Source of the DNA: Spirochaetaceae bacterium
GTDB taxonomy: Bacteria > Spirochaetota > Spirochaetia > SZUA-6 > Bin103
Direction of reading: 5' to 3'
Length of the DNA: 64,000 nucleotides
Assembly: GCA_028821475.1 (NCBI GenBank)
Contig: JAPPGB010000086.1
Coordinates: forward strand, 54,896 to 118,895
Shown here: positions 1 through 64,000 of the stretch, in pieces
Layout of the letters: every line of letters begins with the position of its first letter
How positions within the stretch are numbered: the stretch's first letter is position 1
Made by a program: the position numbers and the translations under genes
Notes under the pieces: model-generated
Database searches by the model: none
The model's input: the letters and a program-made list of their open reading frames with translations, nothing else
Told to the model about the DNA's origin: nothing

Positions 1-551
1 TCCCGGTGGATCATCTGACCGCGGTCACCACCCTGTGCCGTTACCTGCGCGACAGCTTCGACCTCGGCAACGCCGTCGTGGTGGCCTCCGACGTGGGGCG
101 TGCCAAGATGGCCGACAAGTACGCGATGATCCTGGAGCTGCCGATCGTGGTGGTGCACAAGCGCCGCTCCGGGGTCGCCGGCCTGGAGGTGGAGGTGGTG
201 GACATCGTCGGCGACGTGCACGGCAAGACGCCGGTGCTGATCGACGACGTGGTCGCCAGCGGATCGATCTACCAGCAGGCAGACGCCCTGGTGGAGGCCG
301 GCGCCGACCCGGCGATCATCAGCGTCAGCCACGGGGTGCTGGTGGGGCCGGCGGTGGAGCGACTGGACCGCCCGTCGGTGCAGGCCGTGGTCACCACCAA
401 CACGGTGCCGGTACCGGAGGCGAAGCGCCTCGGCGGCAAGGTACGCGTGCTCACCATCGCCCCGCTGCTCGCCGACGCCATCGCCCGCATCCACAACCGC
501 CAGTCGGTCAGCGAGGTATTCCGCGCCGAACAGCTCGAGTTCCCCGTGTAA
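1..551 (+). CDS. prs: Ribose-phosphate pyrophosphokinase (PRPP synthetase), C-terminal part; 5' end lies outside the window
   Basis: The translation has the PRPP-binding region (VLIDDVVASGS) and the conserved C-terminus typical of Prs. The ORF runs to the window edge. Confidence 0.85.
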   Translation, partial: PVDHLTAVTTLCRYLRDSFDLGNAVVVASDVGRAKMADKYAMILELPIVVVHKRRSGVAGLEVEVVDIVGDVHGKTPVLIDDVVASGSIYQQADALVEAGADPAIISVSHGVLVGPAVERLDRPSVQAVVTTNTVPVPEAKRLGGKVRVLTIAPLLADAIARIHNRQSVSEVFRAEQLEFPV

Positions 552-635
552 GCGCACTGGGCGGTCCCGCTTCCCGTCGGCCCGCCAAATCCGCCAAATG
601 GCGGGCCGATGCGTTTTCGGCTAAGGTAGGGAGCC

Positions 636-1634
636 ATGACCTCGTACATCGGGAGGCGGCTACTGTACATGGTGTTCACCATGATGGCGGTGTCAGTGGT
701 CGGCTTCGCGATCATCAAGCTGCCGCCGGGCGACTACCTGACGTTCCACCTGCAGCAACTCCAGCTCTCGGGTACCACGATGAGCAAGGCACAGCTTGAG
801 GGGATGCGCAAGCTGTACGGTCTCGATCAGCCCGACTACATCCAGTACCTGAAGTGGGTTGCCAACTTCCTCCAGGGCAACCTGGGCCTGTCCCACCAGT
901 GGAACAAGCCGGTCACCGAGCTGATCGGGGAACGGATCGGCCTCACCGTGCTGCTAGCGGTGATCACGCTGGCAGCCACCTATGCGATGGCGATTCCGAT
1001 CGGCATCTACTCCGCCACCCACCAGTACTCGGTGGGCGACTACACCGCCACCGTGTTCGGCTTCATCGGGCTGGCCACCCCCAACTTCCTGCTCGCCCTG
1101 ATCCTGATGTGGTTCTCCTACAGCGTGCTCGACTTCAGCATCACCGGCCTGTTCTCCTCCGAGTACCTGGATGCGCCGTGGAGCTTCGCCAAGGTGATCG
1201 ACATGCTGGGGCACCTGCCGGTGGCGATCCTGGTGGTCGCGACGGCCGGCACCGCCGGCCTGATCCGGGTGATGCGCAGTTCGCTGCTCGACGAGCTGCA
1301 GAAGCAGTACGTGATCACCGCCCGTTCCAAGGGCGTGGAAGAGGGCCAGCTCCTGTTCAAGTACCCGGTGCGCATCGCCATCAACCCGATCGTGAGCACC
1401 GTCGGCGGCCTGCTGCCGGAGATCGTTTCCGGCACCATCATCACCGCCATCGTCCTCAACCTGCCCACCGTGGGGCCGCTGCTGTTCACCGCCCTCACCG
1501 CCGAGGACATGCAGCTCGCCTCCAGCATCGTGATGGTGCTCGCGATTCTGACCGTGATCGGCACCTTCATCTCCGACATGCTGCTGTTGTGGATCGACCC
1601 GCGCATACGCTTCGAGCAGGAGCAGACGGCGTGA
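636..1634 (+). CDS. ABC peptide/nickel transporter permease (DppB/OppB-like)
   Basis: The N-terminus matches the DppB/OppB family (MTSYIGRRLLYMVFTMMAVSVVGFAIIKLPPGDYL). It has multiple TM segments, a BPD_transp_1-like core, and a GTGA overlap with the next permease gene. Confidence 0.85.
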   Translation: MTSYIGRRLLYMVFTMMAVSVVGFAIIKLPPGDYLTFHLQQLQLSGTTMSKAQLEGMRKLYGLDQPDYIQYLKWVANFLQGNLGLSHQWNKPVTELIGERIGLTVLLAVITLAATYAMAIPIGIYSATHQYSVGDYTATVFGFIGLATPNFLLALILMWFSYSVLDFSITGLFSSEYLDAPWSFAKVIDMLGHLPVAILVVATAGTAGLIRVMRSSLLDELQKQYVITARSKGVEEGQLLFKYPVRIAINPIVSTVGGLLPEIVSGTIITAIVLNLPTVGPLLFTALTAEDMQLASSIVMVLAILTVIGTFISDMLLLWIDPRIRFEQEQTA

Positions 1635-2761
1635 GCGAAGTGCTGCCGGCGGGCTTGACCGCGCGCGACGAAGCCGCCAACGAGAGTTACTACCTCGCCT
1701 CGCAATGGCAGTTGATCCGGCGCAAGTTCGCGCGCCACAAGCTGGCCAAGGCCGGCCTGGTGGTACTCGCGGTGCTCTACTTCGTGTCGATCTTCGCCGA
1801 GTTCTTCGCCACTCAGGACATCGCCAAGCGCGACACCGACAACATCTACGCGCCGCCGCAGCGCATCCGTTTCGTCAGCGAACAGGGGTTCTCGCCGCGG
1901 CCGTTCGTCTACCCGCTGCGCCTGGAGATGGACCGGGAGAAGTTCCGCAAGGTGTATCACCTGGAGACCTCGCAGCCGAGCTACCTGCGCCTGTTCGTGC
2001 GCGGCGACGAGTACCGGCTGTGGAACCTGTTCCGCAGCGACCTGCACCTGTTCGGGGTGGAGCACGGCACGCTGTACCTGCTCGGCACCGACAAGTTCGG
2101 GCGCGACATGTTTTCGCGCGTCCTGTACGCGGCGCGCACGTCGCTTTCCATCGGCCTGATCGGGGTGGCGATGACGTTCGTTATCGGCTGTTCGCTCGGC
2201 GGCATCTCCGGGTTTTTCGGCGGGCGCTCCGACATGGCGGTGCAGCGGCTGATCGAGTTCATGCAGTCGATTCCCACCATCCCGTTGTGGATGGCGCTGT
2301 CGGCCGCCATGCCGCGCGACTGGAGCCCGCTGCAGATCTACTTCGCCATCACCATCATCCTGTCGATCGTGAGCTGGGGCGGCCTGGCGCGGGTGGTACG
2401 CGGCAAGCTGCTGCAGTTGCGCGCCGAGGACTTCGTGATGGCCGCCGCCATCGCCGGCACCGGACCGGGGGCGACCATCGCGCGCCACCTGCTGCCCTCG
2501 TTCATGAGCTACCTGATCGTCAACCTCACGCTGGCGGTGCCCAACATGATCCTGGGCGAGACGGCGCTGAGCTTCCTGGGGCTGGGGCTGCGCCCGCCGG
2601 TGGTGAGCTGGGGCGTGCTGCTGAAGGAGGCGCAGAACGTGCGCACGGTGGCGCTGCACCCGTGGCTGCTGGTGCCGGGACTGTGGGTGATCGTGACCGT
2701 ACTGGCGTTCAACTTCGTGGGCGACGGCCTGCGCGACGCCGCCGACCCGTACAAACAGTAG
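1631..2761 (+). CDS. ABC peptide transporter permease (DppC/OppC-like)
   Basis: A GTG start at 1631 overlaps the upstream stop codon. The product has OppC-like N-terminal and TM regions. The longer track ORF 854-2761 is the same frame read through the upstream gene. Confidence 0.8.
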   Translation: MSEVLPAGLTARDEAANESYYLASQWQLIRRKFARHKLAKAGLVVLAVLYFVSIFAEFFATQDIAKRDTDNIYAPPQRIRFVSEQGFSPRPFVYPLRLEMDREKFRKVYHLETSQPSYLRLFVRGDEYRLWNLFRSDLHLFGVEHGTLYLLGTDKFGRDMFSRVLYAARTSLSIGLIGVAMTFVIGCSLGGISGFFGGRSDMAVQRLIEFMQSIPTIPLWMALSAAMPRDWSPLQIYFAITIILSIVSWGGLARVVRGKLLQLRAEDFVMAAAIAGTGPGATIARHLLPSFMSYLIVNLTLAVPNMILGETALSFLGLGLRPPVVSWGVLLKEAQNVRTVALHPWLLVPGLWVIVTVLAFNFVGDGLRDAADPYKQ

Positions 2762-2832
2762 TTTGTCCCGTACAAACAGTAGTTTGTCACGTACAGGCAG
2801 TAGCTTGTCGGCCTTCAAGCAGTAAGCTTGCC
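2747..2832. repeat. Array of four tandem ~21-bp units (consensus CCGTACAAACAGTAGTTTGTC), each a small hairpin; unit 1 overlaps the permease stop codon
   Basis: Units lie at 2747-2767, 2768-2788, 2789-2809 and 2810-2832. Units 1 and 2 form ACAAAC/GTTTGT stems. Unit 3 has a one-mismatch stem (ACAGGC/GCTTGT, one G-U wobble as RNA) and unit 4 a CAAGC/GCTTG stem, all around an AGTAG/AGTAA loop. The stem changes are compensatory. Confidence 0.6.
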
Positions 2833-4606
2833 GGAGAACCAGTTCACGGTGGCACCGACGGCGCTGGTGGCCGCGACGCTCCTGGCGACGGCACTGTTCG
2901 CGAGCGACGCCGCCGGTCAAAGTTCGCCGCCCGGCTACCGCGTCGCCGTCACCCGATTTGCCGAGCCGGTCTGCGACGGCACGGCGCGGTTCGTTCGCCA
3001 CGAGTTGCCGCACGCATCGTCCTTCGACGCCGAGTCCGGAAGCCCGTTCGCCGGCATCGGCTCCGGAGTGGCGGTGGGCGACGTCGACGCCGACGGCGAC
3101 CTGGACATCGCATTCGCCAACCTGGTGGGGCCCGGCACGGTACTGATCAACGCCGGCGAGCCGTGGGCCGGGGGCGGACCGGCGTTCGAGCCGGTCACCA
3201 TTGCCAACTCGCGCACCCGCGGGGTGTTCCTGGTGGACGAGAACGCCGACGGCGCGCTTGACCTGGTGTTCACGCGCCCGCACACGCCGCCGCAACTGTG
3301 GCTCGGCGACGGCGCCGGTGGCTTCGCTCCCGCGGACCGCTTCGGGGCATGGTATCCTGCCATGACCATGGCGTGGGCCGACGCCGACCGCGACGGCGAC
3401 CTGGACATCGCGTCGGCCACCTACGACGCGGAGATGGTGGAGGAGATGGGCAACGTGCTGTTCGGCAGCGGCGTGGTCTACTACGAGCGCCGCGCCGGGC
3501 GGCTGGAGCCGCGCTCGCTGGTCAACACCGCCGAGGCGCTGGCGCTGCTGTTCACCGACCTGGACGGCGACGGGCTGGCCGACATCCTGGTCGGCAACGA
3601 CTTCGACCGCGAGGACTACGTCTACCTGCGCCGCGGCGACGGCTGGCAACCGGCGGAGCCGTTCGCGGCCACGACGCGCAACACCATGAGCTTCGACCTC
3701 GCCGACCTGGACAACGACGGCAGCGAGGAGCTGTTCGCCGCCGACATGAAGCCGTTCCACCCGGATGCCGCTACCGAAGCGGCCTGGGAGCCGGTGTACC
3801 GCTACTACGAGAAGCCGGCGCGCGGTTCGCTGCAGATCAACGAGAACGTGCTGCTGCGCCGCATGGCGGCCGGCGAGCCGGGCGGCGGGCAACTCCGCTT
3901 CGCGAACGAGGCGGCGGCGCGCGGCGTCGACGCCACCGGCTGGAGCTGGTCGGCCAAGTTCGGCGACCTGGACAACGACGGCTTCGCCGACCTGTACGTG
4001 GTCAACGGCATGATCGCCGCCGACATGTTCGGCCACCTGCCGGGCAACGAGCTGGTGGAGGAAAACCTGGCGTTCCGCAACGACGGCAGCGGCCACTTCA
4101 CGCCGGCCCCGGAGTGGGGACTGGGCGACACCGCCGGCGGGCGCGGCATGAGCATGGCGGACTTCGACCGCGACGGCGACCTGGACATCGTGATCAACAA
4201 CATCGGCGCCCCGGCGGTGCTGTACGAGAACCGGCTGTGCGGCGGCCGCGCCGCGCAGGTGGCGCTGCGCTGGCCGGGGTCGGCCAACGCGTTCGCGGTG
4301 GGCGCGCGGCTGCGCCTGGAGAGCGCGCAGGGCGTGCAGACGCGCGAGTTGCGCAGCGGCAGCGGCTACCTGTCCGGCGACCCACCGGAGGCCCACTTCG
4401 GGCTGGGCGGCGGCCACCTGCCGGGCGGCACGCTTACCGTGCTGTGGCCCGACGGCGTGCAGGCGGCCTTTGCCGTGCCGGCCGCCGGCACCCGCATCGT
4501 GATTACCCGAGAACAGGAGGCACGGTCACTCCGGGATGGCGGCGGCCACCAGGACCGCGGCACAGGCATCGCACGCGCGTCCGCACTTTCCGGATCGGCG
4601 CAATGA
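2828..4606 (+). CDS. Secreted CRTAC1-family protein (FG-GAP/VCBS repeats plus C-terminal ASPIC/UnbV domain)
   Basis: It has a signal-peptide-like N-terminus, repeated DxDxDGxxD motifs (GDVDADGDLDIA, ADRDGDLDIA, TDLDGDGLADI, FDRDGDLDIV) and a C-terminal UnbV_ASPIC-like segment. The start is uncertain: TTG at 2828 lies inside the repeat array, and an in-frame GTG at 2849 is an alternative. Confidence 0.7.
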   Translation: MPENQFTVAPTALVAATLLATALFASDAAGQSSPPGYRVAVTRFAEPVCDGTARFVRHELPHASSFDAESGSPFAGIGSGVAVGDVDADGDLDIAFANLVGPGTVLINAGEPWAGGGPAFEPVTIANSRTRGVFLVDENADGALDLVFTRPHTPPQLWLGDGAGGFAPADRFGAWYPAMTMAWADADRDGDLDIASATYDAEMVEEMGNVLFGSGVVYYERRAGRLEPRSLVNTAEALALLFTDLDGDGLADILVGNDFDREDYVYLRRGDGWQPAEPFAATTRNTMSFDLADLDNDGSEELFAADMKPFHPDAATEAAWEPVYRYYEKPARGSLQINENVLLRRMAAGEPGGGQLRFANEAAARGVDATGWSWSAKFGDLDNDGFADLYVVNGMIAADMFGHLPGNELVEENLAFRNDGSGHFTPAPEWGLGDTAGGRGMSMADFDRDGDLDIVINNIGAPAVLYENRLCGGRAAQVALRWPGSANAFAVGARLRLESAQGVQTRELRSGSGYLSGDPPEAHFGLGGGHLPGGTLTVLWPDGVQAAFAVPAAGTRIVITREQEARSLRDGGGHQDRGTGIARASALSGSAQ

Positions 4607-5448
4607 ACCGCGCCGAACTGCAGCGCACGGCGCTGATCTACGACTTCGACGGCACCCTGGCCCCCGGCAACCTGCAGGAGCACGGCTTCATCTCCGCGCT
4701 CGGGATGTCCAACGAGGCGTTCTGGCGAGAGTCCAATACGCGCGCGCAGGTCGAGGACGCCGACCAGATCCTGGCTTACATGCGACTCATGCTGGAGAAG
4801 TCGACCGAACGGGGCATCCCGATCACCCGGCAAGCGCTGCGCGCGCACGGCGCCACGGTGGAGCTGTTTCCGGGCTTGGCCGACAGGTCATGGTTCCGGC
4901 GCATCAACGCGCACGCCGCCGACTGCGGCCTGGCGCTGGAGCACTACATACTGTCGTCCGGGGTGGAGGAGATGATCCGCGGCTGCGCAATCGTGGACCA
5001 ATTCCGCGACGTGTTCGCCTCCAAGTTCATCTACAACGAACACAACGAGGCGATCTGGCCCGGCGTGGCGATCAACTACACCACCAAGACGCAGTACCTG
5101 TTCCGAATCAACCGCGGCATCGACAATCACTGGGACAGCGCGGCGATGAACCGTTACATGGCCAAGGAGGCTCGCGCCGTTCCCTTCGGCCGCATCATCT
5201 TCATCGGTGACGGCGACACCGACGTGCCGGCAATGAAGATGGTCACCTACAAGGGCGGCTGCGCCATTGCCGTGTACGACCCGCGCACCAGCCTGGAGCA
5301 CCTGGACAAGATCCACCGCCTGATCGCCGACCGTCGCGTCGACTTCGTTGCGCCCGCCGACTACTCCCGGAACGGGCAACTCGACATCATCGTCAAGGGC
5401 ATCCTCAGCCGCATCGCCCGCGACGCCGAGTCCGCGGGCGGCGGGTAA
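4603..5448 (+). CDS. HAD-superfamily hydrolase
   Basis: It carries HAD motif I (DFDGTL) and motif IV (GDGDTD). An ATGA start/stop overlap with the upstream gene suggests co-transcription. Confidence 0.65.
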   Translation: MNRAELQRTALIYDFDGTLAPGNLQEHGFISALGMSNEAFWRESNTRAQVEDADQILAYMRLMLEKSTERGIPITRQALRAHGATVELFPGLADRSWFRRINAHAADCGLALEHYILSSGVEEMIRGCAIVDQFRDVFASKFIYNEHNEAIWPGVAINYTTKTQYLFRINRGIDNHWDSAAMNRYMAKEARAVPFGRIIFIGDGDTDVPAMKMVTYKGGCAIAVYDPRTSLEHLDKIHRLIADRRVDFVAPADYSRNGQLDIIVKGILSRIARDAESAGGG

Positions 5449-5465
5449 CCGAACGTGGAGCCCCG
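5414..5465. repeat. Left copy of a 52-bp direct repeat (51/52 identical to 6211-6262) flanking the vapBC cassette
   Basis: Sequence TCGCCCGCGACGCCGAGTCCGCGGGCGGCGGGTAACCGAACGTGGAGCCCCG. It covers the last 11 codons and the stop of the HAD gene. Confidence 0.8.
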
Positions 5466-5476
5466 AGGCCCGGGGC
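5460..5476. terminator. GC-rich hairpin (GCCCCG-AGGCC-CGGGGC) between the convergent HAD and vapC genes
   Basis: A 6-bp perfect stem sits immediately after the HAD stop codon. There is no U-tract, so this is a terminator candidate only. Confidence 0.3.
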
Positions 5477-5530
5477 ATCGTGCCGGCATGAAGCTGCACC
5501 CGGAACTCTGACCGGCTTCGCGTCTTCGCC

Positions 5531-5929
5531 TCATTCGTCGGGTGTGCGAAAGGCGCACAGGCAACCCGACGCGCGAGCCAAGCGCCGGTCCAGGGTGATC
5601 AGGTCGACGGCCAACGATTCCGCGAGTGCGACATACCAGCCATCGTATATGGTTACGTTCTCGTGGAGCTGCCACGCGCGCGCCGCGAGTGGCCGATAGT
5701 CAAACAATTCGACATCCAGATCCAACAGGTCGGCGTGTGCCAGCGACGCCGTGTCAACGGAGATCTCTCCGGAAAGGGTAGCGCGTCTCAGGATATTGGC
5801 GGCCTCGGCCAGCATCAGGTGCGGCGCCGCGGCCGATCCGGTGGCAAGCTGCCGCCGCGCCCATCGACCATCGGCTCCCCTGTCCACCAGCACGGCCACC
5901 GCGGCGCCGGCGTCGAGTACCAGCGTCAT
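5531..5929 (-). CDS. vapC: PIN-domain ribonuclease toxin VapC
   Basis: It has a PIN-like N-terminus (MTLVLDAGAAVAVLV) with acidic residues placed as in VapC. At 132 aa it is translationally coupled to the upstream small gene by a 4-bp overlap. Confidence 0.75.
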   Translation of the reverse strand: MTLVLDAGAAVAVLVDRGADGRWARRQLATGSAAAPHLMLAEAANILRRATLSGEISVDTASLAHADLLDLDVELFDYRPLAARAWQLHENVTIYDGWYVALAESLAVDLITLDRRLARASGCLCAFRTPDE

Positions 5930-6162
5930 CGTCGATCAGCATCTCGGTGCCGGAGGATGCTGGCGGCTGACAGCGTGCTGCCGGTGCGCTCGACGCGGTC
6001 GGCGATCCTGCGCAGCACCACCTCGGGGTCCGGGCGTCGCGCCAGCTCGATCAGTTGCAGACGCAGATACGCCTGCAAGGATCGCCCGCCCGCCGCGGCG
6101 CGGGCGCTGAGCTCATTACACGCCTCGACCGGAACATCACGAACGGTAATGGATCGTGTCAT
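5926..6162 (-). CDS. vapB: VapB-type antitoxin (RHH/FitA-like plasmid-stability protein fold)
   Basis: A 78-aa protein (MTRSITVRDVPVEACNELSARAAAGGRSLQAYLRL) typical of RHH antitoxins, located upstream of and overlapping vapC. Confidence 0.7.
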   Translation of the reverse strand: MTRSITVRDVPVEACNELSARAAAGGRSLQAYLRLQLIELARRPDPEVVLRRIADRVERTGSTLSAASILRHRDADRR

Positions 6163-6210
6163 CGCATCAATATTCTGCTTGTAGCAGCAAAATGCAAGCG
6201 GCTCCGGCGG

Positions 6211-6262
6211 TCGCCCGCGACACCGAGTCCGCGGGCGGCGGGTAACCGAACGTGGAGCCCCG
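6211..6262. repeat. Right copy of the 52-bp direct repeat flanking vapBC
   Basis: It matches 5414-5465 with one mismatch (G to A) and retains the duplicated ...SAGGG-stop coding tail. Confidence 0.8.
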
Positions 6263-6302
6263 GAGGCGGCTCAGGGCACCGCTCCGGGACTCGCCGATCC
6301 CG

Positions 6303-8327
6303 CTACTGGCGCAGGAACCAGGTGTCCGGCTTGACGTCGCGCAGGAACTGCGTGTCGTCGCCGATCCAGCGCACGTCGCGCGGGAAGTTGCCCACCTTGT
6401 TCTGCACGATCACCGGCAGCGGCACGAAGCCGACGGTGCCGATGATCAGCAGCTCCTCGCTGGCCAGGTCGAACAGTTCCTGGGCGTAGCGGTTGTAGTC
6501 CGCGTCGTTGGTGGACGCGAGCCACAGGTCGCCCAATTCGTACAGGCGCTTGATCTTTGCTGGCGGCTCCTCGCCCTGTTCGCCACCGGTCTGGTGCCAC
6601 TGCTCCCAAAGGCGCCCGAACTCCACGCCGTCGCCGGACAGAAACTTGTTGTGCGCCTGAAAGCCCTTGCTCTCATTGGTGCGGCGCAGGTGCCAGCTCT
6701 GCACGTCATGCTCGTTGGCCTGCACCATCTGGCCCACGAACGGGCCGTCGCGCCCCTGGAAGTCGACGTCCACGCCGACCGCCTCCCAGTGCGCCTCCAC
6801 CAGTTCGCCGGTGTTGATCAGCGTGGGCCGGCGCTGGTTGATCCAGAGGCGAATGCGCAGCGGCTCGCCGTCGGGGCGCAGCCGCACCGTGCCGTCGCCG
6901 TTCCAGGCCAGCCCCATCTCGTCGAGCAGCGCGTTGGCGCGGTCGGGGTCGTAGTCGACGAACCGTTCCGCCCACTCCTGCTTGTAGTAGCTGTTGTCGG
7001 GGTTCATCGCCGCCTGCCGCACGTCGCCGAGATCGAAGTACAGGAGCGTGTTGATCTCGTCGCGATTGATCGCCAGCGACATCGCCTGCCGGAAGCGGAT
7101 GTCCTGGAAGATCTCGCGCAGCACCGGATCGGTGTGGGTCATGTTGAAGCCGTACGCCGCCTCGGAGCCGTCCGGCGCCTTCCACATCAGGAGCTGGTAG
7201 TCGCCCTTTTCCTCGTTCTCCTTGTACAGGGACACGTTGGCGGCCTCCAGGCCGAACTGGGCGATGTCGATCTCGCCGGCGATCGCCTTCAGGTTGTAGC
7301 CCTCCTGGTCGTTGACCACCTCGACGCGCAGCCGGTCGATGTAGGGAAGCTGGTTGCCGGCAGGATCGATGGCCCAGAAGTAGGGGTTGCGCTCCATCAG
7401 CGAGTAGGTGGCGGTGATGTCGATCACGCCCCATGACCGCATGGTAGGCAGGTCGAAGTCCTTCTGGCCGAAGTCACCGCTGTCGGAATGGGCGCGAAAC
7501 GACTGCAGCCACGACTCGAAGCCCTCCTCCTTGGCCAGCGCTTCCGCGTCGTCGTTGTACTTGGGGTGGTACTGGGACAGGTAGTGCTTGGGATAGCGGA
7601 ACGGGTACCAGCCGCCCCAGAACTCGACCCAGCCCATGAACGTGGGGTTGGGGCGCGTGAACGTCATGCGGGCGGTGTAGTCATCCACCTTTTCCACCGA
7701 CGCAACCGGACCGAAGTTGCTCTGGTCCCAGCCCGCGTAGTCCGGATGCCAGAAGAACTCGCCCCAGAACTCCACGTCCTCGGCGGTATGCGGGTGCCCG
7801 TCCGACCACTTGGCGCCGCGGCGCAGGTACATGGTGAAGGTCAGGCCGTCGTCGGAGATCTCCCAGCCCTTGTAGCCGTAGGGGACGTTCTCGTGCGCCG
7901 AGCCGGGACCGCGGTTGGCGGTCTGGATCACCCCCGCCAGCCCCCGGATCGGCGTGAAGTCGTTGTAGCCGGGGCCGAGCGACGCGGTGCGCAGCGTGCC
8001 TCCGTAGGTGCCGATCTCGTCGAACGGGTTGATCACCAGCGGCTCCTCGGAGATGCGCTCCTCCACCGGCGGTAGCTCGCCCGCGGCAACCATCGCCGCC
8101 AGCATCGGCGCCTCGCCGAAACTGGTGAGGCGGTTGCCGGTGTCCCGCTCGTAGTCGGCCAGCGTCGCCCACACCCAGGTGCCGGAGTCGATGGCGGCCT
8201 GCACCTCGGGGGACGCGGCCATCGCTCCGCCGGCAGCCGCCGAACCCTCCTCCTCGCCGCCCGCCGCGGCCAGCGCCGCCGGCAGGCAGAGCGCCACGGT
8301 CAGCGCCAACCATTTCGCACTTGTCAT
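6303..8327 (-). CDS. ABC transporter substrate-binding protein, family 5 (DppA/OppA-like), secreted
   Basis: ATG at 8327 is preceded by GGGAGGA. The product has a signal peptide (MTSAKWLALTVALCLPAALAAAGG) and a long SBP_bac_5-like body. The upstream part of the track ORF, to 9422, is antisense to the PhyH gene and not coding. Confidence 0.85.
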   Translation of the reverse strand: MTSAKWLALTVALCLPAALAAAGGEEEGSAAAGGAMAASPEVQAAIDSGTWVWATLADYERDTGNRLTSFGEAPMLAAMVAAGELPPVEERISEEPLVINPFDEIGTYGGTLRTASLGPGYNDFTPIRGLAGVIQTANRGPGSAHENVPYGYKGWEISDDGLTFTMYLRRGAKWSDGHPHTAEDVEFWGEFFWHPDYAGWDQSNFGPVASVEKVDDYTARMTFTRPNPTFMGWVEFWGGWYPFRYPKHYLSQYHPKYNDDAEALAKEEGFESWLQSFRAHSDSGDFGQKDFDLPTMRSWGVIDITATYSLMERNPYFWAIDPAGNQLPYIDRLRVEVVNDQEGYNLKAIAGEIDIAQFGLEAANVSLYKENEEKGDYQLLMWKAPDGSEAAYGFNMTHTDPVLREIFQDIRFRQAMSLAINRDEINTLLYFDLGDVRQAAMNPDNSYYKQEWAERFVDYDPDRANALLDEMGLAWNGDGTVRLRPDGEPLRIRLWINQRRPTLINTGELVEAHWEAVGVDVDFQGRDGPFVGQMVQANEHDVQSWHLRRTNESKGFQAHNKFLSGDGVEFGRLWEQWHQTGGEQGEEPPAKIKRLYELGDLWLASTNDADYNRYAQELFDLASEELLIIGTVGFVPLPVIVQNKVGNFPRDVRWIGDDTQFLRDVKPDTWFLRQ

Positions 8328-8486
8328 GACAGAATCCTCCCTGAACTCTCCATATGGTATGTCCGTAACCTTAGCCCCCCTCATGGCACCCGTCAAACTC
8401 GCACACCAAGTTGCCGAGCCGCACCCCCTTGCAACCGTCCGCAACTCGTTGCACAACGCCCGGCGAGCCGCTATCGTGGCCGCGAT

Positions 8487-9536
8487 ATGGATTTGCAGCC
8501 GTTTCGCGTCTCCAACGACGCGCTGTCCGACCCGGTGGAGTTGCGCCGGCGGTTCGAAGAGGAAGGCTACCTGTTCCTGCGCAAGTTGCAGGACCCCGAC
8601 AAGCTGTGGCGGCTCCGCCTCGAAATACTGGAGGCGCTGCGGGGGGCGAGCGACTGGATGGTGCCGGGCAGCGACCTGGCGGAGGGACGCGTGGACCCGT
8701 CCAGGGCGATCACCGAGGGGAACCGCGAGTACGCGCGCATCTACACACACGTGCAGAAGCTGCGCTCGATGCACGCGTCCGGACACTGGCCCGAGGTGGT
8801 CGACCTGATCGGCACGGTCATCGACGGCCCGGTGCTGCCCCACCCGATGAAGATCACCCGCCTGTGGTTCCCGCAGTACACCGAGCACACCACGCCGTTC
8901 CACCAGGACTTCGTCCACTTCCAGAGCAACCTGGAGGTGATCACGGCGTGGACCCCGCTCGGCGACTGTCCCATGGAGCTGGGGCCGCTGGCGGTAGTGG
9001 AGGGCTCCCACAAGGTGGGCAAGGTGGTAGACCACCACTTCTCGCTCGGCGCCGGCGGCCAGAAGGTGACCCGGCCCGAGGAGCGTGGCATCCCGCGCTG
9101 CAGCGACTTCGAGATCGGTGACACGCTGATCTTCGGTTGCCTGATGGTGCACGGCGCGCTGCCCAACCTGACCGAGGACCGGCTGCGCGTCTCGCTCGAC
9201 AACCGCTACCAGCGCGACGGCCTGCCGGTATCGGAACAGCAGCTTCTCCCGCACCTGGTCGAGGGCCTTACCTGGGAGCAGGTGTACCAGGACTGGCCGG
9301 CAGACGACTCGCTGAAGTACTACTGGCGATCCTCGCAATTCGAGCTGGTCGAGCGGGACACACGGTTCGGCGAAATCGCGTTCGCGGAGGCGCTGGAACT
9401 GGCCGAGCAGGGTGACGAGCACGCCATCATCGCCCTCAAAAGGGTTGTCGCGGAGAGTCCCAACTACGAGGGCGTGACCAAGGCGCAGCGGGTGCTGGAG
9501 AAGATCGGCCTCCTGGAGACGGCGCCCGGCGCGTGA
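8487..9536 (+). CDS. Phytanoyl-CoA dioxygenase (PhyH) family Fe(II)/2-oxoglutarate oxygenase
   Basis: It has an HxD motif (HQDFVHF), a distal His (MVHGALPN) and PhyH-like length. Confidence 0.75.
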   Translation: MDLQPFRVSNDALSDPVELRRRFEEEGYLFLRKLQDPDKLWRLRLEILEALRGASDWMVPGSDLAEGRVDPSRAITEGNREYARIYTHVQKLRSMHASGHWPEVVDLIGTVIDGPVLPHPMKITRLWFPQYTEHTTPFHQDFVHFQSNLEVITAWTPLGDCPMELGPLAVVEGSHKVGKVVDHHFSLGAGGQKVTRPEERGIPRCSDFEIGDTLIFGCLMVHGALPNLTEDRLRVSLDNRYQRDGLPVSEQQLLPHLVEGLTWEQVYQDWPADDSLKYYWRSSQFELVERDTRFGEIAFAEALELAEQGDEHAIIALKRVVAESPNYEGVTKAQRVLEKIGLLETAPGA

Positions 9537-11047
9537 GCGGCACGCCGCGGCGGCCGAAGCGGCCCAACATCCTGTGGCTGTGCACCGACCAGCAGCGCTA
9601 CGACACGCTCGGCGCGCAGGGCAACCGCCATGTGCGCACGCCGCGCCTGGACGAGTTGTGGCGCTCCGGCACCGCGTTCACCCACGCCTACTGCCAGAGC
9701 CCGATCTGCACGCCGAGCCGCGCCAGCTTCCTGACCGGCACCTACCCGAGCACCTGCCACAACACGCGCAACGGCAACGACACGTTCGTGGGCCGCTTTC
9801 CGCTGGTGACGCGGCTGCTGGCCGACGCCGGCTATGACTGCGGGCTGATCGGCAAGCTGCACCTGGCCAGCGCCTACGGGCGCATCGAGCCGCGCGCCGA
9901 CGACGGCTACCGCTACTGGCGCTACAGCCACGGACCGCGCGACGACTGGCCGGTGGGCCACGACTACGCCGACTGGGTGCGCGCTCACGGCGCCGTGCTC
10001 GGCGAGTTGATCCAGGATCCGGCCGGCGTGCCGGCGCCGCTGCACCAGACCACCTGGGCCGCCGAGCGCACCATCGAGTTCATCAACGAGCAACGCGCGG
10101 CGGAAACCCCCTGGCTGGCATGCGTGAACATCTACGACCCTCACCCGCCGTTCAATCCGCCGCAGGAGTACCGCGACCGCTACGACCCGGCCGCCATGCC
10201 GGGGCCGCTGTTCCGGGACAGCGACCTCGCCCAGCAGGAGCGGCTGGAGGCGGTCGACTTCCAGTCCAAGGGCCGTCCGCCGGACGACCTGGACATCCGC
10301 AGCCCGGTTATCCCGGTGTCGCCCGGACGGGAAGGCGCCGCGGCGGCGGGTGCGCCGGGCGGCGATGCGTCCGCCATGCCGGCGCATACCACCGCGCGCG
10401 ACGCGCGCACCCTGCAGGCCGCCTACTACGCCATGATCGAGCTGATCGACGACCAGGTGGGGCGGGTGCTCGACGCCCTGCGCGAGTCCGGCCAGGCGGA
10501 CAACACGCTGGTGATCTTCACCAGCGACCACGGCGAGATGCTCGGTGACCACGGCCTGATCCAGAAGGGCTGCCGCTTCTACGAGGGGCTGGTGCGGGTG
10601 CCGCTGATCCTGTCCTGGCCGGGTGAGATTGGCGCCGGACAGCGCAGCGATGCCCTGGTGGAGCTCACCGACTTGGCGCCCACGCTGCTGGAAGCGGCCG
10701 GCGAGGCGGTGCCGGAGTGGATGCAGGGCCGTTCGCTGCTGCCGATGAGCACCGGCGCCGCCCCGCTCGACCACCACCGGGAGGCGGTGTGGTGCGAGTT
10801 CTTCGACGCGCTCGACGCGCCCGACGCCACGCGCGCCACCATGTACCGGCGCGGTCGCTACAAGCTGGTGGTCTACCACGGCCACGGCCTGGGCGAGCTG
10901 TACGACCTCGAACGCGACCCCGGCGAGTTCGACAACCTGTGGGACGACCCGCGGCATGCGGAGTTGAAGGCCGAACTGCTGCTGGACAGCTACGCCGCCG
11001 CCATGGCCGCCGTCGACGTGGGCACGAAGCGCGTCGGCCCGATGTAG
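9533..11047 (+). CDS. Sulfatase (formylglycine-dependent arylsulfatase family)
   Basis: It has the CxPxR signature (CTPSRASFLTG) and a sulfatase N-terminal metal-binding region (LWLCTDQQR). Confidence 0.85.
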   Translation: MSGTPRRPKRPNILWLCTDQQRYDTLGAQGNRHVRTPRLDELWRSGTAFTHAYCQSPICTPSRASFLTGTYPSTCHNTRNGNDTFVGRFPLVTRLLADAGYDCGLIGKLHLASAYGRIEPRADDGYRYWRYSHGPRDDWPVGHDYADWVRAHGAVLGELIQDPAGVPAPLHQTTWAAERTIEFINEQRAAETPWLACVNIYDPHPPFNPPQEYRDRYDPAAMPGPLFRDSDLAQQERLEAVDFQSKGRPPDDLDIRSPVIPVSPGREGAAAAGAPGGDASAMPAHTTARDARTLQAAYYAMIELIDDQVGRVLDALRESGQADNTLVIFTSDHGEMLGDHGLIQKGCRFYEGLVRVPLILSWPGEIGAGQRSDALVELTDLAPTLLEAAGEAVPEWMQGRSLLPMSTGAAPLDHHREAVWCEFFDALDAPDATRATMYRRGRYKLVVYHGHGLGELYDLERDPGEFDNLWDDPRHAELKAELLLDSYAAAMAAVDVGTKRVGPM

Positions 11048-11057
11048 GCGCGGCGCG

Positions 11058-11384
11058 ATGGCTCGGGTAATCGAGCGCGACGAGGTGCGGCGCCTGCTGG
11101 CGGAGGGCGAGGCGGTGCTGATCGAGGTGATGCCGGAAGAAGAGTTCCGGCGCGGCCACATTGCCGGCGCGGTGAACATTCCGCTGGAGCGGATCGGCGC
11201 CACCTGCCGGCAGCGCTACCGGACGGACCAGCAGCTCATCCTGTACTGCGCCGACCAGGCGTGCGCGGCCAGCGGCCTGGCGGCGCGCAAGCTGGCCTTC
11301 TTCGGTTTCCACGACACCCTGGAGTACGGCGCCGGCAAGCAGGACTGGCAGGACGCCGGCCTGCCGATGGCGTCCGGTCCCTGA
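11058..11384 (+). CDS. Rhodanese-like domain protein
   Basis: A single rhodanese domain of about 108 aa with the active-site Cys loop (YCADQACAAS). Confidence 0.75.
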   Translation: MARVIERDEVRRLLAEGEAVLIEVMPEEEFRRGHIAGAVNIPLERIGATCRQRYRTDQQLILYCADQACAASGLAARKLAFFGFHDTLEYGAGKQDWQDAGLPMASGP

Positions 11385-11402
11385 CGCGATGACCCTAACC
11401 CG

Positions 11403-12926
11403 GTGAGCGCACGCCCGGACATCGTATGGGTCATGTGCGACCAGTTGCGCTGGGATGCCGTCGGGTACGCCGGGAACCCGGCGGCGCGCACCCCCAACAT
11501 CGACCGCCTGGCGGAGCGCGGCGCGTGGTTCGAGAGCGCGTACTGTGCTTCCCCGCTGTGCTCGCCGGCGCGGGCGAGCTGGCTCACCGGCACCTACCCG
11601 CACACCCACCGGCTGTGCAACAACTACGCGCCCTCGCGCGAGGGGATCGACGGCTGCACGCTGTCCGACCGGTGCGTGACCATCGCCGACCTGTTGCGGC
11701 AGCACGGCTATGCGTGCGGCAACGTGGGGGTGTGGCACCTGAGCGACGACGCCGTTCCCGCGCACGGCTTTACCGACCACTGGTGCTGCTTCAGCTACGT
11801 CTACGAGAACCTCCCCGGCCCCTTCTTCGGCGACCTGGAAGAGCAGGGCATCGCCAACCCCTACGCCCTGGATGCTCCGGGGATATTCCGCTACGGCCGC
11901 GAGATGCCGCTCGGCGTGCTGACCGACCCACGCCAGCAGCGCACCACCTGGACCGTCGACCAGGCGCTCGCCGTCCTGGAACGCGACCGCGACCAGCCGC
12001 TGTTCCTGCTCGTCGGCGTCAAGGACCCGCATCCACCGATCATCCCACCACCGGAGTTGCTCGCCCTCTACGACCCGGACCGGCTGCCGTTCCCGCACAA
12101 CTTCCACGACCCGCTGGAAGGCAAGCCGCGTTCGCAGGCCCGGCGCCGCGGCCGCGTCCCGCCGGGCTCGGTCACGGACGAGGAATTCCGCACCGTGATG
12201 CGCTACTACTACGCGCTCGTCACCCACGTCGACCGGCAGATCGGGCGCCTGGTCGCGGCGCTCGAACGGGCCGGGCGCCTCGACCGCACCATCTTCGTGG
12301 TGAACAGCGACCACGGCGAGATGCTCGGCAACCACGGCTTCGTGGAGAAGGCGCTGATGTACGAGGAGTCGGTGCGCGTGCCGTGCCTGATCTCCTGGCC
12401 GGAGGCGATACCGGCCGGGCAGCGCGTCACGACTCCGTTCGGCGGGGTGGACCTGGTCCCCACCCTGCTCGGCCTCGCCGGGGCGCCCGCGCCCGCCTCC
12501 CTGGAAGGCCGGTCGATGGCGCCCGCGATCATGGCCGGCGCCGTCCCCGAGCCGGCTCCCGTGTTCGCGGAGGTCGCCGGCGCCGCGGCGATCTACGAGG
12601 GCGACCGCGACCCGGCCCAGCTCGCCGCCCACGTCATGGTGGTCGCGGACCGCTGGAAGTACGTGTGGAACCGCTTCGAGATCGATGAACTGTACGACCT
12701 CGCTGGCGACCCGGCGGAGATGCACAACCGGGCGCAGTCGCCGTCGTGCGCAGAACGCGTGGCCGGGATGCGGCGGCTCATCGTCGCCATGCTGGAGCGC
12801 AACGGTCCCGGCTGGTACGACTGGTGCACCCAACTTCCACACGCCGGGCGTGCCGGGCTTGCCCGGCTACAACCTGTTCCTGCCGATCCCGTTCAGCCGC
12901 TCGTGCCGCATCGTCTGGACACATAA
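11403..12926 (+). CDS. Sulfatase (second paralogue); the last ~30 codons are read through a relic fragment of a DUF2961 gene
   Basis: It has the CSPAR formylglycine motif and a GTG start. The 3' end, 12831-12926, is encoded by the 82-bp relic in a different frame from its origin. Confidence 0.8.
   Translation: MSARPDIVWVMCDQLRWDAVGYAGNPAARTPNIDRLAERGAWFESAYCASPLCSPARASWLTGTYPHTHRLCNNYAPSREGIDGCTLSDRCVTIADLLRQHGYACGNVGVWHLSDDAVPAHGFTDHWCCFSYVYENLPGPFFGDLEEQGIANPYALDAPGIFRYGREMPLGVLTDPRQQRTTWTVDQALAVLERDRDQPLFLLVGVKDPHPPIIPPPELLALYDPDRLPFPHNFHDPLEGKPRSQARRRGRVPPGSVTDEEFRTVMRYYYALVTHVDRQIGRLVAALERAGRLDRTIFVVNSDHGEMLGNHGFVEKALMYEESVRVPCLISWPEAIPAGQRVTTPFGGVDLVPTLLGLAGAPAPASLEGRSMAPAIMAGAVPEPAPVFAEVAGAAAIYEGDRDPAQLAAHVMVVADRWKYVWNRFEIDELYDLAGDPAEMHNRAQSPSCAERVAGMRRLIVAMLERNGPGWYDWCTQLPHAGRAGLARLQPVPADPVQPLVPHRLDT
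12831..12912 (+). pseudogene. 82-bp relic of a DUF2961/GH172-like gene (76/82 identical to 15839-15920, codons 108-134 of the intact gene at 15519-16943)
   Basis: Direct alignment of the two stretches. The relic abuts the AT-rich island at 12913. Confidence 0.7.
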
Positions 12927-12992
12927 TTATGTTACTACAAATGGATTGCAGCTCCTCCCTACCTCGGCGGCCGAATTATCTCCGATCGCTTG

Positions 12993-13020
12993 TTGACAAT
13001 TTCGGAAAAAGCTGTATTGT
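12993..13020 (+). promoter_or_regulatory. Sigma70-like promoter candidate for the island operon (TTGACA-N16-TATTGT)
   Basis: The -35 element is at 12993-12998 and the -10 at 13015-13020. It lies about 30 bp upstream of the GAAGG RBS and the ATG at 13050. Confidence 0.4.
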
Positions 13021-13049
13021 CCGGGCACGCGACTTGGCGTGAAGGTTTC

Positions 13050-13541
13050 ATGCGATTGATTACGACTACCAGTGCACAACAACACCGCATTCACTTTGAG
13101 ACGAGGAAGGGTACCCCTATTGTCAACTCCCAGTCGCCGGTCATCGCAGCGTGGCAGACCAACCAGTTCTCCCAACTCCAACGACGGTACCCCAAAATAG
13201 TACATCGTACCGGGCCTTCCGGTTTCTACAACTGTCATGGACTCGTCTTCGCGTCGCGTCGCGCGGAGATATACACTCCTGAAGTTAACAAGATTCTTCA
13301 TGAAGATTGCTACAGTGAGATTAGGCCGCTACAAGACGTGAAACCTGGGGATGTCATTCTATACTATGACTCCGACGGGGACATTGAGCACTCTGGAATT
13401 GTAGTTGCCGAACCGAGAGCCGACACGCTACTTATTCCGATGGTGGTGAGCAAGTGGGGCGCGTGGCGTGAGGTGGTCCATTTCGCCAATGATTGCCCGT
13501 ACACTTTCGCGGACGCAAGATACTACAGAGTGGTGTCATGA
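13050..13541 (+). CDS. Island ORF1: predicted papain-fold (NlpC/P60 or CHAP-like) Cys/His hydrolase, 163 aa
   Basis: There is a Cys in YNCHGLVFAS and a downstream His in DIEHSGIVV, in the NlpC/P60-CHAP order, with a GAAGG RBS. The track ORF starts at TTG 12990, which overlaps the promoter. This is a motif-level call only. Confidence 0.5.
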   Translation: MRLITTTSAQQHRIHFETRKGTPIVNSQSPVIAAWQTNQFSQLQRRYPKIVHRTGPSGFYNCHGLVFASRRAEIYTPEVNKILHEDCYSEIRPLQDVKPGDVILYYDSDGDIEHSGIVVAEPRADTLLIPMVVSKWGAWREVVHFANDCPYTFADARYYRVVS

Positions 13542-13981
13542 TCGATCTCTTGGAGAACCGCGTATATTCTGTTGCTGATACTCTGTTGGTCGCAAACACA
13601 CCTGTTTACTTGCTCAAGCGTCTGCGACAGTCTCTCGTGGACCTTGCCAAGGAAATCCCCATTGACCGGATAGTCGAGGAGTTGCGCAAGGAACTGTCTG
13701 ATTCATCCCCGAATCAATTCGACCTCCAGAAAACAGCGTACGTGTACGCGTTATTTGTGTTGATGACGTACGAGCCATACCAATATGTCCGGGACGAGCT
13801 CCGTTGGATCCGCGAAAGTGGACTCCGTTGGATCCGCGAAGTAATTGAACACTACGAGCGCTCGGCAGTGTCCTTGGATTCGGTCACGGTTGACATTCCC
13901 GCTCGGAACGTACGGTTCTATACGACCACAGCAACGGATAATACCAACACACCTATCTCCTTGGATATCGCTCAGGGATGA
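13538..13981 (+). CDS. Island ORF2: hypothetical protein (147 aa, predicted helical)
   Basis: It is coupled to ORF1 by an ATGA overlap. It contains an internal 18-bp direct duplication (LRWIRE x2). I recognise no family. Confidence 0.45.
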   Translation: MIDLLENRVYSVADTLLVANTPVYLLKRLRQSLVDLAKEIPIDRIVEELRKELSDSSPNQFDLQKTAYVYALFVLMTYEPYQYVRDELRWIRESGLRWIREVIEHYERSAVSLDSVTVDIPARNVRFYTTTATDNTNTPISLDIAQG

Positions 13982-14418
13982 AGTCTATCTTCTTCGTAGT
14001 CTCCGAGGGATCGTCAATCGATATTTCGACCAATGCCCTCTCTATCTTCAACATTATTGAAGGCATTAGTTCCGCGAGTCTGCCCCTCATTATCCCGAAA
14101 TGCATAATAACTCTAGTTGTGGAACGGGAGGAAGGCGATCCCGAACCGATAGAGGGTCGCATCACCATAACCAACAACGAGCATGAGATACACTCAACTC
14201 CGGCGCAAATCCATGCCCGAGGTGCGCCCGGCGCGAGGCTGTCAATCACAATAAACGGGCTTCCGGTTCATGCTCCTGGCAAACTGACCTTCAAGTATAC
14301 AGTTGACGATTCAAACTTTGAGGCGCAGACTAGCATAAGCGTATCAGAACCCAAGGTCTCAGGGGAACAACATAGTGAGCCTGCGGGCTCTATATCGACG
14401 CCGCAGCCTTCTTGCTGA
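13978..14418 (+). CDS. Island ORF3: hypothetical protein (146 aa, predicted beta-rich)
   Basis: It is coupled to ORF2 by an ATGA overlap. I recognise no family. Confidence 0.45.
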   Translation: MKSIFFVVSEGSSIDISTNALSIFNIIEGISSASLPLIIPKCIITLVVEREEGDPEPIEGRITITNNEHEIHSTPAQIHARGAPGARLSITINGLPVHAPGKLTFKYTVDDSNFEAQTSISVSEPKVSGEQHSEPAGSISTPQPSC

Positions 14419-15080
14419 GACAAAGATCTAGTCGGATCGTCAATAGATTGGTTGATATACAGAGCAGTGCTATCAGAGACGATCCCGCCATTGGGCTCTA
14501 TGCGGCTCAGATGGACGAGATAAAGAAGCGCGCCGATGTCGTAGCATGCTTTCTGACACGTCGGTGTACTGCGCTGTATGATGTGCCGAGTGCTGAATGC
14601 GTAGCGCTGCAGATTCGCAAGATACTGGAGTTGATTGCGCTGGCTTCTCTGGTTGCGAACAAGGCGGAGTACGCGGCGATGCATGCGAAGTTTGAAGAAC
14701 ACTGGAAGGCGAAAGAGATTCTGGACAACATCAGAGAGATCAATCCTAAATTCTATCCTGTTCCAACAATGCAGCATAGAAGGGAAGACGGGATATTCGA
14801 TAATCAGCCAGTTAAGACCGGCTTTCTCACAGCCGACAACTTCAAGACTCTATATGATCAGTGCTCTAAGCTGCTTCACGTACGAAACCCTTTTTCCAAG
14901 AAGGCAGCCGGTGATGCAAAGCGATTCCTGAAGGACGCAGCTCAGTGGATGAACAGAATTCGTGTGCTTCTAAATCATCACGAGATCATACTTGCAGGCC
15001 GTGATCAGTTGATCATCTGCCTAATGCGAAGCGAAGACGACGGACAACCGCACGCTGCCCTGTTCGAATTAGTAAAGTAA
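14412..15080 (+). CDS. Island ORF4: hypothetical protein with a C-terminal HEPN-like Rx4HH motif (possible RNase)
   Basis: It overlaps the ORF3 stop. It has a C-terminal motif NRIRVLLNHHEI (R-x4-H-H) in a predicted helical protein. The start codon is uncertain: TTG at 14412 or ATG at 14511. Confidence 0.4.
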   Translation: MLRQRSSRIVNRLVDIQSSAIRDDPAIGLYAAQMDEIKKRADVVACFLTRRCTALYDVPSAECVALQIRKILELIALASLVANKAEYAAMHAKFEEHWKAKEILDNIREINPKFYPVPTMQHRREDGIFDNQPVKTGFLTADNFKTLYDQCSKLLHVRNPFSKKAAGDAKRFLKDAAQWMNRIRVLLNHHEIILAGRDQLIICLMRSEDDGQPHAALFELVK

Positions 15081-15518
15081 CTTGCCCACTCAAACGTCGC
15101 GAAAAATCCACAACGGTAGCCAAGACGACGACGCTTTCTTTGTGAGGGGCTAACAGCACTGCGCAGTGTCGTCAACCCTGCCGTGTGAGCGTTTGGTAGG
15201 CTCTACTGCTCGCTCCTTCATTCGGTCCCTTACGAGCTTCTCTGGAGATTCTCGAGGTCGAGAACCCATCGAAGAGCGTATAGCATGGTCAAAGGTCTCT
15301 GCTCCCCAGGTCGCGCGGTCATTTTTGTAAACGACCAAGCCCCTATCGGTATCAAGAAGTCTAGTGGTGTTGCCCCGCAACAACCTGGCTTGTACGATTG
15401 ATGTGCCGGGAGGCTGGGAGGCTGTCTGACTGCGGCGGGCTGTCCCTGTCGCCGGTCGGGTGGACGCCGCAGGCGGCGCTCCGGGGCATGAGGCCGGCAG
15501 CTTCAGGAGGCTGACAAC

Positions 15519-16943
15519 GTGAACCAGTTCCCCACTACGACGGTCCAGGACCCGGCTGTCCCGATGGTCGCGCTGCCCGCGCGGTTCCGTTCGCAGCGTC
15601 AGATCACCAACGTGCGCGACGAGGATGTGCCGGCGGGCGGCTGCGTCGACATTCTGGACGTGGAGGGCCCCGGCGCCGTGCGCCACGTCTGGCTGCTGTA
15701 CGGCACCGGCCGGCGGCTGGAGATCACCGTCGACGGCGCGTCCGTGCCGCAGGTCGACGTGCCGTTCGACCCGTTCTTCGGCATCATGAACGACCTGCAG
15801 CCCTACCCGGTCGACTGCGCCGCCTACACCGTGCTGCCCAACTTCCAGACGCCGGGCGTACCGGGCGTGCCCGGCTACAACCTGTTCCTGCCGATCCCGT
15901 TCAGCCACTCCTGCCGCATCCGGCTGCACCTGCCGGCCACCGGCGAGCGGCGCGTGTCGACCATGGTGGACTGGCAGCAGTATGACGCCGGCACCGACCT
16001 CACGCCGTTCCGCCTCGGCGCCGAATACCATCGCTACCTGCCCGCCCCGCCGCGCAACCGCGCCTATCGCATCGCCGACGTCACCGGCAGCGGCTTCATC
16101 GCCGGCGTGGTGCTCGGCGCCCGGCAACGCAACCACACCGACATGGTGTACCACACCGGCGGCATGTCGATCCTGATCGACGGCGAGGACGACCCGCACG
16201 TGATCCGCGGCATCAACATGGAAGACGACTTCGGGTTCTCCTGGGGATTCCACGAGCGGCAGACGCGCTGGATCGGCTCGCCCTACCACCGGCGGCGCTC
16301 CCGCACCGACCAGGACGGCGTGATCTACCGCTTCTTCGGCCCCGACCCGATCGCCTTCCGCTCCTCGATCTCGCTGCGCTGCGGGTCGCGCGACGACGAC
16401 ATCGAGACGATGGCTTACTACTACCGGATCGCCGGATCGGAGGAGGAGGCGGCGCCGGCGCCGGTGCTGACCCCGGACCGCTGGCTGGTGACCGGCTTCC
16501 ACGACGGCGGCGGCGACTGGCAACGGTTCAGCGCGCCCGAGGAACCGGAAACCGTCCCGCACGACCGCTGGCGCGACCACTTTGCCGACCGGCCGAGGTT
16601 CATCCGCGAGGTGCCCCCCAACCGCGGCTGGATCGACTTCCGCTTCTCCGGCATCGACCCGGCGCTGCCCGGCAGCACCTTCGTGAACCGCTCGATGTAC
16701 GCCGCGGGATCGGTGAAAAGTGACCGCGAGTGCCGGGCGGTGCTACGAATCTCCTGTGACGACTGGCTCATCACCTGGCTGAACGGAACGCGTGTCGCAA
16801 CGCTGCGCCACGAGGACGGCTTTCAGACGGCCCGCATTCCGGTGACCTTGCTCCAGGGACGCAACACCCTGCTCATCAAGAACAACAACCTGCACCACTC
16901 GCACGCCGCCTGGGTCGCCAACGTAATGATCGAGGAAGGGTAG
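15519..16943 (+). CDS. DUF2961 (GH172-like) family protein
   Basis: GTG start with an AGGAGG RBS. The 474-aa product is recognised as DUF2961/GH172 by general similarity to DUF2961 proteins; I cannot point to a diagnostic motif. It contains the 82-bp segment duplicated at 12831-12912. Confidence 0.6.
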   Translation: MNQFPTTTVQDPAVPMVALPARFRSQRQITNVRDEDVPAGGCVDILDVEGPGAVRHVWLLYGTGRRLEITVDGASVPQVDVPFDPFFGIMNDLQPYPVDCAAYTVLPNFQTPGVPGVPGYNLFLPIPFSHSCRIRLHLPATGERRVSTMVDWQQYDAGTDLTPFRLGAEYHRYLPAPPRNRAYRIADVTGSGFIAGVVLGARQRNHTDMVYHTGGMSILIDGEDDPHVIRGINMEDDFGFSWGFHERQTRWIGSPYHRRRSRTDQDGVIYRFFGPDPIAFRSSISLRCGSRDDDIETMAYYYRIAGSEEEAAPAPVLTPDRWLVTGFHDGGGDWQRFSAPEEPETVPHDRWRDHFADRPRFIREVPPNRGWIDFRFSGIDPALPGSTFVNRSMYAAGSVKSDRECRAVLRISCDDWLITWLNGTRVATLRHEDGFQTARIPVTLLQGRNTLLIKNNNLHHSHAAWVANVMIEEG

Positions 16944-17243
16944 CCGGACACCATTGGGCATACCGACATCTATAGTGAAGGTCCGACATCGTTGGTCCTC
17001 CATTCCTATTCCACTCAACAATCCAAATCCAGTCTGAGTGAGATCCAGATCTTGAGCGAGCTTCTCTGTGATGGAACAACCAGTTGCACCTGTATCGACG
17101 ATGGCTTTCACTTGATGCTGGTCACGAGGACCGAAGCCAACTGGAGGCTCGCCACGGTGTTCTGAAATCCCGACATCGACAGTCAACGTGCTTACGCGTC
17201 CTGCGTAACGCACAGAGAACGCCGCTGATGGCGTTTTAGCCAC
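16743..17243 (-). CDS. Retropepsin-like (clan AA) aspartic protease domain protein
   Basis: It has the DTGA catalytic motif (AIVDTGATGCSIT) about 45 aa from a GTG start. The roughly 100-aa domain ends near 16935. The ORF reads on another 190 bp antisense into the DUF2961 gene before a stop, so the true 3' end is doubtful. Confidence 0.5.
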   Translation of the reverse strand: MAKTPSAAFSVRYAGRVSTLTVDVGISEHRGEPPVGFGPRDQHQVKAIVDTGATGCSITEKLAQDLDLTQTGFGLLSGIGMEDQRCRTFTIDVGMPNGVRLPFLDHYVGDPGGVRVVQVVVLDEQGVASLEQGHRNAGRLKAVLVAQRCDTRSVQPGDEPVVTGDS

Positions 17244-17505
17244 TTTCCAGTCTGACTCTTGAATGAAAGGTTAGCGTATACGCTTCTGGCCCTGGCTTAC
17301 ACTCTTGAACTATGAAGGTTCCGCGATCATGCTTCTTCAACGCTTCGGCTACGGCCTCTTGGTGAGATCCATACGCGCCTACTACTTCTTCGCCAACTAT
17401 CACCACGAACTGATCCGGGTACTTTTCGACCAGCTGATCCTGATTGGCAAGGAAGTACTGGAAAGACCTATCAAGCGTCTCGACCTTTCCGCTATGTATT
17501 GACAT
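17236..17505 (-). CDS. Small hypothetical protein (89 aa, DUF5678-like) coupled to the retropepsin gene
   Basis: An ATG preceded by GAAGGAGA. It overlaps the downstream protease start by 8 bp. The region has low GC. Confidence 0.5.
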   Translation of the reverse strand: MSIHSGKVETLDRSFQYFLANQDQLVEKYPDQFVVIVGEEVVGAYGSHQEAVAEALKKHDRGTFIVQECKPGPEAYTLTFHSRVRLESG

Positions 17506-17811
17506 GAACAGCCGTCTCCTTCAACTGTGAGGCAGCGACACGCCAAGCCCTCCATGTGAACCGTGAACGGCGCTCTGGCGTCAGGAAGGACCATAGATCT
17601 GCCACGATGAAGTATACCCTCCTTCGTGAGCTGATTCCAACTCACGATGCAAGCGGTCGAAAACCGTATCTCGGGTCGGCCGACGCGTCAAGCATGATTC
17701 GGGGCCAATGCGGGGCCAATCGTGGGTCTGTGTATGGTGCCGGCTCCTCCTTCGTCTTGCCAGCGCCGCGGGCGCGGCCGTCTCGGTCGCGGATGGGCCG
17801 GCCCCGACCGG

Positions 17812-18186
17812 TCAGGCGGGGGAGACCGGCTCCAGCCACTCGGTGGATTCACCGAGGTTGATGGCGATGTGGGTCATCGGGCCGTCCGCGGTGGCCCCGT
17901 GCCAGTGCTTCTCGCCCGGCGCGAAGCGCACCACGTCACCGGCTTCGGCCACTTCCACGGCGCCGCCCCAGGTCTGAATCGCGCAGCGCCCGGCCACCAC
18001 GTACAGGATCTGCACGTCGCTGTGGGTATGCCAGTTGGTGCCGGCGCCGGGCTCGAACGCCACCCGGTACACCCGTCCCGCGGCCTCCGGCTCCGAACCG
18101 AGAAAGCGCTGCATCGTCGCGGCGCCCGTGAAGTGGTCCGCCTCCGCGTCCTCGGTGGCGCGGCCGGCGGCGGCAAGCAATTCCAT
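17812..18186 (-). CDS. Cupin domain protein
   Basis: A two-His cupin motif (GTNWHTHSDVQILYVVAG ... GEKHWHG). The start is taken at the internal MELLAAAG. Confidence 0.6.
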   Translation of the reverse strand: MELLAAAGRATEDAEADHFTGAATMQRFLGSEPEAAGRVYRVAFEPGAGTNWHTHSDVQILYVVAGRCAIQTWGGAVEVAEAGDVVRFAPGEKHWHGATADGPMTHIAINLGESTEWLEPVSPA

Positions 18187-18308
18187 GCCGCCGATCGTCC
18201 TCGCCCCGGCCCCGCCCGTCAAGCGCCACGGACAAGAAGCCGTCGGTCCATTAGTATGAGGCCGGAAGCAATGCGTTTGTCGGCGACCAGCCATCGGGGC
18301 GGTAATCC

Positions 18309-19592
18309 TTGAGCAAGACCACGCTCCGCCCCAACGTCACCCGGCCAAGACCGGCCGCCTCGGAGGTCGCCACCGAGCGCTCAGGCGGCGCCTCCCATGT
18401 GCGTATCGACACCGCCGATCCACGCCGGTCCGTTTCCCTGGACCGTTCGGTGCTCATGTGCGGATGCGCGAGCGAAGCGATGGAACTGCTCCCCGCGCGG
18501 AGCGTCCAGACCGTGGTCACGTCGCCGCCCTACTGGTCGCTTCGCGACTACGAGATGGATCGGCAGATCGGCCGCGACGATCCGCTCAATCGCTACTTGC
18601 AGAGCATCGTGGAGGTGTTCGAGAAGCTCCACCGCGTACTCACTGACGACGGCACCGTGTGGCTTAACCTCGGCGACGCTTACACGTCCGGCAATCGTCG
18701 CTACCGCGCACCGGACAGGAAGAATCGGGCGCGCGCCATGTCCGTGCGGCCGGTCACTCCCAAGGGACTCAAGCCCAAGGACCTGATCGGACTTCCGTGG
18801 CGCCTCGCCTTCGCGCTGCAGGATGCCGGTTGGTGGCTTCGCTCGGAGGTCATCTGGCACAAGCCGAACGCGCATCCGGAGTCGGTTCGGGATCGACCGA
18901 CAAAAGCGCATGAGACGGTGTTCCTGCTCTCCAAGAGCCAGGACTACTACTACGACATCGGTGCCGTCCGCGGCCCCAACCAGCGCCGGCTGAGAACGGT
19001 TTGGGACATACCGACCGAACCGCAGCGCCGCAACGGCACAGATGACGATCACCCGGCAATGATGCCGATGACCTTGGCTTGCAGATGCGTCGCGATCACC
19101 AGCCGGCCGCACGACGTGGTGCTCGATCCGTACGCAGGCTCCGGAACAACGCTGCTCGCCGCACGCGATCTCGGAAGAAGATGGGTTGGCGTGGAGTTGA
19201 ACCCGACCTTCGTCGACCTGATCGAACGCCGCATCAAGGCGCACACACCAAGCCTGTTCCCCGAGGACCCGGCCGGGCCATATGGAAACACGATCCATGC
19301 CCGGCGGGACCTCGCGGATTCCGCGAGGGAATCCGATCTCGCAGCCGCGGTTCAGAAGCGGTCGGCGCGGAACAGGGTCGGGTCGAGGGATGGCGGCTCG
19401 CCGAGCACTACTTCGGCGGCGGCGCGGCCGGTGGCGGGGCCAAGGGAGACGCCGACCATGCCGTGGCCGGTGGCCAGCACGAGGTTGCGGACTCCCTTGG
19501 CGCGGCCGAGGATGGGCAGCGTGTCGGCTGACAGGGGGCGCATGCCGCGCCAGATCTCCAGCACTTCCAGTTCCTGCATGCCTTCCAGGTAA
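18309..19592 (+). CDS. DNA methyltransferase, beta-class (N4-cytosine or N6-adenine); no cognate restriction gene nearby
   Basis: Motif IV SPPY lies upstream of motif I DPYAGSGTT, which is the beta-class order. The core domain spans about 18450-19290. The ORF continues without a stop for about 300 bp antisense into the convergent oxidoreductase gene, so the C-terminal extension is doubtful. The start is TTG. Confidence 0.7.
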   Translation: MSKTTLRPNVTRPRPAASEVATERSGGASHVRIDTADPRRSVSLDRSVLMCGCASEAMELLPARSVQTVVTSPPYWSLRDYEMDRQIGRDDPLNRYLQSIVEVFEKLHRVLTDDGTVWLNLGDAYTSGNRRYRAPDRKNRARAMSVRPVTPKGLKPKDLIGLPWRLAFALQDAGWWLRSEVIWHKPNAHPESVRDRPTKAHETVFLLSKSQDYYYDIGAVRGPNQRRLRTVWDIPTEPQRRNGTDDDHPAMMPMTLACRCVAITSRPHDVVLDPYAGSGTTLLAARDLGRRWVGVELNPTFVDLIERRIKAHTPSLFPEDPAGPYGNTIHARRDLADSARESDLAAAVQKRSARNRVGSRDGGSPSTTSAAARPVAGPRETPTMPWPVASTRLRTPLARPRMGSVSADRGRMPRQISSTSSSCMPSR

Positions 19593-20644
19593 CGCGGCGG
19601 GGCGCGGCGCACGGCGGCCACGCGGCGCAGGTTGACGCTGCGGTCGTCGCCGGCCAGTTCCAGGGTGCCGCCCATGCGCATGCGGTCGGGGCCGAACGGG
19701 GTGATCACCACGCGTTCGTCGTGCAGGTGCAGGGGGATGTCGGGGCAGGCCGGCGGGCGCCGTACGGTGATGCTGTAGCCCTTGGCCGGCTGCACCGGTA
19801 TGCGCAGCCCGGCGTCGCGCCCGAGGCGCGGGCTCACCGAGCCGGTGGCGAGCACCACGGTGCGCGGCTGCATGGTGCCGAGGCTGGTGTGCACCGCATG
19901 CACGGCGCGGCCGCGGCGCTCCAGGCCAAAGACGGTGGCGTGCTCGTGGACGGCGGCGCCGCGCTCGGCGGCGGCCGCGGCCATGGCGCGCACGAAGCGG
20001 TCGGGGATGATGCGCCCGTCGCCGCGGTAGTGCACGGCGCCGATCACCGACGGCAGCAGGCACGGGACCAAGGCGCGCAACTCGGCCGCCTCCACCACGG
20101 CGACATCGATGCCCTCGTCCTGCTCGGCGCGCACCGCCGCCACCGCCTCTTCCCAGCTTGGTTCCTCGCGGTACAGGAACAGGCCGCCCTTGTGCTCGAA
20201 GTTGACCTCCGGCGGCAACTCGGCAGCCAGCTCCGCGAATAGTTCCAGGCTCGCCATCTGCCAGCGGCGCAGGATCGGCTCGGCGGCCGCGCAGCGCTCG
20301 GCCGTGCAGGCGGCGCGGAAGCGCAGCAGCCAGCGCACCAGGTCGGCGTCCGGGCGCGGCCTGACGTACAGCGGGCTGTCCGCGTTGAACAGCCAGCGCA
20401 ATCCGCGGCCGATCACGCCCGGCTCCGCCACCGGCGTGGAGTGGCTCGGCACCAGCAGCCCGATGTTGCCGTACGAGCTGGCCATCGGACCGCCCAACTG
20501 GTGCTCCTCCAGCAAAGTGACCGCCGCGCCGCCGCGCGCCAGGTAGTACGCGGTGCACACGCCGATGATGCCGCCGCCGATCACCAGTACGTCAGGCTCG
20601 GCCGAACCTGCCGACGTGGGCGCCCTGCCTGCTGTCCGACTCAT
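19352..20644 (-). CDS. FAD-dependent oxidoreductase (DadA/glycine oxidase-like)
   Basis: It has a Rossmann GxGxxG (VLVIGGGIIGVCTAYYLA). The start is taken at MSRTAGR, the ATG at 20644-20642. Confidence 0.8.
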   Translation of the reverse strand: MSRTAGRAPTSAGSAEPDVLVIGGGIIGVCTAYYLARGGAAVTLLEEHQLGGPMASSYGNIGLLVPSHSTPVAEPGVIGRGLRWLFNADSPLYVRPRPDADLVRWLLRFRAACTAERCAAAEPILRRWQMASLELFAELAAELPPEVNFEHKGGLFLYREEPSWEEAVAAVRAEQDEGIDVAVVEAAELRALVPCLLPSVIGAVHYRGDGRIIPDRFVRAMAAAAAERGAAVHEHATVFGLERRGRAVHAVHTSLGTMQPRTVVLATGSVSPRLGRDAGLRIPVQPAKGYSITVRRPPACPDIPLHLHDERVVITPFGPDRMRMGGTLELAGDDRSVNLRRVAAVRRAPPRYLEGMQELEVLEIWRGMRPLSADTLPILGRAKGVRNLVLATGHGMVGVSLGPATGRAAAEVVLGEPPSLDPTLFRADRF

Positions 20645-20804
20645 TTCGCCTCCCGGATGGCGGCGTTGCCGCGCGGCCGCGCCGGCGTGCCCGATACGCC
20701 GGTAACCGCATTCTGGTCTACGTGGCCACGGTTCGGGTGCGTCTGATTTGCCAAGCGCCGCTCCTCCATGTGGCCATCCTACTGCGGCGCCGGCGCTGCG
20801 CGCC

Positions 20805-21647
20805 ATGCATGGCATACCGCCGCCGGTAGCGGGCATACTGCGCGCGGTGGACACACTGGCGGGCAACACCAACATGTACGGCGGCTTCATCGTCGACCCG
20901 GAACAACTGCCGCACGAGCCGGAGCAGTTCGCGGCGCGGCTCGACAACAGCCTGACGGCGTGGCGCGAGTCCGGCTGCCGGCTGGTGTGGCTGGAGCTGC
21001 CACACTACGCCGCCGCCCTGGTGCCGATCGCGGTCTCCGTCGGGTTTGCGTTCCACCACGCCGAGCCGGGCATGCTGATGATGACCCTGCAACTGCAGGC
21101 GGAGGCCTCCATCCCGCACTACGCCACCCACAACGTCGGCGGCGGCGGGGTGGTGATCGACGACCGGCGCCGCCTCCTGGTGGTCAACGAGCGCTACCGG
21201 CGCGACCGCAGCAAGCCGTACTACAAGCTGCCCGGCGGCTCGCTCGATCCGCAGGAGGACCTGGCCGAAGCGGTGGTGCGCGAGGTGGCCGAGGAAACCG
21301 GGGTGCAGTGCGAATTCCAGGGCGTGGTGTCGATCCGCCACCGCCACCAGTTCCGCTTCGGACGCTCCGACTTCTACATCGTGTGCCGGCTGCGCCCGCT
21401 GACCAGCGACCTGCGCGCCGACCCGCGCGAAATCGAAGAGTGCCGCTGGATGCCGGTCGACGAGTACTTCACCTCACCCTACACGGGCCTGTTCAACCGC
21501 ACCATCGTCCGCCAAGCCCTCGCCGACGCCGCCCTGATCCCGGTGCGCATCGAAGATCCCCAGGACTTCGAGTTCTTCGGCCCGGCGGACGGCGTCGCCG
21601 ACAGCGGAGGACGACCCGAACGGTCCGGAGAACCAACTGCTCTTTAG
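20805..21647 (+). CDS. NUDIX hydrolase with an N-terminal extension
   Basis: It has a Nudix box (GGSLDPQEDLAEAVVREVAEETGV). Confidence 0.75.
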   Translation: MHGIPPPVAGILRAVDTLAGNTNMYGGFIVDPEQLPHEPEQFAARLDNSLTAWRESGCRLVWLELPHYAAALVPIAVSVGFAFHHAEPGMLMMTLQLQAEASIPHYATHNVGGGGVVIDDRRRLLVVNERYRRDRSKPYYKLPGGSLDPQEDLAEAVVREVAEETGVQCEFQGVVSIRHRHQFRFGRSDFYIVCRLRPLTSDLRADPREIEECRWMPVDEYFTSPYTGLFNRTIVRQALADAALIPVRIEDPQDFEFFGPADGVADSGGRPERSGEPTAL

Positions 21648-22168
21648 GGACGGAACTCGTGAGCCGGAATCACCAGCGGCACCACCGGGTCGTGCAGATC
21701 GATAGTCACCCCACCGCGTCTCTGCTGTGGGTCAAATTCGTGGGCATGTTGCCCCGACGTATCCTGAACCATCAGCAATCTCACCTCCACCACCGCATCC
21801 GGCGTGGTGCTCTCAAATGCGGCGGCGGTAAACACGTTGACTCGCCCCAGGACGTCCACCGTCTCGATCGCGCCCGCGTCACCGAACAATGAAATGTCGA
21901 CCGAGTATAACCTTCCCGCCCTGTCCACATACCTGTCACTCCCGAAAGATTCGTGGCCAAGTGGCACCCGGGACTCATTTGGGTTGTGAGGATCCAGCTC
22001 CCGACCTTCGTCTCTTACCAGCTTGGCTTTCCGGATATTGTTGGGATCGCTGGCGCGTGCTACCGCGCGTGAGAACGCGAATCCGCGATTGATCGCTGCC
22101 ACCTTCACGTGCTCCACTGGTGCACCACCAAACGGCGTCAGTTCGAAATCGAATTGCCGCTCGACCAT
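21644..22168 (-). CDS. Hypothetical protein (174 aa), downstream of moxR, with somewhat lower GC
   Basis: An ORF with coding-like periodicity. I recognise no family. Confidence 0.4.
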   Translation of the reverse strand: MVERQFDFELTPFGGAPVEHVKVAAINRGFAFSRAVARASDPNNIRKAKLVRDEGRELDPHNPNESRVPLGHESFGSDRYVDRAGRLYSVDISLFGDAGAIETVDVLGRVNVFTAAAFESTTPDAVVEVRLLMVQDTSGQHAHEFDPQQRRGGVTIDLHDPVVPLVIPAHEFRP

Positions 22169-22238
22169 CCCGCCAATAACTCACCCACGTCGCTGATGGG
22201 CTGATGCTTGGTGGAGCGCTTGATAGTGGTGCCTGCCT

Positions 22239-23207
22239 TTAGCGGCGGGAGGCGCGGTAATTGGCCTGGGGGGTGGGGACCGAGCCGAGGGCGTCGTCCA
22301 CTACCGATACGTCGGAGATGCCGCGCACCCAGTATTCGGGCTGCAGCAGCAGGCGGTGCGCCAGGGCGATGCGGGCCACGCCCTTCACGTCTTCGGGAGT
22401 GACGAAATCGCGGTCGTCGAGCACGGCCGCGGCGCGCGCCAGCTTGAACACCGCGAACACGCCGCGCGGCGAGGCGCCCACCTCGGTGCGCGTGTCCTCG
22501 CGGGTGGCGCGCGCCAACTCGACGATGTACTTGCCGATCGCCTCGCCGACGTGCACCTCTTCAAGGGCGCGCTGCATCGCCAGCAGCTCCTGGTGGGATA
22601 CCACCGGCTGCAGGGTCATGGTGTCCTGCTTGCGCCGTTGGCGGCGCAGCAGGATTTCCAACTCCTGGTCGGGGTCGGGGTAGCCGACGCTGGTGCGCAT
22701 GATGAAGCGGTCGAGCTGCGCTTCGGGGAGCGGGTAGGTGCCTTCGAACTCGACCGGATTCTGGGTAGCGATGACGATGAACGGCGGATCGAGCGGAAAG
22801 CGCTCGCCTTCCACGGTTACCTGGCGCTCCTGCATCGCCTCGAGCAGCGCCGACTGCGTCTTCGGGGTGGCGCGGTTGATCTCGTCGCCGAGCAGCAGGT
22901 TGGCGAACAGCGGCCCGCGCCGGAACTCGAACTGCGCCTCGCGCTGGTTGTAGATGTAGCCGCCGGTGATCTCGCCCGGCAGCAGGTCGGGGGTGAACTG
23001 GATGCGGCTGTACGCGATGTCCAGCACCTCGGCGAACGAGTGGGCGATCAGCGTCTTGGCGAGGCCGGGGTTGTCCTGGATCAGAACGTGCCCGTCGGAC
23101 AGGATGCCCATCAGCACCTGCTTGAGAACCTCGTCCTTGCCCACGATCACCTGCGCCACGGCGTCGATCGCCCGTTGCGCCAAGTCGCTCACCTGCCGGA
23201 GATGCAT
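22239..23207 (-). CDS. MoxR-family AAA+ ATPase
   Basis: Walker A (GLAKT), Walker B (LLGDEINRATP) and AAA_3/MoxR signature regions. Confidence 0.85.
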   Translation of the reverse strand: MHLRQVSDLAQRAIDAVAQVIVGKDEVLKQVLMGILSDGHVLIQDNPGLAKTLIAHSFAEVLDIAYSRIQFTPDLLPGEITGGYIYNQREAQFEFRRGPLFANLLLGDEINRATPKTQSALLEAMQERQVTVEGERFPLDPPFIVIATQNPVEFEGTYPLPEAQLDRFIMRTSVGYPDPDQELEILLRRQRRKQDTMTLQPVVSHQELLAMQRALEEVHVGEAIGKYIVELARATREDTRTEVGASPRGVFAVFKLARAAAVLDDRDFVTPEDVKGVARIALAHRLLLQPEYWVRGISDVSVVDDALGSVPTPQANYRASRR

Positions 23208-23359
23208 TGTCTGTAGCACTGTTTGTTGTAGCTCCCGCGCGGCAACCCGGATCCACCGTGCCGGCGCCGGCCGTGCCGGACGCGCCGCTGCCGATCCACT
23301 GACTGCCGCCCGCGTAACCTACCACGAAACCGCGAGCCCGGTGCGCGCTTCTTGTCTGG

Positions 23360-24685
23360 CTACGGCTGCTGGCGTGGGCCGCCGATGAGAAACACCTGGA
23401 CCGTGGTGCTGGTGAACAGCGAGCCGTCGGCTTCGCTGACGTCTCGGAACTCGATGCGAAGCGCGCCGACGGTGTGGATACTCGGGATGGTGATTGACCT
23501 CGCGAACGCGCCGCGTTCGCCGAGATCCCCTTCCACCATGATCCATCCCCGGTCGATCAGTGCGCCGCCGTCACTGTAGACGCGATAGGTCAGGTTGTTC
23601 TCGAACGGCACTGTGCGGATCCATCCGCGCAGCTCGACGTTCGCGCCCACGGCGGCGCCGGTTACCGGAGTCTCGATCACGATCTGTTGCGGTTCGGGTT
23701 GTTGCGACCTTGAGCGCCGATTCGAATCCGCCGCCTTGAGCAGAACCTGCACCGAGGCCCGCGCCAGCGCAGAACCATCGTGCTCACGCAGGTCGACCAC
23801 TACGATGCGCCCCGGACCGCCTGCGCCCGCGACGAAACTGACCGGCGCGGCGAATGTGCCCGGGCTACCCGGGTCGGACGCAACGGGAATCATGCCCATG
23901 CCGATCACGCCGCCGCGAGCATCGTGCACAAAGTATGCCAAGCCATCGCCGGACGGTTGCGTGCTCGTCCGCCCCCGGACTTCGATGCCCGCCGCCACCG
24001 TCTCACCGGGCAGCGGTGACTCGAGTACCAGTAGCTGACTCGGCTCCAGCCGGCCGGCCGGCAGCACCTGCTGGCCGGAGGTCCGGTACGTGAATGCGCG
24101 GACCATCTCGGTAGAGGGGCAGCACAGCCCGTCGTCCGGACCGTGGGCGAGCACCGTCAGGAGGATGCGACCCCTCCAAATGGCGAGGCGTTGCACGCGC
24201 ACGCGGTCACCCAGGAATACGCGCGCCGCCTGGACCGGCGTGCCCTGGTGATCCAGAATCGCCAGCAGGTGGATGAACGTGCCGCTGCCGCCCGGGTCGA
24301 CGAACACGACCACCGCCGCGTCGGCGGCGGAGTCACCGTTGAGGTCGCCGAAGGCCACCAGGTCTCCTGCCAGTCCGGCACGTACCCGCTGCGTCCCGCC
24401 CTCGCCGTACTTGACGGAACCTTGCCCCTCATGGAAGCGAATCGGGACTTCCTCGTCGCCGCGCAGCGGCAGGTGGTAGCGGCCGTCGCGGAGTTGTGCG
24501 AACGTCAGCCGCCTCCCTCCTTCGGGCAGCACGACTTGCGACCCGCGCTCCTGGGTCTGCGTCGGCGTCGCCGTGGCGAACAGGCCAACCGCGCATGTCA
24601 GTGCGACGAATCCCCTGTTCAGAAGTGCGAGCCGGCTCCTGGGAAGGGGGCGGCCGCCGTGCGATGCCGGTGTATCGGCTTTCAT
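23360..24685 (-). CDS. Secreted protein with Gmad2 immunoglobulin-like and GerMN-like domains
   Basis: It has a signal peptide. The C-terminal repeat (ETPVTGAAVGANVELRGWIRTVPFENNLTYRVY...) resembles Gmad2. Confidence 0.5.
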   Translation of the reverse strand: MKADTPASHGGRPLPRSRLALLNRGFVALTCAVGLFATATPTQTQERGSQVVLPEGGRRLTFAQLRDGRYHLPLRGDEEVPIRFHEGQGSVKYGEGGTQRVRAGLAGDLVAFGDLNGDSAADAAVVVFVDPGGSGTFIHLLAILDHQGTPVQAARVFLGDRVRVQRLAIWRGRILLTVLAHGPDDGLCCPSTEMVRAFTYRTSGQQVLPAGRLEPSQLLVLESPLPGETVAAGIEVRGRTSTQPSGDGLAYFVHDARGGVIGMGMIPVASDPGSPGTFAAPVSFVAGAGGPGRIVVVDLREHDGSALARASVQVLLKAADSNRRSRSQQPEPQQIVIETPVTGAAVGANVELRGWIRTVPFENNLTYRVYSDGGALIDRGWIMVEGDLGERGAFARSITIPSIHTVGALRIEFRDVSEADGSLFTSTTVQVFLIGGPRQQP

Positions 24686-24694
24686 CGTTTCATG

Positions 24695-24711
24695 TCACGG
24701 AATGACCGTGA
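24695..24711. promoter_or_regulatory. Perfect palindrome TCACGG-AATGA-CCGTGA, 10 nt upstream of the Gmad2-gene start codon
   Basis: Seen directly in the sequence. It could be an operator or an RBS-occluding hairpin. Confidence 0.3.
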
Positions 24712-25206
24712 AGACTCCACGGGGTTCCTAACCTTCCTCGGCGCAGCCGTCAACGTGCTCGTCGAAGATGCGTCCGTGGAAATGAAATCCGTTCGGCGGT
24801 GTGCCGTGATGCCGCCGGTGCGACCCACGGCTGGTGTTGCGGTGCGCGTGCGATGGGGGTCGAACGCCGAAAGCGGGAGGAAATCGAAATCATTGACCCC
24901 TGGGCAGAAGTCGGCGGGGTGTTGGCGCCGGCCGGCAACCGGGAACTCCGGCGGCGGTGCGTGGTGCTCTGCCGACGGATCGCGAACAGGGAGAAAATCG
25001 CAAAAAAAGGTGCGCGCCCTCTTGACGCGATTTTCCGGGTGCGTGACGGCTCGCTGCGGCGCGCGGCGGCCCCTCCGACTTTCCGAAAGCGACTTCGCCT
25101 GCGCGGACGCGGCAGCGCCCCGCTGAGCGGCCTTCCGGGCGCCGTTTCAGCGTCGTCGAGGACTCGCTAAAATCGGCTATCTTGAATCCCATGGTATACT
25201 TACGAC

Positions 25207-27276
25207 ATGGATGCCGTGACCTCTACCACCCTCTGGTCCACCGTTGCCGCGCTGCCCGATTACCTCCTGTTGGCGCAGACGCGGCAGCTCGCCCGCCACG
25301 AGCAGGCGCTGCAGATCCTGGTGCTCGACCACCTGCGCGAGATCGAGGCGCGCCGCCTCCACCTGACGCGCGGGTACGGCAGTCTGTTCGACTACGTGGT
25401 GCACGAACTGGGCTACACCGCGGCCGCCGCCTGGCGGCGGATCAAGGCGATGCGGCTGTGCACGCAGACCGACGCGGCACGCGAGTTGCTGCGGGACGGC
25501 TCGCTGAACCTGAGCAACGCAGCGCAACTGCAGAACCTGTTCGAACGCAGCGACCGTAGCGACCGCAGCCGCGGCGGTCCGCCGGTCAGTGACGGCGCCG
25601 GTGCCGGCCTGGGCGAGGCGCCGCGGAATGACGGCGCACCGGGGGAACCGGCGCTGGCGGCACCGATGCACGGCGGCGAGCGCGACCTGGCACCGGTGGC
25701 CGGGCCGGTACTGGACGCGGCGGCGCGGGAGAAGCTGGTCCGGCAGGCGGCCGGCAAGAGCACGCGCGAAGTGCAGCAGATGCTGGCCGAGGTGGACCCG
25801 GAGCTGGCGCAGCCGAGCGACCGGATGCGCGCGCTCGCCGGCGGGCGCTGGGAGCTGAAGGCGGCGGGCGACGCGGAGTGCCGGCATGGGCTGGAGAAGC
25901 TTCTGATGCTGCTGTCGCACACCGACCCGCACCTCACGCTGGGCGGGCTGGTGGCGCGGCTGGTGCGGGAAGGCCTGCACCGCTACGACCCGGAGCGGCC
26001 ACCGAGTCCGCGGCGTCCGGGCGGGGGCGCCTCGGTCGCCGGCGTGCGAACGCCGACCAAGCCGGCGCGGCGGGATACGGAGACAGTGCAGCGGAACGCG
26101 GCGCGCGCGAAGGGCCGCGATGTCGAACGGCAGAGCGGAATCGAGCGGGGCGACACGCCGTTGGCGGCCGATGGGGATGGCACTCCCCGTCCTTCGGCGC
26201 CGAAACGGCAAGCGGAGGGCGAGCGCGGCAGCACGGAGCCGGCGGCGGTGCGGGATATTGTCTGCGGCACCGCTTCGGCGGCGAAGCGCCGCTCGGAGGT
26301 CGAGCATGGCAGCGTTCCGCTCGAGGAGGCACCGAGCAGCGTCGGGCGCCCCGCTTCGCCGGCGAAGCGCCACTCCGGCACCGAGCACGGCAGCGCGTCA
26401 CCGGTAGCGGCACCGAACAGCGGTGGGCGCCACCCTTCGCCGACGAAGCGCGAAGCCGAAGCCGAGCACGGCGGCGCGAGGTTCACGGCGGTGCGGGATA
26501 TTGTCCGCGGCACCGCTTCGGCGGCGAAGCGCCGCTCGGAGGTCGAGCATGGCAGCGTTCCGCTCGAGGAGGCACCGAGCAGCGTCGGGCGCCCCGCTTC
26601 GCCGGCGAAGCGCCACTCGGGCACCGAGCACGGCAGCATGTCACCGGTAGCGGCACCGAACAGCGGTGGGCGCCACCCTTCGCCGGCGAAGCGCGAAGCC
26701 GAACTCGGGCGCGCGTCGCGCGCCGTGGCGCGGGACGGCGGCGGGCGGGCGGTTGCGGCGGCACGGCGGGATACGGAGGCCGAGCGCAGCGGCGCGTCAT
26801 CGGCGGCGGAACCGACCAACAGCGGGCCAGCCGCTTCGGCGGCGAAGCGGCTGGCGTACGCCGCCGGGCTTGGTGCGGTGGGGCCGGTGGAGCGTTCGCC
26901 GGCTCTGCAGCGGCACCTCGCCGCGTTGCGCTGCTGCGACGCGGTGCCGGGCTCCCGCTCGCGGTACATCCCGGTAGCGGTGAAGCGGGAGGTGTGGCGG
27001 CGCGACCAGGGTCGTTGCAGCTATGTCGACCCGCACAGCGGGCGGCGCTGCGGCTCCCGCTATCGGCTGGAGATCGACCACGTCGTGCCGTTCGCGCTCG
27101 GCGGCCGTACCGAGTTGTTCAACTTGCGCGTGCGTTGCCGTGCTCACCACAGGTTGCGCCATGCTCGCGCCGAACGTGTGCCGCCTGAAGCCCGGCGCTC
27201 CGGTCTCCACGGTCGATCGCAAGGAACGCGGGCGGACGGTCGGTCGCATGCGGCAATCGATCCGGCCGGGGGGTGA
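25207..27276 (+). CDS. DUF222 / HNH endonuclease (REP13E12-family) protein with a repetitive linker
   Basis: It has an N-terminal DUF222-like region and a C-terminal HNH motif (CSYVDPHSGRRCGSRYRLEIDHVVPFALGG ... CRAHHRL). Confidence 0.75.
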   Translation: MDAVTSTTLWSTVAALPDYLLLAQTRQLARHEQALQILVLDHLREIEARRLHLTRGYGSLFDYVVHELGYTAAAAWRRIKAMRLCTQTDAARELLRDGSLNLSNAAQLQNLFERSDRSDRSRGGPPVSDGAGAGLGEAPRNDGAPGEPALAAPMHGGERDLAPVAGPVLDAAAREKLVRQAAGKSTREVQQMLAEVDPELAQPSDRMRALAGGRWELKAAGDAECRHGLEKLLMLLSHTDPHLTLGGLVARLVREGLHRYDPERPPSPRRPGGGASVAGVRTPTKPARRDTETVQRNAARAKGRDVERQSGIERGDTPLAADGDGTPRPSAPKRQAEGERGSTEPAAVRDIVCGTASAAKRRSEVEHGSVPLEEAPSSVGRPASPAKRHSGTEHGSASPVAAPNSGGRHPSPTKREAEAEHGGARFTAVRDIVRGTASAAKRRSEVEHGSVPLEEAPSSVGRPASPAKRHSGTEHGSMSPVAAPNSGGRHPSPAKREAELGRASRAVARDGGGRAVAAARRDTEAERSGASSAAEPTNSGPAASAAKRLAYAAGLGAVGPVERSPALQRHLAALRCCDAVPGSRSRYIPVAVKREVWRRDQGRCSYVDPHSGRRCGSRYRLEIDHVVPFALGGRTELFNLRVRCRAHHRLRHARAERVPPEARRSGLHGRSQGTRADGRSHAAIDPAGG
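26245..26703 (+). repeat. 243-bp tandem duplication (about 1.9 copies, 4 mismatches) inside the HNH gene, with a nested sub-repeat of about 57 bp
   Basis: Copy A is 26245-26487 and copy B is 26488 to about 26703. The sub-repeat encodes a KR-x-x-E-x-EHG motif. Confidence 0.8.
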
Positions 27277-27455
27277 TCGCGCGCCGTCGTGGAACCGGCG
27301 CTCCCGACTGACGGCGGTCGATGTGGAGCCGCGCACCATCGCGTCGCCGATCCCGTTCGCCGGCTCCAGGGTTCGCTTCCGCGTCCCTTGAGCAGACAGA
27401 CCGTCTGTAGTGATCGCTTACCGCTTACGCGTTCGCACCCGTGCGATGACCGCCT

Positions 27456-28535
27456 TTGACCACCGACGCGCGCGCGTGGTGTAATGCCGCCCGGCATGGG
27501 GCAGCAGGTCGAATCCGCTACCGTGGCGGCGCGCGCATGATCACCGTGGACCAGTTGCTGCGCTACGCCCGCCGGCTGCCGCTGGTCGGGCCGCAGGTCG
27601 GGCGGCGGCGGATCCTGCCGCTGGCGGCGGCGGCGCTGCTGGCCTGCACCGCGCTGCTGGTCGCGGTGACGGTGCTGCCGCGTAGCGGCCGGCTTGCTCC
27701 GTCCACCACCTCCGGCACCGACGGCATCGCCATGATTCCTTACCTGGGCGGCGCCGCCACCTCCCTGCTGGTGGTGCTGCTCGGGGTAGCGACCCTCGGT
27801 CTCGGCGCGCTGGCCATGGCGTACCTGCTCGTCGTCCTGGGCGGCAACCGCAACCGCTACAAGCGCGGCAACGCGCTGCCGTGGCGCATCATCATCATGA
27901 TGGTGGCCGGCATGCTGGTGTTCTACTTCCTGGTTGCGCTGATGCTGTCGTTCATTGCGGTGCCCGAGGAGGCGGAGCAGCGCCTGCCGCTGGGGGAGGG
28001 CGACGGCGAGGAAGCGGAAGAGGAGGAACTCGAGGAGGTGCCGGAGCCGGTGGACGATCCGCTCACCGCGGCCACCCGCGCCCGGCGCTCGCGGATTGTC
28101 CTGCTGGGCCTGCTGGCGGTGGGCTTCGCCGCGGCGATCTACTTCGCCGTGCGCTTGATGCGTGCCACGCCGGAGGCGGAGCCGGTCGAGGAGAAGCTGT
28201 CCGAGGAGTTGCGCCGGGACCTGGCGGAGGCCACCGAGATGGCGATCGCGGAGCTGGAGGCCGAGCAGGACTTCCGGCGCGCGGTGATTGGCTGCTGGGC
28301 ATACCTGGAGATGGCGCTGGCGCGCAACGAGCACCCGCGCGAAGCGCACCACACGCCACTGGAGTTCATCCGTGCCCTGGTGCTCGACCTGCCCGCGTTG
28401 CCGGCGCGCGCCCTTCTTGAACTCGCCACCCGCTACGAGGTGGCGCGCTTCTCCGAACACGCCATCTCCCGCGGCGACCGCGACACGGCGCTGCGCTGCC
28501 TGCACGACATCCGCGGCCGACTGAAGGCGGCATGA
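27456..28535 (+). CDS. Membrane protein with a C-terminal DUF4129 domain
   Basis: It has TM helices and a C-terminus (HTPLEFIRAL ... LATRYEVARFSEHAIS) typical of DUF4129. The start is either TTG at 27456 or ATG at 27537. Confidence 0.55.
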   Translation: MTTDARAWCNAARHGAAGRIRYRGGARMITVDQLLRYARRLPLVGPQVGRRRILPLAAAALLACTALLVAVTVLPRSGRLAPSTTSGTDGIAMIPYLGGAATSLLVVLLGVATLGLGALAMAYLLVVLGGNRNRYKRGNALPWRIIIMMVAGMLVFYFLVALMLSFIAVPEEAEQRLPLGEGDGEEAEEEELEEVPEPVDDPLTAATRARRSRIVLLGLLAVGFAAAIYFAVRLMRATPEAEPVEEKLSEELRRDLAEATEMAIAELEAEQDFRRAVIGCWAYLEMALARNEHPREAHHTPLEFIRALVLDLPALPARALLELATRYEVARFSEHAISRGDRDTALRCLHDIRGRLKAA

Positions 28536-29077
28536 GCGACTACTCCGAGCGGGATCTGAAACCGCGTCCGTACGGACGGCGCAGTGCCATCGCGCTGCTG
28601 GTGGCCGCCGCCGGCCTGCTGGTGTGGGCGCTTACCGCCGGCGACGACCCCACGCTGCGCACCACCGCCGTGGCCGGCGTCGTCGCCCTGACCATCGTCG
28701 GCATCACCATTCGCTTCGCTCATCGCACGGTCCGCGAGCAGCGGCATGCGGACGGCGAGACCGACGCCGATGCCGCGAGGGCGGGCACGGCCGCCGCGAG
28801 CGGCGGTCCTCCCGACTCGTACCAGGAGCTGCTCCATCAGCTCGACGCCGCCTCGCGCAGCCCCTCCTACCTGAAGTCGGTGGTGGTGCCTCGGCTGGAG
28901 CAGATCCTGGCCGGCAAGCAGCCCGGTCCGGCCGCCGCCGAGGTGGACGCCGAACTGCAGCGGCTGGCGGCCGCGGCACGCGACCGGAATCCATGGTTGA
29001 CCTGGCTGCTCGGGGAGCGGCGTGCTACCGCCGTCGCACTCGCCGCCGTGGCCCGCAAGCTGGCAGACCTGCCGTGA
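28532..29077 (+). CDS. Hypothetical membrane protein (181 aa)
   Basis: Its start/stop overlaps neighbours on both sides, and it has a TM segment. Confidence 0.4.
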   Translation: MSDYSERDLKPRPYGRRSAIALLVAAAGLLVWALTAGDDPTLRTTAVAGVVALTIVGITIRFAHRTVREQRHADGETDADAARAGTAAASGGPPDSYQELLHQLDAASRSPSYLKSVVVPRLEQILAGKQPGPAAAEVDAELQRLAAAARDRNPWLTWLLGERRATAVALAAVARKLADLP

Positions 29078-30411
29078 GCCAGGCTCCGGTCAAGCGCTAC
29101 AGCGGGCGCCTCACCCTCTACTTCGTCATCACCACCTGCGCCGTGCTGGCGGCGGTGATCATCGGACGCCTGGAGCCGCTGGTGGCGGTGGCGCCGTTCG
29201 CGGCGGCGATTCTGACCGCCCTGTTCGCCGAGGGCGCCCCGCGGGCGCGCACCAGCTACGAGGTGACCCAGGGCGCGGTGCACGAGGACGAGCCGGTGGA
29301 CGTGCACATCGAGGTGCAGCCGGACGCCGACGTGGGCGTGCTGGAGCTGCTTGATCCGCTGCCGGCGTGGGCGGAGGTGACCACCGGCACCAACCGCATC
29401 GTGCGCCCGCTGTACGCCGGCAACGCCGAGCGGTTCCACTACCGCGTACAGTTTCATCGCCGCGCGCGCATCGACCTCGGCGCCTTGCGCCATCGCTGGC
29501 ACGACGCCTCCGCCCTGGTGCGGTGGGAAACGAGCGATACGCCGCGCCACGTGCTCACCGTCAGACCACGCACCACGCCGATCGCCCACCCGGTGCGGCC
29601 GGTGCGCACCCAGGTATACATGGGCAACTACCCGGCGCCCACTATCGGCGAGGGGCTGGAGATTGCCGAGTTGCGCCCGCACGTGCCCGGTGACCGCCTG
29701 CGCAGCATCAACTGGCGCGCGTCGCTGCGCATGGGCTCGCTGCACGTCAACGAATACGCTCCGGAGCGCAACGCCGACGTCGTGCTGCTGCTCGACACGT
29801 TCGCGGACGCGGGGCCGCCGGGGGCGAGGCTGCTCGACACCGCGACCCGTATTGCCGCCAGCCTCGCCGACCACTTTCTGGCCACCCGCAACCGGGTCGG
29901 GCTGATCGAACTGAGCGGCATCCTGAAGTGGGTGATCCCGGCCAGTGGCCACCGCCAGCGCTACCGCCTGCTGGAGAACCTCACCGACGTCGCGGTGCGG
30001 CGCAGCTACGTGGGCCAGGACCTGCGCACCATTCCGACCCGCATCCTGCCGGCGCGGGCGTTCATCATCGCCATCTCCGGCCTCATCGACGCGCGCTTCG
30101 CGTTCGCGGCCGGCGACCTGCACGCGCGCGGCTTCAACGTGGTGCTGGTGGCGCTCGATGCGGCGGCGGCGGCCGAGGAGGCGGAGCTGCGCCATCGCCG
30201 CGACGCGCGCGGCCGCCTGCTGAGTTCCGCGGCCGCCTCGCTGTGGCGGCTGGAGCTGGACGAACGGTTGCGCAGTCTGCAGCACGCCGGCGTGCCGGTG
30301 GTGCCGTGCGCCGCGGACACGCCACCGGAGCTGGTGGCGCGCGGCATCGACAGCCTGCGCCGCGCCACCGCCGGGGCGGGATCGGTGGGGGGGCGCGCCG
30401 GTGCCGGGTAA
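29074..30411 (+). CDS. DUF58 domain protein (MoxR-associated)
   Basis: The GTG start overlaps the upstream stop. It has a conserved DUF58 block (LRPHVPGDRLRSINWRASLRMGSLHVNEYAPERNADVVLLLD). Confidence 0.7.
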   Translation: MSQAPVKRYSGRLTLYFVITTCAVLAAVIIGRLEPLVAVAPFAAAILTALFAEGAPRARTSYEVTQGAVHEDEPVDVHIEVQPDADVGVLELLDPLPAWAEVTTGTNRIVRPLYAGNAERFHYRVQFHRRARIDLGALRHRWHDASALVRWETSDTPRHVLTVRPRTTPIAHPVRPVRTQVYMGNYPAPTIGEGLEIAELRPHVPGDRLRSINWRASLRMGSLHVNEYAPERNADVVLLLDTFADAGPPGARLLDTATRIAASLADHFLATRNRVGLIELSGILKWVIPASGHRQRYRLLENLTDVAVRRSYVGQDLRTIPTRILPARAFIIAISGLIDARFAFAAGDLHARGFNVVLVALDAAAAAEEAELRHRRDARGRLLSSAAASLWRLELDERLRSLQHAGVPVVPCAADTPPELVARGIDSLRRATAGAGSVGGRAGAG

Positions 30412-30429
30412 CGCCCGGGCGGTGGCGCG

Positions 30430-30993
30430 ATGATCCGCCGCCTGGTGCTGGCCCTGCCGCTGCTGGTGGCGCTGTACGTGCTGAGCATCGATACCTCCGG
30501 CGGGGTTGCCGTGCTGGCGACGGCGGCGGTCGCGGGCGCCCTGGCCGGCGCGGCGCTGCGCCGCTACCGCCTGCTGGCGGCCGGCGCGGCGCTGCTGCTG
30601 CCGGCCTACTGGGGCGCCGTGCTCGTGGCGGGTCGCGGCCCCGACTTCTGGGGCGCGCTCGGCGTCGGCATTGCCGTGTTTCTGCTCCTGGAGCTGGGCT
30701 ACGACTGGGTGGCCCTGTTCGGGCGCTCGGTGCGCTTCGCGGAGTATGCCTCGCGCTGGCGCCACCTGGTGCGCAGTTGCGGCCTCGGCGCCGCCGGCGC
30801 CTACCTGGTGGCCCTGCTGGCGGTGAACCTGGCACCGCGCCTCGGTGGCGTCGACGCCACGATGCTGTTCGTGATGGCGGCGGCCGCGGCAGCCGCCGCC
30901 GCCATCATCCTGGTGAGCCTGGTGCGGCTGTGGTTGCGCCGGCTCGCCGACCCGCCGGAGGCGGCGGGCGAGGAACCATCCTCCGGTGGCTGA
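30430..30993 (+). CDS. Hypothetical polytopic membrane protein
   Basis: A 187-aa hydrophobic protein within the operon. Confidence 0.4.
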   Translation: MIRRLVLALPLLVALYVLSIDTSGGVAVLATAAVAGALAGAALRRYRLLAAGAALLLPAYWGAVLVAGRGPDFWGALGVGIAVFLLLELGYDWVALFGRSVRFAEYASRWRHLVRSCGLGAAGAYLVALLAVNLAPRLGGVDATMLFVMAAAAAAAAAIILVSLVRLWLRRLADPPEAAGEEPSSGG

Positions 30994-31804
30994 GCCTTCC
31001 GCCGCGCCGGCTGACGCGGCAACCGTAATCTCCGCCCTGGAGGAGTTGATCGACCCGGAGAAGGCACGCTTCCTGCCGCGATTCTTCCGCACCGGCCCGG
31101 GCGAATATGGCGAGGGCGACCGCTTCCTGGGCGTGACCGTACCGCTGCAGCGGTGGGTGGCGCGGCGCTTCGCTCGCCTCCACTGGGCCGCCGTCGCCGA
31201 CCTGCTGGCCAGTCCCTTCCACGAGGCGCGCCTCACCGCGCTGTTGATCCTGGTGCAGCGGTTCGCCAAGGCCGACAAGGCGCGACGCGCCGCGATCGTG
31301 CGTTTCTACCTGGACCATCTCAACGCGGTGAACAACTGGGACCTGGTCGATCTCTCGGCGCCCAGGATTCTCGGCGCCTGGCTGCTCGATCAACCCCCCG
31401 CCGCGCGCCAAGTCCTCCACTGGCTGGTCGACAGCGGCGACCTGTGGCGGCAGCGCGTCGCCATGCTGGCCACGCTGCCACTGATCAAGGCGGACCAGTT
31501 CGCCGAGGCGCTGGCGATTGCGGAGGTGCTCCTGCACCACGAGCATGACCTGATCCACAAGGCGGTGGGGTGGATGCTGCGCGAGGTGGGCAAGCGCGAT
31601 CTTGATACGGAACTGGCGTTCCTGGACGCTCACTGCGCAACGATGCCACGCACGATGCTGCGCTACGCCATCGAGAAGTTCCCCCCCGACCGGCGGCGCC
31701 GCTACCTGGCAACTCGTGGTGGAACCCGGCGTCGCACCTCGACCGCAGCCGGTGCTGCGCCACGGGCTGCCACCAGCCGCGAGCCGCCGAAGTCAGCCGG
31801 CTGA
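30986..31804 (+). CDS. DNA alkylation repair protein (AlkD-like HEAT-repeat glycosylase family)
   Basis: Helical repeat architecture with an AlkD-like central region (WDLVDLSAPRILGAWLL ... KAVGWMLRE). Confidence 0.55.
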   Translation: MAEPSAAPADAATVISALEELIDPEKARFLPRFFRTGPGEYGEGDRFLGVTVPLQRWVARRFARLHWAAVADLLASPFHEARLTALLILVQRFAKADKARRAAIVRFYLDHLNAVNNWDLVDLSAPRILGAWLLDQPPAARQVLHWLVDSGDLWRQRVAMLATLPLIKADQFAEALAIAEVLLHHEHDLIHKAVGWMLREVGKRDLDTELAFLDAHCATMPRTMLRYAIEKFPPDRRRRYLATRGGTRRRTSTAAGAAPRAATSREPPKSAG

Positions 31805-31805
31805 C

Positions 31806-32804
31806 TCAGCGGGGCGGAGAGGCCGGGGCGCCGCTGGCCGCTGAAGCGTACACGGCGTCCATCAGCTCACTGTAGATGACCCCGTTGCGCGGACTGGACG
31901 CCGGTTCGGCGCGCCCGAGCACCGCGTCGATGAAGCTGACGATGGGCGCGGCCGCACCACCGGGCAACTCGGGCTCGATTTCGCCGTCGGCGCCGTACAC
32001 GCGGATCCAGGAGCCGGTCCAGCCGTCGATCTCGACACGCCCGTTCTCGAAGATGAACACCAGCCCCGCGCCGGCGGCGGCGCAATTGCCGCTGACCGTG
32101 ATGCTGGCCATCACGCCGTTGGCGAACCGCACCGCCAGCACGCTGTTGATGTCCACCGGGGTGCCCTGGTTGTCCATGAACGCGAACACCCGTTCCGGTG
32201 AGGACTCCACGGTCCACACCACGCTGTTGAGCAGGTGCGAGCCGCTGTCGTAGGCCTGGCCGCCGCCGGACAGCGCCGGGTCCTGGCGCCAGGTGCCGGT
32301 AGTGCTGGCGCGCCAGCCCTGCGACAGGAAGCCATCCACCAGTTCCAGCTTGCCGAGGGTGCCGGCGCGCACCACCTCACGCAGGTAACGGAACGCCGGC
32401 GTGCTCGGCGTGTTGTAGCCGACCACCAGGATGCGGCCCGACGCCGCCACCAGCCGCTCCAGTTCGCGCGCCTGCGCGGTGTCGGTCACCATCGGCTTCT
32501 CCATGAACACGTGGCAGCCGGCCGCGATCGCCTGCTTGCCGTGCTCGAAGTGGGCGGTGTGCGGAGTCGAGATCACCACGGCGTCCAGCGCTGCTTCCCG
32601 GTACATGGCCGCCGCGTCCGCGTAGGCCGGCGGCGCCGGCGAGCCGGCCAACGGCTCCAACAGGTTTTCCTCCACCCAGCGCTCGATGAGACCGGTATCG
32701 ACGTCGCACAGCGCCACCAGCTCGGCATCGGGATGTTCCAGGATGCGCTTTGCGTGATTGCGCGACATGCGCCCGCAGCCGAGAATGCCTATTCGAATGG
32801 CCAA
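31806..32804 (-). CDS. Gfo/Idh/MocA family oxidoreductase
   Basis: TTG start preceded by AAGGAGG. It has an N-terminal Rossmann fold (IGILGCGRMSRNHA). Confidence 0.8.
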   Translation of the reverse strand: MAIRIGILGCGRMSRNHAKRILEHPDAELVALCDVDTGLIERWVEENLLEPLAGSPAPPAYADAAAMYREAALDAVVISTPHTAHFEHGKQAIAAGCHVFMEKPMVTDTAQARELERLVAASGRILVVGYNTPSTPAFRYLREVVRAGTLGKLELVDGFLSQGWRASTTGTWRQDPALSGGGQAYDSGSHLLNSVVWTVESSPERVFAFMDNQGTPVDINSVLAVRFANGVMASITVSGNCAAAGAGLVFIFENGRVEIDGWTGSWIRVYGADGEIEPELPGGAAAPIVSFIDAVLGRAEPASSPRNGVIYSELMDAVYASAASGAPASPPR

Positions 32805-33032
32805 TCCGTTCCTCCTTGCGGCGGTGCGCAGACGCCGCTGCGCCCGCCGCGGGCACCTTACCGAAAGAGCGAACAGGCAATAAAGCCCTACTGGTTTGCC
32901 GCAGCATACAAATCGGACAATCTGACTAATAACCGGAGTAACCCGGTGCATGCCGACACTGCCAATCCTTCGGCGATTGCCAGTTGCGCGCGAGTCATCT
33001 ACAGTCCTGCCGGTCATGAGAGAGTGCACCCG

Positions 33033-34235
33033 ATGAGACAATGGACCCTGTGCGACCACGCTTCGGGCGTGTGGGTGGAGACACTGGACCTCGGGCCGGC
33101 GGAGCTGGGCCTGCCCGAGTGCCGGGTCACCAAGCGGCGGCTGCGCGGCGGGCTGAGCGACGGCGTCGACCTGGTGCAGGTGACCTGCGGCGCGTTGACC
33201 TTCGCGATCCTCCCGACCCGCGGCATGGGGCTCTGGCGCGGCTCGTTCCGCGGCCTGGACCTTGGCTGGCAGGCCCCGGTGCGCGGCCCGGTGCATCCCT
33301 CCTACGTGGTGACCGGTGAGCGCGGCGGGCTGGGCTGGCTGCGCGGCTTCGACGAGTGGATGGTGCGCTGCGGCCTGGACAGCAACGGCGCGCCGGGGCC
33401 GGACACGGTGCTGGACAACAACGGCAACCCGATTACCGTCGGGCTCGACCTGCACGGCAGGATCGCCAACACGCCCGCGCACTACGTGTCGGTGACCGCC
33501 GACCCGGCGCAGGAAGTGCTGCAGGTAACCGGCCACGTCGCCGAGAGCGCGCTGTTCCACCCCCTGCTGGAGTTGCAGACCACCATTTCGGTGACGCCCG
33601 GCTCGTCGCGCATCACCGTCGCCGACACCGTCATCAACCGTCAGGCTGTGCCGGCCGAGCTGGAGTTGCTCTACCACTGCAACTTCGGCCCGCCGTTCCT
33701 GGCCGAGGGCAGCCGCGTGGCCGTGCCCTACCATGCCATGGCACCGCGCGACGAGCGCGCCGCCGAAGGCCTCGGTGACGACCCGGACACCGCGAGTGCC
33801 CGCGCCACCACGTGCCTGGCGCCGACCGCCGGCTACATCGAACAGTGCTACTTCTTCCGCCCGGCCGCCCTGCCGGGCGACGGCGCCTCCCTGGCGGCAC
33901 TCATTACCGCCGATCACCGCCGTGCCGCGGTGGTGCGGTTCGACTGCCGGCAGCTTCCGTGCCTGACGCTGTGGAAGAACACCGCCGCCACCGGGCAGGG
34001 GTACGTGATCGGCATCGAGCCGGCCACCGACTATCCCAACACGCGGGCGGTCGAACGCGCCGCCGGGCGGGTGATCCGCCTGGACCCGGCCGCCCGCTAC
34101 CAGGCGCAGATCATGCTGGAGGTGGCACTCGGCGAAGAGGACGTCGCCGGTGTGGCGGCGGAAATCGGACAGATACATGACACCGCATCCAGAATTACCC
34201 ACCTGGCGCCGCGCGCGGGCTTCGGCAATGCATGA
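33033..34235 (+). CDS. DUF4432 (aldose-1-epimerase-like) family protein
   Basis: The length and conserved blocks are consistent with DUF4432. This is a tentative call. Confidence 0.45.
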   Translation: MRQWTLCDHASGVWVETLDLGPAELGLPECRVTKRRLRGGLSDGVDLVQVTCGALTFAILPTRGMGLWRGSFRGLDLGWQAPVRGPVHPSYVVTGERGGLGWLRGFDEWMVRCGLDSNGAPGPDTVLDNNGNPITVGLDLHGRIANTPAHYVSVTADPAQEVLQVTGHVAESALFHPLLELQTTISVTPGSSRITVADTVINRQAVPAELELLYHCNFGPPFLAEGSRVAVPYHAMAPRDERAAEGLGDDPDTASARATTCLAPTAGYIEQCYFFRPAALPGDGASLAALITADHRRAAVVRFDCRQLPCLTLWKNTAATGQGYVIGIEPATDYPNTRAVERAAGRVIRLDPAARYQAQIMLEVALGEEDVAGVAAEIGQIHDTASRITHLAPRAGFGNA

Positions 34236-34330
34236 AGATTGCCCGAGCCGCGCGACGAGGTGGCACGAGGTGGACCACCGGTCTTGACGGCCGTGCCCCC
34301 TGACCGCCACCCTTAGCGCAGGATGTCGCG

Positions 34331-35581
34331 ATGGATCGGACCCGCGTCGTAATAACCGGGCTGGGAGCGGTGAGTTCCCTGGGCAACACCGCGGCCGACA
34401 CTTGGCAGTCGGCGCGCGACGGCATCATCGGAATCGGTCCGTTGACCAAGTTCGAGGCGGACGGGCACGCCGCCAAGGTAGCGAGCGAGGTGCATGACCT
34501 GCCGGTACACGACTACCTCGACCGCCGCGAAGCGCGCCGCATGGACCTGTTCACGGTGTACGCCATGATCGCTTCGATGCAGGCGCTGCACGACGCCGGC
34601 CTGGACGGCACGGGAGCGCTGGCGGCGGAGCGCACCGGCATCATGCTCGGCGTCGGATTCGGCGGCGTGCAGGCGTTCGAAAACGCCTGGGACAAGCTGA
34701 ACAGCCGCGCCCCGGCCGGCGTGGAGCCGCTGTTCATACCCAAGATGATGGCCAACAGCCCGGTCGGGCAGCTCGCGATCAAGTTCGGGATCACCGGACC
34801 GAGCCTGGTGATCGCCTCCGCCTGCACCTCGGCCACCGACGCCATCGGGCGGGCGCTGCGCTGCATCCGCGCCGGCTTGTGCGACGTGATGATCACCGGC
34901 GGTGCGGAGGCGTTGCTGTCGCCCATCTGCTTCGCCGGATTCGGTAACCTGCAGGCCCTCACCACCAGCTTCAACGACACACCGGAGCGGGCCAGCCGCC
35001 CGTTCGACAAGGACCGCAGCGGCTTCGTGCTCGCCGAGGGCGCCGGCATCCTGGTGATCGAATCGGCCGACCACGCGGCCGCGCGCGGTGCACCGGTGTA
35101 CGCCGAACTCGCCGGCTACGGCGCCACCTGCGACGCGCACCACCTCACCGCCCCGCACCCCGAGGGGCTCGGCGCCCAGTCGGCGATGCGGATGGCAATG
35201 CGCACCGGCGGGCTGGAACCGCACGAGGTGGACTACGTGAACGCCCACGGCACCTCCACGCCGCTGAACGACCCGATCGAGACGGCCGCCATCAAGGGGG
35301 TGTTCGGCGAGCACGCGTATCGGCTCAGGGTGTCGTCCACCAAGTCGATGGTCGGCCACCTGCTCGGCGGGTCCGGCGGCGTGGAGGCGGTGGTTACCAT
35401 CAAGGCGCTGCACGAGCAGTTCTACCCGCCGACCGCCAATCTGGAAGAGCCGGATCCGGCGTGCGACCTGGACTACGTCGCGCAGCGCGGCGTGGCCGCT
35501 CCGATGCGCGCCGCCCTGTCCAACAGTTTCGGGTTCGGAGGCCACAACGGGGTCATTTCCCTGAAGCGCGCCGGCGGTTGA
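34331..35581 (+). CDS. fabF: 3-oxoacyl-ACP synthase II
   Basis: The KAS II N-terminus (RVVITGLGAVSSLG), active-site Cys region and C-terminal GHNG motifs are present. Confidence 0.85.
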   Translation: MDRTRVVITGLGAVSSLGNTAADTWQSARDGIIGIGPLTKFEADGHAAKVASEVHDLPVHDYLDRREARRMDLFTVYAMIASMQALHDAGLDGTGALAAERTGIMLGVGFGGVQAFENAWDKLNSRAPAGVEPLFIPKMMANSPVGQLAIKFGITGPSLVIASACTSATDAIGRALRCIRAGLCDVMITGGAEALLSPICFAGFGNLQALTTSFNDTPERASRPFDKDRSGFVLAEGAGILVIESADHAAARGAPVYAELAGYGATCDAHHLTAPHPEGLGAQSAMRMAMRTGGLEPHEVDYVNAHGTSTPLNDPIETAAIKGVFGEHAYRLRVSSTKSMVGHLLGGSGGVEAVVTIKALHEQFYPPTANLEEPDPACDLDYVAQRGVAAPMRAALSNSFGFGGHNGVISLKRAGG

Positions 35582-36381
35582 TCCACCTGGACACACTCCA
35601 CCTGCCGCCGGTGCGCCTCACGCCGCCCGCGGAGACGCGGGCCGAGATGCGGATCGCCGGCCTCACCTTTCCGGTCATCGTAAGCCACGAACGGCGCCGC
35701 GACGCGCGTGCCACCATCGGGCGGCGGGGCGTGCTGATTCGCCTCCCGGTGGGAGAGCCGATCGCGTGGTGCGACCGGCAGGTGACCTCGCTGCTGCACT
35801 GGGCGGCGCGCACCATCGCCCGCGACCCGGGCCGATTCCGCATCCGGCCGCCGCGCAGCTATCACCACGATCAACGGCTCAGCATCGCGGACAGCGAGTT
35901 CCGCCTGCACCTGGAGCATACGGACCGCGCCAGCAACGCGGTGCGCCTGGGCGAGGTGGACCGTACCACCGGTTGCCGGACGCTGCACCTGATCCTTGCC
36001 GCCGGCCAGACCGAGGAGCAGCGCAACCACGCGCTGCCGCGCCTGGTGAGCCGCGGCCTGGCGCTGGCCAAGGAGCCGGAGCTGCGCGGGCAGGTGGAGG
36101 ATCTCAACGACACCTACTTTCGCCGTCCGCTCGGCACCGTCCGTTACCGGTATGCGCGCAGCCGCTGGGGGAGTTGCTCGGCGCGCGGCAACATCAGCAT
36201 CGCCACCCGCCTGCTGCTCGCTCCGCCGGATGTGTTCGAGTACGTGTTGGTGCACGAACTGGCCCACCTCGTGGAGCTCAATCACTCGTCCCGGTTCTGG
36301 AACCTGGTGGAGTGCGTGGTGCCCGACTTCCGTACCCACCAGGCCTGGCTGCGCCGGCACCACCAAGACTGCCAGATATAG
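35578..36381 (+). CDS. YgjP-like M48-family metallohydrolase (DUF45)
   Basis: It has an HExxH motif (VHELAHLVELNHS). The TTG start overlaps the fabF stop. Confidence 0.6.
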   Translation: MIHLDTLHLPPVRLTPPAETRAEMRIAGLTFPVIVSHERRRDARATIGRRGVLIRLPVGEPIAWCDRQVTSLLHWAARTIARDPGRFRIRPPRSYHHDQRLSIADSEFRLHLEHTDRASNAVRLGEVDRTTGCRTLHLILAAGQTEEQRNHALPRLVSRGLALAKEPELRGQVEDLNDTYFRRPLGTVRYRYARSRWGSCSARGNISIATRLLLAPPDVFEYVLVHELAHLVELNHSSRFWNLVECVVPDFRTHQAWLRRHHQDCQI

Positions 36382-36481
36382 CGCCCCGGAATCGCCGCCT
36401 GCGGCCGCGCTGCCGGCGCAACCGGCCTCCAGCGAGTTGGCTTGCGCCCGCTACGACGATGCCACATAATCGCCCGCGAAC

Positions 36482-37771
36482 ATGGCTACTGAAGCTGCTC
36501 CCCAGGTGCGCGCCGTCACCCTGGGCCTGGCGCCCAGTTTCGGGTTCGGCGACCGCATCGGGCTCGCCACGCCGGGACACGTGGCGGCGATGGTGCGCAA
36601 CGGCGCCGGCATCGAACCGATCTTCGCCCAGCAATCGATCCGCGAGATGGAGCGCACCGACCGCTCGCCAACCGAGGTGCTGCACGACGCCCTGCACGGC
36701 ATGGTCGCCAGTTCGTGGTCGGGAGGCACCGGCGCCGACGCCGACCACCTGAAGACCACCGCGGACGTCGACGCCACGCACGCGGCGGGTTACACCTTCT
36801 ACACGATCGATCCGTCCGACTACGTCGACGAGCACGCGGACAGCTACGACGAATCCACCCTGCGGGCCCGGTATGCCGCCGTGCGCGACGAGACGGACTG
36901 GGTTGCGCGCTACCAGGGCCGCGAGGTCACCTGCGGCGCCACCACCGTCACCTTCGACGAGCTGGCCTGCGTACGCTGCGCGGTGAAGTATGGCCGAGCC
37001 ATCCGCCACGCGCTGATGCTCGGCGATCACATTCGCGCCGTCAACGAAGCGGCTGGCACCGACTACGAAATCGAGCTCAGCGTCGACGAGACCGAACAGC
37101 CCACCACGCTCGCGGAACACTACATCGTGGCCGAGCTGTGCATCGAAAGCGGCATGAAACTGGTGTCGCTGGCGCCGCGCTACGTCGGCGACTTCGAGAA
37201 GGGCGTGGACTACAAGGGGGACGTGGCCGCGCTTGAGCGTTCGCTCGGCCAGCATGCCGACATTGCCGACGCGCTCGGACCCTACAAGCTGTCACTGCAC
37301 TCCGGCTCCGACAAGCTGTCGATGTACCCCGCCTTCGCACGCGCCAGCCGCGGCCGCTTCCACGTCAAGACCGCCGGCACCAGCTACCTGGAGGCGTTGC
37401 GCGTGGTGGCGCGCCACGACGAGGCGCTGTTTCGCCGCATCGTCCACTTCGGGCGCGCGCGCTACGACACCGACAAGGCCACCTACCACGTGTCGGCGAC
37501 GGTCGAAGGAGTACCACCCGCCGAGGCGATAGACGACGCGACCGAGCTCGAGCATCTCTACCTGGAGTTGTGGGACCGCGTTCCCGCGGGCAACGGGTTC
37601 ACGCAGCCGGGACGCCAGGTTCTGCACTGCACGTTCGGATCGACGCTGCGGGATGCCGAGTTGGGTCCTGCGATCGTCGCGGTGCTGCACGCGCATCCCG
37701 ATACCTACTGCGAAGTGCTCGCCGACCACTTCGCGCGCCACCTCGGCGCCCTGCGCGCGGGACTGACCTGA
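36482..37771 (+). CDS. Tagaturonate/fructuronate epimerase (UxaE) family protein
   Basis: Overall similarity to UxaE-type sugar epimerases. This is a tentative call. Confidence 0.45.
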   Translation: MATEAAPQVRAVTLGLAPSFGFGDRIGLATPGHVAAMVRNGAGIEPIFAQQSIREMERTDRSPTEVLHDALHGMVASSWSGGTGADADHLKTTADVDATHAAGYTFYTIDPSDYVDEHADSYDESTLRARYAAVRDETDWVARYQGREVTCGATTVTFDELACVRCAVKYGRAIRHALMLGDHIRAVNEAAGTDYEIELSVDETEQPTTLAEHYIVAELCIESGMKLVSLAPRYVGDFEKGVDYKGDVAALERSLGQHADIADALGPYKLSLHSGSDKLSMYPAFARASRGRFHVKTAGTSYLEALRVVARHDEALFRRIVHFGRARYDTDKATYHVSATVEGVPPAEAIDDATELEHLYLELWDRVPAGNGFTQPGRQVLHCTFGSTLRDAELGPAIVAVLHAHPDTYCEVLADHFARHLGALRAGLT

Positions 37772-37802
37772 GTCGCGTACGAGCACCGCGGAGCCTCGCA
37801 CC

Positions 37803-38228
37803 GTGAATCCCGCGCTGCTGATTACGGTCGCCATCCAGTTCGGTTGCCAGGCCTTCAAGGTGGTGTATTACTCGATTCGCAACCGCCGCCTGGAAGCGCA
37901 TCGCCTGTTCTCCACCGGCGGCATGCCGAGCGCCCACTCCGCGTTCGTCAGCGCGCTGACCGTCTCAGTGGGCCTGGTGGAGGGCTGGGCGTCCGCGGCG
38001 TTCACGGTGTCGGTGGTGCTGGCCGCCATCGTCGTGTTCGACGCGATACGCCTGCGCCGCACCGTGGACCACCACAGCCGGGTGCTGCACGAACTGATCG
38101 CACTGCTGCCCGACAGGCGACCGGCGTTCAACCCGCCGGTCGTGGGGCACAGCACCTCCGAGGTGGTGGTTGGCATCGCGGTCGGGGCGGTGTTCTCGAC
38201 CCTTGCCTACCAGTTGTTCGTGGCTTGA
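37803..38228 (+). CDS. Divergent PAP2 family membrane protein
   Basis: Conserved motifs (GGMPSAHSAFVSAL ... GHSTSEVVVG) typical of the divergent PAP2 family (PF02681). Confidence 0.65.
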   Translation: MNPALLITVAIQFGCQAFKVVYYSIRNRRLEAHRLFSTGGMPSAHSAFVSALTVSVGLVEGWASAAFTVSVVLAAIVVFDAIRLRRTVDHHSRVLHELIALLPDRRPAFNPPVVGHSTSEVVVGIAVGAVFSTLAYQLFVA

Positions 38229-38342
38229 ACCCTGCTATCGCCAACCCACCCATCGCCGCTGTGGCTCGCGGCCCGTGGTGGAACCCGGCGTCGCACCGAG
38301 AGCGGCGTGCCGGCCGGAGTTCGCCACCGGCCTGCGGGAGAG

Positions 38343-39215
38343 CTATACGGCGCCGCCCAGGCCGGTGCCGGCCACCCGGTACAGCTCGCCGCCGGAAAAC
38401 GTCACGTACAGCACGCCGAGCCCCGCCTCGGCGAAGGTGCAGTTGGTGGGCTTGTCGGTGGGCGCCGGATGCGTTGACACCACCCGTCCGGACGGCTCGA
38501 ACACGTAGATCATCGGCCCGGGGCCGCGCTCGCGGTGCCCGGCCGTAGCCACGATCAGCCCGTCGGTGGTGCGTGTCATGCCGTCGACGCCGCGCCCGTC
38601 GGCGAAGTCGTGCAGCACGCGGTGCTCGCCGAGGGAGCCGTCGGCGGCGATCGGGTAGGCGCGCAACTGGCGCCGCTGATCGCGCCGGTGCGGGCTCTCG
38701 GCCACGTACAACTCGCTCTCGTCGGCGTTCAGCAGGACGCCGTTGGGCCGGTTGGTGTCGAAGGTGACGCGCCGCGCCGTGCCGCCCGGCGTGCCGGACG
38801 GCATGCCGGCGGGATCGACGCAGTACACCGACTCGTGGTCGAGCTGCATGGGGCGGCCGCCGTAGTTGGGGTCGCTGAACCAGATGCGCCCGCTCTCCGC
38901 CTGGGCGAGATCGTTGGGCTCGTTGAACTGCTTGCCCTCGAAGCGGTCGGCGATCACCTCGGCGGGCGCATCGGCGACGTAGCGCACCACGCGCCGCCCG
39001 CCGCCCTCACACGCCAGCAGGCCGCCGCCGGGGGCGCGCAGCAGGCCGTTGGCGCGCTGCGTGCCCTCGCGCCACACCACCCGCTCGCCGCTGGCGGGAT
39101 CGTAGCGCCAGGTGCGGTTGGCGTATATCTCGGAGTAGAACAGGTAGCGGCCGTCCCACACCGGTCCCTCGGTGATGAATTCGTGGTGGTGGATCAACTC
39201 CCACTGCCAGCCCAT
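38343..39215 (-). CDS. SMP-30/gluconolactonase/LRE family protein
   Basis: It has the N-terminal GEGPVWD motif and beta-propeller repeats. Its ATG overlaps the upstream stop codon. Confidence 0.75.
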   Translation of the reverse strand: MGWQWELIHHHEFITEGPVWDGRYLFYSEIYANRTWRYDPASGERVVWREGTQRANGLLRAPGGGLLACEGGGRRVVRYVADAPAEVIADRFEGKQFNEPNDLAQAESGRIWFSDPNYGGRPMQLDHESVYCVDPAGMPSGTPGGTARRVTFDTNRPNGVLLNADESELYVAESPHRRDQRRQLRAYPIAADGSLGEHRVLHDFADGRGVDGMTRTTDGLIVATAGHRERGPGPMIYVFEPSGRVVSTHPAPTDKPTNCTFAEAGLGVLYVTFSGGELYRVAGTGLGGAV

Positions 39216-40237
39216 CAGCCGTTCTCCCGTCCGGGCATGGTCACCGCGGCGGCGCGGCGCTGCACCATCTCCCCCTCCATCGCCTGCGGGTAGCGCGCCG
39301 CCGGCTCGCTCACCTCGGTGAGCGCGTCGCGCAGCGCCGGATCGAGACGCCAGCCGGCGGCGCCCAGGTTCTGGGACAACTGCCCGACGTCGCGCGCGCC
39401 CACGATTACGGAGGTAATGCCCGGTCGCTCCAGCACCCAGCGCAGTGCCACCTGGGCGGGCGTCCGGCCGCTCTCCGAAGCCCGATCCAGCAGCAGCGCC
39501 AGGGTGGCGTCCGCGGTCGGCGCGAAGTACGCCCGCGGGTAGGCCCATCCGTCCGCCGAACGGCTGCCCTCGCGCACCTGCGTGCCGGGGCGGTACCTGC
39601 CGGCAAGGAAGCCGCCCGCCAGCGGAGCCCACACCGCCACGCCGAGCCGCTTGTACCGGCACAGCGGCAGCAGCTCCAGCTCGATGTCGCGCACTACCAG
39701 GCTGTATTGCGGCTGGTAGCAGGCGAATCGCGCCAGCCCGTGGTGGTCGCTGAGCCACAGCGCCTCGCTCAGCCGCCACGCCTCGTAGTTGCTGCACGCC
39801 GGGTAGCGCACCTTGCCCTGCCGCACGAGCGCATCGACGGCGTACAGCATCTCGTCCAGCTCGGTCTCCACGTCGACGTGGTGGATGTAGTAGATGTCGA
39901 TCCAGTCGGTGCCGAGCCGGCGCAGGCTGTCCTCCACGGCTGCCATGATGTGCACGCGCGACATGCCGGAGTCGTTGATGCCGCCGCCCATCGGATTGAA
40001 GAACTTGGTGGCCACTACCGCGTCCCGGCGCCGGCCGGCCAGCGCCTTGCCGAGCATGCGCTCCGATTCGCCCTCGGCGTAGGAGTTGGCGGTGTCGAAG
40101 AAGTTGACGCCCGCGTCGAAGGCGGCGTTCACCATGGCGGCGGCAGCATCGGCGTCGGCCGTCACCCCGAAGGTCATCGTTCCCAGGCACAGTTCGGACA
40201 CCTTCAGGCCCGAACGCCCCATGCGGCGATATTCCAT
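39215..40237 (-). CDS. Aldo/keto reductase
   Basis: The N-terminus MEYRRMGRSGLKVSELCLGTMTFG is typical of the AKR family. Confidence 0.8.
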   Translation of the reverse strand: MEYRRMGRSGLKVSELCLGTMTFGVTADADAAAAMVNAAFDAGVNFFDTANSYAEGESERMLGKALAGRRRDAVVATKFFNPMGGGINDSGMSRVHIMAAVEDSLRRLGTDWIDIYYIHHVDVETELDEMLYAVDALVRQGKVRYPACSNYEAWRLSEALWLSDHHGLARFACYQPQYSLVVRDIELELLPLCRYKRLGVAVWAPLAGGFLAGRYRPGTQVREGSRSADGWAYPRAYFAPTADATLALLLDRASESGRTPAQVALRWVLERPGITSVIVGARDVGQLSQNLGAAGWRLDPALRDALTEVSEPAARYPQAMEGEMVQRRAAAVTMPGRENG

Positions 40238-40346
40238 GTTTTGCGACCGCACGATAACACGAACCACGGCACCCAAACATCGCAGTTCCACTGCATCCGG
40301 CCGGCATTGCACAGGCCGGGGGCGGGACACCATAGTCTTCGGCGAT

Positions 40347-41318
40347 ATGACACAACTGGGAATCGGATTCTTCGGCGCCGGAGTGGTGGCCAACCTGCAC
40401 GCGCAGGCGGTGCGGCGCTGCGCCGGGGCGCGGCTGGTGGGAGTGTGGAACCGCACCCCGGCGCGGGCCGAGCAGAAGGCGCGCGCCTGGGGCTGCGCGC
40501 GCTACGGCAGCGCCGACGATCTGCTCGCCGACCCCGCCATCGACGCCGTGCACGTGCTCACCAACCTGGAGAGTCACCACGAACTCACCCTGAAGGCGCT
40601 GGCGGCCGGCAAGCACGTGCTGGTGGAAAAGCCGGTCAGCGTCACGGTGGCCGAGATCGAGGAGATGGCTGCGCGCGCCGACGCCGCGGGCCTGGTGTGC
40701 ATGCCGGGCCACAACTACATCTACGAGGACGGCGTGCGGCGCGCCGGCGAGCTGATCGCCGGTGGCGCGCTCGGGCGGCTGATCGCGGTGTACGTGCTGT
40801 ACAACATTCACCACGCCGAGCAGCACGTGCGCACGATTCCGGGCGTGATCCGCCAGATCCTGACCCACCACGCCTACATTCTGCTCTACCTCGCCGGACG
40901 GCCGGTCGAGCTGAGCGCCATGAAGGCCACCCTCCACTACCGGACCATTACCCAGGAGGACATCGCCCTGGTGAACCTGCGCATGGGTTCGGGGGCGCTC
41001 GCCCACCTGCAGGCCAGCTTCGCCGCCGACGACCACACCGCCGACCCGTGGACGGTGCTGATCAAGGCGATCGGCACCGACGGCGCCACCCGCTACAGCT
41101 ACCGCGACTGGGTGCAGAACCAGCCCGCCGAGGTCCACTCGCAAACCTACAGCGCCTACCCCTACTCGATCTACCGCGAGGTCGAGCATTTCGTCGCCCA
41201 CGTGCGCGACGGCGGCCCGGCGCCGCTGTCCACCATGGCCGACGCGGTCCACGCCCAGCGGATCGTCGAGGCTGCCGAGCGCTCGGCTGACTCGGGGCGA
41301 TTGGAGAGCCTTGAATAG
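40347..41318 (+). CDS. Gfo/Idh/MocA family oxidoreductase
   Basis: It has a Rossmann N-terminus (IGFFGAGVVANLHA) and a GFO_IDH_MocA C-terminal domain. Confidence 0.75.
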   Translation: MTQLGIGFFGAGVVANLHAQAVRRCAGARLVGVWNRTPARAEQKARAWGCARYGSADDLLADPAIDAVHVLTNLESHHELTLKALAAGKHVLVEKPVSVTVAEIEEMAARADAAGLVCMPGHNYIYEDGVRRAGELIAGGALGRLIAVYVLYNIHHAEQHVRTIPGVIRQILTHHAYILLYLAGRPVELSAMKATLHYRTITQEDIALVNLRMGSGALAHLQASFAADDHTADPWTVLIKAIGTDGATRYSYRDWVQNQPAEVHSQTYSAYPYSIYREVEHFVAHVRDGGPAPLSTMADAVHAQRIVEAAERSADSGRLESLE

Positions 41319-41424
41319 AAGGCTGTCGGATTGCGACAGCCTCCTGTTCGGCCGGACGGGATGAGCCGACACCGGCGCCGGCAGGCGGCGGTTTTGGGGT
41401 GCCTGCCGGCGCCGATCGAACGCG

Positions 41425-43671
41425 CTACAGGCGTCGCCAGGCGTAGAACGCGACGGTGGCGGCGAGCAGGAAGCGGTAGTGGTCGAGAGCGCCGGTGACC
41501 GGTCGCTGCAACGCCTCGGTGAGCGTGGCGGTGAGCGGCACGTCGCGCACCGCGACCGGGATCAGCTCCAGCGCGTCGCCGGAGGCGGCGCGGAACGCCG
41601 GCAGGTCCGCGAACGTGGCCACCAGCGCGGTGACCAGGTGCAGCGCCGCCGGCTCCAGCCGGGCGCGCTCCTGCTGCTCGGCGACGTAGTCGGTGAGCAG
41701 AGCCAGACCGCGCCGCGCGTCGGCGAGGAATCCCTGGTACAGCGGGTAGAAGCTGTTCGCCATCTCCAGGATACCGGCGGCGGACAGGACCACCTCGTCG
41801 CGCACGTACCGCCTCGGCGCCCATTCCAGCACCGCCAGCACGTCGTCCAGGGACGCGGGATCGCCGAACAGCTCCAGCGCGGCCGCGCCGTGGATCAGGA
41901 GGCGCGGGTTCCGGGTCGACCGGAACAACTCCTCGATGGTGGCGCGGCTGGCCTGGTCGCCGAGCCGGGCCAGCGACACCATCGCCTTCCCGACCAGGTA
42001 TACGTCGGGGGAGGCGAGGCTTGTGCGCAGCACCTCCACCCCGTCGGCGAGCCGCTTGCGCCCGATCAGGTCGGCGGCCTTGTGCGCGGTCGTGAATGGC
42101 TGCCCGGCCACCTCCGCGATCAGGGCGCGCGTCAGTTCGTCGGTGGCCGGCATGTCGGCGAGCGAGTCCAGCGCCTCCGAGCGCACCGCGAACCGCGGCG
42201 AATCGAGGCGGCGCAGCAGGTCGGGAGCCGCCAGCCGCGACCGCGCGTCGCCGAGCCGGCGTACCAGCGACTGTTCGTTGTCCGGGGTGCGGCTGCCTTT
42301 CAGCCGATGCAGCAACGCCAGCGCCCGCAGGTCGCGTGGCGACGCGAACAGGCCCAGCAGGTCGTGCACCCGGTAGGCGCCCAGCCGCTCCAGGCGCGAC
42401 GCCAGCAGCACGATGCCGACGTAGGCGGCCGCGACCGCACCGAAGTAGATGCGGTACACGTCGGAGGTCTCCAGCACGCGGATCGAGGCCAGACGGTCCA
42501 GCGCCAGGCCGCCGCCCAGCGATCCCAGTGACGCCGGGATGCCGATCACCAGGAAGTAGAGGATGCCCAGGTTGAGCCGGTCGGCGCTCGGCGTGAGGTT
42601 GAAATAGTAGACGCTGTTGGCGCTGGTGCCACCGCTGGCCCCGAAGTTGGCAAAGAAGAACACGAACCCGAGGTAGACCCAGACCGCGGTCATGCTGTCG
42701 AGCGTCGGCGCCACGGCCAGCATCACCGTGGTCACGGCCAGCGTGGCGGTGAACAGCGTAATCAGCGGCTTGGCGCCGACCCGGTCGATCACGAACGCGC
42801 TCACCAAGGCCATGGCGATGGCGCCGCCGGCGCCCACCGCGCCGAGCAGCATCGCGGTATTGTCGCCGAGGCCGTGCACGCGCTTGGCATAGACCACCAG
42901 GAACGGAATCACCATGGAGACGGCGAAGCTGTGCAGCGCCAGCAGGACCAGGAAGCGTGGCACGCCGGTGCGCCGCAGCGTGCGTCCGAGCGACGCGAAG
43001 AAGCCGCCGGAGCGGTCGGGAGCGGGCGGCTCCGGGAAGCGGAACACCAGCCGCGTCGAGGACAGGCCGATCACGATGCCGGCTCCCATCAACAGGGAAT
43101 ACAACCACAGCGGGGACTGCTCCTGCAGCAGCAACCCGATCGCCAGCCCCGCACCGATGCCCGCGGCATGGATCACGAGTTGATTGCGAGACAGGAACGA
43201 CCCGCGCTCGGTTTCGGTGGTGATGGCGCCGACGATGGCGTTGTGTCCGGTGATGGCGACGCCGCGCGCCAGGTTGAAGCCGACCGCGGCCGCCACGATC
43301 AGCCAGATGCTGACCGGGGCGGCGCTATTTGCGAACAGGGGCGCCAGCAGGATCGGCGACATCAGCGCATAGCGGGCGATCCAGAAGATGCCCATGGTGC
43401 GCACCGTGCCGAGCCGGCGCACGATGAGGCGGCCGAGCAGCGGCACCAGTTGGCCGAGGGGGAAGAACGAATACAGCACGCCCACCAGCAGGTCGCCGGC
43501 GCCGAGGCGCAGGGCGTAGAGGGCGATCAGGTTGCCGGTCAGCAGGTGGAACGAGACGACGTTCAGGAACGAGAACAGCGTGAAGTTGCGCTGCGCGGCG
43601 CGCATCTGCCGCGGCGTCAGGCCATCGTCGCCGGCGGCAATTGCGGCGGTCATCTTCCGGTGCCGTCCCAC
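41425..43671 (-). CDS. MFS-type transporter fused to a C-terminal HEAT/armadillo-like repeat domain of about 330 aa
   Basis: The N-terminal half, of about 420 aa, has about 12 TM helices. The C-terminal half is a soluble helical repeat region. Confidence 0.6.
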   Translation of the reverse strand: MGRHRKMTAAIAAGDDGLTPRQMRAAQRNFTLFSFLNVVSFHLLTGNLIALYALRLGAGDLLVGVLYSFFPLGQLVPLLGRLIVRRLGTVRTMGIFWIARYALMSPILLAPLFANSAAPVSIWLIVAAAVGFNLARGVAITGHNAIVGAITTETERGSFLSRNQLVIHAAGIGAGLAIGLLLQEQSPLWLYSLLMGAGIVIGLSSTRLVFRFPEPPAPDRSGGFFASLGRTLRRTGVPRFLVLLALHSFAVSMVIPFLVVYAKRVHGLGDNTAMLLGAVGAGGAIAMALVSAFVIDRVGAKPLITLFTATLAVTTVMLAVAPTLDSMTAVWVYLGFVFFFANFGASGGTSANSVYYFNLTPSADRLNLGILYFLVIGIPASLGSLGGGLALDRLASIRVLETSDVYRIYFGAVAAAYVGIVLLASRLERLGAYRVHDLLGLFASPRDLRALALLHRLKGSRTPDNEQSLVRRLGDARSRLAAPDLLRRLDSPRFAVRSEALDSLADMPATDELTRALIAEVAGQPFTTAHKAADLIGRKRLADGVEVLRTSLASPDVYLVGKAMVSLARLGDQASRATIEELFRSTRNPRLLIHGAAALELFGDPASLDDVLAVLEWAPRRYVRDEVVLSAAGILEMANSFYPLYQGFLADARRGLALLTDYVAEQQERARLEPAALHLVTALVATFADLPAFRAASGDALELIPVAVRDVPLTATLTEALQRPVTGALDHYRFLLAATVAFYAWRRL

Positions 43672-43860
43672 GGCGGGCAGCTATTCACGGCGCCGAAAGT
43701 TACTCGCCGCCGGCGCGCCCCGGCAAGCGGCACCCGAGGGATCCGCACGCGCCGGCTCGGCCACGGCGCCGCCGGCTCCGACCGGCTCCGCATGCGTCCT
43801 TGTCGCGCCGGGCGCGGGTCACTATGATGCCGCCCGAGCGCAATCCTGGGAGCATGAATC

Positions 43861-44877
43861 TTGAAAGTAGTTCAGACGACCGATGACCGGCAGGTAAACC
43901 TGGCAGACGTTCCCGATCCGCGGGCGCAGGGCGAGTGGGTGGTGGTGAAGATCCACAGCGCACCCATGTGCACCGAGTACAAGGCGTACAAGGCGGGGCG
44001 CGGGCAACTGTCGATGGGCCACGAGGCGGCCGGCGAGGTGGTGGACGTGGACCAATCCAGCCTGATCAAGGTAGGCGACCGGGTAGCGGTGATGCCGCAG
44101 ACGAGCTGCGGCGTGTGCGACCTGTGCCTGGCCGGCGAGTACATCCACTGCGAGAACCAGCCCAGCCCAGAGAAGCTCGGCGTTTACGAGCACGGCACCG
44201 GCACCTACGCACAGTACGTGATCAAGCAGGACCGGTTCCTGGTTCCTATTCCCGACTCGATGTCGTACGACCACGGCAGCATGGCGTGCTGCGGTCTCGG
44301 CCCCACGTTCGGCGCCATGCAGCGTATGAACGTGGGCAGCGGCGAGACGGTGATGGTAACCGGCATCGGTCCCGTGGGCCTTGGGGCAATCGTCAATGTC
44401 CTGCACCGGCGCGCGCGGGCGATCGCGGTGGAGATGATTCCCTACCGGCGCAAGCTGGCCGAGAAGCTCGGTGCGGTGGCGATCGATCCGGCCGCCGACG
44501 GCGCCGTCGAGCAGGTGTGGGAGCTGACCGGCGGGCGCGGCGTCGATGCCGCGGTGGATTGCTCCGGCGTCGGCCCGGCGCAGCGGTTCGCGCTCGACTG
44601 CCTGCGCCGCCGCGGGCGCCTGGCGTTCGTCGGCCAGGGCGGTGAGGTGCCGCTGTACACCAGCCGCGACATGATCAGCCGCGGCCTCGCCCTGTACGGG
44701 GCGTGGCACTACAACCGCGCCGACGCCTCCAAGCTGCTCGGCGTGATCGCCGACTCCGGTGATCTGCTCGACAAGCAGATCACCCACCGCATGCCGATGA
44801 AGGACGCCCAGCGAGCGTTCGACCTGCAGCTCACCGGCGAGACCGGCAAGGTAATCCTCCACCCCTGGGAGGAGTAG
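43861..44877 (+). CDS. Zinc-dependent alcohol dehydrogenase (MDR family)
   Basis: It has a GHEAAGEV zinc motif, a structural-Zn Cys cluster and a GxGxxG (VTGIGPVG). Confidence 0.8.
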   Translation: MKVVQTTDDRQVNLADVPDPRAQGEWVVVKIHSAPMCTEYKAYKAGRGQLSMGHEAAGEVVDVDQSSLIKVGDRVAVMPQTSCGVCDLCLAGEYIHCENQPSPEKLGVYEHGTGTYAQYVIKQDRFLVPIPDSMSYDHGSMACCGLGPTFGAMQRMNVGSGETVMVTGIGPVGLGAIVNVLHRRARAIAVEMIPYRRKLAEKLGAVAIDPAADGAVEQVWELTGGRGVDAAVDCSGVGPAQRFALDCLRRRGRLAFVGQGGEVPLYTSRDMISRGLALYGAWHYNRADASKLLGVIADSGDLLDKQITHRMPMKDAQRAFDLQLTGETGKVILHPWEE

Positions 44878-44884
44878 CGGCCGG

Positions 44885-45730
44885 TCAGGCGCCGGAGAAC
44901 CAGCCGAAGGCGTCGGCGAACACGACCCAGTAGTAGATCAGGTAACCGCCGGCGCCGACCAGGAACATGGCGCTGGCGCGGCTTATGGCCAGCATCGAGC
45001 CGCGCAGCCACTTGGCCACCGCGCCACGGAACAGGGCGGCGCCGACGGTGACGGCGATCAGCACCGACCCCATGCCCAGCGCGTAGCCCATGAACTGCCC
45101 GAAGGCGGCTCCCAGACCTTGCGTACCGAGGCCGATGCCCACCACGGCGAGAAAGATCGGCAGCGTGCAGCTCAGCGAGCTGATCGAGTAGGCGGCGCCG
45201 AACGCCACCACGTTGCCGAGGTTGCGGCGCGGGCTCACGTGCACGCGGCTGGCGGCCAGCAGCGCCAGCTTGCCGCGCCCGGTCAGCAGCCACACGCCGA
45301 TGCCCAGCAGCACGGCGCCGAGCGCGGCGCCGAAGAACCGGAACGTGGCGGTGAGCCATTGGCCGCCGGCCGCCACCACCACGCCCACCGCCGCGGCTAC
45401 CGCGATGAAGCCGCCGGTGGCCGCCACGCCGAGCAGCAGGCCGCGCCCCGCCCGCTCGACGAAGGAGCGGTCGTAGAACCCCTCCTCCTCGCTGCCGAGG
45501 TGGTAGGAGATGTAGGTGGGCAGCATCACGAACCCGCACGGGTTGACGCTCGCCACCATGCCGGCGAGGAACGCGAACAGGAACGGCAGGGTAACGGACA
45601 CGTTGGCCGCCGCCGACTCGACGTCGGCCTGCACGCGGATCACCGCCGCCAGCAGCGCGGCCACCACCAGCGCCGGCACCGCGAAGCTGATGACTTGGTT
45701 GCGGCGGCTGACCGCTTCTGCCCCGCTCAC
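44885..45730 (-). CDS. ccdA: Cytochrome c biogenesis / thiol-disulfide transporter CcdA (DsbD-like)
   Basis: A polytopic membrane protein with a conserved Cys in the TM region (SVNPCGFVMLP). The GTG start overlaps the upstream stop. Confidence 0.75.
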   Translation of the reverse strand: MSGAEAVSRRNQVISFAVPALVVAALLAAVIRVQADVESAAANVSVTLPFLFAFLAGMVASVNPCGFVMLPTYISYHLGSEEEGFYDRSFVERAGRGLLLGVAATGGFIAVAAAVGVVVAAGGQWLTATFRFFGAALGAVLLGIGVWLLTGRGKLALLAASRVHVSPRRNLGNVVAFGAAYSISSLSCTLPIFLAVVGIGLGTQGLGAAFGQFMGYALGMGSVLIAVTVGAALFRGAVAKWLRGSMLAISRASAMFLVGAGGYLIYYWVVFADAFGWFSGA

Positions 45731-46293
45731 CGGCTCACCGCGAGCAGTTCGTCGACGTGCTCGATCAGCTTTTCCTTGGTGAGGATGCCGGTCCACTTGG
45801 CGACGACCCCCCCGTCGGGGGTGACGAACAGGGTAGTCGGCATGCCGAGCACCTGGAACCGCGCCACCACGTCGGCGTCCTCGGTGGTACCCGCCGGGTA
45901 GGACACTCCCAGCTCGCTCAACAGCGCCCGGCCCTGGTCGGTGTTGCCGAGCCCGGTGAACGGCCCCAGGTCGATGCCCAGCATCAGGATACGGTCGCTG
46001 TACTCGTCGTACACCTCCTGGAACTCCGGCATCTCCGCCCGGCACGGAGGGCACAATCCGGCCCAGAAGTTGAGCACCACCGGCTTGCCCGCGTCGAGCA
46101 CCGCGCTGAACTGCATGCGCTCCGCGGTCAGTCCCGAACCGGTCTGATAGGCCACGATTTCGAAGTCGCCCACCCGCGGCAGGTCGGCCGCCACGGCGGC
46201 GGATCCCTCACCCGGTTTGTCCCCACCGCGGTTGCAGGCAGCCGCCAGCAGCAGCACGGCCATCCCGAGCAGCGCCAGCCGCGGCAACCTGAC
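45727..46293 (-). CDS. TlpA/ResA-like thioredoxin-fold thiol:disulfide oxidoreductase (lipoprotein)
   Basis: It has a CxxC motif (WAGLCPPCRAEMPEF) and a lipobox-like LLAAAC. The start is uncertain. Confidence 0.7.
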   Translation of the reverse strand, partial: VRLPRLALLGMAVLLLAAACNRGGDKPGEGSAAVAADLPRVGDFEIVAYQTGSGLTAERMQFSAVLDAGKPVVLNFWAGLCPPCRAEMPEFQEVYDEYSDRILMLGIDLGPFTGLGNTDQGRALLSELGVSYPAGTTEDADVVARFQVLGMPTTLFVTPDGGVVAKWTGILTKEKLIEHVDELLAVSR

Positions 46294-46447
46294 CGGGGAT
46301 CGGTGTACGTCGACGCCGGACGCCTCTCGTGTTTCGAAGGGACCGTGCCGATGCCTGTCTGACCTCGTATCCATCACACTGTTCCGATGCCGCCGGCGCG
46401 GCGAATCATACGCCGGTCCGCCAGCAGCATCGCCCCGTGCGGTTCAG

Positions 46448-47239
46448 CTAGCGCGCCAGCGACTCGGAGGGATGCTCGATCTCGCCCTCCACGTAGTCCT
46501 TGGGGCTCAGCTCCTCGATCGGCTCGCGGATTTGGCGAGCCACGCCGATGCCGATGGTCTCGGTGTTGCCGTCGAACGCGCACCAGCGCACGCCATTGGC
46601 GATGACGTGCAGCACGCCCTCGTGGTGAAAGATCGGATAGGTTTCATGGCCGGGGCGGAAGTAGAAGATCTTGCCGCGCCCGCGGTGCCAGACGGCCCCG
46701 CTACGGAACACCTCGCCGCCCTCGAACCAGCTCACGAACAGCAGTTCGTCCGGCTCGGGGATGTCGAAGTGCTCACCATACATCTCGGCGTTCGGAATCT
46801 CGATGTAGCGCCCGCACCCGCGGGTGATGGGATGATTGGGGTTGACCACCCACAGCCGCTCCCGCTCCGCCGCCTCGCGCCAGCACAGCCCGCAGCTCGT
46901 CCCCATCATGCGCTTGAAAATCTTCGAAAAGTGTCCCGAGTGCAGCACCACCAGCCCCATTCCCGCCAGGATGCGCTCCTGCACGCGATCCACGATGTCG
47001 TCGCGCACCTTGCGATGTGCGGCGTGCCCCCACCAGATCAGCACGTCGGTGTTGTCGAGCACCTCCTCGGTGAGGCCATGGTCCGGCTCCTCCAGCGTGG
47101 CGGTGGCAACCTCCAGGCCCGGCTGCCGGCGCAGGTAGCCGCCGATCTGCTCATGTATCCCGTGCGGATAAATGCCGCGCACGAAGTCGTTGTTCTGCTC
47201 GTGCACGAACTCGTTCCATACCGTTACCCGAATTGCCAT
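46448..47239 (-). CDS. ThuA-family (trehalose utilisation) protein
   Basis: The N-terminus [15 protein letters not shown] and a glutamine-amidotransferase-like fold are typical of ThuA. Confidence 0.65.
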
Positions 47240-47404
47240 TGCGTCTCTCCCTTGAACCTGTCGTGGTGTGGCTCCAACAGTACTCGTCCACCGCGCGGTT
47301 GGGGAACCGGCACCAACGCTGCGCCACTGCGCCACTGTGCGCCTACCCTGCACCCTGTCCGACTTTGCAGCACAGGTGGGTTGCGCTACCATTGTCGAGA
47401 GCCG

Positions 47405-48049
47405 ATGCCGGAAGCACAGTTGGCAGGGCGATCCAATGCGCGGTGGGTGGCCGATCTCCAGGCGGCGGGGCCGGCCCGCGATGCCGCCATTGGCGACCTG
47501 CGCCGGATCCTGGTGGCCGGCCTGCGCCGCGGGCTGTTGCGACAGATCCGGGCGAGCGGGCGCGAGTTCGACGCCCAGGCGGAGGACTTCGTGCAGGAGG
47601 CGCTGCTCAAGATCCTCGATCAACTGGACTCGTTCCGGGACGAGAGCCGGTTCACCACCTGGGCGCACAAGATCGCCGTGCGCGTGGCGCTCACCGAACT
47701 GCGCCGCAAGCGCTGGCAGGACGTTTCGCTCGATGCGCTGGCCGCGTCGCCCGACGAGATGCGGCCGGCGGAATTTGCCGATCCGGCGCCCGGTCCCGCG
47801 CAGACCGCCGACAAGAAGGCGGTAACCGCCCTCCTGCACCGTTACATCCACAACGAGTTGACCGAGCGGCAGCGGCGCGCGCTGCTGGCGGTGGGCATCT
47901 ACGGGATGCCGCTCGAGGAAGTGGCGCGCCGCATGGGCAGCACCCGGAACGCCATGTACAAGCTACTGCACGACGCGCGCCGCAGTCTGCAGCGCAAGCT
48001 GACCGCCGACGGCTTCAGCCGCGAGCAGTTGCTGCGGGTGTTCGGCTGA
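47405..48049 (+). CDS. ECF-type RNA polymerase sigma factor
   Basis: It has sigma-70 region 2 ([10 protein letters not shown]) and region 4 HTH ([21 protein letters not shown]). Confidence 0.8.
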
Positions 48050-48141
48050 TGAACACTGGGGTTGCACGCCGTTGGAAAGGGAACGTGCGTTCCGTCGTAA
48101 GCTCGGCGCGGGACGGCGCGTCAGGATGAGAGAGCGTACCC

Positions 48142-48456
48142 ATGGCCGCACATGATGCACCACTGTTGAGCCGGTTGCAGCGCGCCGCCGGCGGCATGCT
48201 CGGGCGCCCACCGCTCGGGCACCCGCAGATGCCGCTACGCATGTTCCTCAAGGGGATGGGCGGCATGGTAGCGCGCACCGGCGAACAGGAAATGTCCTGT
48301 GAGGAGTGCTTTTCCGAGCTCGACCGCCTCGTGGACCTGGTGTCCGGCGGCGGCGACATCAACTCACTCGGCCCACTGGTCGCCGACCACCTGCGCCGCT
48401 GCGGCGACTGCTACGAGGAATACGCCATCCTGCTCCACATCGCCCGCGCCGACTGA
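48142..48456 (+). CDS. Zinc-binding anti-sigma factor (ZAS family)
   Basis: The H-x3-C-x2-C arrangement (CEECF ... HLRRCGDCYEEY) sits immediately downstream of the sigma factor gene. Confidence 0.6.
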   Translation: MAAHDAPLLSRLQRAAGGMLGRPPLGHPQMPLRMFLKGMGGMVARTGEQEMSCEECFSELDRLVDLVSGGGDINSLGPLVADHLRRCGDCYEEYAILLHIARAD

Positions 48457-48692
48457 CCTGCCACAAACTCTCAAGCTGGTGCCGGCCGTGGCCAGACTGG
48501 CCCACGCGATCCCGACGTTGCTGCCGCAAGCTCGCACTGATGATCACCCGCAGTGAACCGCGGTCCGGCGGTGCACCCTGGTCTGCGCTGCGCCACGTTT
48601 GCCGAGACGAATGCCCACACCACGCGGAGCCGGCGCGCAACAGGTGCTGCCTGCCGCCCCGCTGCCGCCGGCCGCGACCGGAAGGAAGCCGC

Positions 48693-49718
48693 CTACCAGT
48701 GCTCCCGGTACTGCGCCACCTTGCGCGCCACGCCGCCACCGGCGAACGCCGCGCGGGCCGCCGCACAACCGGCTGCAATGCTGTCAGCGGCCTCCGCACA
48801 GAACAATGCCGCCCCCGCATTGAGACATATCAGGTCGGTCAGGGGGGACGGCTCGGCGGCGGCGGCGATGAGGTCGGTGAACAGCGCGGCGTTGTCCTCG
48901 CCGCTGCCGGCGGGAAGGGCGGCGTACGGGACCGGGGCTATGCCGAACTGGTCGGGGCTCACGGTCTCCCGCCGCACGGTGCCGGCATCCAGGGTGAACA
49001 CCTCCGTGGGGCCGGCGATCGACAGGTCGTCGATGCCCGGGGCGCCGCACACCACCAGGGCGCGGCGCCGGCCGAGGTCCGCGAGAACCTCGATCAGCAA
49101 CTCCGCCGCGGCCACGCTGCTCGCGCCCATGAACTGGTAGGGCGGCCGCGCCGGATTGCACAGCGGCGCCGCCAGGTTGAAGATGGTGCGCCGCGCCACC
49201 TGCTGCCGAGCCGGCGCCACCGCGGCCATCGCCGGGTGCCACGCACGTGCGAAGAAGAATGCCAGCCCGGTGGCCGCGAAGCACTGCTCCATCGCCCCCG
49301 GCTCCATGTCGTATTCGATGCCAAGCGCATCGAGAAAGTCGAAGCTGCCGTTGGGTTGGCGGGAGCCGCGGTTGCCGTGCTTGACCACGGGCGTACCGGC
49401 AGCGGCCACCGTGAACGCCGCCGCGGTCGACACGTTGAAGCGCGCCAACCCGCTGCCGCCGGTGCCTGCCAAGTCGACCCCGCGCCCACGCACCCCCGCG
49501 GGAGCCGGCGTGGCGCGCTCCAGGATGGCGCGCGCGAACCCGGTCACCTCGCCTGCCGTCTCCCCCTTTTCGGCCAGCGCCTGCAGCAACGCCACTACCT
49601 GGTCCAGCTCGGTCGCCGCGCCTGCGAACACCGCATCGGCGCACGCCCGCGCCTCGTCGGCCGTCAAGTCCTTGCCCGCGGCAACGGCGGCCGTGTACTG
49701 CGCTACCTGAGAACTCAT
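48693..49718 (-). CDS. trpD: Anthranilate phosphoribosyltransferase
   Basis: Conserved TrpD blocks (DLAGTGGSG ... VKHGNR). Confidence 0.85.
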   Translation of the reverse strand: MSSQVAQYTAAVAAGKDLTADEARACADAVFAGAATELDQVVALLQALAEKGETAGEVTGFARAILERATPAPAGVRGRGVDLAGTGGSGLARFNVSTAAAFTVAAAGTPVVKHGNRGSRQPNGSFDFLDALGIEYDMEPGAMEQCFAATGLAFFFARAWHPAMAAVAPARQQVARRTIFNLAAPLCNPARPPYQFMGASSVAAAELLIEVLADLGRRRALVVCGAPGIDDLSIAGPTEVFTLDAGTVRRETVSPDQFGIAPVPYAALPAGSGEDNAALFTDLIAAAAEPSPLTDLICLNAGAALFCAEAADSIAAGCAAARAAFAGGGVARKVAQYREHW

Positions 49719-49921
49719 GGCCGCCACTGTAAACCGACACCGCGGCAACCGGCCACGCCATGTTCACGCCAGGTTGACGTGGCGCGCGGCAGCGGGGAAA
49801 GCTGGCGCCATGAGGCCCGCACCCCGATCCAGGCGTTCGCCGGCCGCGTGATCGTGCCAGCAAAGCGGTGGTCGTGGCAGGAGGGCCGGGTGCGGCGCCG
49901 GCGGGCAGCGGAGGTCGCGGG

Positions 49922-50467
49922 GTGATTGTGTCGGCGGCTTTGCAGTTCAAGTGGCAGCGCCGGGTGCGGCGCAAGAGCCCGCTGCGGTTTGCCCCCGGCC
50001 TCAACACGCTCGCCGGCCCCAACGGCTCCGGCAAGAGCACCATCATCAAGGCGCTGCTCGACGGGGCCGACTGCCGGCTGCAATTCGAGGGCAGCGAAGA
50101 CATCCGCCTGTTCGACACCGAGCGGATGAACCCGCGCGTGTTGTCCACGCCGGCGGCCACCCCCGCCGAGATGGCGCTGCGCCTGCGCGGGAGCTTCTCC
50201 TCGCACGGCCAGATCATCCGCCAGGCGCTCGCCGCCCTGCCCCCCGGCGCGCGCGGAATGACCTTGCTGGTCGACGAACCGGAGGCGGGCCAGGACTTCG
50301 CCGCCGTGCAGCGCATCAAGGCCACCATCGACGCCGCCTGCACGCAGGAGGGCTACCAATTCATCGTCGCGTCCCACCACCCCGTGTTCTGGTTCGATAC
50401 CCACCTGATCGAGCTTGAACCCGGTTACACGGGCCACGTCCTCGCCGCACTCGCCACTCTGCACTGA
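49922..50467 (+). CDS. Minimal ABC-like ATPase (about 181 aa)
   Basis: Walker A (GPNGSGKST), a signature-like FSSHGQ, Walker B (LLVDEPEAGQD) and an H-loop (ASHH). There is no TM partner gene adjacent. GTG start. Confidence 0.5.
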   Translation: MIVSAALQFKWQRRVRRKSPLRFAPGLNTLAGPNGSGKSTIIKALLDGADCRLQFEGSEDIRLFDTERMNPRVLSTPAATPAEMALRLRGSFSSHGQIIRQALAALPPGARGMTLLVDEPEAGQDFAAVQRIKATIDAACTQEGYQFIVASHHPVFWFDTHLIELEPGYTGHVLAALATLH

Positions 50468-50505
50468 CCTCCGCAGTCCGGAGCGCACTGCCGGCCGCGT
50501 CGCCA

Positions 50506-51027
50506 TTATCCTCGATAGAACCCTTGTGCACTCGGAAGCCGGCCATGGTCGTCGATCACTGCGACTCGGCTCGGGAGCCGGTCGGCCCAACGCCAGAACA
50601 CGAGGTTGATGTCGTTCCGCCCCGCACCGGCAGCGAAACCACGGACCTGCATCCCGGCGTATCCGGCAGCGATGAGCCGGTCGGCCACCGCTTGCGACGG
50701 CGGCACCTTGCCGCCGTACATCACCGTTCTCCAAGTCGGGCAATGCAGGTCCGAATCGGTTACGCCGGCGTTGACGCACTCCTTCCCGTCCAGCGAGTTG
50801 AAGATCGGTGCCGCGTCGACGTCATACGCACACAGCAGAATCGGTTGCAGGGGACGCCCCAGTGGACTGGCTTCGTGCACCGCGGTCATCGGCGACAAGG
50901 ATGTGTAGAGCGCAGAGACGCCACTCCGGTTGAAGCGTCCTCCGTACCGGCGCGCTCCTTCTCCGGAGACCGGAGTCCAGGACCAGCGCGGGTCGTGCGC
51001 GCGATACACCACTCCTTGGAATCTCAT
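50506..51027 (-). CDS. RES-domain toxin (NAD+-targeting, MbcT/Res-like)
   Basis: It has a RES-domain core (YRAHDPRW ... GGRFN ... SALYTSLS). Start taken at MRFQG. Confidence 0.75.
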   Translation of the reverse strand: MRFQGVVYRAHDPRWSWTPVSGEGARRYGGRFNRSGVSALYTSLSPMTAVHEASPLGRPLQPILLCAYDVDAAPIFNSLDGKECVNAGVTDSDLHCPTWRTVMYGGKVPPSQAVADRLIAAGYAGMQVRGFAAGAGRNDINLVFWRWADRLPSRVAVIDDHGRLPSAQGFYRG

Positions 51028-51128
51028 CGGACGCGAGCAAACCTCCGCGCGGCGGCGCATGGGTGCACGAACGGGAGACCGCGTTCAGTGGGAGAAACGA
51101 GGGTACGCTTGATGCCGCGGGCGCCGCA

Positions 51129-51488
51129 TCAAGCGTAGCCTCCGGCGATGACCTGATCGAGGTATGCGTGAACGTAGGCCGCCTTGCCTCGGCGCACCAA
51201 CTGGTCCGGAGTCATGCAATCCAACCCCGGCAGCGGCTCCGAACGGAACCAGGCATAGGCCACAAGGGTGGCGCAGCCGGTATGCGCCTGCACCCGGCGC
51301 AGAATCTCCATCATCTCGCGCAACCGGGTCTGCGTCTTTGGCGCCCGCACTCGGGCAGTCCTCGAAAACGCATCCTGGCCAAGACCAAGGGTGCTCGCAA
51401 TCTCCGTCCTGGTGGTCCGCAGTGCGTCGGCGATCAACGCCGGCGAGAACACCTCATCCTCGACCATCTCCTGCAACTCCATGGCCAC
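51129..51488 (-). CDS. Xre/MbcA/ParS-like antitoxin (DUF2384) cognate to the RES toxin
   Basis: A 119-aa protein upstream of the RES gene with a conserved C-terminal block (AYAWFRSEPLPGL ... QVIAGGYA). Confidence 0.65.
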   Translation of the reverse strand: MAMELQEMVEDEVFSPALIADALRTTRTEIASTLGLGQDAFSRTARVRAPKTQTRLREMMEILRRVQAHTGCATLVAYAWFRSEPLPGLDCMTPDQLVRRGKAAYVHAYLDQVIAGGYA

Positions 51489-51551
51489 CTACCACTCAGA
51501 TATTATCGCGCTATTCCTGGGCAATCAACCTGATCTCGCTCACACGCCACC

Positions 51552-52340
51552 TCACGCCGTGAGGAATTTGCCGGGGATGCGGGTGGGTTCGTACTCGGCG
51601 TCGGGGTCGCGGTCGGCGATGACGCGCGGGACTTCGGCCTGCCAGTAGGCCGGCACCGTGTCCGGGCGGCGGTGCCACAGCAGCAGCAGGTCGCGCGGTT
51701 CGTCGGTCTGGTTCTTGTAGGCGGCGTGCAGGACGCGGGCATCGGCGAGCACCAGGTCGCGCGGGCCCACCTCGACGTTCACCTGGTCGGGGTGGTCGCT
51801 GAACATGACCGGATGGTCCTCTTCGATGAACCGGGCGCCCTGCTCGTGCGCGGTCACCAGGACGTCGTGCAGTGGTATGCGCCTGCGGTGCGTGCCGGGG
51901 ATGATCTTCAGGCACCCGTTCTCGACGCTGGTGCCTTCCAGGTAGTAGGACACGAAGATGGTCTGCGGCCACGGCGTGCAGCTCAGCGGGTCGTTCCACT
52001 GCATCCAGTCCTGGTGCCAGTACAGCGCCGGCCCGCGCGCCGGCTTGGTGAGCACCAGCAGGGCGTCCCGGTGGGCGAAGTCGCCGAACCCCAGCTCCTC
52101 GAGCGCCCGGCGCGCGGGCGGCCACTCGGCGAGCCGGCGCATGATCGGGTTGTCGGCGTACTTGATGCCGAGGTGGGTGCCCTGGTACCTGGTATCGGGA
52201 TGATGCGCCTCGGTCGCGTTGAGGCGGGCGGTCTCGTCGCGCAACTCGGCGACGAATTCGTCGGTTAGCACGTCCCGCACCACGCAGAATCCATCGCGGA
52301 TCATCTGCTCCCGCGTCTGCAGTGCTACTTCCGGGGTCAT
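51552..52340 (-). CDS. Phytanoyl-CoA dioxygenase (PhyH) family protein
   Basis: It has the WHQDW HxD motif and PhyH-like length. Start taken at MTPEVAL. Confidence 0.7.
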   Translation of the reverse strand: MTPEVALQTREQMIRDGFCVVRDVLTDEFVAELRDETARLNATEAHHPDTRYQGTHLGIKYADNPIMRRLAEWPPARRALEELGFGDFAHRDALLVLTKPARGPALYWHQDWMQWNDPLSCTPWPQTIFVSYYLEGTSVENGCLKIIPGTHRRRIPLHDVLVTAHEQGARFIEEDHPVMFSDHPDQVNVEVGPRDLVLADARVLHAAYKNQTDEPRDLLLLWHRRPDTVPAYWQAEVPRVIADRDPDAEYEPTRIPGKFLTA

Positions 52341-52620
52341 CGTTGGATCTTGCTCCTTGGATCGGATCGTGGGCAGGTGCCGCGTCGCTGTCAACCGCTC
52401 GGAGGCTGGGGGAGGCTGGACGAGGCCGGACAAGGCGCCGAGCTGCCCACGCCGCGCCACAAGAGCGCGCCCGTCACTCAAGCCGCGGCGGGCGTTCGCG
52501 ATCCCATGTCCATCGAGCGTTCGCGGTCCACGGACGGCGGCCCGCGGATGGAGTGGCCGCGCACATCGTCTACCCGACCTGCGGTCCGGTCATCTCCGGC
52601 GACGCCGGTTCGATGATACG

Positions 52621-53733
52621 ATGGCGGCGGGGGTTGCGATGGAGATTACCGAGATTACCGAGATTGCCATTGTCGGCTGCGGGGGCATCTCGCATGCCCA
52701 TGCCCGCGCGGCGCTGAGCCTGGGCGGGAAGGTGCGGTTCGCGGCCTGCTGCGACACCGACGCCGAGCGAGCCCGCGACTGGGCCGCCAAGTATGGGGCG
52801 GAACGGACCTACGCGAGCCTGGAAGCGCTGCTCGACGCGGAGTCGCCGCAAGCAGTGCTGCTGGCGACCTGGCCCAACCTGCACCGTTCCCAGGTCGAGA
52901 CCTGCCTCGCCGCCGGGGTACGCAACATCCTGTGCGAGAAGGCGCTGGCGGTGACCGGCGCGGAGGCGAGCGAGATCCACGACCTGGCGCGTGCCGCCGG
53001 GGCGCTGGTCATGGAAGCGTTCATGTATCGCCACCATCCCGCGATCCGCGCCATCGAGCAGCGCATCGCCGCCGGCGCCGTGGGCGAGGTGGACTACGTG
53101 CGCGCCGTGTTCAACCTCTGGGACGCGGAGCTGGAGGCGCCCGACGACGACACCAGGAACTGGCGCCAGCGCAAGGAGACGGCCGGCGGCGTGCCGTTCG
53201 ACCTGGCATGCTACGCGGTGAACGCGTGCGGGCACTTCGCGCAGTCCCTGCCGGTGCGGGCAAGCGCGACCGGATCCGTGAGCGAGCGCTACGGCACCAT
53301 CAACCGGCTCGCGGGTGTGGTGGAATACGAGAACGGACGCATCGGCGTGATCGAGAGCAGCAGGCGGTCGTCGTTCAGCCAGGAGTTGCTGATTTCCGGC
53401 TCGCACGGCGCGCTGCACCTCCCGGTCGCCTGGTCACTGGACGCGGTGACCAGCGTGACCACGGTCCGCAGCCCGCGGTTCACGGAGGTCGAGCGCGAGG
53501 ACCACGCGGTGGAGCAGGCCAACTCCTACGCGCTGCAACTCGACAACTTCGCGCGCGCCGCCGCCGGCCGCGCGCAACCACTACTCCCGCTGGTGCAGTC
53601 GGTGGTGAACGCCCACGTCTCCGAAGCGCTCAACACGAGCCTGCTGGAGCGCCGCAACGTGAACATCGAACTGCCGGAGGAGATCGCCGCCGCCTACCGC
53701 ACCTGCCTGCCGGAACGCGGCACCGATTCTTGA
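52621..53733 (+). CDS. Gfo/Idh/MocA family oxidoreductase
   Basis: Rossmann fold (IAIVGCGGISHAHA). It contains a GAGATTACC x3 in-frame 9-bp repeat at 52642-52668. Confidence 0.75.
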   Translation: MAAGVAMEITEITEIAIVGCGGISHAHARAALSLGGKVRFAACCDTDAERARDWAAKYGAERTYASLEALLDAESPQAVLLATWPNLHRSQVETCLAAGVRNILCEKALAVTGAEASEIHDLARAAGALVMEAFMYRHHPAIRAIEQRIAAGAVGEVDYVRAVFNLWDAELEAPDDDTRNWRQRKETAGGVPFDLACYAVNACGHFAQSLPVRASATGSVSERYGTINRLAGVVEYENGRIGVIESSRRSSFSQELLISGSHGALHLPVAWSLDAVTSVTTVRSPRFTEVEREDHAVEQANSYALQLDNFARAAAGRAQPLLPLVQSVVNAHVSEALNTSLLERRNVNIELPEEIAAAYRTCLPERGTDS

Positions 53734-54110
53734 ACCGGTTCGGGCGCGCCTTGCTCGCGGTGCTGCCGATCTCACCCGCATTGGACGGCGGTGCAGTGCG
53801 CACGTCGCCTCCCGGTGTGGCCTGACCTCACTGCCCTCGACCGCCCGTTCGCCCTGGGCGATCAGCTCCACAATGCCGCGCACATCGTCTTGGCAGGATG
53901 GCCCCGAGGTTGGCTCCCGTGCCGGTCCGCGGAGCAACTGTCACCACGGTAGCTCCGGTGGCTTCTTTCATTATCCACTCAGAATCGGTGTCGACGGCGG
54001 CCTGGACAGACAACACCGCCTACGCGCGACCGGCGCGACCTGCGGCTGCCTTCCGGGCGGCTGCGGTTGTGTCGACACACCGCCATCGAGCCGGTACGGT
54101 TCCGCTATCC

Positions 54111-54704
54111 ATGACAACGGACCAAGACCAATCCGGACGCGTCGCTTCGGCGGCGGTGGAAGATCTGATCATCGGCCGCTGGTCGCCGCGCTCGTTCTCC
54201 TCCGATCCGCTCAGCGATGCCGAGGTCGCCTCCCTGTTCGAAGGCGCGCGCTGGGCGCCGTCTTCGTTCAACGGGCAGCCGTGGCTGTTCCTGTACGAGA
54301 CCGACGGCCCGGACCGCCCGCTGTTCGACTCGGTGCTGATGCCGCGCAACCGGGCGTGGGCGGCGAAAGCGCCGCTGGTGGGGTTCATCTACGCCAACAC
54401 GCGCCTCCCGGACGGACGCGAGCCGCGCACCGCCCAGTTCGACACCGGCGCGGCCTGGATGGCGCTGGCGCTGCAGGCGCGGGCGCTAGGGCTCCATACC
54501 CACGCCATGGCCGGCATCGACCGGAAGGCCGCCCACGACCGGCTCGGCGTGGACGCCGAACGCTACACCGTGATGTGCGGATTCGCCGCCGGCCGCATCG
54601 GCCCGCGCGACGCGCTGCCGGACGAGCTTCGCGAGCGGGAACAACCGAACGACCGCAAGCCGATCGGCGAAATCGCGCACCGTGGAGTCCTGCGTACCGG
54701 CTGA
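54111..54704 (+). CDS. Nitroreductase family protein
   Basis: A nitroreductase-fold N-terminus (RWSPRSFSSDPLSDAEV ... APSSFNGQPW). Confidence 0.7.
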   Translation: MTTDQDQSGRVASAAVEDLIIGRWSPRSFSSDPLSDAEVASLFEGARWAPSSFNGQPWLFLYETDGPDRPLFDSVLMPRNRAWAAKAPLVGFIYANTRLPDGREPRTAQFDTGAAWMALALQARALGLHTHAMAGIDRKAAHDRLGVDAERYTVMCGFAAGRIGPRDALPDELREREQPNDRKPIGEIAHRGVLRTG

Positions 54705-54879
54705 GCCCCGGCGAGACGCGGGCGTTGCGGTACGGGTGTTGCGGTGCGGGCGCGATGGACGGCGCGACCGTTGCGCCCGGTACGCCGCGCGGGCCGCAAT
54801 GATTCCAGCAGGGTATCATTGACATGACGCGCGCAGACGCATAACGTCTCGATTGATCGCCGCTGCGGTCCGCAATCAC

Positions 54880-55914
54880 ATGATACGTATCGAAAACCTT
54901 ACCAAGTACTATGGCGAGCGCCTCGCCGTGGACGACATCAGCTTCTCGGTCGCGCAGGGTGAGATCGTCGGCTTCCTGGGGCCCAATGGCGCCGGCAAGT
55001 CCACCACCATGCGCATCATCACCGGGTTCCTGATGCCCACCCGCGGCGACGCGTGGGTGGGCGAGCACAACATGGCCACCGAATCGCTGCAGGGACGGCG
55101 CCACATCGGCTACCTGCCGGAGGTGGTGCCGCTGTACACCGACATGACCACGCGCGCCTACCTGGAGTACGTGGCCCGGCTGCGCGGAGTGGAACGGCGC
55201 GCCGTGCGCGGCCGCGTCGACGACGTGGTCGAGCAGTGCGCGCTCGAGGAGTACTACAACGTCCACCTGGCGAAACTGTCCAAGGGGTTCCGCCAGCGCG
55301 TCGGGCTGGCGCAGTCGATCATCCATGACCCCGAGGTGCTCATTCTCGACGAGCCGACCATCGGCATCGACCCGATCCAGGTGTCGCAGACGCGCCAGTT
55401 GATCAGGGACTTGGGCGAGAACCGCACCATCCTCCTGTCCAGCCACATCCTGCCCGAGGTGAGCATGGTGTGCGAGCGCGTCATCATCATCCACCAGGGC
55501 CGGATCGTGGCCGAGGACAGCATCGACCGGCTGTCGGCCATGGTGAGCGGAGCGGAACGGTTACGGCTGCAGGTGGACGGTCCGGCCGATGCGGTGGCCG
55601 CGGTGCTCGAAGCGGTGCCCGGCGTCGCCGGCGTGACCTGGAGCGACCCGGACCACCTGGTGGAGTTCGCCGCCGGCGAGCAGCCGCACGGCGAGATTAC
55701 CGCCGCCATCGTGGCGAGTGGCTGGACGTTGACCGGCATGGAGACGGTGACCATGAGCCTGGAAGAGATCTTCCTGCAACTCACCACCGAGGCCGGCGAC
55801 GAGACCGACGACGAGGACGACGATGACGGCGTGGACGATCCGGCCGAGGAAGGGGATGAGATCCCCGACGACGAAGCGGACGACGACGACGACGACGACG
55901 GGGCCGAGCGATGA
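54880..55914 (+). CDS. ABC transporter ATP-binding protein (ABC-2 / GldA-like) with an extreme acidic C-terminal tail
   Basis: Walker A (GPNGAGKST), signature (LSKGFRQR) and Walker B (ILDEPT). The last roughly 45 aa are D/E-rich and include a (GAC)n microsatellite. Confidence 0.85.
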   Translation: MIRIENLTKYYGERLAVDDISFSVAQGEIVGFLGPNGAGKSTTMRIITGFLMPTRGDAWVGEHNMATESLQGRRHIGYLPEVVPLYTDMTTRAYLEYVARLRGVERRAVRGRVDDVVEQCALEEYYNVHLAKLSKGFRQRVGLAQSIIHDPEVLILDEPTIGIDPIQVSQTRQLIRDLGENRTILLSSHILPEVSMVCERVIIIHQGRIVAEDSIDRLSAMVSGAERLRLQVDGPADAVAAVLEAVPGVAGVTWSDPDHLVEFAAGEQPHGEITAAIVASGWTLTGMETVTMSLEEIFLQLTTEAGDETDDEDDDDGVDDPAEEGDEIPDDEADDDDDDDGAER

Positions 55915-56627
55915 AGAACATCCTGATCGTAGCGCGCAAGGAACTGGGTACCTATCTGGGCTCGCCGATGGCGTACATCGTTACGGCGGTGTTCCTGGCG
56001 CTGACCGGAACCTTCTTCACCACCTACCTGGCCGGCGTCGGCTACGGGGACACCAGCATCCGCGGCTTCGTGAACGCCGCCCGCTTCCTGGTGCTGCTGT
56101 TCGCGGCCGTGCTCACCATGCGGCTGGTGTCGGAGGAAAAGAAGGTCGGCACCTGGGAGCTGCTGCTCACCGTTCCGGTGCGCGATGTCGAGATCGTGGT
56201 CGGCAAGTTCCTGGGAGCGCTGGCCATGCTCACCGGCATGCTGGTGCTCACCCTGTACTACCCGATCATGCTGATGTCGTTCGGCGACCCGGACATCGGG
56301 CCGATGGCGACCAGCTACCTGGGCCTGTTCCTGCTCGGCGGCGCCTGCCTCGCCGCGGGGGTGTTCGCCTCGTCGGTCACCGCCAACCAGATCGTGTCGG
56401 CGGTGGTGGCCGGCGGCATCCTGTTCGGGCTGTGGTTCCTTGGCGTCCTGGGGGGCGTCGCGCCGGGTGCGATCGGTGACGTGCTGGCCCTGTTCTCGCT
56501 GTCCACTTACTTCTCCGACTTCGAGCGCGGTATCGTGGACACCCGCGGCGTGGTGTACTACGTGACCTTCGCCCTGCTGTTCCTGTACCTGTCGGTGCGT
56601 TCCATCGAAGTGGGGAGGTGGCGCTGA
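55911..56627 (+). CDS. ABC-2 type transporter permease (GldF-like)
   Basis: Six TM helices. Its start/stop overlaps the flanking genes on both sides. Confidence 0.7.
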   Translation: MKNILIVARKELGTYLGSPMAYIVTAVFLALTGTFFTTYLAGVGYGDTSIRGFVNAARFLVLLFAAVLTMRLVSEEKKVGTWELLLTVPVRDVEIVVGKFLGALAMLTGMLVLTLYYPIMLMSFGDPDIGPMATSYLGLFLLGGACLAAGVFASSVTANQIVSAVVAGGILFGLWFLGVLGGVAPGAIGDVLALFSLSTYFSDFERGIVDTRGVVYYVTFALLFLYLSVRSIEVGRWR

Positions 56628-58156
56628 TGTCCACTTCGGTTTTGGCCATCGTCGGCTTGGCTACCCTGTTCGTGGCGTGGGTTCTCGGCTTCGTGATGCC
56701 GTCGATCCGCGTCGTCACCTACATCGTCGTGGGCCTCGGCGCCGCGCTGGTGGCGGCCGCGGTGGTGCTCGACTTCCGCCGCGTGAGCGGCGCATTTGCC
56801 AGCCGCCGCGGGCTGTTCGGCGTCGGCGCCGGCGCCGGCATGGCGCTGGTGCTGGGCATCGTGCTGATGGCCAACGCAATCAGCGTGCGCGTGAACTACC
56901 GCTTCGACTTTACCGGCCTGTCCCAGTTCACCCTCACCACCCAGACCAAGGAGGTGCTCGAAGAGCTGGAGGAGCCGGTCGAGGTGGTGTCGTTCTTCAA
57001 CCCCGCCGACCCGCGCCTGATCGGGCTGCGCGACTTCGGCCACAACCTGCTGACCGAGTACCAGACCTACACCGACCTGTTGACGCTGCGCGTCGAGGAC
57101 CCGGAACTGCGCCCCGACCTGGCGCGCCAGTACCGCATCGGCCCGGCGGCCGCCAGCCTCGGCACCATGGTGTTCGTGGGCAGCGCCGGCCAGCGCCAGG
57201 TGTTCGGCCCGCAGATCGGCTTCGAGGCCGAGCACGCCTTCACCAGCGCGCTCCTGGAGGTGACCGGTACCAGGCAGCGCATCGTCTACTTCCTCACCGG
57301 CCATGGCGAGGCCACCATCTCCGGCGACTACGACAGTGCGCGCAGCGGCCTGCGCGACAACCTGTTCCAGGTGGCGCAGCTCGACCTGCTGCGCTTCGGC
57401 AGCATACCGGAAAACGCCGCCGCCCTGGTGGTGGCCGGCCCGAGCCAGCCGATTTCGGCCAAGGAGCTGGAGATCCTGGACGAGTACCTGCAGCAGGGCG
57501 GGCGCATGCTGCTGCTGCTGAATCCCGACCCGCAGGAGGAGCTGCGCGAGTTGCTGCGCACGTGGTGGCTGGAGGTGCGCGACGGCACGCTGGTCGATCC
57601 CGCCTCGCACGTGGTGCCCAACGTGGACAACCCGCTGGTGGCGCGCAACCGCAACAACCTGCAGCTCGCCGACCTCTACTTCCCGGGCGTGACCGCGGTT
57701 CTGCCGCTGCCCGACCAGCCGGAAGAGATCCAGATCGTGCCCCTGGCGTGGACCACGCCGGACGGGTGGCAGGAGATGCAGCCGCTCAGCGACGCGGAGC
57801 CGCAGTTCGATCCCGACGAGGATCTGCAGGGGCCGCTGGCGATGGGCGTGCTGCTGGTACGCCAGCCGCCCGGCGAGGACGACCCGAACCTGACCACCCG
57901 CCTGGTCGTGATCGGCGACTCCGACTTCGCAGCCAACCAGCACTTCCGCAACGCCGGCAACAGCGACCTGTTCCTGACCCTGGTGAACCAGCTCGCCTTC
58001 GGCGAGGAGATCATCTCGGTGGACCGCAAGGTGCTGCCGGTGCGCCGGCTGGTGCTGAGCCCCGAGGAAGCGCGCTTCTTCAACCTGTCCAGCGCCGGCC
58101 TGCTGCCGCTGCTGGTGCTGATCGTCGGCGCGCTGGTGTGGTGGCGGCGGCGGTAG
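56627..58156 (+). CDS. GldG-like ABC transporter auxiliary component (ABC_transp_aux)
   Basis: It has N- and C-terminal TM anchors and a long periplasmic region. ATG at 56627 has a GGGAGG RBS and overlaps the upstream stop codon. Confidence 0.65.
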   Translation: MSTSVLAIVGLATLFVAWVLGFVMPSIRVVTYIVVGLGAALVAAAVVLDFRRVSGAFASRRGLFGVGAGAGMALVLGIVLMANAISVRVNYRFDFTGLSQFTLTTQTKEVLEELEEPVEVVSFFNPADPRLIGLRDFGHNLLTEYQTYTDLLTLRVEDPELRPDLARQYRIGPAAASLGTMVFVGSAGQRQVFGPQIGFEAEHAFTSALLEVTGTRQRIVYFLTGHGEATISGDYDSARSGLRDNLFQVAQLDLLRFGSIPENAAALVVAGPSQPISAKELEILDEYLQQGGRMLLLLNPDPQEELRELLRTWWLEVRDGTLVDPASHVVPNVDNPLVARNRNNLQLADLYFPGVTAVLPLPDQPEEIQIVPLAWTTPDGWQEMQPLSDAEPQFDPDEDLQGPLAMGVLLVRQPPGEDDPNLTTRLVVIGDSDFAANQHFRNAGNSDLFLTLVNQLAFGEEIISVDRKVLPVRRLVLSPEEARFFNLSSAGLLPLLVLIVGALVWWRRR

Positions 58157-58165
58157 GCGACAGGT

Positions 58166-58741
58166 ATGCAGCGGCTGTTGAAACTGCGCTCCCTGGTCCT
58201 GCTGGTCGTGGTGGCCGGCGGCCTGGGGGTCGGCCTGTACTACGCCACCCGGCCACAGCCGCAGCCGCGCGCCGAGCCGCGGCCTTTCGTGTGGGGATTC
58301 GACATGATGGACCTGGTCCACCTGGAGATCGAGTTGCCGCGCGCCGGCATGAAGGAGCGCTGGAAACGCGGCGAGGACCGGCAGTGGTATTTCGACGACG
58401 AACAGGGGCAGCCGGTGAACCGCGAACGCTGGGGCGGCGGCGTGGCGCTGTTGGTCAGCGGTCCCGGGGCCAACCGGCTCATCGCCGAGGAGGCCACGGA
58501 TGAGCAAATGGAGCTGTTCGGCCTTGCCGAGCCGCAGATGACGCTCGGCCTCACCCTGATCGACGGCCGGCTCGTCGAGGTGATCGTGGGCGACGCCACG
58601 CCCGACGGGCGCAGCTACTACATCAAGGAGATTACCGACGTGGACGTCTATACCGTCGACTACACTTGGTACGGTGTGCTGGCGCGGCTGGTGACCGATC
58701 CACCATACGCTCCGCCCGATCAGAAACCGGTCGAGTCGTAG
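58166..58741 (+). CDS. DUF4340-like protein (GldG-associated)
   Basis: An N-terminal TM segment. Position and size are typical of the DUF4340 partner of GldG. Confidence 0.45.
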   Translation: MQRLLKLRSLVLLVVVAGGLGVGLYYATRPQPQPRAEPRPFVWGFDMMDLVHLEIELPRAGMKERWKRGEDRQWYFDDEQGQPVNRERWGGGVALLVSGPGANRLIAEEATDEQMELFGLAEPQMTLGLTLIDGRLVEVIVGDATPDGRSYYIKEITDVDVYTVDYTWYGVLARLVTDPPYAPPDQKPVES

Positions 58742-58863
58742 CGTGGTATGCTGGCGAATCGGCGAGTCGGACGCGAGGTTGACTTAGTGCGCAGACTCTG
58801 CTCTTATAGTGCGGTGCGCCACCAATGTGGCGAAGAGGTACAGCTTTGAGTGCATCGGAAACC

Positions 58864-59874
58864 ATGGACAGTCACGCCGAACGCGAGACCGTTCTAGAGG
58901 TAAACGGGCTCCAGACCTACTTCTACACCGACGAGGGCGTCGTCAAGGCGGTTGACGGCCTCTCCTACCGGGTGCGGAAGGGCGAATTTGTCGGTCTGGT
59001 GGGAGAAAGCGGCTGCGGCAAGAGTGTCAGCGCCATGTCGGTGCTGCGCCTGATCCCGCATCCGCCCGGCCTGATCGTCGGCGGTGAGATCCTGTTCCAG
59101 GGCGAAGACCTGCTGAAGGTAGACGAGGCGCGGATGCGAGACATTCGCGGCAACCGCATAGCCATGGTGTTTCAGGAACCCACCACGTCGCTCAACCCGG
59201 TGCTGACCGTCGGGCGGCAGATCTCGGAGTCGATCGAGTTGCACCGCAACGCCGACAAGGCCACCGCGCTCGCCGAGAGCGTCAAGCTCCTCGAGCTGGT
59301 CGGCATCCCCGACCCGGAGCGGCGCATCAAGGACTACCCGTTCCAGTTCTCGGGCGGCATGCAGCAACGCGTGATGATCGCCATGGCGCTGAGTTGCAGC
59401 CCGGAACTGCTGATCGCGGACGAGCCCACCACGTCGCTGGACGTGACGGTGCAGGCGCAGCTCCTGGAGATCATCGCCGACCTGCGCGAGCAACTCGACA
59501 TGGCCGGCATCATCATCACCCACAACCTGGGGCTGGTGGCGCGCTACGTCGACCGTGTGAACGTGATGTACGCCGGCAAGATGGTTGAGTCGAGCACCAC
59601 CGACATCATTTTCGCCGAACCCAAGCATCCCTACACCATCGGCCTGATGGCGTCGGTACCGCGGCTCGACAGCCCGCGCAAGGTGGCGCCGCGCGCCATC
59701 GAGGGGTTGCCGCCCAACCTGGCGCACCTGCCGGAAGGCTGCTCCTTCTCGCCGCGCTGCTCCTATGCCATGGACCAGTGCCACCAGGAGGCGCCGCAGT
59801 TGGAGGCGGTAACCGAAGGCCATTTGCGGAGTTGTTTCTATGATCCAAGCAAGCTGGAGAAGGTAACGGTATGA
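58864..59874 (+). CDS. Oligopeptide/dipeptide ABC transporter ATP-binding protein (OppD/DppD-like)
   Basis: Walker A (GESGCGKS), signature (FSGGMQQR), Walker B and an oligopeptide C-terminal domain. Confidence 0.85.
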
Positions 59875-60869
59875 GTAACGGCAGCAACGGCACCGAACAC
59901 CTGTTGGAAGTACACGACCTGGTCAAGTATTACCCGGTTACCGCCGGGGTGCTGCGCCGCAAGGTGGGCGACGTCAAGGCGGTGGACGGGATCAGCTTTT
60001 CCATCGAACCGGGCGAGACCCTGGGGCTGGTGGGCGAGAGCGGCTGCGGCAAGACCACCACCGGCCGCTGCATTCTGCAGCTGCAGGAGATCACCGCCGG
60101 CGAGGTGGTGTTTCAGGGCCAGGACCTGACGCAGATGAAGGGTGAGTCGCTGCGCCGCATGCGGCGCCACATGCAGCTCATCTTCCAGGATCCGTTCGCC
60201 TCCCTCGATCCGCGCATGACCGCCGGCGACATCGTCGGCGAACCGCTGAAGGTGCACGACATCGCGCGCGGCAAGAAGTACCGGCAGCAGGTCTCCGAAC
60301 TGCTCAGCATGGTGGAGCTGTCGCCTACCGTTTCCGGCCGCTACCCGCACGAGTTCAGCGGCGGCCAGCGGCAGCGCCTGGGGATCGCCCGCGCGCTGGC
60401 GGTGCGGCCGGCGTTCATCGTGTGCGACGAGCCGGTGTCGGCGCTCGACGTGTCGATTCAGGCGCAGATCATCACCCTGCTGATGCGGCTGCGGGAGGAG
60501 TTCAACCTCACCTACCTGTTCATCGCCCACGACCTGGCGGTGGTGCGCAACATCAGCGACCGGGTGGCGGTGATGTACCTCGGCAAGATCATGGAGATCA
60601 CCAGCAGCGACCGGCTGTACGACGAGCCGCAGCACCCCTACACCATCTCGCTGCTGTCAGCGGTGCCGATTCCCGACCCGGTGATCGACCGCACTCGCGA
60701 GCGGATCATCCTGAAGGGGGACGTTCCGAGCCCGATGAACCCGCCGAGCGGCTGCCCGTTCCATACCCGCTGTCCGCACGCCGAAGAGATCTGCAAGAGC
60801 CAGGTGCCCGAGTTGAAGTCGACCGGTCCCAACCACTGGACCGCCTGCCATCTCGTCGAGGCATCCTGA
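59871..60869 (+). CDS. Oligopeptide/dipeptide ABC transporter ATP-binding protein (OppF/DppF-like)
   Basis: Walker A (GESGCGKTT), signature (FSGGQRQR) and the C-terminal oligopeptide domain ([11 protein letters not shown]). Confidence 0.85.
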
Positions 60870-60889
60870 GCGCATCAGACCGGACAACC

Positions 60890-61978
60890 GTGAAGGACAG
60901 CAGGAAGGGCTCCGCGAAGACCCCTACGCGAAGCGTATCGCGGAGCGTAGCGCGAAGCGGATCGAAGAGCGGGGCACGGCGCGCGGGACCGCGCGGCAAA
61001 CAGAACCGAGCGCAGCCCGCGACTCTGACATTGGGTCTGACACAGGTAGTGGTACTGGTCGTGGTGGTGGCAGCTATCGTGGGCGGCGTGGCCGGCGTTG
61101 CCATCTATCGCGACCGGGTGAAGCCGCTGCAGACCAAGGTGCTGATCGTCGACGACGAGTCGGTCGAAATGCGCTACTTCCTGAGGCGGGTGCGCATGGT
61201 AGGACGCGAACCGCTGGAAGTGCTGCAGCTCCTGACGCGGGAACTGATCATCACGCAGACGGCGGTAAAGCCCCCCTACAGCATCGAAGTTACCGACCAG
61301 GACGTCGAGAACTACATGCGCGAGACCGCGGCCCGCGGCGCCGCCGACACGATCACCGACGAAGAGGTGAAGGAGTGGTATCGGCAGGCGCTCAACGACT
61401 CGGAGCTGAACGACGCCGAGTTCCGCGAACTGATGCGCCGCAACCTGATCTCCCTGCGCCTGACGGATTATCTCGGCGAACGGATGCCGACGGTGGTGGA
61501 GCAGGTGCGCCTGTACATGATCGTGTTCGCCTCCCCGGAGGCGTCCACCGAGGTTCTGGAGCAACTTGAAGCCGGCGCCGACTTCTACGAGTTGGCGCGC
61601 AGCGACGCGAACGCCGACGAAAAGCTGCGCGCCAGGGGCGGCGACCTGGGCTGGCTGCCCCGCGACGCTATGCGGCCGGAACTCGCCGTCGTGTTCGACC
61701 TGCCGGTCGGCCAGCCGAGCCGCCTGCTCGCGCTCGGCGCCAACGCCTATGCCGTGGCGATGGTCGGCGAACGCGCCGCGGCGCGCGAGATGGAGCCGGA
61801 GGCGCGCGAGGCTGCCAAGTCCACCGCCCTCACCAACTGGTTCAACGAGGAGTACCAGTACCACAAGGTGGAGTTCCACGGCTTCAGCAACGGCTACGAC
61901 AGCGAAACCGACCTGTGGGTAAAGTGGCAACTGCAACGCATGGCGCGTCACGACGATAACCCCGAGGACGCGCGCTGA
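60890..61978 (+). CDS. Membrane-anchored SurA/PrsA-like peptidyl-prolyl isomerase (parvulin type)
   Basis: It has a basic low-complexity N-terminus, one TM helix, then SurA-N-like and PpiC-like regions. GTG start; the start is uncertain. Confidence 0.55.
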   Translation: MKDSRKGSAKTPTRSVSRSVARSGSKSGARRAGPRGKQNRAQPATLTLGLTQVVVLVVVVAAIVGGVAGVAIYRDRVKPLQTKVLIVDDESVEMRYFLRRVRMVGREPLEVLQLLTRELIITQTAVKPPYSIEVTDQDVENYMRETAARGAADTITDEEVKEWYRQALNDSELNDAEFRELMRRNLISLRLTDYLGERMPTVVEQVRLYMIVFASPEASTEVLEQLEAGADFYELARSDANADEKLRARGGDLGWLPRDAMRPELAVVFDLPVGQPSRLLALGANAYAVAMVGERAAAREMEPEAREAAKSTALTNWFNEEYQYHKVEFHGFSNGYDSETDLWVKWQLQRMARHDDNPEDAR

Positions 61979-62046
61979 GAGGGCTCGATCGGGCCAGGCG
62001 ACTGGCGGCGGCAGGCTGCCTGCTGTTCGCCGCGTCACCGTTCGCG

Positions 62047-62673
62047 ATGGCGGGCGCCATTCACGGCAGCGCCATCACGCTGGAGGGGCGCCAGGTCGGA
62101 ACCATCGAGAGCATCGACATGTGGAGCGACCCCGGCAACGCGGCGCGCGTGAACGTGGCGGTAAAGGCTGTCTTCTCCGACTTGGCCGCGGACCTGGACC
62201 GCTATCTCGCCGGCAAGGGCTACTTCCAGAGCCGCTGCTCGCGGCGCATCTACTGGGTGGGCGACACGGCCGTGCTCGATGCCGGCGTCGCGCTGCGGCT
62301 CGCGTCCCGCGTTCGCTACGAACACTGGGCGTGCTCCTCCCTCGGCGACGCACGGCTCCTGCAGGAAACGCGAGAGGTACACTGGAGCGTCACCGTCCCG
62401 CGCGCGCCGGTCGACCGGATCGTGGTGGCCGCAGCGCTCGACGACATCGTCGACTTTCCCGATGCCGTGGAGCGGACGTTCGGGCTGCGGGTGCGCGAAG
62501 AGATTCCGATTCCGCTGCCCGAGAAGTGCGGGGCTTGCAACTGCGCCGACGTGATCGAATTGCTGAGGCCGGTGTTCGAGGCGATCGCCTTTGCCAACCG
62601 CAATGGAAGCGTGCAAGTCACCGCCACCCTCTCCACCGCGGACCCGTGGCAGGCCATGGCCTGCGTACCGTGA
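62047..62673 (+). CDS. Hypothetical protein, probably secreted (signal peptide encoded upstream of the annotated ATG)
   Basis: The in-frame upstream codons read LRGLDRARRLAAAGCLLFAASPFAMA, suggesting a non-ATG start near 61975. I recognise no family. Confidence 0.4.
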   Translation: MAGAIHGSAITLEGRQVGTIESIDMWSDPGNAARVNVAVKAVFSDLAADLDRYLAGKGYFQSRCSRRIYWVGDTAVLDAGVALRLASRVRYEHWACSSLGDARLLQETREVHWSVTVPRAPVDRIVVAAALDDIVDFPDAVERTFGLRVREEIPIPLPEKCGACNCADVIELLRPVFEAIAFANRNGSVQVTATLSTADPWQAMACVP

Positions 62674-62698
62674 GTAACTGAGCCCCCAAAAAGAAGAA

Positions 62699-62758
62699 GG
62701 CCGGGCCTCTCAGGTGAGAGAAACCCGGCCTCCACAATTCGCGGATCGGCTGATCCGC
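62699..62758. terminator. Two hairpins between convergent genes (imperfect GGCCGGGCCTCTCA/TGAGAGAAACCCGGCC, then perfect GCGGATC-GGCT-GATCCGC)
   Basis: The inverted repeats are seen directly. They sit in the only intergenic gap between convergent ORFs here. Confidence 0.4.
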
Positions 62759-62780
62759 GAAAGCGTCGGATGGATGCGGC

Positions 62781-64000
62781 TTAGTAGCCCATCTCCTGCT
62801 TGATGCTCGGATCGATCCAGGCCCAGCCCCACGGCATCACGTAGGTGTCGTCGTTGATCCAGCGGAATTCACCGTAGTAGTTCTTGACCCACGGCCACCA
62901 CGCCTGCGAGATCGCCTTCACGGCGAGCGGAATGGCGGTCACCTCGTTGAGGATGTAGACCGCGGCTTCCTTGATGATCGCGTCGCGCTTGTCCTCGTCC
63001 ATCTCCGCCTGCATGGCGCGGGCGTACTCGTCGAACTTCGGATCGTTGAAGTGGTACTGGTTGCGGCTGCCCCACGACGCCCAGTTGTTGGGCATGTCGC
63101 GGACCGGGTTGCCGGAACCGTAGCCCATGCGAGTCATGTCGTAGCCGCCGTCCTTGATGATCTGGTTGTGGATGGCGCCGTCGTTGACGATGATGTTGAA
63201 CTCGACCCCCATCTTGGCCCACTGATCCTTCATGATCGCGGCCTGCTGCAGGATGGTCGCCCAGTTGCCGGTGTAGAAGTCGACCGTGAACCCGTCCGGG
63301 TAGCCGGCGTCGGCGAGCATCTGCTTCGCCTTCTCCGGGTCGTACTCGTACAGCATCGCGGTCTCCGGCGGCAGCTCACTCTGCGGGGTGTAGGAGGCCA
63401 GGCTCGGGTAGATCGGCCACCAGTGTTCCGGCAGGTCGACGCCCTTGGCGCCGCGCTGCGCCGCGAAGTCGTCCAGGTTGGTGCCCACCAGCAGGGCGCG
63501 GCGCACGTCGCGGTTGTCGAACGGGGGCTGCGAGGTATTGAACGCGAACGTGCCGCCGAACGAGATCGGCAGGCGGTCCTGAATCAGGTCGGGAGCGGTC
63601 CGGTCCAGCGTGTCCCAGTGGGTGCCGTATACCGAGGGGCCGCCGTCGGCAATGCCGGTGCGCAGCGCCGCCTCCTCGAACGACTCGTCGTTGGCCAGCG
63701 GGATGATGAACTCATCCAGGAACGGGAGCTGGTACTCCTCGCCGTCGACCATGGTGGTGCCCCGGTAGTTGGGGTTCTTGACCATGCGGAAGAACTGGTC
63801 GGGCACGTACTCGGCGAACATGAACGGGCCGGTACCGACCTGATCCTCCCAGCGGGCAATGCGGCCGTCTTCGAGCATCTCCGGTGGTCCGACGAATCCG
63901 GCGCGGCTCAGGCCGAGCGTCGCGTTCAGGATGAAGTCGAACGCCGCGAACTCGATGATCACGCGGTCGCCTTCGGCGTAGATGTTGGCGTCCTTGTTGG
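62781..64000 (-). CDS. ABC transporter substrate-binding protein, family 5 (C-terminal part; the gene continues beyond the window end)
   Basis: The SBP_bac_5-like C-terminal region is read from the ORF translation. The ORF is open at position 64000. Confidence 0.75.
   Translation of the reverse strand, partial: NKDANIYAEGDRVIIEFAAFDFILNATLGLSRAGFVGPPEMLEDGRIARWEDQVGTGPFMFAEYVPDQFFRMVKNPNYRGTTMVDGEEYQLPFLDEFIIPLANDESFEEAALRTGIADGGPSVYGTHWDTLDRTAPDLIQDRLPISFGGTFAFNTSQPPFDNRDVRRALLVGTNLDDFAAQRGAKGVDLPEHWWPIYPSLASYTPQSELPPETAMLYEYDPEKAKQMLADAGYPDGFTVDFYTGNWATILQQAAIMKDQWAKMGVEFNIIVNDGAIHNQIIKDGGYDMTRMGYGSGNPVRDMPNNWASWGSRNQYHFNDPKFDEYARAMQAEMDEDKRDAIIKEAAVYILNEVTAIPLAVKAISQAWWPWVKNYYGEFRWINDDTYVMPWGWAWIDPSIKQEMGY

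Follow-up and report, generated by a model that had tools for sequence, protein, structure and literature searches.

The window, which is the whole 64-kb stretch of DNA analyzed here, contains a neighborhood of genes comprising PRPP synthetase, oppB, oppC, FG-GAP/ASPIC, HAD, and PIN. The gene for an OppC-like ABC peptide permease (positions 1631 to 2761, plus strand; Pfam OppC_N and BPD_transp_1) encodes a protein ending in ...DAADPYKQ, and the exact permease protein is present on two other contigs. It is followed by a CRTAC1-like FG-GAP/UnbV_ASPIC gene (2828 to 4606, plus strand), the product of which is probably secreted and for which TTG at 2828 and GTG at 2849 to 2851 are candidate start codons. 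Tandem hairpin units, recognized between these two genes in a first-pass annotation, are indeed located there, at positions 2747 to 2832. The same annotation correctly placed both ends of the array: unit 1 overlaps the permease stop codon (TAG, 2759 to 2761), which falls within hairpin 1, and the last unit reaches the called start of the FG-GAP/ASPIC gene (TTG, 2828 to 2830), which forms part of the 3' arm of the unit 4 hairpin.

Three of the units in the array are clean 21-nt repeats and the fourth is degenerate; all four can fold into a weak 5- to 6-bp hairpin. The initial description of four 21-bp units therefore holds for the first three, but not for unit 4, which measures 23 nt. A unit is made up of the last four permease codons (PYKQ), a TAG stop, one base, TTG, and three to four more bases, and its hairpin pairs the permease Tyr-Lys-Gln codons with the TTG region. 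Unit 1 (2747 to 2767, plus strand; CCGTACAAACAGTAGTTTGTC) contains the native final four codons of the permease (CCG TAC AAA CAG), the TAG stop, and then T, TTG, and TC; its hairpin (2751 to 2766) reads ACAAAC AGTA GTTTGT. Unit 2 (2768 to 2788, plus strand) is an exact copy of unit 1, with the hairpin at 2772 to 2787 and an in-frame TAG at 2780 to 2782. Unit 3 (2789 to 2809, plus strand; ACGTACAGGCAGTAGCTTGTC) folds as ACAGGC AGTA GCTTGT (2793 to 2808) with a single G.U pair and carries an in-frame TAG at 2801 to 2803. In unit 4 (2810 to 2832, plus strand; GGCCTTCAAGCAGTAAGCTTGCC), CAAGC (2816 to 2820) pairs with GCTTG (2826 to 2830) across the loop AGTAA, and the hairpin includes a TAA (2823 to 2825) and the TTG at 2828 to 2830. 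Loops had been listed as AGTAG/AGTAA; the 5-nt AGTAA is found in unit 4, whereas units 1 to 3 have the 4-nt loop AGTA. Translated, the array reads PYKQ*FV / PYKQ*FV / TYRQ*LV.

TRF reports a repeat at 2746 to 2809 with a period of 21, 3.0 copies, 90% matches, and a score of 100, and the 16-bp palindromes (layout 6+4+6) are spaced at 21, 21. When up to three mismatches are allowed, the 16-mer matches four times in the window versus 0.04 expected, and none of 100 shuffles gave four matches. Perfect hairpins with a 6-bp stem, a 4-nt loop, and at most two G-C pairs occur three times in the window, two of them being units 1 and 2. The GC content is 0.49 in the array region versus about 0.68 in the flanks. 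The 5- to 6-bp stems are A/U-rich in a 68% GC genome, with unit fold energies of -4.2 to -6.8 kcal/mol and single-unit folding z-scores of -2 to -4.5. Because the same array is present base for base on two independent metagenome contigs, it is genuine sequence and not an assembly artifact.

When about 30 related contigs were compared, nearly identical strains of a Spirochaetia MAG clade proved to carry anywhere from 1 to 4 units. Four units are present in the window, L001, L002, L068, and L069; three in L017 to L021 and L067; two and a part in L003, L014, L016, L070, L022, and L026; and one in L071 and L072, each of which keeps a different unit. A single assembly supplied L070, L071, and L072, which encode an identical permease protein; the differences among them are deletions of exactly 21 nt, in two registers, L070 being a two-unit allele versus the one-unit alleles L071 and L072. 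No hairpin is found in L006, L008 to L013, and L015, all of which except L006 encode a permease protein identical to that of the array-bearing L014 and L016, and the array is absent in most strains having the same permease protein. The hairpin is also missing in L004, a relative at 87% identity, and in L005, a relative at 80%, and L007 is a mosaic allele whose stop-adjacent TTG does not share the frame of the downstream gene. A paralogous permease precedes the array in L026, where the array has AA and GA as spacers, like that of L017, and terminates exactly at the paralog's own GTACAAGCAGTAG; judging by these sequences, it was apparently carried there by gene conversion. The window and L068 differ at 2 positions in the 86-nt array versus 1.1% across 5.26 kb, and the array shows no sign of purifying selection. 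Across units and lineages, the 19-nt core varies less than the 2-nt inter-unit spacer (CC, AC, GG, GA, AA, GC), which simple slippage does not predict and which counts against slippage as the explanation.

In the 64-kb window, no further unit copies with up to three mismatches were found, aside from one likely chance match. A genome-wide search for the motif, as had been suggested at the outset, mapped the exact 18-mer to a single locus per chromosome in two complete Spirochaetia genomes of 5.0 and 7.0 Mb (accessions OZ242313.1 and OZ253572.1); in one of the two, the locus lies behind a paralogous permease. Five other GTDB matches, in unrelated taxa, were read as chance. A first metagenome pattern scan returned no matches, and a second returned 38 matches judged to be chance (unrelated, mostly AT-richer contigs) together with one true homologue, the single homologous contig obtained from the JGI metagenomes. 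A dispersed REP-like repeat was rejected after the window search, the genome-collection scan, and the two metagenome scans.

All relatives end in a conserved C-terminal DPYK[QNS], which implies that unit 1 has ancestral coding sequence as its 5' half and that the other units were copied from it. One base past the permease TAG, a TTG opens a 20-codon ORF in the +1 frame (2763 to 2825, plus strand; MSRTNSSLSRTGSSLSAFKQ followed by a stop), the TAA of which ends 2 nt before the TTG at 2828, giving the layout TAG-T-TTG(2763)...TAA(2825)-GC-TTG(2828). This ORF is seen in the sequence and, if translated, could relay ribosomes from one end of the array to the other. It takes the place of a direct downstream frame in the window and in L068. 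In L003, L014, L070 to L072, L017, L067, L006, and L008, a start 0 to 3 nt past the TAG opens a downstream ORF of 566 to 630 amino acids, and in L026 the stop-adjacent start opens the 346-amino-acid ORF of the paralog's neighbor. The gap from stop to start measures 0 nt where the array is missing, 1 nt where it is present, and 3 nt in L022. An in-frame start 0 to 3 nt past the stop is thus found in every allele class but L007, including the paralogous locus with its different downstream gene. The continuous frame should carry less weight than it seems to, since a genome with 68% GC often leaves ORFs open by chance (probability of approximately 0.1 for three of four in-frame contexts).

In array-free alleles, the junction TAG|GTG yields a protein starting with MRVGRAAVAPP..., which adds two Arg residues before the hydrophobic stretch, and the position of the TTG at 2828 matches this stop-adjacent GTG. 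Since these strains have no hairpin, the hairpin is not required for the junction. No Shine-Dalgarno sequence was found near the stop-adjacent start; a strong GGAGAGGAGG precedes a clade gene after a long intergenic gap and is missing at the array junction. Neighboring operon junctions are 4-nt overlaps, and a paralogous OppC-to-FG-GAP junction measures 8 nt. A 937-amino-acid gene call, along with a protein cluster mixing permease and FG-GAP proteins, had raised the idea of a permease-to-FG-GAP fusion by stop-codon loss. This idea was rejected, as the 937-amino-acid product reflects frameshifted read-through within a paralogous operon and is unrelated to the array. Recoding or readthrough at the three in-frame TAG stops was dropped for lack of support.

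The first-pass annotation argued for function from a structure preserved under substitution. This is true of one compensatory change, in which stem pair 5 turned from G-C in relatives (ACAAGC/GCTTGT) to A-T in units 1 and 2 of the window (ACAAAC/GTTTGT). The change represents a single evolutionary event that was copied later by duplication. The wobble in unit 3 is one recent, strain-specific A-to-G SNP at 2796: the sister strains L068 and L069 keep the A and a perfect ACAAGC/GCTTGT stem. Other changes break the pairing or the loop, with the terminal pair disrupted by GCTTGCC in L014, L070, and L072 and the loop altered in L017 and L022. The covariation check proposed earlier gave little: across 13 distinct units, one of the six stem pairs changed on both sides, in 2 of the 13 units and as one event, and 138 of 500 shuffles matched the observed number of covarying pairs, leaving no statistical power. 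Two of the six pairs never vary, and two depart only through unpaired cells. For the compensatory double change, both new bases fall at sites without coding constraint, and the probability of its arising by chance is roughly 1/30 by a rough estimate, so some selection on pairing may be at work.

A search of positions 2500 to 3100 against Rfam 15 at a permissive E value gave no match in the array; the sub-threshold matches outside it were P2 (22.6 bits versus a gathering threshold of 80) and snoZ206 (14.8 versus 50). No terminator-like site was detected in 2400 to 3300, and a promoter scan was likewise negative. A G+C-rich stem with a U tract is not present, the stems being A/U-rich and followed by no T run. 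Folding of the whole region gave a z-score of about -1.7 on either strand, with no strand preference and no notable stability, and the junction folded in the contexts of other alleles was likewise unremarkable.

We consider it probable that the array is a variable-number tandem repeat, formed by slippage-generated copies of a 21-bp translational-coupling junction and tolerated as stop, start, and frame persist. The anatomy, the variable copy number, the restricted distribution, and the continuous reading frame are observed directly, and from there we infer that slippage is the mechanism, that the TTG is used, and that translation is coupled. The array would have originated by duplication of the 21 bp where the oppC-like permease gene stops and its downstream neighbor in the operon starts, with whole units then gained or lost via replication slippage or unequal recombination. 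In the single-copy state, slippage could proceed through the microhomology flanking the hairpin (GTACA...21 nt...GTACA), and later through pairing between units. Template switching, which can make hairpins and compensatory changes in one step (PMC8794818; PMC7202029), may account for the origin of the 3' arm and for the single compensatory change. After duplication, the first TAG would still terminate the permease, a start codon would still lie 1 nt beyond it, and the downstream frame would stay open; the array could persist because 21 nt equals seven codons. In most array alleles, the units are predicted to add Ser/Thr-rich heptads (SSTSSSL) to the N terminus of the next protein, and in the window a frame change in unit 4 would have produced the separate 20-codon relay ORF. 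The hairpin may hide the TTG until the ribosome completing the permease melts the stem, in a termination-reinitiation type of coupling. [quoted passage not shown] The likely physiological effect of the array is on translational coupling by termination-reinitiation, and any function probably lies in this coupling, not in an attenuator or iteron.

A purely neutral microduplication in a noncoding spacer, without effect on translation and with the downstream gene initiating alone at GTG 2849 and both the stop-adjacent start codons and the open frames as by-products of high GC content, is rather unlikely, though not negligible. The variation in unit number, the narrow distribution, and the absence of the array in most strains fit it equally well, the substitution density in the array is not below that of the flanks, and the fold energies of the region are unremarkable. 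GTG 2849 aligns with the GTG picked by gene callers in strains without the array and is preceded by a GGAG at 2833 to 2836; however, the 12 nt between them is long for a Shine-Dalgarno sequence. Also counting against neutrality are the recurrence of the stop-adjacent in-frame start in all allele classes but L007, the paralogous locus included, and the TAA of unit 4, which closes the +1 ORF exactly, 2 nt before TTG 2828. A selected RNA structure, the main idea of the first-pass annotation, whether a protein-binding platform, a REP-like 3' barrier stabilizing the oppBC message, or a device for downstream attenuation, strikes us as improbable. All units fold alike with the low single-unit z-scores given above, one pair change is compensatory and another wobble-compatible (the latter tolerated on the plus strand only), and the core varies less than the spacers. 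Against this stand the single covariation event with its invariant and unpaired positions, the weak A/U-rich stems, the confinement to one locus per genome, and the absence of the array from most conspecific strains and from outgroups; in addition, template switching accounts for compensatory changes without selection (PMC8794818). The attenuator or structured regulatory RNA put forward in the first-pass annotation finds no backing either, given the lack of an Rfam match, of a U tract, and of a terminator-like site and the variable copy number.

Its other proposal, iteron-like operators, would have dimeric regulators bind the 16-bp palindromes as double-stranded DNA and control the downstream gene, which we regard as very improbable. 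The 6+4+6 layout would suit such sites, as would the 21-bp spacing (two helical turns), which puts them on one face of the helix. Yet the 5' half-site is set by conserved coding sequence, the stem bases vary by lineage while staying complementary, leaving no fixed recognition sequence, and no regulator or replication gene adjoins the array, nor is there a promoter-like site. Furthermore, most strains lack the array, and in L026 it tracks the permease end despite a different downstream gene. A likeness to LexA/Cheo-box or LacI-type operators was considered and dropped, as the core varies but stays complementary and the left half-site is coding. It is also doubtful that the array acts as a contingency-type rheostat, with a selected hairpin. 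Here, 21-nt copy changes would tune either the ribosome hand-over from the permease to the secreted CRTAC1-like protein or the number of Ser/Thr-rich heptads before its signal peptide, with the TTG exposed only by the terminating ribosome, in the setting of a symbiont-like Spirochaetia population. No description of a copy-number-variable translational coupler was encountered.

The hairpins at this junction are thus real, yet they represent a strain-variable duplication and not a conserved regulatory RNA or operator array. Absence of the motif from relatives had been named in advance as a sign of microduplication; this is largely what was found, and a role at the RNA level in the translational hand-over between the two genes survives as a possibility. 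If the array is an ordinary duplication, it illustrates that compensatory-looking hairpin repeats can arise from one event and subsequent duplication, and copy-number data from close strains deserve checking before an RNA function is proposed. It would also shift the start codon that is likely for the downstream gene family to one that abuts the permease stop. If coupling does operate across the duplicated junction, the array would be a compact natural repeat that is tolerated since each copy re-creates stop and start, parallel to the idea proposed for MIRUs, and usable as a tunable coupling element.

Several known systems share features with this array. REPs occur as hundreds of dispersed copies with stable stems. 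Like REP/BIME elements, the units are small hairpins, at times tandem, located just past a stop codon within an operon; unlike them, they are confined to a single locus, weak, and derived from coding sequence, with neither a stable exonuclease-blocking stem nor, in the window and in the exact 18-mer search of the two complete chromosomes, dispersed copies. MIRUs measure 46 to 101 bp and are dispersed over about 40 loci per genome. They resemble the array in forming tandem units between co-oriented genes and in having repeat ORF ends that abut the flanking stop and start, so that coupling can persist (PMC12548453), an arrangement to which the window ORF at 2763 to 2825 conforms; in other alleles, the TTG frame runs directly into the downstream gene. 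Whereas MIRUs are described as apparently mobile (PMC12548453), the 21-bp unit stems from the local gene end, occupies one locus per genome and one paralog by apparent conversion, and gives no hint of being mobile.

Translationally coupled gene pairs with a masked start offer a further parallel: the same-strand start lies 0 to 3 nt from the upstream stop, it sits in a stem the other arm of which is the end of the upstream ORF, and no Shine-Dalgarno sequence is nearby. Here, however, coupling is putative and the junction is present in several tandem copies; no description of such a tandem arrangement was encountered, though no literature search was aimed at it. As in quasipalindrome or template-switch mutation, a short inverted repeat changes in both arms together (PMC8794818, PMC7202029), but that is a mutational mechanism, invoked here as a possible source of the 3' arm and of the single compensatory change, and not a class of element. 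The array also resembles bacterial VNTRs, or minisatellites, that arise by slipped-strand mispairing. Its units are arranged head to tail, as seen in the TRF repeat and the 21, 21 spacing, and whole units are gained or lost among near-identical strains and within one sample. The single-copy state is flanked by GTACA microhomology, and the intrinsic hairpin can stabilize slipped intermediates. Unlike the anonymous spacer or internal coding repeats of other VNTRs, the unit straddles a stop and the adjacent start, and each copy re-creates both.

The array at 2747-2832 consists of four tandem units, CCGTACAAACAGTAGTTTGTC (2747-2767), CCGTACAAACAGTAGTTTGTC (2768-2788), ACGTACAGGCAGTAGCTTGTC (2789-2809) and a degenerate 23-nt fourth, GGCCTTCAAGCAGTAAGCTTGCC (2810-2832). 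Tandem Repeats Finder assigns 2746-2809 a period of 21 (3.0 copies, score 100), and the 16-nt hairpin core, allowing ≤3 mismatches, is matched four times in the window versus 0.04 expected, a count reached in 0/100 shuffles. These values confirm the array as the first-pass annotation had described it. In units 1 to 3 the stem is 6 bp long and the loop AGTA; in unit 4 they are 5 bp and AGTAA. The GC content of the array is 0.49, in contrast to ~0.68 in its flanks. The identical array is present on two independent metagenome contigs and is thus no assembly artifact. A single-copy, GC-richer palindrome with the same 6+4+6 layout (ACGAACAGCAGTTCGT, 46734-46749), three mismatches from the repeat core, is probably a chance match. 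The window also holds a 243-bp tandem repeat (26192-26703; 1.9 copies, 97% identical) of about 81-bp sub-repeats, within a 689-aa ORF (25207-27276, + strand) that ends with an HNH-endonuclease-like motif, IDHVVPFALGG...HH.

The array lies between the genes for an OppC-type ABC peptide permease (1631-2761) and an FG-GAP/UnbV_ASPIC (CRTAC1-like) protein, whose called start is TTG 2828. Hairpin 1 encloses the permease stop codon (TAG, 2759-2761), and the 3' arm of unit 4 includes TTG 2828. The 21-nt period equals seven codons, and translation in frame with the permease gives PYKQ*FV / PYKQ*FV / TYRQ*LV for the array. Since the permease ends in ...DAADPYK(Q/N/S) in all relatives, the 5' half of unit 1 is ancestral coding sequence. 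The units that follow are copies of the last four permease codons, the stop codon and 6 further bases.

About 30 homologous contigs, found via exact-protein look-ups and pattern scans, were compared. Loci L006, L008-L013 and L015 have neither hairpin nor array (junction ...CAGTAG GTGCGAGTCGGCAGGGCGGCG GTG...); except in L006, their permease protein is exactly that of the array-bearing L014 and L016. One unit, differing between the two, is retained in L071 and L072, and two units plus a partial GTACA are found in L003, L014, L016 and L070. L022 has two units, with a 2-nt insertion in the first loop, L017-L021 and L067 have three, and the window, L001, L002, L068 and L069 have four. The outgroups L004 (87% permease identity) and L005 (80%) show nothing similar 3' of the stop. 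Loci L070, L071 and L072, from one assembly and with an identical permease protein, are distinguished by deletions of exactly 21 nt that fall in two registers, as slippage or unequal crossing-over would be expected to produce. In the single-unit state, GTACA...21 nt...GTACA microhomology brackets the hairpin, a classical setting for an initial duplication event.

Locus L007 (3599-3790) is a mosaic, in which one 20-nt unit and GTACAAGCAG are joined to no-array-type downstream sequence. It also holds an insert from the L003-type N-terminal region, and the TTG next to its stop does not share the frame of the downstream gene. This allele could have arisen by recombination between allele classes or be a copy in decay. 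Upstream of oppB (first 1500 bases per locus), L006-L021 strains with identical permease proteins differ as well: some carry a substrate-binding protein gene, others PRPP synthetase, DUF6036 and a small ORF, and in L011 a transposase lies beside a truncated binding-protein gene. The entire region is a rearrangement hotspot at the strain level.

No other copies of the array occur in the 64-kb window. Among 185,579 species representatives, the 18-mer TACAAGCAGTAGCTTGTC was found in two relevant genomes, both complete 'Spirochaetia bacterium' chromosomes; five further matches, all to unrelated taxa, are taken to be chance hits. The JGI metagenomes yielded one homologous contig. A genome-wide search for the 21-mer had been proposed earlier; with the exact 18-mer at one locus per relevant genome, the array is not a dispersed element. 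At locus L026 (OZ253572.1, 1022-1060, - strand), which is one of these two chromosomal occurrences, two units plus GTACAAGCAGTAG lie 3' of a paralogous OppC-like permease gene (373 aa, about 75-80% nucleotide identity), whose downstream neighbor is a different gene, a 346-aa ORF. The inter-unit spacers, AA and GA, are those of the L017 class, the array stops precisely where the paralog's own terminal GTACAAGCAGTAG lies, and the last 42 coding bases are those of the window, the Lys codon excepted. The only retrieved copy of the orthologous permease P0122, at L006 on another contig, is without an array. The L026 pattern is consistent with ectopic gene conversion via the conserved end of the gene, and this copy is no indication of an independent functional requirement.

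For every allele, the first start codon 3' of the permease TAG and the ORF it opens were checked. In the no-array alleles, TAG directly abuts GTG (0-nt gap), which opens a 566-aa ORF beginning MRVGRAAVAPPVLVV... and adds two Arg before the hydrophobic stretch relative to the GTG called 21 nt later. At these junctions (L006/L008-L013/L015; e.g., L008:3629-3655, equivalent to window 2828-2851), the abutting GTG is in frame with the FG-GAP/ASPIC gene (product MRVGRAAVAPP...), and gene callers, choosing the GTG 21 nt downstream, probably mis-call the start of this family. Alleles with one to three units read TAG-C-TTG (TAG-CGC-TTG in L022), and from this TTG the whole downstream gene is open (573-630 aa, but 245 aa for L022), in which the array would encode SSTSSSL-type heptads. 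The paralog L026 likewise has TAG-C-TTG, opening 346 aa in frame with its different downstream gene. In the window and L068, TAG-T-TTG(2763) opens a separate 20-codon ORF, MSRTNSSLSRTGSSLSAFKQ*, which two phase-shifting 1-nt insertions in unit 4 close at TAA 2823-2825, two bases short of TTG 2828. From TTG 2828 to GTG 2849 is 21 nt, as is the distance from the stop-adjacent to the called GTG in no-array alleles. The stop-adjacent start pattern is broken only in the mosaic L007.

The remaining operon junctions are 4-nt overlaps, and a paralogous OppC-to-FG-GAP junction is 8 nt. A gene after a long gap in this clade has a strong GGAGAGGAGG; no comparable site was found upstream of the FG-GAP start, where the sole GGAG is 12 nt away from GTG 2849. 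Given the allele layouts, the neighboring junctions and the missing strong initiation site, "stop-start junction" is the description that suits the 21-nt unit best. In its hairpin, the upstream ORF's end is base-paired with the downstream ORF's TTG, as in an RNA-unfolding or termination-reinitiation coupling site (reviewed in PMC12548453). This reading is moderated by the ease with which ORFs stay open at 68% GC; the chance probability of three in four independent contexts being in frame is ~0.1.

After a P0006/P0003-type paralogous permease, L073-L078 (~3671-3860) have a 65-187-nt intergenic region with a TTGACA...TAAGAT promoter-like pair and a strong GGAGAGGAGG just 5' of the binding-protein gene GTG, a model of an independent initiation site in this clade. 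In the paralogous operon of L075 (1-1035), a 937-aa 'OppC-FG-GAP fusion' gene call (P0278) was rejected as a frameshifted read-through that runs from the 3' portion of the permease gene into the gene that follows; the actual junction there is TAG + 8 nt + GTG. Separately, 376-aa permeases are grouped with 585-aa FG-GAP proteins in one protein cluster at 90% identity.

The first-pass annotation had argued for function from a structure preserved under substitution. The stem is ACAAGC/GCTTGT in relatives versus ACAAAC/GTTTGT in window units 1 and 2, which is a genuine compensatory change: AAG to AAA leaves Lys unchanged, and the partner C to T affects the single base between TAG and TTG. That part of the argument holds, but the change is one event, then copied by duplication. 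Across 13 distinct units, 1/6 pairs covaries and 2/6 never vary, and the same number of covarying pairs was reached in 138/500 shuffles. The unit-3 wobble (ACAGGC) is a single A to G at 2796, and sister strains L068 and L069 keep a perfect stem. The terminal pair is broken by GCTTGCC in L014, L070, L072 and window unit 4, and the loop is altered in L017 unit 2, L022 unit 1 and window unit 4. The window and L068 show two differences in the 86-nt array versus 1.1% over 5.26 kb, hence no sign of purifying selection on the array, and hairpin energies are weak (-4.2 to -6.8 kcal/mol). By our own estimate, the chance of two substitutions falling on paired free sites with the right bases is ~1/30, which is at most suggestive. 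Template switching during replication has been documented to generate hairpins and to introduce compensatory changes in a single step (PMC8794818; PMC7202029). The 2-nt inter-unit spacer (CC, AC, GG, GA, AA, GC) is far more variable than the 19-nt core, which simple slippage does not explain.

The junction has undergone tandem duplication with strain-variable copy number and whole-unit resizing, and the array is restricted to a narrow clade, where it has moved to a paralog by way of homology. It may have originated by slippage at the hairpin with its flanking microhomology, the 3' arm and the single compensatory change being possible template-switching products. The array would be tolerated because each 21-nt copy preserves a stop, a start and the frame. 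Ribosomes ending the permease would reinitiate at the TTG one base later and continue straight into the downstream protein or, in the window, via the 20-codon relay ORF and a restart at TTG 2828. More distance and more structure 3' of the stop should lower coupling (PMC12548453); array copy number could therefore modulate expression.

According to the first-pass annotation, a motif unique to its locus and not conserved in relatives would suggest a neutral microduplication, and this is largely what the comparison revealed. A neutral duplication with no role in translation agrees with the lack of purifying selection, less so with the recurring stop-adjacent start, and we consider it rather unlikely. 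The compensatory change would suit a selected RNA structure, for example a stabilizer or protein-binding platform; given the shuffles and the weak hairpins, such selection seems improbable. A DNA operator or iteron array is very unlikely, the 5' half-site being dictated by conserved coding sequence. The best explanation of the array is an ordinary slippage-type repeat that sits at an unusual site.

The functional candidates proposed earlier (attenuator, protein-binding RNA, iteron-like operators) are not supported. The array is without terminator or attenuator features and matches no Rfam family. It differs from REP/BIME elements in dispersion and stem stability. With MIRUs it shares a putatively coupled ORF between operon genes, but not their defining interspersion and unit size. 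The array does qualify as a bacterial VNTR, with both head-to-tail units and whole-unit polymorphism, and its residual interest is that the duplicated stop-start junction is possibly a copy-number-variable translational coupler.

Follow-up and report, generated by a model that had tools for sequence, protein, structure and literature searches.

The AT-rich island very probably comprises a three-gene operon and a passenger gene

The AT-rich stretch, flanked by a sulfatase gene and a GH172 gene in the metagenome-assembled genome (MAG) of a member of the Spirochaetaceae, is very probably composite, comprising a trio of genes (ORF1, ORF2 and ORF3) and an unrelated passenger gene (ORF4). Module 1 (12913–14418) is an operon of three genes, self-contained and with a promoter-like site of its own. 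Module 2 (~14432–15439) is a solitary ORF4, with a history of gain and loss separate from that of the trio. A preliminary description had taken the four genes as one system, but ORF4 is present in none of 80 trio loci and the trio is not found near the closest homologues of ORF4 (76–78% at the amino acid level). The composite anatomy with both modules of a conflict type has a probability of about 0.5 as the whole explanation. Coordinates are those of the window, the whole 64-kb stretch of DNA that was analysed. Starting at the 5′ side, the features are as follows.

11403–12828, + strand: sulfatase gene (Pfam Sulfatase, 1.4e-50)
12829–12912, + strand: left repeat copy, a GH172 gene fragment (codons 107–134) between the sulfatase gene and the island
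12913–12992, + strand: left end of the AT-rich island, non-coding
12993–13020, + strand: candidate sigma-70-like promoter, TTGACA-N16-TATTGT, 30 nt upstream of ORF1
13050–13541, + strand: ORF1, first trio gene, 163 aa; predicted divergent cytoplasmic Cys-His hydrolase of the NlpC/P60 superfamily (papain fold)
13538–13981, + strand: ORF2, second trio gene, 147 aa; ANTPxYL motif and variable C-terminal tail
13978–14418, + strand: ORF3, third trio gene, 146 aa; DUF6941
14511–15080, + strand: ORF4, 189 aa (222 aa if TTG 14412 is used); phrog_13799
15081–15439, no strand: non-coding tail of the ORF4 block, of intermediate GC content
15519–16943, + strand: GH172/DUF2961 gene, intact and of native GC content (Pfam DUF2961, 9.2e-29; GH172 domains on orthologues)
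15837–15920, + strand: right repeat copy, within the GH172 gene

The GC content is ~0.70 on either side of the island and falls sharply at 12913, as first described; this edge is the end of the GC-rich repeat copy. The drop is real but does not reach the ~45% originally proposed, with a GC content of 0.513 over 12913–15439 and the lowest value, 46%, reached in a single 300-nt window. Homology to the island of the sister locus L007 begins at 12933. On the right the GC content recovers at ~15427–15440 and not at ~15500, and it is at ~15427–15440 that homology to the sister MAG L005 picks up again. The only comparable dips in the 64-kb window are the island itself and a second islet at ~16950–17700.

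All four open reading frames are present on the + strand where they had been placed. The ATGA overlaps are found at the ORF1/ORF2 and ORF2/ORF3 junctions, but that proposed for ORF3/ORF4 is not of the ATGA type and hinges on TTG 14412. The TTGACA-N16-TATTGT site that had been noted upstream matches 10 of 12 consensus positions and is conserved in L005 and L007; the promoter scan is itself not significant, with four sites found against 2.0 expected. The earlier observation that there is no integrase, tRNA or terminal inverted repeat is borne out, the nearest tRNA being 36.6 kb away, with no flanking inverted repeat and no ORF of integrase size within 12913–15439. Rfam gave no match near the island. 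None of the proteins had been assigned to a nameable family; two of them do belong to one, ORF3 to Pfam DUF6941 and ORF4 to phrog_13799.

Conservation and spread of the trio

The trio has spread horizontally as a cassette without a recombinase of its own, and its order, tight coupling and low GC content are kept across at least 14 phyla. The order ORF1-ORF2-ORF3 is found in about 71–75 of the 80 species-level loci that were collected with an ORF1 profile (jackhmmer, all ORFs). In nine further loci of the 80, ORF1 is followed by a gap (a divergent or unrecognised middle gene) and then ORF3. The compact, coupled and foreign operon of co-occurring genes that had been proposed is therefore seen for ORF1–ORF3 (71 of 80 loci in the same order), but not for ORF4. 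Adjacent genes overlap by four nucleotides at 40 of the 66 ORF1/ORF2 junctions and at 27 of the 66 between ORF2 and ORF3, and no further gene recurs beside the trio. In 74 of 76 loci the trio is poorer in GC than its flanks (mean 0.46 versus 0.57; Wilcoxon 6e-14). Insertion contexts vary; in one lineage the trio adjoins a tyrosine integrase and Cas9-Cas1. The trio is disrupted in L005, L028, L057, L065 and L089, and two complete copies lie on viral contigs. A tblastn search with ORF1 found no match in 72,556 plasmids, and only two hits were obtained in 2.9 million viral contigs, both collections being poor in the phyla concerned. Toxin-antitoxin and defence genes are not usually so scarce on plasmids and in viruses.

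Each gene of the trio is under purifying selection. Compared with L007, dN/dS is 0.09 for ORF1, 0.24 for ORF2 and 0.25 for ORF3, with ranges of 0.06–0.24 for ORF2 and 0.13–0.25 for ORF3. The dS of the island (0.28–0.31) equals that of the flanking GH172 gene (0.305), and so the island is old in the clade. Its stable inheritance there under purifying selection would fit any useful accessory function.

The proteins of the trio

ORF1 has an alpha+beta fold of the NlpC/P60 type, with C62 and H114 invariant in 66 sequences, in agreement with the papain-like arrangement first suggested. H144, E141 and S134 are also invariant in these sequences, and are candidates for the third polar catalytic residue. 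The closest known proteins are the NlpC/P60 (MEROPS C40) peptidases/amidases, for example Bacillus cereus BCE_2878 (3H41), Trichomonas vaginalis NlpC1 (6BIM) and Escherichia coli MepS (7V6S). Unlike these, ORF1 has neither a signal peptide nor a wall-binding domain, possesses in addition a conserved region at the N-terminus and an S-K-W-G...E..H block, and always opens a cytoplasmic three-gene cassette. It falls below every Pfam and NCBIfam gathering score, the best being Amidase_6 (13.7 bits, cutoff 23.2) and RipC (17.6, cutoff 425); the NLPC_P60 model matched weakly, in 23 of 66 ORF1 homologues. Hydropathy over 19 aa peaks at 1.17 in ORF1 and at no more than 1.6 in any family member, consistent with the lack of a hydrophobic N-terminal segment. 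No additional Pfam domain was found.

ORF2 is fast-evolving, with a nearly invariant A-N-T-P-x-Y-L motif. It was found after ORF1 as 74 ORFs across the loci, and in the alignment N20 is invariant while T21, P22, Y70 and W98 are conserved at ≥90%. Searches of Pfam, PDB, PADLOC and PHROG gave no family for it. ORF3 matches DUF6941 with 30.2 bits against a cutoff of 27 (E = 6.2e-7), as do 49 of 53 trio ORF3 homologues (best E = 1.4e-11). DUF6941 comprises 828 representative clusters, nearly all of them stand-alone proteins of 125–170 aa, and ORF3 itself probably consists of a small domain rich in beta structure and a tail that varies. Domain searches revealed no antitoxin-like DNA-binding domain in ORF2 or ORF3, and no PHROG family matched ORF1–ORF3.

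Possible functions of the trio

The trio is tentatively read as a putative conflict module, acting in defence or addiction, with odds a little short of even. The reading is based upon its patchy spread, variable insertion contexts and disrupted copies, the integrase and Cas9-Cas1 neighbour and the viral copies. ORF1 would be the effector and would cleave an amide or ester bond of some cytoplasmic molecule, for instance a protein, a lipid or the peptide of a peptidoglycan precursor, and ORF2 and ORF3 may restrain or direct it as antitoxin-like or sensor-like partners. A search of PADLOC-DB v2 gave no credible match for the four proteins that had been put forward as candidate defence components, only a sub-threshold match of KwaB to ORF2 (E = 0.016). 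Nor does the trio have the defence-island signature that would have been anticipated, its 141 nearest neighbours being unrelated and mostly ordinary housekeeping or metabolic genes. Their Pfam families are heterogeneous and of housekeeping types, with none in more than two of the 141, and the only recurrent PADLOC matches are two proteins with kinase-type models (PD-T4-6). By an informal comparison, known defence families near the trio are at about background level.

Three-component toxin-antitoxin modules resemble the trio in having three small coupled genes, patchy horizontal spread and frequent decay. In contrast, neither a chaperone nor an antitoxin DNA-binding domain can be recognised in the trio, which was not found on plasmids and begins with the enzyme gene. 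The amidase effector-immunity pairs of type VI secretion systems (T6SS; Tae/Tai and Tse1/Tsi1) differ in comprising two genes and not three, and no T6SS genes were present in the neighbourhoods inspected. The Tai immunity proteins are periplasmic, whereas the partners in the trio lack a signal peptide, and ORF2 and ORF3 match no immunity family.

An appreciable, though smaller, probability attaches to the trio having a physiological role, as an accessory operon passed on horizontally and not as a conflict system. One example would be a cytoplasmic gamma-glutamyl or murein-peptide amidase assisted by two helper subunits; a deacylase of proteins or lipids, assisted in the same way, would be another. 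Against this, no pathway partner recurs beside the trio. Moreover, its patchy occurrence in at least 14 phyla, its AT-richness relative to the host in 74 of 76 loci and its decay in several genomes are traits of dispensable, mobile genes. It is improbable that the trio is left over from a phage or other mobile element, for instance as a lysis or tail-associated NlpC/P60 hydrolase and the proteins that accompany it. In ~75 of 80 loci the trio stands alone and phage genes do not recur beside it, its three proteins lack PHROG families, ORF1 lacks a signal peptide, a cell-wall-binding domain and a holin partner, and selection is purifying on all three genes.

ORF4 is very probably a separate module

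The start of ORF4 is placed at ATG 14511, 93 nt past the ORF3 stop, both in the gene call on the identical Logan contig L001 and in the NCBI entry (189 aa in each). The protein matches phrog_13799 with E = 7.8e-39 (residues 29–204 of 222 on profile positions 8–177 of 198) and has more than 300 homologues. R36, E40, N50, W65, H123, P127, L153, L154, H156 and H157 are invariant, and N155 is present in 61 of 63 sequences. The AF2 model (pLDDT 92.8) is a four-helix bundle with a small C-terminal sheet.

An Rx4HH motif of the HEPN type had been proposed at the C-terminus, and ORF4 was compared with the HEPN toxins of HEPN-MNT toxin-antitoxin systems (7AE2, 8XDJ and 5YEP) and other HEPN RNases. H156 and H157 are indeed invariant, but position 151, the putative arginine, is occupied by Arg in 23 of 63 sequences, by Ile in 19 and by Lys and Met in 9 each. 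The HEPN assignment is left weak because this arginine is not conserved. K/R149, present in 60 of 63 sequences, would make a [KR]x6H motif, but this is mostly lysine, and no conserved Rx4-6H motif is found among the 63 homologues.

In Yersinia phage vB_YpM_50 the homologue WP_021519103 (35% identity, E = 7e-26) is flanked by gpA/DUF3850 and the portal gene, and its gene is found in P2-like prophages of 28 of 5,426 complete E. coli genomes. The gpA-gpQ (old/tin) locus of P2-like phages is an anti-phage hotspot (Rousset et al. 2022, PMC9122126), where WP_021519103 is listed in Table S5 as hypothetical cargo. This protein is given only as ‘hypothetical’ (PMC9122126); the hotspot location is circumstantial for a defence role. 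The ORF4 of the window is by contrast chromosomal and outside a prophage, and hotspot cargo is not always defensive. In L002 a homologue neighbours AAA_21/RloB and N6_Mtase genes, in L107 one neighbours an MmeI-type enzyme, and further homologues are carried by plasmids. The family is a putative anti-phage or exclusion gene, an assignment with not quite an even chance of being correct. ORF4 may act alone as a phage-exclusion protein via its invariant R/E and N-H-H residues.

In the sister genomes L005 and L007 the trio occupies the same locus but no intact ORF4 accompanies it; a remnant of 31 nt of that gene is kept in L005. Together with the absence of ORF4 from the 80 trio loci and of the trio from beside the closest ORF4 homologues, this makes it very unlikely that the four genes constitute a single coupled cassette, of defence or polymorphic-toxin type, made up of hydrolase, HEPN RNase and two unknowns. 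The likely position of the ORF4 start, the variable HEPN arginine and the lack of T6SS, CDI or Rhs context in the neighbourhoods inspected also argue against such a cassette.

The flanking genes and an 84-nt direct repeat

An 84-nt direct repeat that was overlooked in the preliminary description bounds a unit of 3,008 bp. Its copies are identical at 79 of 84 positions (94%), with a spacing of 3,008 nt and an exact core of 39 nt (15868–15906 = 12860–12898). GH172 residues 101–134 match the left copy by tblastn, and 82 of its 84 bases match the GH172 allele of the sister MAG. Since the repeat encloses 400 nt of native GH172 sequence in addition to the AT-rich DNA, it does not bracket foreign DNA in the manner of att sites; the integrase, tRNA target and att-type repeats at both ends that characterize an integrative genomic island are not found here.

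That the island is an assembly chimera can virtually be dismissed, for although the window derives from a MAG, the repeat bounds the unit with a sister-strain allele in its left copy, the k=31 graph (L001) cannot separate a linear path from a loop and the sulfatase-to-repeat junction has no independent confirmation, two other assemblies of related genomes from different samples have this AT-rich trio likewise flanked by the sulfatase and GH172 genes, island and flank dS are equal and the repeat-to-island junction is present in an independent Logan unitig. The repeat copies differ at five positions and are therefore not one collapsed sequence. At the left junction the native 3′ end of the sulfatase gene (approximately the last eight codons) is replaced by the repeat copy, so that the ORF runs out of frame to 12926; the sulfatase of L007 goes on past the position equal to 12826 as ...WCLQEPARE and a stop.

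Organization of the AT-rich island

The island is located between a sulfatase gene and a gene encoding a GH172 (DUF2961) protein (15519-16943). It contains four genes:

13050-13541, + strand: ORF1, a predicted Cys-His hydrolase
13538-13981, + strand: ORF2, a protein with no match in Pfam, PDB, PADLOC or PHROGs
13978-14418, + strand: ORF3, a DUF6941 protein
14511-15080, + strand: ORF4, a member of phrog_13799

The GC content is 0.513 over 12913-15439, compared with ~0.70 on either side, and within the 64-kb window comparable dips are confined to this region and to a second islet at ~16950-17700. The drop reported in the preliminary description is thus real, but its value of about 45% is too low, the minimum over 300 nt within the region being 0.46. 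As an observation, that description was largely right. The four + strand ORFs are present where it placed them, and the ATGA overlaps of ORF1 with ORF2 and of ORF2 with ORF3 are confirmed, but the proposed overlap of ORF3 with ORF4 relies on a TTG codon at 14412. ORF4 starts at the ATG at 14511, 93 nt past the ORF3 stop codon, both in the gene call on a Logan contig (L001, identical in sequence) and in the NCBI protein entry, each giving 189 aa. A ‘Spirochaetaceae bacterium’ MAG encodes a protein (locus tag OXH96_12625) with 100% identity to ORF4; exact-protein look-ups gave no record for the 222-aa form of ORF4, for protein P0012 or for the sulfatase. The promoter-like site TTGACA-N16-TATTGT suggested earlier is located at 12993-13020 and is kept in two related genomes, while the promoter scan overall was not above chance. 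Scans of the region for tRNA, Rfam families and flanking inverted repeats found none, in agreement with the absence of tRNA and terminal inverted repeats noted previously.

ORF1, ORF2 and ORF3 form a conserved cassette

An ORF1 profile was scanned against one genome per species, giving 90 confirmed stretches from many phyla, of which 80 loci were kept. Iterative HMM searches of all the ORFs in these loci found the order ORF1-ORF2-ORF3 in 71 of the 80; in the further nine, ORF1 is followed by a gap of ~500 nt and then by ORF3. The same searches found ORF4 in none of the 80 loci, and the closest homologues of ORF4 (in loci L002 and L003; 76-78% at the amino acid level) have no trio nearby. ORF1-ORF3 therefore co-occur but ORF4 does not accompany them, and the earlier proposal of a single four-gene system is wrong. 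Of the conditions named there as refuting the proposal, a lack of co-occurrence among homologues is thus contradicted for ORF1-ORF3 and borne out for ORF4. No further gene recurs next to the trio, the next-largest neighbour cluster being present in 10 loci. ORF1 overlaps ORF2 by 4 nt in 40 of 66 cases, and ORF2 overlaps ORF3 by the same length in 27 of 66, so that the coupling of the trio genes is conserved.

The cassette is conserved over at least 14 phyla. Trio loci occur, among others, in Spirochaetota (and in Leptospira), Acidobacteriota, Planctomycetota, Verrucomicrobiota, several classes of Pseudomonadota, Bacteroidota, Ignavibacteriota, Nitrospirota, Chloroflexota, Armatimonadota, Omnitrophota, Gemmatimonadota, Myxococcota and KSB1. 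In 74 of 76 loci the trio has a lower GC content than the DNA on either side of it (means 0.46 versus 0.57), with host GC ranging from 32% to 72%. Disrupted copies are found in five loci (L005, L028, L057, L065 and L089). In one of these (L065:5959-6693) a single ORF combines profile positions 3-139 of ORF1 with the second half of ORF3 (positions 59-124); the reading as a domain fusion was rejected, since this is a remnant of the trio left by an internal deletion.

The proteins of the trio

The residues N61-C62-H63-G64, H114-S115, S134-K135, E141 and H144 of ORF1 are invariant among 66 homologues. Its Pfam matches are individually weak, yet consistently indicate the NlpC/P60 clan (NLPC_P60 in 23 of the 66, DUF7689 in 22, Amidase_6 in 21 and DUF1287 in 11, together with CHAP and Amidase_5). 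Neither a hydrophobic leader nor a wall-binding domain was found in ORF1. From these features ORF1 is predicted to be a divergent, cytoplasmic Cys-His hydrolase of NlpC/P60 fold, and would thus have inside the cell a fold known mainly from cell-wall hydrolases. The papain-like arrangement first ascribed to it holds.

The remaining two proteins of the trio have no informative family, ORF2 having none and ORF3 only a DUF. Close to its N-terminus ORF2 carries an almost invariant A-N-T-P-x-Y-L motif, and its tail is variable; a word-indexed search gave only eight matches, which indicates that it evolves fast. A 24-nt tandem duplication lies within ORF2 at 13799-13840, where CTCCGTTGGATCCGCGAA occurs twice and encodes LRWIRE twice. 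The doubled LRWIRE is common to two close relatives (L008 and L011), and distant ORF2 homologues have a single conserved Trp at this position. The DUF6941 family of ORF3 comprises 828 representative clusters, nearly all of them stand-alone proteins of 125-170 aa. Two matching proteins of 1,900 aa are PKD/Ig-repeat surface proteins, in which the match is confined to a 43-aa strand motif, and they were rejected as informative fusions. This hints at a beta-sandwich for ORF3 and at nothing further.

Searches of PADLOC, NCBIfam and PHROGs with ORF1-ORF3 gave no useful match, and profile searches of PDB sequences with all four families gave matches at chance level only. Searching the literature for DUF6941, DUF7689 and WP_021519103, an E. 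coli member of the ORF4 family, gave no match.

ORF4 and its genomic setting

ORF4 falls in no Pfam family; its homologues number >300 and are spread over many phyla. Its AF2 model (pLDDT 92.8) comprises a three-stranded sheet and four long helices, and gave no significant match with Foldseek. The invariant residues include R36, E40, N50, H123, P127, H156 and H157, and 61 of 63 sequences also have N155. The preliminary description assigned ORF4 to the HEPN type from a C-terminal Rx4HH motif. The two histidines (H156 and H157) are indeed invariant, but the arginine is present in only 23 of the 63 sequences, so Rx4H was rejected as a motif of the family. With this and the negative Foldseek result, membership of HEPN is unproven.

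A homologue of ORF4 (35% identity, E 7e-26) is encoded by the P2-like Yersinia phage vB_YpM_50 (L095, 3169-3762), between gpA/DUF3850 and the portal gene. The same gene, WP_021519103, is found in prophages of 28 of 5,426 complete E. coli genomes, for instance in E. coli 2009C-3133 (NZ_CP013025.1, 1987966-1988559; L098). Together with a DUF3850/ASCH gene, WP_021519103 is the principal cargo of unknown nature at the gpA-portal hotspot in P2-like prophages. This location is the gpA-gpQ (old/tin) position, which Rousset et al. (PMC9122126) describe as a hotspot of anti-phage systems and in whose supplementary listing WP_021519103 is entered as hypothetical cargo. Elsewhere, homologues adjoin AAA_21/RloB and a methyltransferase (L002) or an MmeI-type enzyme (L107), and others are on the plasmids pHAL1 (194 kb) and pPspOM7 (6.6 kb), the latter with a MobQ relaxase gene though its PLSDB type is non-mobilizable. 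These surroundings suggest more about function than do those of the trio, and a conflict role (anti-phage or exclusion) for ORF4 is somewhat short of an even bet. Since the family occupies the old/tin hotspot in P2-like prophages of E. coli, a direct test in a model host is possible.

Possible functions of the trio

The surroundings of the trio do not look like a defence island. Its 141 nearest neighbours are mostly metabolic and belong to 115 Pfam families, none found in more than two proteins, and PADLOC gave recurrent matches from only two of the 141, to kinase-type models (PD-T4-6). A tblastn search of 72,556 plasmids with ORF1 gave no match, and in IMG/VR ORF1 is found at two loci only, both with a complete trio close to the contig end. 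In one lineage (L099-L103; GCA_000404905.1, GCA_000493925.1, GCA_000402615.1 and a JGI metagenome) the trio adjoins a tyrosine integrase and Cas9-Cas1; one of these loci (L102) has an inverted arrangement with an integrase fragment in place of ORF3. A pentapeptide-repeat protein gene lies directly upstream of the trio in a related genome (L007:1514-2506), and related ORFs are upstream of the trio in the unrelated loci L008:8303-8683 (- strand) and L020:5306-5635; the association may be loose or due to chance.

On the whole, the trio has the character of a self-contained and dispensable cassette that has spread horizontally. This fits toxin-antitoxin-like or small defence modules without proving such a role. 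The trio corresponds to no known system, and the fold of its enzyme is a familiar one. The first suggestion, a function in defence or toxin immunity, is a reasonable guess; we put the probability of a conflict role for the trio at roughly 0.45. An ordinary accessory physiological role is rather unlikely. A more specific scheme, in which the trio would be a new immune or abortive-infection system of three components with a wide distribution and ORF4 a second, single-gene exclusion factor from a new HEPN-like family, is improbable when taken as a whole. There the cytoplasmic NlpC/P60-fold hydrolase ORF1 would be the effector, and the part of sensor or inhibitor would fall to ORF2 and ORF3. We know of no cytoplasmic NlpC/P60-fold hydrolase that serves as effector among the described anti-phage systems, and if the trio is a defence or addiction module its effector chemistry would be new.

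An island of four unknown genes is thus resolved into two defined units that are open to testing, in the case of the trio in cultured carriers that include Chthoniobacter flavus Ellin428, Dechloromonas hankyongensis, Mesorhizobium sp. AR07 and Leptospira yanagawae. Should a conflict role be absent from both units, they are just two additional hypothetical accessory modules.

The island in related genomes

The same locus is carried by two related assemblies, the Spirochaetaceae MAG L005 (GCA_028818735.1; DNA identity ~94-97%) and L007 (ERZ25068633; ~85-90%). In both, the AT-rich ORF1-ORF3 block is flanked by the same sulfatase and GH172 genes, which rules out that the island arose as an assembly chimera. 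In L007 ORF1 and ORF2 are intact, the ORF3 match covers residues 1-138 and ORF4 is absent. ORF1 of L005 has a frameshift, and there sulfatase position 12330 is fused to island position 12985 by a deletion of 654 bp. All that is left of ORF4 in L005 is a 31-nt remnant (L005:10982-11012, identical to window 14607-14637) that encodes the conserved LQIRKILELI motif and adjoins the GH172 upstream region; ORF4 was therefore formerly present there and then mostly deleted.

Relative to L007 the trio has a dS of 0.28-0.31, equal to that of the flanking GH172 gene (0.305), so the trio was already in the common ancestor of these lineages. With dN/dS values of 0.09 (ORF1), 0.24 (ORF2) and 0.25 (ORF3) it is under purifying selection. 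The trio is foreign in composition, yet it is not a recent acquisition.

An 84-nt direct repeat and a second islet

The island is associated with a direct repeat overlooked in the preliminary description, with 5 mismatches and a spacing of 3,008 nt:

12829-12912: left copy of the 84-nt repeat
15837-15920: right copy of the 84-nt repeat

Codons 107-134 of the GH172 gene make up the left copy, which ends precisely at the GC drop. On its left side it is fused, in this assembly, to a sulfatase gene truncated ~8 codons short of the native stop found in L007, with patchy microhomology at the junction (TAC.AC.GTGC), and on its right side it abuts the island. It matches the GH172 allele of the sister MAG at 82 of 84 positions and the window's own copy at 79 of 84. 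The 3,008-bp unit consists of the island and 400 nt of native GH172 5′ sequence, so both an att pair and a target duplication were rejected as readings of the repeat; recombination between the copies would destroy the GH172 gene. The Logan contig L001 (3,029 nt; window 12869-15897) confirms the repeat-to-island junction. It was rejected as proof of a circular 3,008-bp element and is uninformative on circularity, because the exact core of 39 nt forces a k=31 unitig to end at just these positions, 12869 and 15897. An exact search of JGI metagenomes for the sulfatase-to-repeat junction gave no match.

The repeat may be a recombination scar. Recombination with a related strain could have brought in the island together with an intact GH172 gene, with homology on one side only and the other end joined illegitimately within the resident GH172 gene; the 5′ part of the resident copy would have been deleted afterwards. 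In L007 (4397-4545) there is a paralogous sulfatase 3′ remnant (...LYDWCP*) whose stop codon and the GH172 start codon share an ATGA overlap. The arrangement points to an ancestral sulfatase-GH172 pair with translational coupling, which insertions may have disrupted.

A second AT-rich islet (window 16743-17789) is located just downstream of the GH172 gene, and contains an overlapping gene pair:

16743-17243, - strand: retropepsin-like Asp_protease_2 protein
17236-17505, - strand: DUF5678 protein

In L005 a Uma2-family gene occupies this spot instead, so this intergenic site also exchanges small accessory modules.

Follow-up and report, generated by a model that had tools for sequence, protein, structure and literature searches.

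The first gene of a low-GC foreign insert in a Spirochaetaceae genome, ORF1, codes for a divergent cysteine hydrolase that is predicted to adopt the papain-like NlpC/P60 fold and has an invariant Cys62 and His114. Together with the two genes that follow, it forms a previously undescribed, compact (~1.4 kb), and self-contained three-gene cassette. We hold the fold and the enzymatic assignment, together with the three-gene arrangement (the triad), with high confidence.

ORF1 lies on the forward strand of the window (the whole 64,000-nt stretch of contig JAPPGB010000086.1 that was analyzed) at 13050..13541, with an ATG at 13050 and a TGA at 13539-13541, and codes for 163 aa. It contains both of the motifs quoted in the preliminary description, GFYNCHGLVFAS (residues 58-69, with the Cys62 codon TGT at 13233-13235) and DGDIEHSGIVVAEP (residues 109-122, with the His114 codon CAC at 13389-13391). 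An in-frame TTG at 12990 makes a longer reading mechanically possible, but we assign the start to the ATG because homologues begin at the column of this Met (Met in 199/212), a Shine-Dalgarno-like GAAGG (13041-13045) lies 4 nt upstream, and a candidate sigma-70-like promoter of the cassette lies 30 nt upstream (forward strand, 12993..13020; TTGACA, 16 nt, TATTGT; a consensus match only, at 10/12 positions). An antisense ORF at 12927-13301 is without support. As had been proposed, ORF1 heads a foreign operon: it leads a series of four ORFs that share its strand and occupy a low-GC block (~12913..15400) with 0.45-0.55 GC versus 0.69-0.72 in the flanks.

The family to which ORF1 belongs is large. 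A word-indexed search returned 123 homologues, and an exhaustive HMMER search found 3,554 representative clusters at E<=1e-3, of which 1,745 reach E<=1e-10 and 372 reach E<=1e-30. Nearly all homologues are 150-220 aa long and match over their full length; the domain is therefore absent from fusions. Compared with two 98%-identical metagenomic copies, all of the nucleotide differences in ORF1 (6/6) are synonymous, and because of these synonymous-only changes and the homologue counts we consider ORF1 a real gene, far beyond chance. The Cys and His first picked out from the window alone hold throughout an alignment of 256 family sequences, with Cys62 in 256/256 and His114 in 255/256. S134 (250/254), K135 (252/254), E141 (249/253), and H144 (252/252) are similarly constant, N61, G64, R71, D86, and D101 hardly vary, if at all, and R160 is listed among the invariants.

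Structure prediction and profile searches both point to the papain-like NlpC/P60 fold that the preliminary description had suspected. In the AF2 model (pLDDT 94), Cys62 starts a helix (62-67) and His114 lies in a strand (112-120); the Cys thus sits at a helix N-terminus and the His in the following beta-sheet, in the non-permuted order Cys then His. The best Foldseek match in the PDB is an NlpC/P60 chain of T. thermophilus (4xcm_B, probability 0.99), with no match at E<=1e-3 and a TM of about 0.38 to NlpC/P60 structures; the nearest structures are all wall hydrolases, endolysins, or T6SS amidases. With phmmer, a chain of RipC (M. tuberculosis) in the PDB aligns to ORF1 at E 0.048, the Cys and His being in register, FDCSGLV standing opposite YNCHGLV and HAGI opposite HSGI, and the NCBIfam RipC model matches ORF1 at E 0.002 (17.6 bits versus a cut-off of 425). 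The single-sequence search that found RipC did better than a profile built from the ORF1 alignment, which picked up only a spurious quinone oxidoreductase (E 1.7) in the PDB. The Cys and His also align when the ORF1 family is compared by hhalign with E. coli MepS (probability about 6%), with the global and low-mact modes differing over the C-terminal part. Candidates for the third polar residue that orients the His are S134, E141, and H144. By strand order, Ser134 would occupy the position of MepS His131; forced hhalign comparisons with MepS give conflicting alignments for this part of the protein, including this residue. One kinship offered at the outset falls away: ORF1 is not LRAT-like, because its residue order is not permuted (His before Cys, NCEHF, in LRAT-type proteins), and it has no C-terminal membrane anchor.

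Among curated families, the nearest in sequence are probably Amidase_6 (PF12671), DUF7689 (PF24738), and DUF1287 (PF06940), which give recurrent weak matches over the catalytic core of ORF1 homologues (best E-values 1.4e-4 and 3.6e-4) and whose gathering thresholds are reached by none of 62 family members. To our knowledge, these three families are themselves uncharacterized. Sub-threshold Pfam matches among the 62 homologues are to NLPC_P60 (24/62), DUF7689 (21/62), Amidase_6 (18/62), DUF1287 (11/62), and CHAP (3/62); the window ORF1 itself gives a marginal Amidase_6 match (E 0.068) and none to NLPC_P60 (PF00877) or CHAP (PF05257). The homologues fall short of the gathering thresholds of both NLPC_P60 (best E 0.007, 14-18 bits versus 23) and CHAP (best 18.3 bits versus 26), and structural similarity to CHAP proteins, including glutathionylspermidine amidase, is lower than to NlpC/P60 proper. 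Relative to the NlpC/P60 peptidases (B. cereus YkfC 3h41, 4xcm, MepS, and RipC), ORF1 is thus below the family threshold, has NCHG in place of the DCSG motif, and has the additional invariants R71, D86, S134-K135, E141, and H144. Unlike those enzymes, it also lacks a signal peptide or wall-targeting domain and is tied to two partner genes.

ORF1 was described correctly as a stand-alone domain without a signal peptide. The 62 homologues examined are likewise single-domain proteins with no signal peptide, lipobox, membrane anchor, or membrane segment; none has a hydrophobic N-terminal region or a 19-aa window whose hydrophobicity exceeds 1.6, and from these sequence features the protein is predicted to be cytoplasmic. 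In all probability ORF1 functions as a thiol amidase or peptidase and acts on an intracellular amide bond.

The two partner genes follow ORF1 without a gap on the same strand. ORF2 (13538..13981) codes for an acidic protein of 147 aa (pI 4.9), its ATG overlapping the ORF1 stop (ATGA), and ORF3 (13978..14418) codes for an acidic protein of 146 aa (pI 5.0), its ATG overlapping the ORF2 stop in the same way. We compared the triad across 73 genome loci, several metagenomic contigs, and two viral contigs. In nearly all of about 75 non-redundant loci, ORF1 is followed by ORF2 and ORF3 homologues or by same-sized ORFs in those slots (~150 aa in the ORF2 slot, ~135-155 aa for the DUF6941 protein in that of ORF3). 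In 31/52 loci, ORF1 and ORF2 share a 4-nt overlap of the ATGA type, and ORF2 and ORF3 are joined comparably closely; ORF1, ORF2, and ORF3 form one translationally coupled operon. An all-against-all comparison of flanking ORFs revealed no fourth conserved gene. Two apparent fusions are artifacts: the large protein in L082 comes from a spurious high-GC ORF extension, and an ORF1-ORF3 'fusion' in L059 is a decayed copy with no domain fusion.

Both partners evolve faster than the enzyme. At the same loci, identity to the window proteins is 35-72% for ORF1, 14-53% for ORF2, and 18-50% for ORF3, and the two 98%-identical metagenomic copies differ from the window by 5 amino acid changes in ORF2 and 14 in ORF3. 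ORF2 has ~20% mean column identity across loci and retains an N-terminal ANTPxY motif (N20, T21, P22), Y70, and W98; it appears helical, as its sequence pattern and low-scoring profile hits on helical chains in the PDB indicate, matches no known family, and has no transmembrane segment. ORF3 belongs to the all-beta family DUF6941 (PF22091; 30.2 bits versus a cut-off of 27, E 6.2e-7, profile positions 5-117 of 125), and precomputed PF22091 annotations are found on its homologues too. It is a beta-sandwich with D15 and P36 invariant, and its alignment has no conserved stretch of 7-10 residues. Searching PDB sequences with profiles of ORF2 and ORF3 brought up no meaningful match, and neither protein has an N-terminal signal peptide or a recognizable DNA-binding domain. 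The near-identical (98%) cassettes differ unevenly, with 2-4 nt and no amino acid changes in ORF1 and, in L002, 20 nt and 12 amino acid changes in ORF3, which suggests diversifying selection or recombination in the DUF6941 gene.

The triad is present in 73 of 185,579 species, spread over many phyla. The nearest relatives are in Spirochaetia (51-74% identity) and probably take in the lineage of the window itself, and other hosts include Acidobacteriota, Planctomycetota, Verrucomicrobiota (Chthoniobacter flavus), Ignavibacteria, KSB1, Nitrospirota, Chloroflexia, Proteobacteria (Dechloromonas, Acidovorax), Leptospira, and Saccharibacteria. Cassette GC is under flank GC in 58/59 loci (median -9.3 points), and the three genes are transferred together from one phylum to another. 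One copy adjoins an integrase and Cas9 in a type II CRISPR-Cas locus, and single copies adjoin a NikA/relaxase mobilization module, MNT/HepT and PIN toxin-antitoxin genes (L088), and a Y1 transposase. Decayed copies, with a frameshifted or truncated ORF1 or ORF3, are found at L028, L044, L054, L059, and L068, among others. Some genomes have two cassette copies on different contigs (L036 and L061 in Spirochaetaceae Gx481_bin89, and L006 and L008 in GCA_000493925.1), and in the GCA_000493925.1 lineage an identical ORF1 recurs in 44 index blocks (24 contigs examined) beside an integrase and type II CRISPR-Cas. This pattern suggests an actively spreading element.

The 133 immediate neighbors of the triad, annotated with Pfam and PADLOC, are mixed. 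Most are ordinary metabolic genes, with a few IS1595 transposases, integrases, SDH-type proteases, AbiEii-like ATPases, and kinases, and there is no clear enrichment of defense genes among them. The commonest neighbor is a ClpP-like SDH-type serine protease (PF01972; 3/133), which lies just downstream of the triad in L088 (8644-9618) and L090 (8458-9462); it occurs in either orientation and at unrelated loci, and is too sporadic to belong to the triad.

In the window, the insert sits between a sulfatase gene and an intact DUF2961/GH172 gene (15519-16943), with no integrase, transposase, or tRNA gene within or adjoining it. An 84-nt direct repeat (both copies on the forward strand, 94% identical, 3,008 nt apart) encloses the insert together with the 5′ portion of the DUF2961/GH172 gene. 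Of the two copies, the left one (12829..12912) abuts the insert and is an internal DUF2961/GH172 fragment, out of frame, that forms the 3′ end of the sulfatase ORF; the right copy (15837..15920) lies inside the intact gene. The left junction is not an assembly artifact, because two metagenomic contigs of independent origin, L001 (100% identity) and L002 (98% identity), carry it as well. L001 begins and ends within the two repeat copies, and L002 corresponds to window positions 12876-14412. The repeat structure may have arisen by Campbell-type recombination, or it may be what is left of a GH172 paralogue. A further related locus, L003, diverges beyond window position 12929 on the left side, a hint as to where the mobile unit has its left edge.

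ORF4 (forward strand, 14511..15080; 189 aa, or 222 aa from a TTG at 14412) is a separate cargo gene of the insert, outside the conserved triad; it matches phrog_13799 (E 8e-39) and is a candidate single-gene exclusion or defense protein. An imperfect 32-nt palindrome, GGGCTAACAGCACTGCGCAGTGTCGTCAACCC, lies at 15147-15178, 67 nt past the ORF4 stop and with no T-run, and could be a terminator or a recombination site. An integron cassette was considered and set aside, there being no attC-like long imperfect inverted repeat, only this 32-nt palindrome (15147-15178), which does not resemble an attC site, and no Rfam matches. Farther right, at 16743-17505, the reverse strand carries a DUF5678 gene (89 aa) that overlaps and is followed by a gene for a retropepsin-like aspartyl protease (166 aa, DTGA motif); the pair, in a second lower-GC patch (17001-18000, 0.586), looks like another small accessory two-gene module. 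The variable stretch that holds the island also contains a possible orphan methylase, an N6/N4 DNA methyltransferase gene (forward strand, 18309-19592; PF01555, E 3e-47) for which the ORF list shows no evident restriction partner.

The triad and ORF4, the two cargo units of the window island, both have relatives in positions resembling the P2 hotspot, a suggestive pattern that comes from single loci. One of the two viral contigs with a triad (L085) is a P2-like element or prophage, with the portal (phrog_68) and large terminase genes on one strand and the scaffold (phrog_73) and major head (phrog_70) genes on the other. There the triad, an insert with 36-39% GC, contrasts with a genome of 62-68% GC and lies directly past the 3′ end of the portal gene; a gpA anchor is not visible in this contig. 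The only sequenced-phage homologue of ORF4 is in Yersinia phage vB_YpM_50 (Peduovirus), where it lies between a gpA-like nickase (phrog_91) and the portal gene. [quoted passage not shown] 2022, PMC9122126). Like the cargo described there (old, tin, PARIS, and others; PMC9122126), the cassette is short (~1.4 kb), AT-rich, and self-contained; unlike that cargo, the triad has no homology to described hotspot or PADLOC systems, and most copies are chromosomal and outside prophages. The ORF1 family is absent from 72,556 PLSDB plasmids and 50,697 INPHARED phages and is found in 2 of 2.9 million IMG/VR contigs, and because of this the phage-hotspot argument consists of one triad locus and the adjoining ORF4.

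Searches of annotation resources returned little else. PADLOC v2.0 gave no match for ORF1, ORF3, or ORF4 and only KwaB (E 0.016) for ORF2; we regard this match, along with sub-threshold matches to GAD and Herpes_capsid, as noise. ORF1 and ORF2 are unnamed in Pfam, NCBIfam, PHROGs, and PADLOC, and a literature search found no papers on DUF6941 or DUF7689 and nothing relevant on NlpC/P60 in connection with defense.

On balance, we lean toward the explanation that ORF1 is the divergent NlpC/P60 enzyme of a mobile cassette, that its partners control it, and that the cassette takes part in genetic conflict. In this scheme, ORF1 would act inside the cell, where it would cut, or less likely transfer, an amide or peptide bond; its target could be a protein or a peptide of the gamma-glutamyl or peptidoglycan-precursor type. 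The faster-evolving ORF2 and ORF3 would restrain ORF1, or set when and on what it acts, or both. The cassette would serve not wall growth but conflict, the likeliest forms being an anti-phage module that works by abortive infection or exclusion, or an addiction module. For this last element, a role in defense or addiction, our confidence approaches an even call without passing it; we count in its favor the conservation of ORF1 far above that of its partners, the portal-side insert in the P2-like element, and the ORF4 homologue in the Peduovirus hotspot. More specifically, the triad could be an unrecognized and widespread anti-phage system, with a cytoplasmic NlpC/P60 amidase as the effector and the partners as sensor and inhibitor that would release it on infection to cleave a protein or a peptidoglycan-precursor peptide within the cell; we offer this version tentatively and think it on the doubtful side. 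We know of no catalogued defense system in which an NlpC/P60-fold cysteine amidase provides the effector chemistry.

A purely selfish addiction module of the toxin-antitoxin kind, in which ORF1 would be a cytoplasmic toxin neutralized by one or both partners and would have no part in defense, is unlikely as a complete account, and it overlaps, and does not exclude, the partner-controlled conflict enzyme that we favor. A compact, mobile, AT-rich cassette with its own candidate promoter, translational coupling, and acidic partners would suit such a module, and in L088 other toxin-antitoxin pairs adjoin the triad. However, the putative toxin comes first in the operon, the partners have no recognizable DNA-binding domain, and the strictly conserved three-gene architecture is unusual for type II systems.

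Somewhat less probable is a housekeeping or metabolic amidase of the cytoplasm with ORF2 and ORF3 as accessory subunits, engaged for instance in murein peptide recycling (as a YkfC-like gamma-D-Glu-diamino-acid endopeptidase) or in the hydrolysis of gamma-glutamyl or thiol conjugates (as with glutathionylspermidine amidase). Against this reading, the triad is sporadic (those 73 species belong to unrelated phyla) and its GC is systematically foreign. Its flanks are variable, with no linked transporter or pathway genes, some copies have decayed, and the partners evolve fast.

That ORF1 is a conventional peptidoglycan hydrolase acting on the cell wall, as an autolysin or an endolysin-like DL-endopeptidase or amidase, is improbable. 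The nearest structures, being wall hydrolases, endolysins, and T6SS amidases, speak for it, and canonical endolysins likewise have no signal peptides. However, the lack of any hydrophobic segment (no signal peptide, lipobox, or anchor in the 62 homologues) and of a wall-binding module such as LysM or SH3b in these single-domain proteins argues against a conventional wall hydrolase. Furthermore, the cassette offers no holin-like membrane protein (ORF2 having no transmembrane segment and ORF3 being a beta-sandwich), the family is essentially absent from phage genomes, and matches to the NlpC/P60 and CHAP models are all below threshold.

Least probable of all is an interbacterial amidase toxin resembling Tae or Tse1, with ORF2 and ORF3 as immunity proteins and a secretion system encoded elsewhere: no T6SS, T7SS, CDI, PAAR, VgrG, or Rhs family is found among the 25 most frequent of 135 Pfam families in the 133 neighbors, and, unlike the Tae/Tai and Tse1/Tsi1 pairs of T6SS, the triad has no secretion-system linkage, two partners in a fixed order, and no periplasmic signal peptides, which immunity proteins against periplasm-acting amidases require; that the enzyme is the most conserved part also fits toxin-immunity pairs when taken alone.

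ORF1 thus combines a familiar fold and a likely chemistry with a family that appears in no curated library despite its thousands of clusters. If the triad is only a metabolic amidase, its recognition is a routine improvement in annotation. If instead it is a defense or addiction module, this would be the first function for DUF6941, an intracellular NlpC/P60 amidase would join the known effectors of genetic conflict, and the cassette would provide a small (1.4 kb), easily cloned system in which to learn how such an enzyme stays silent.
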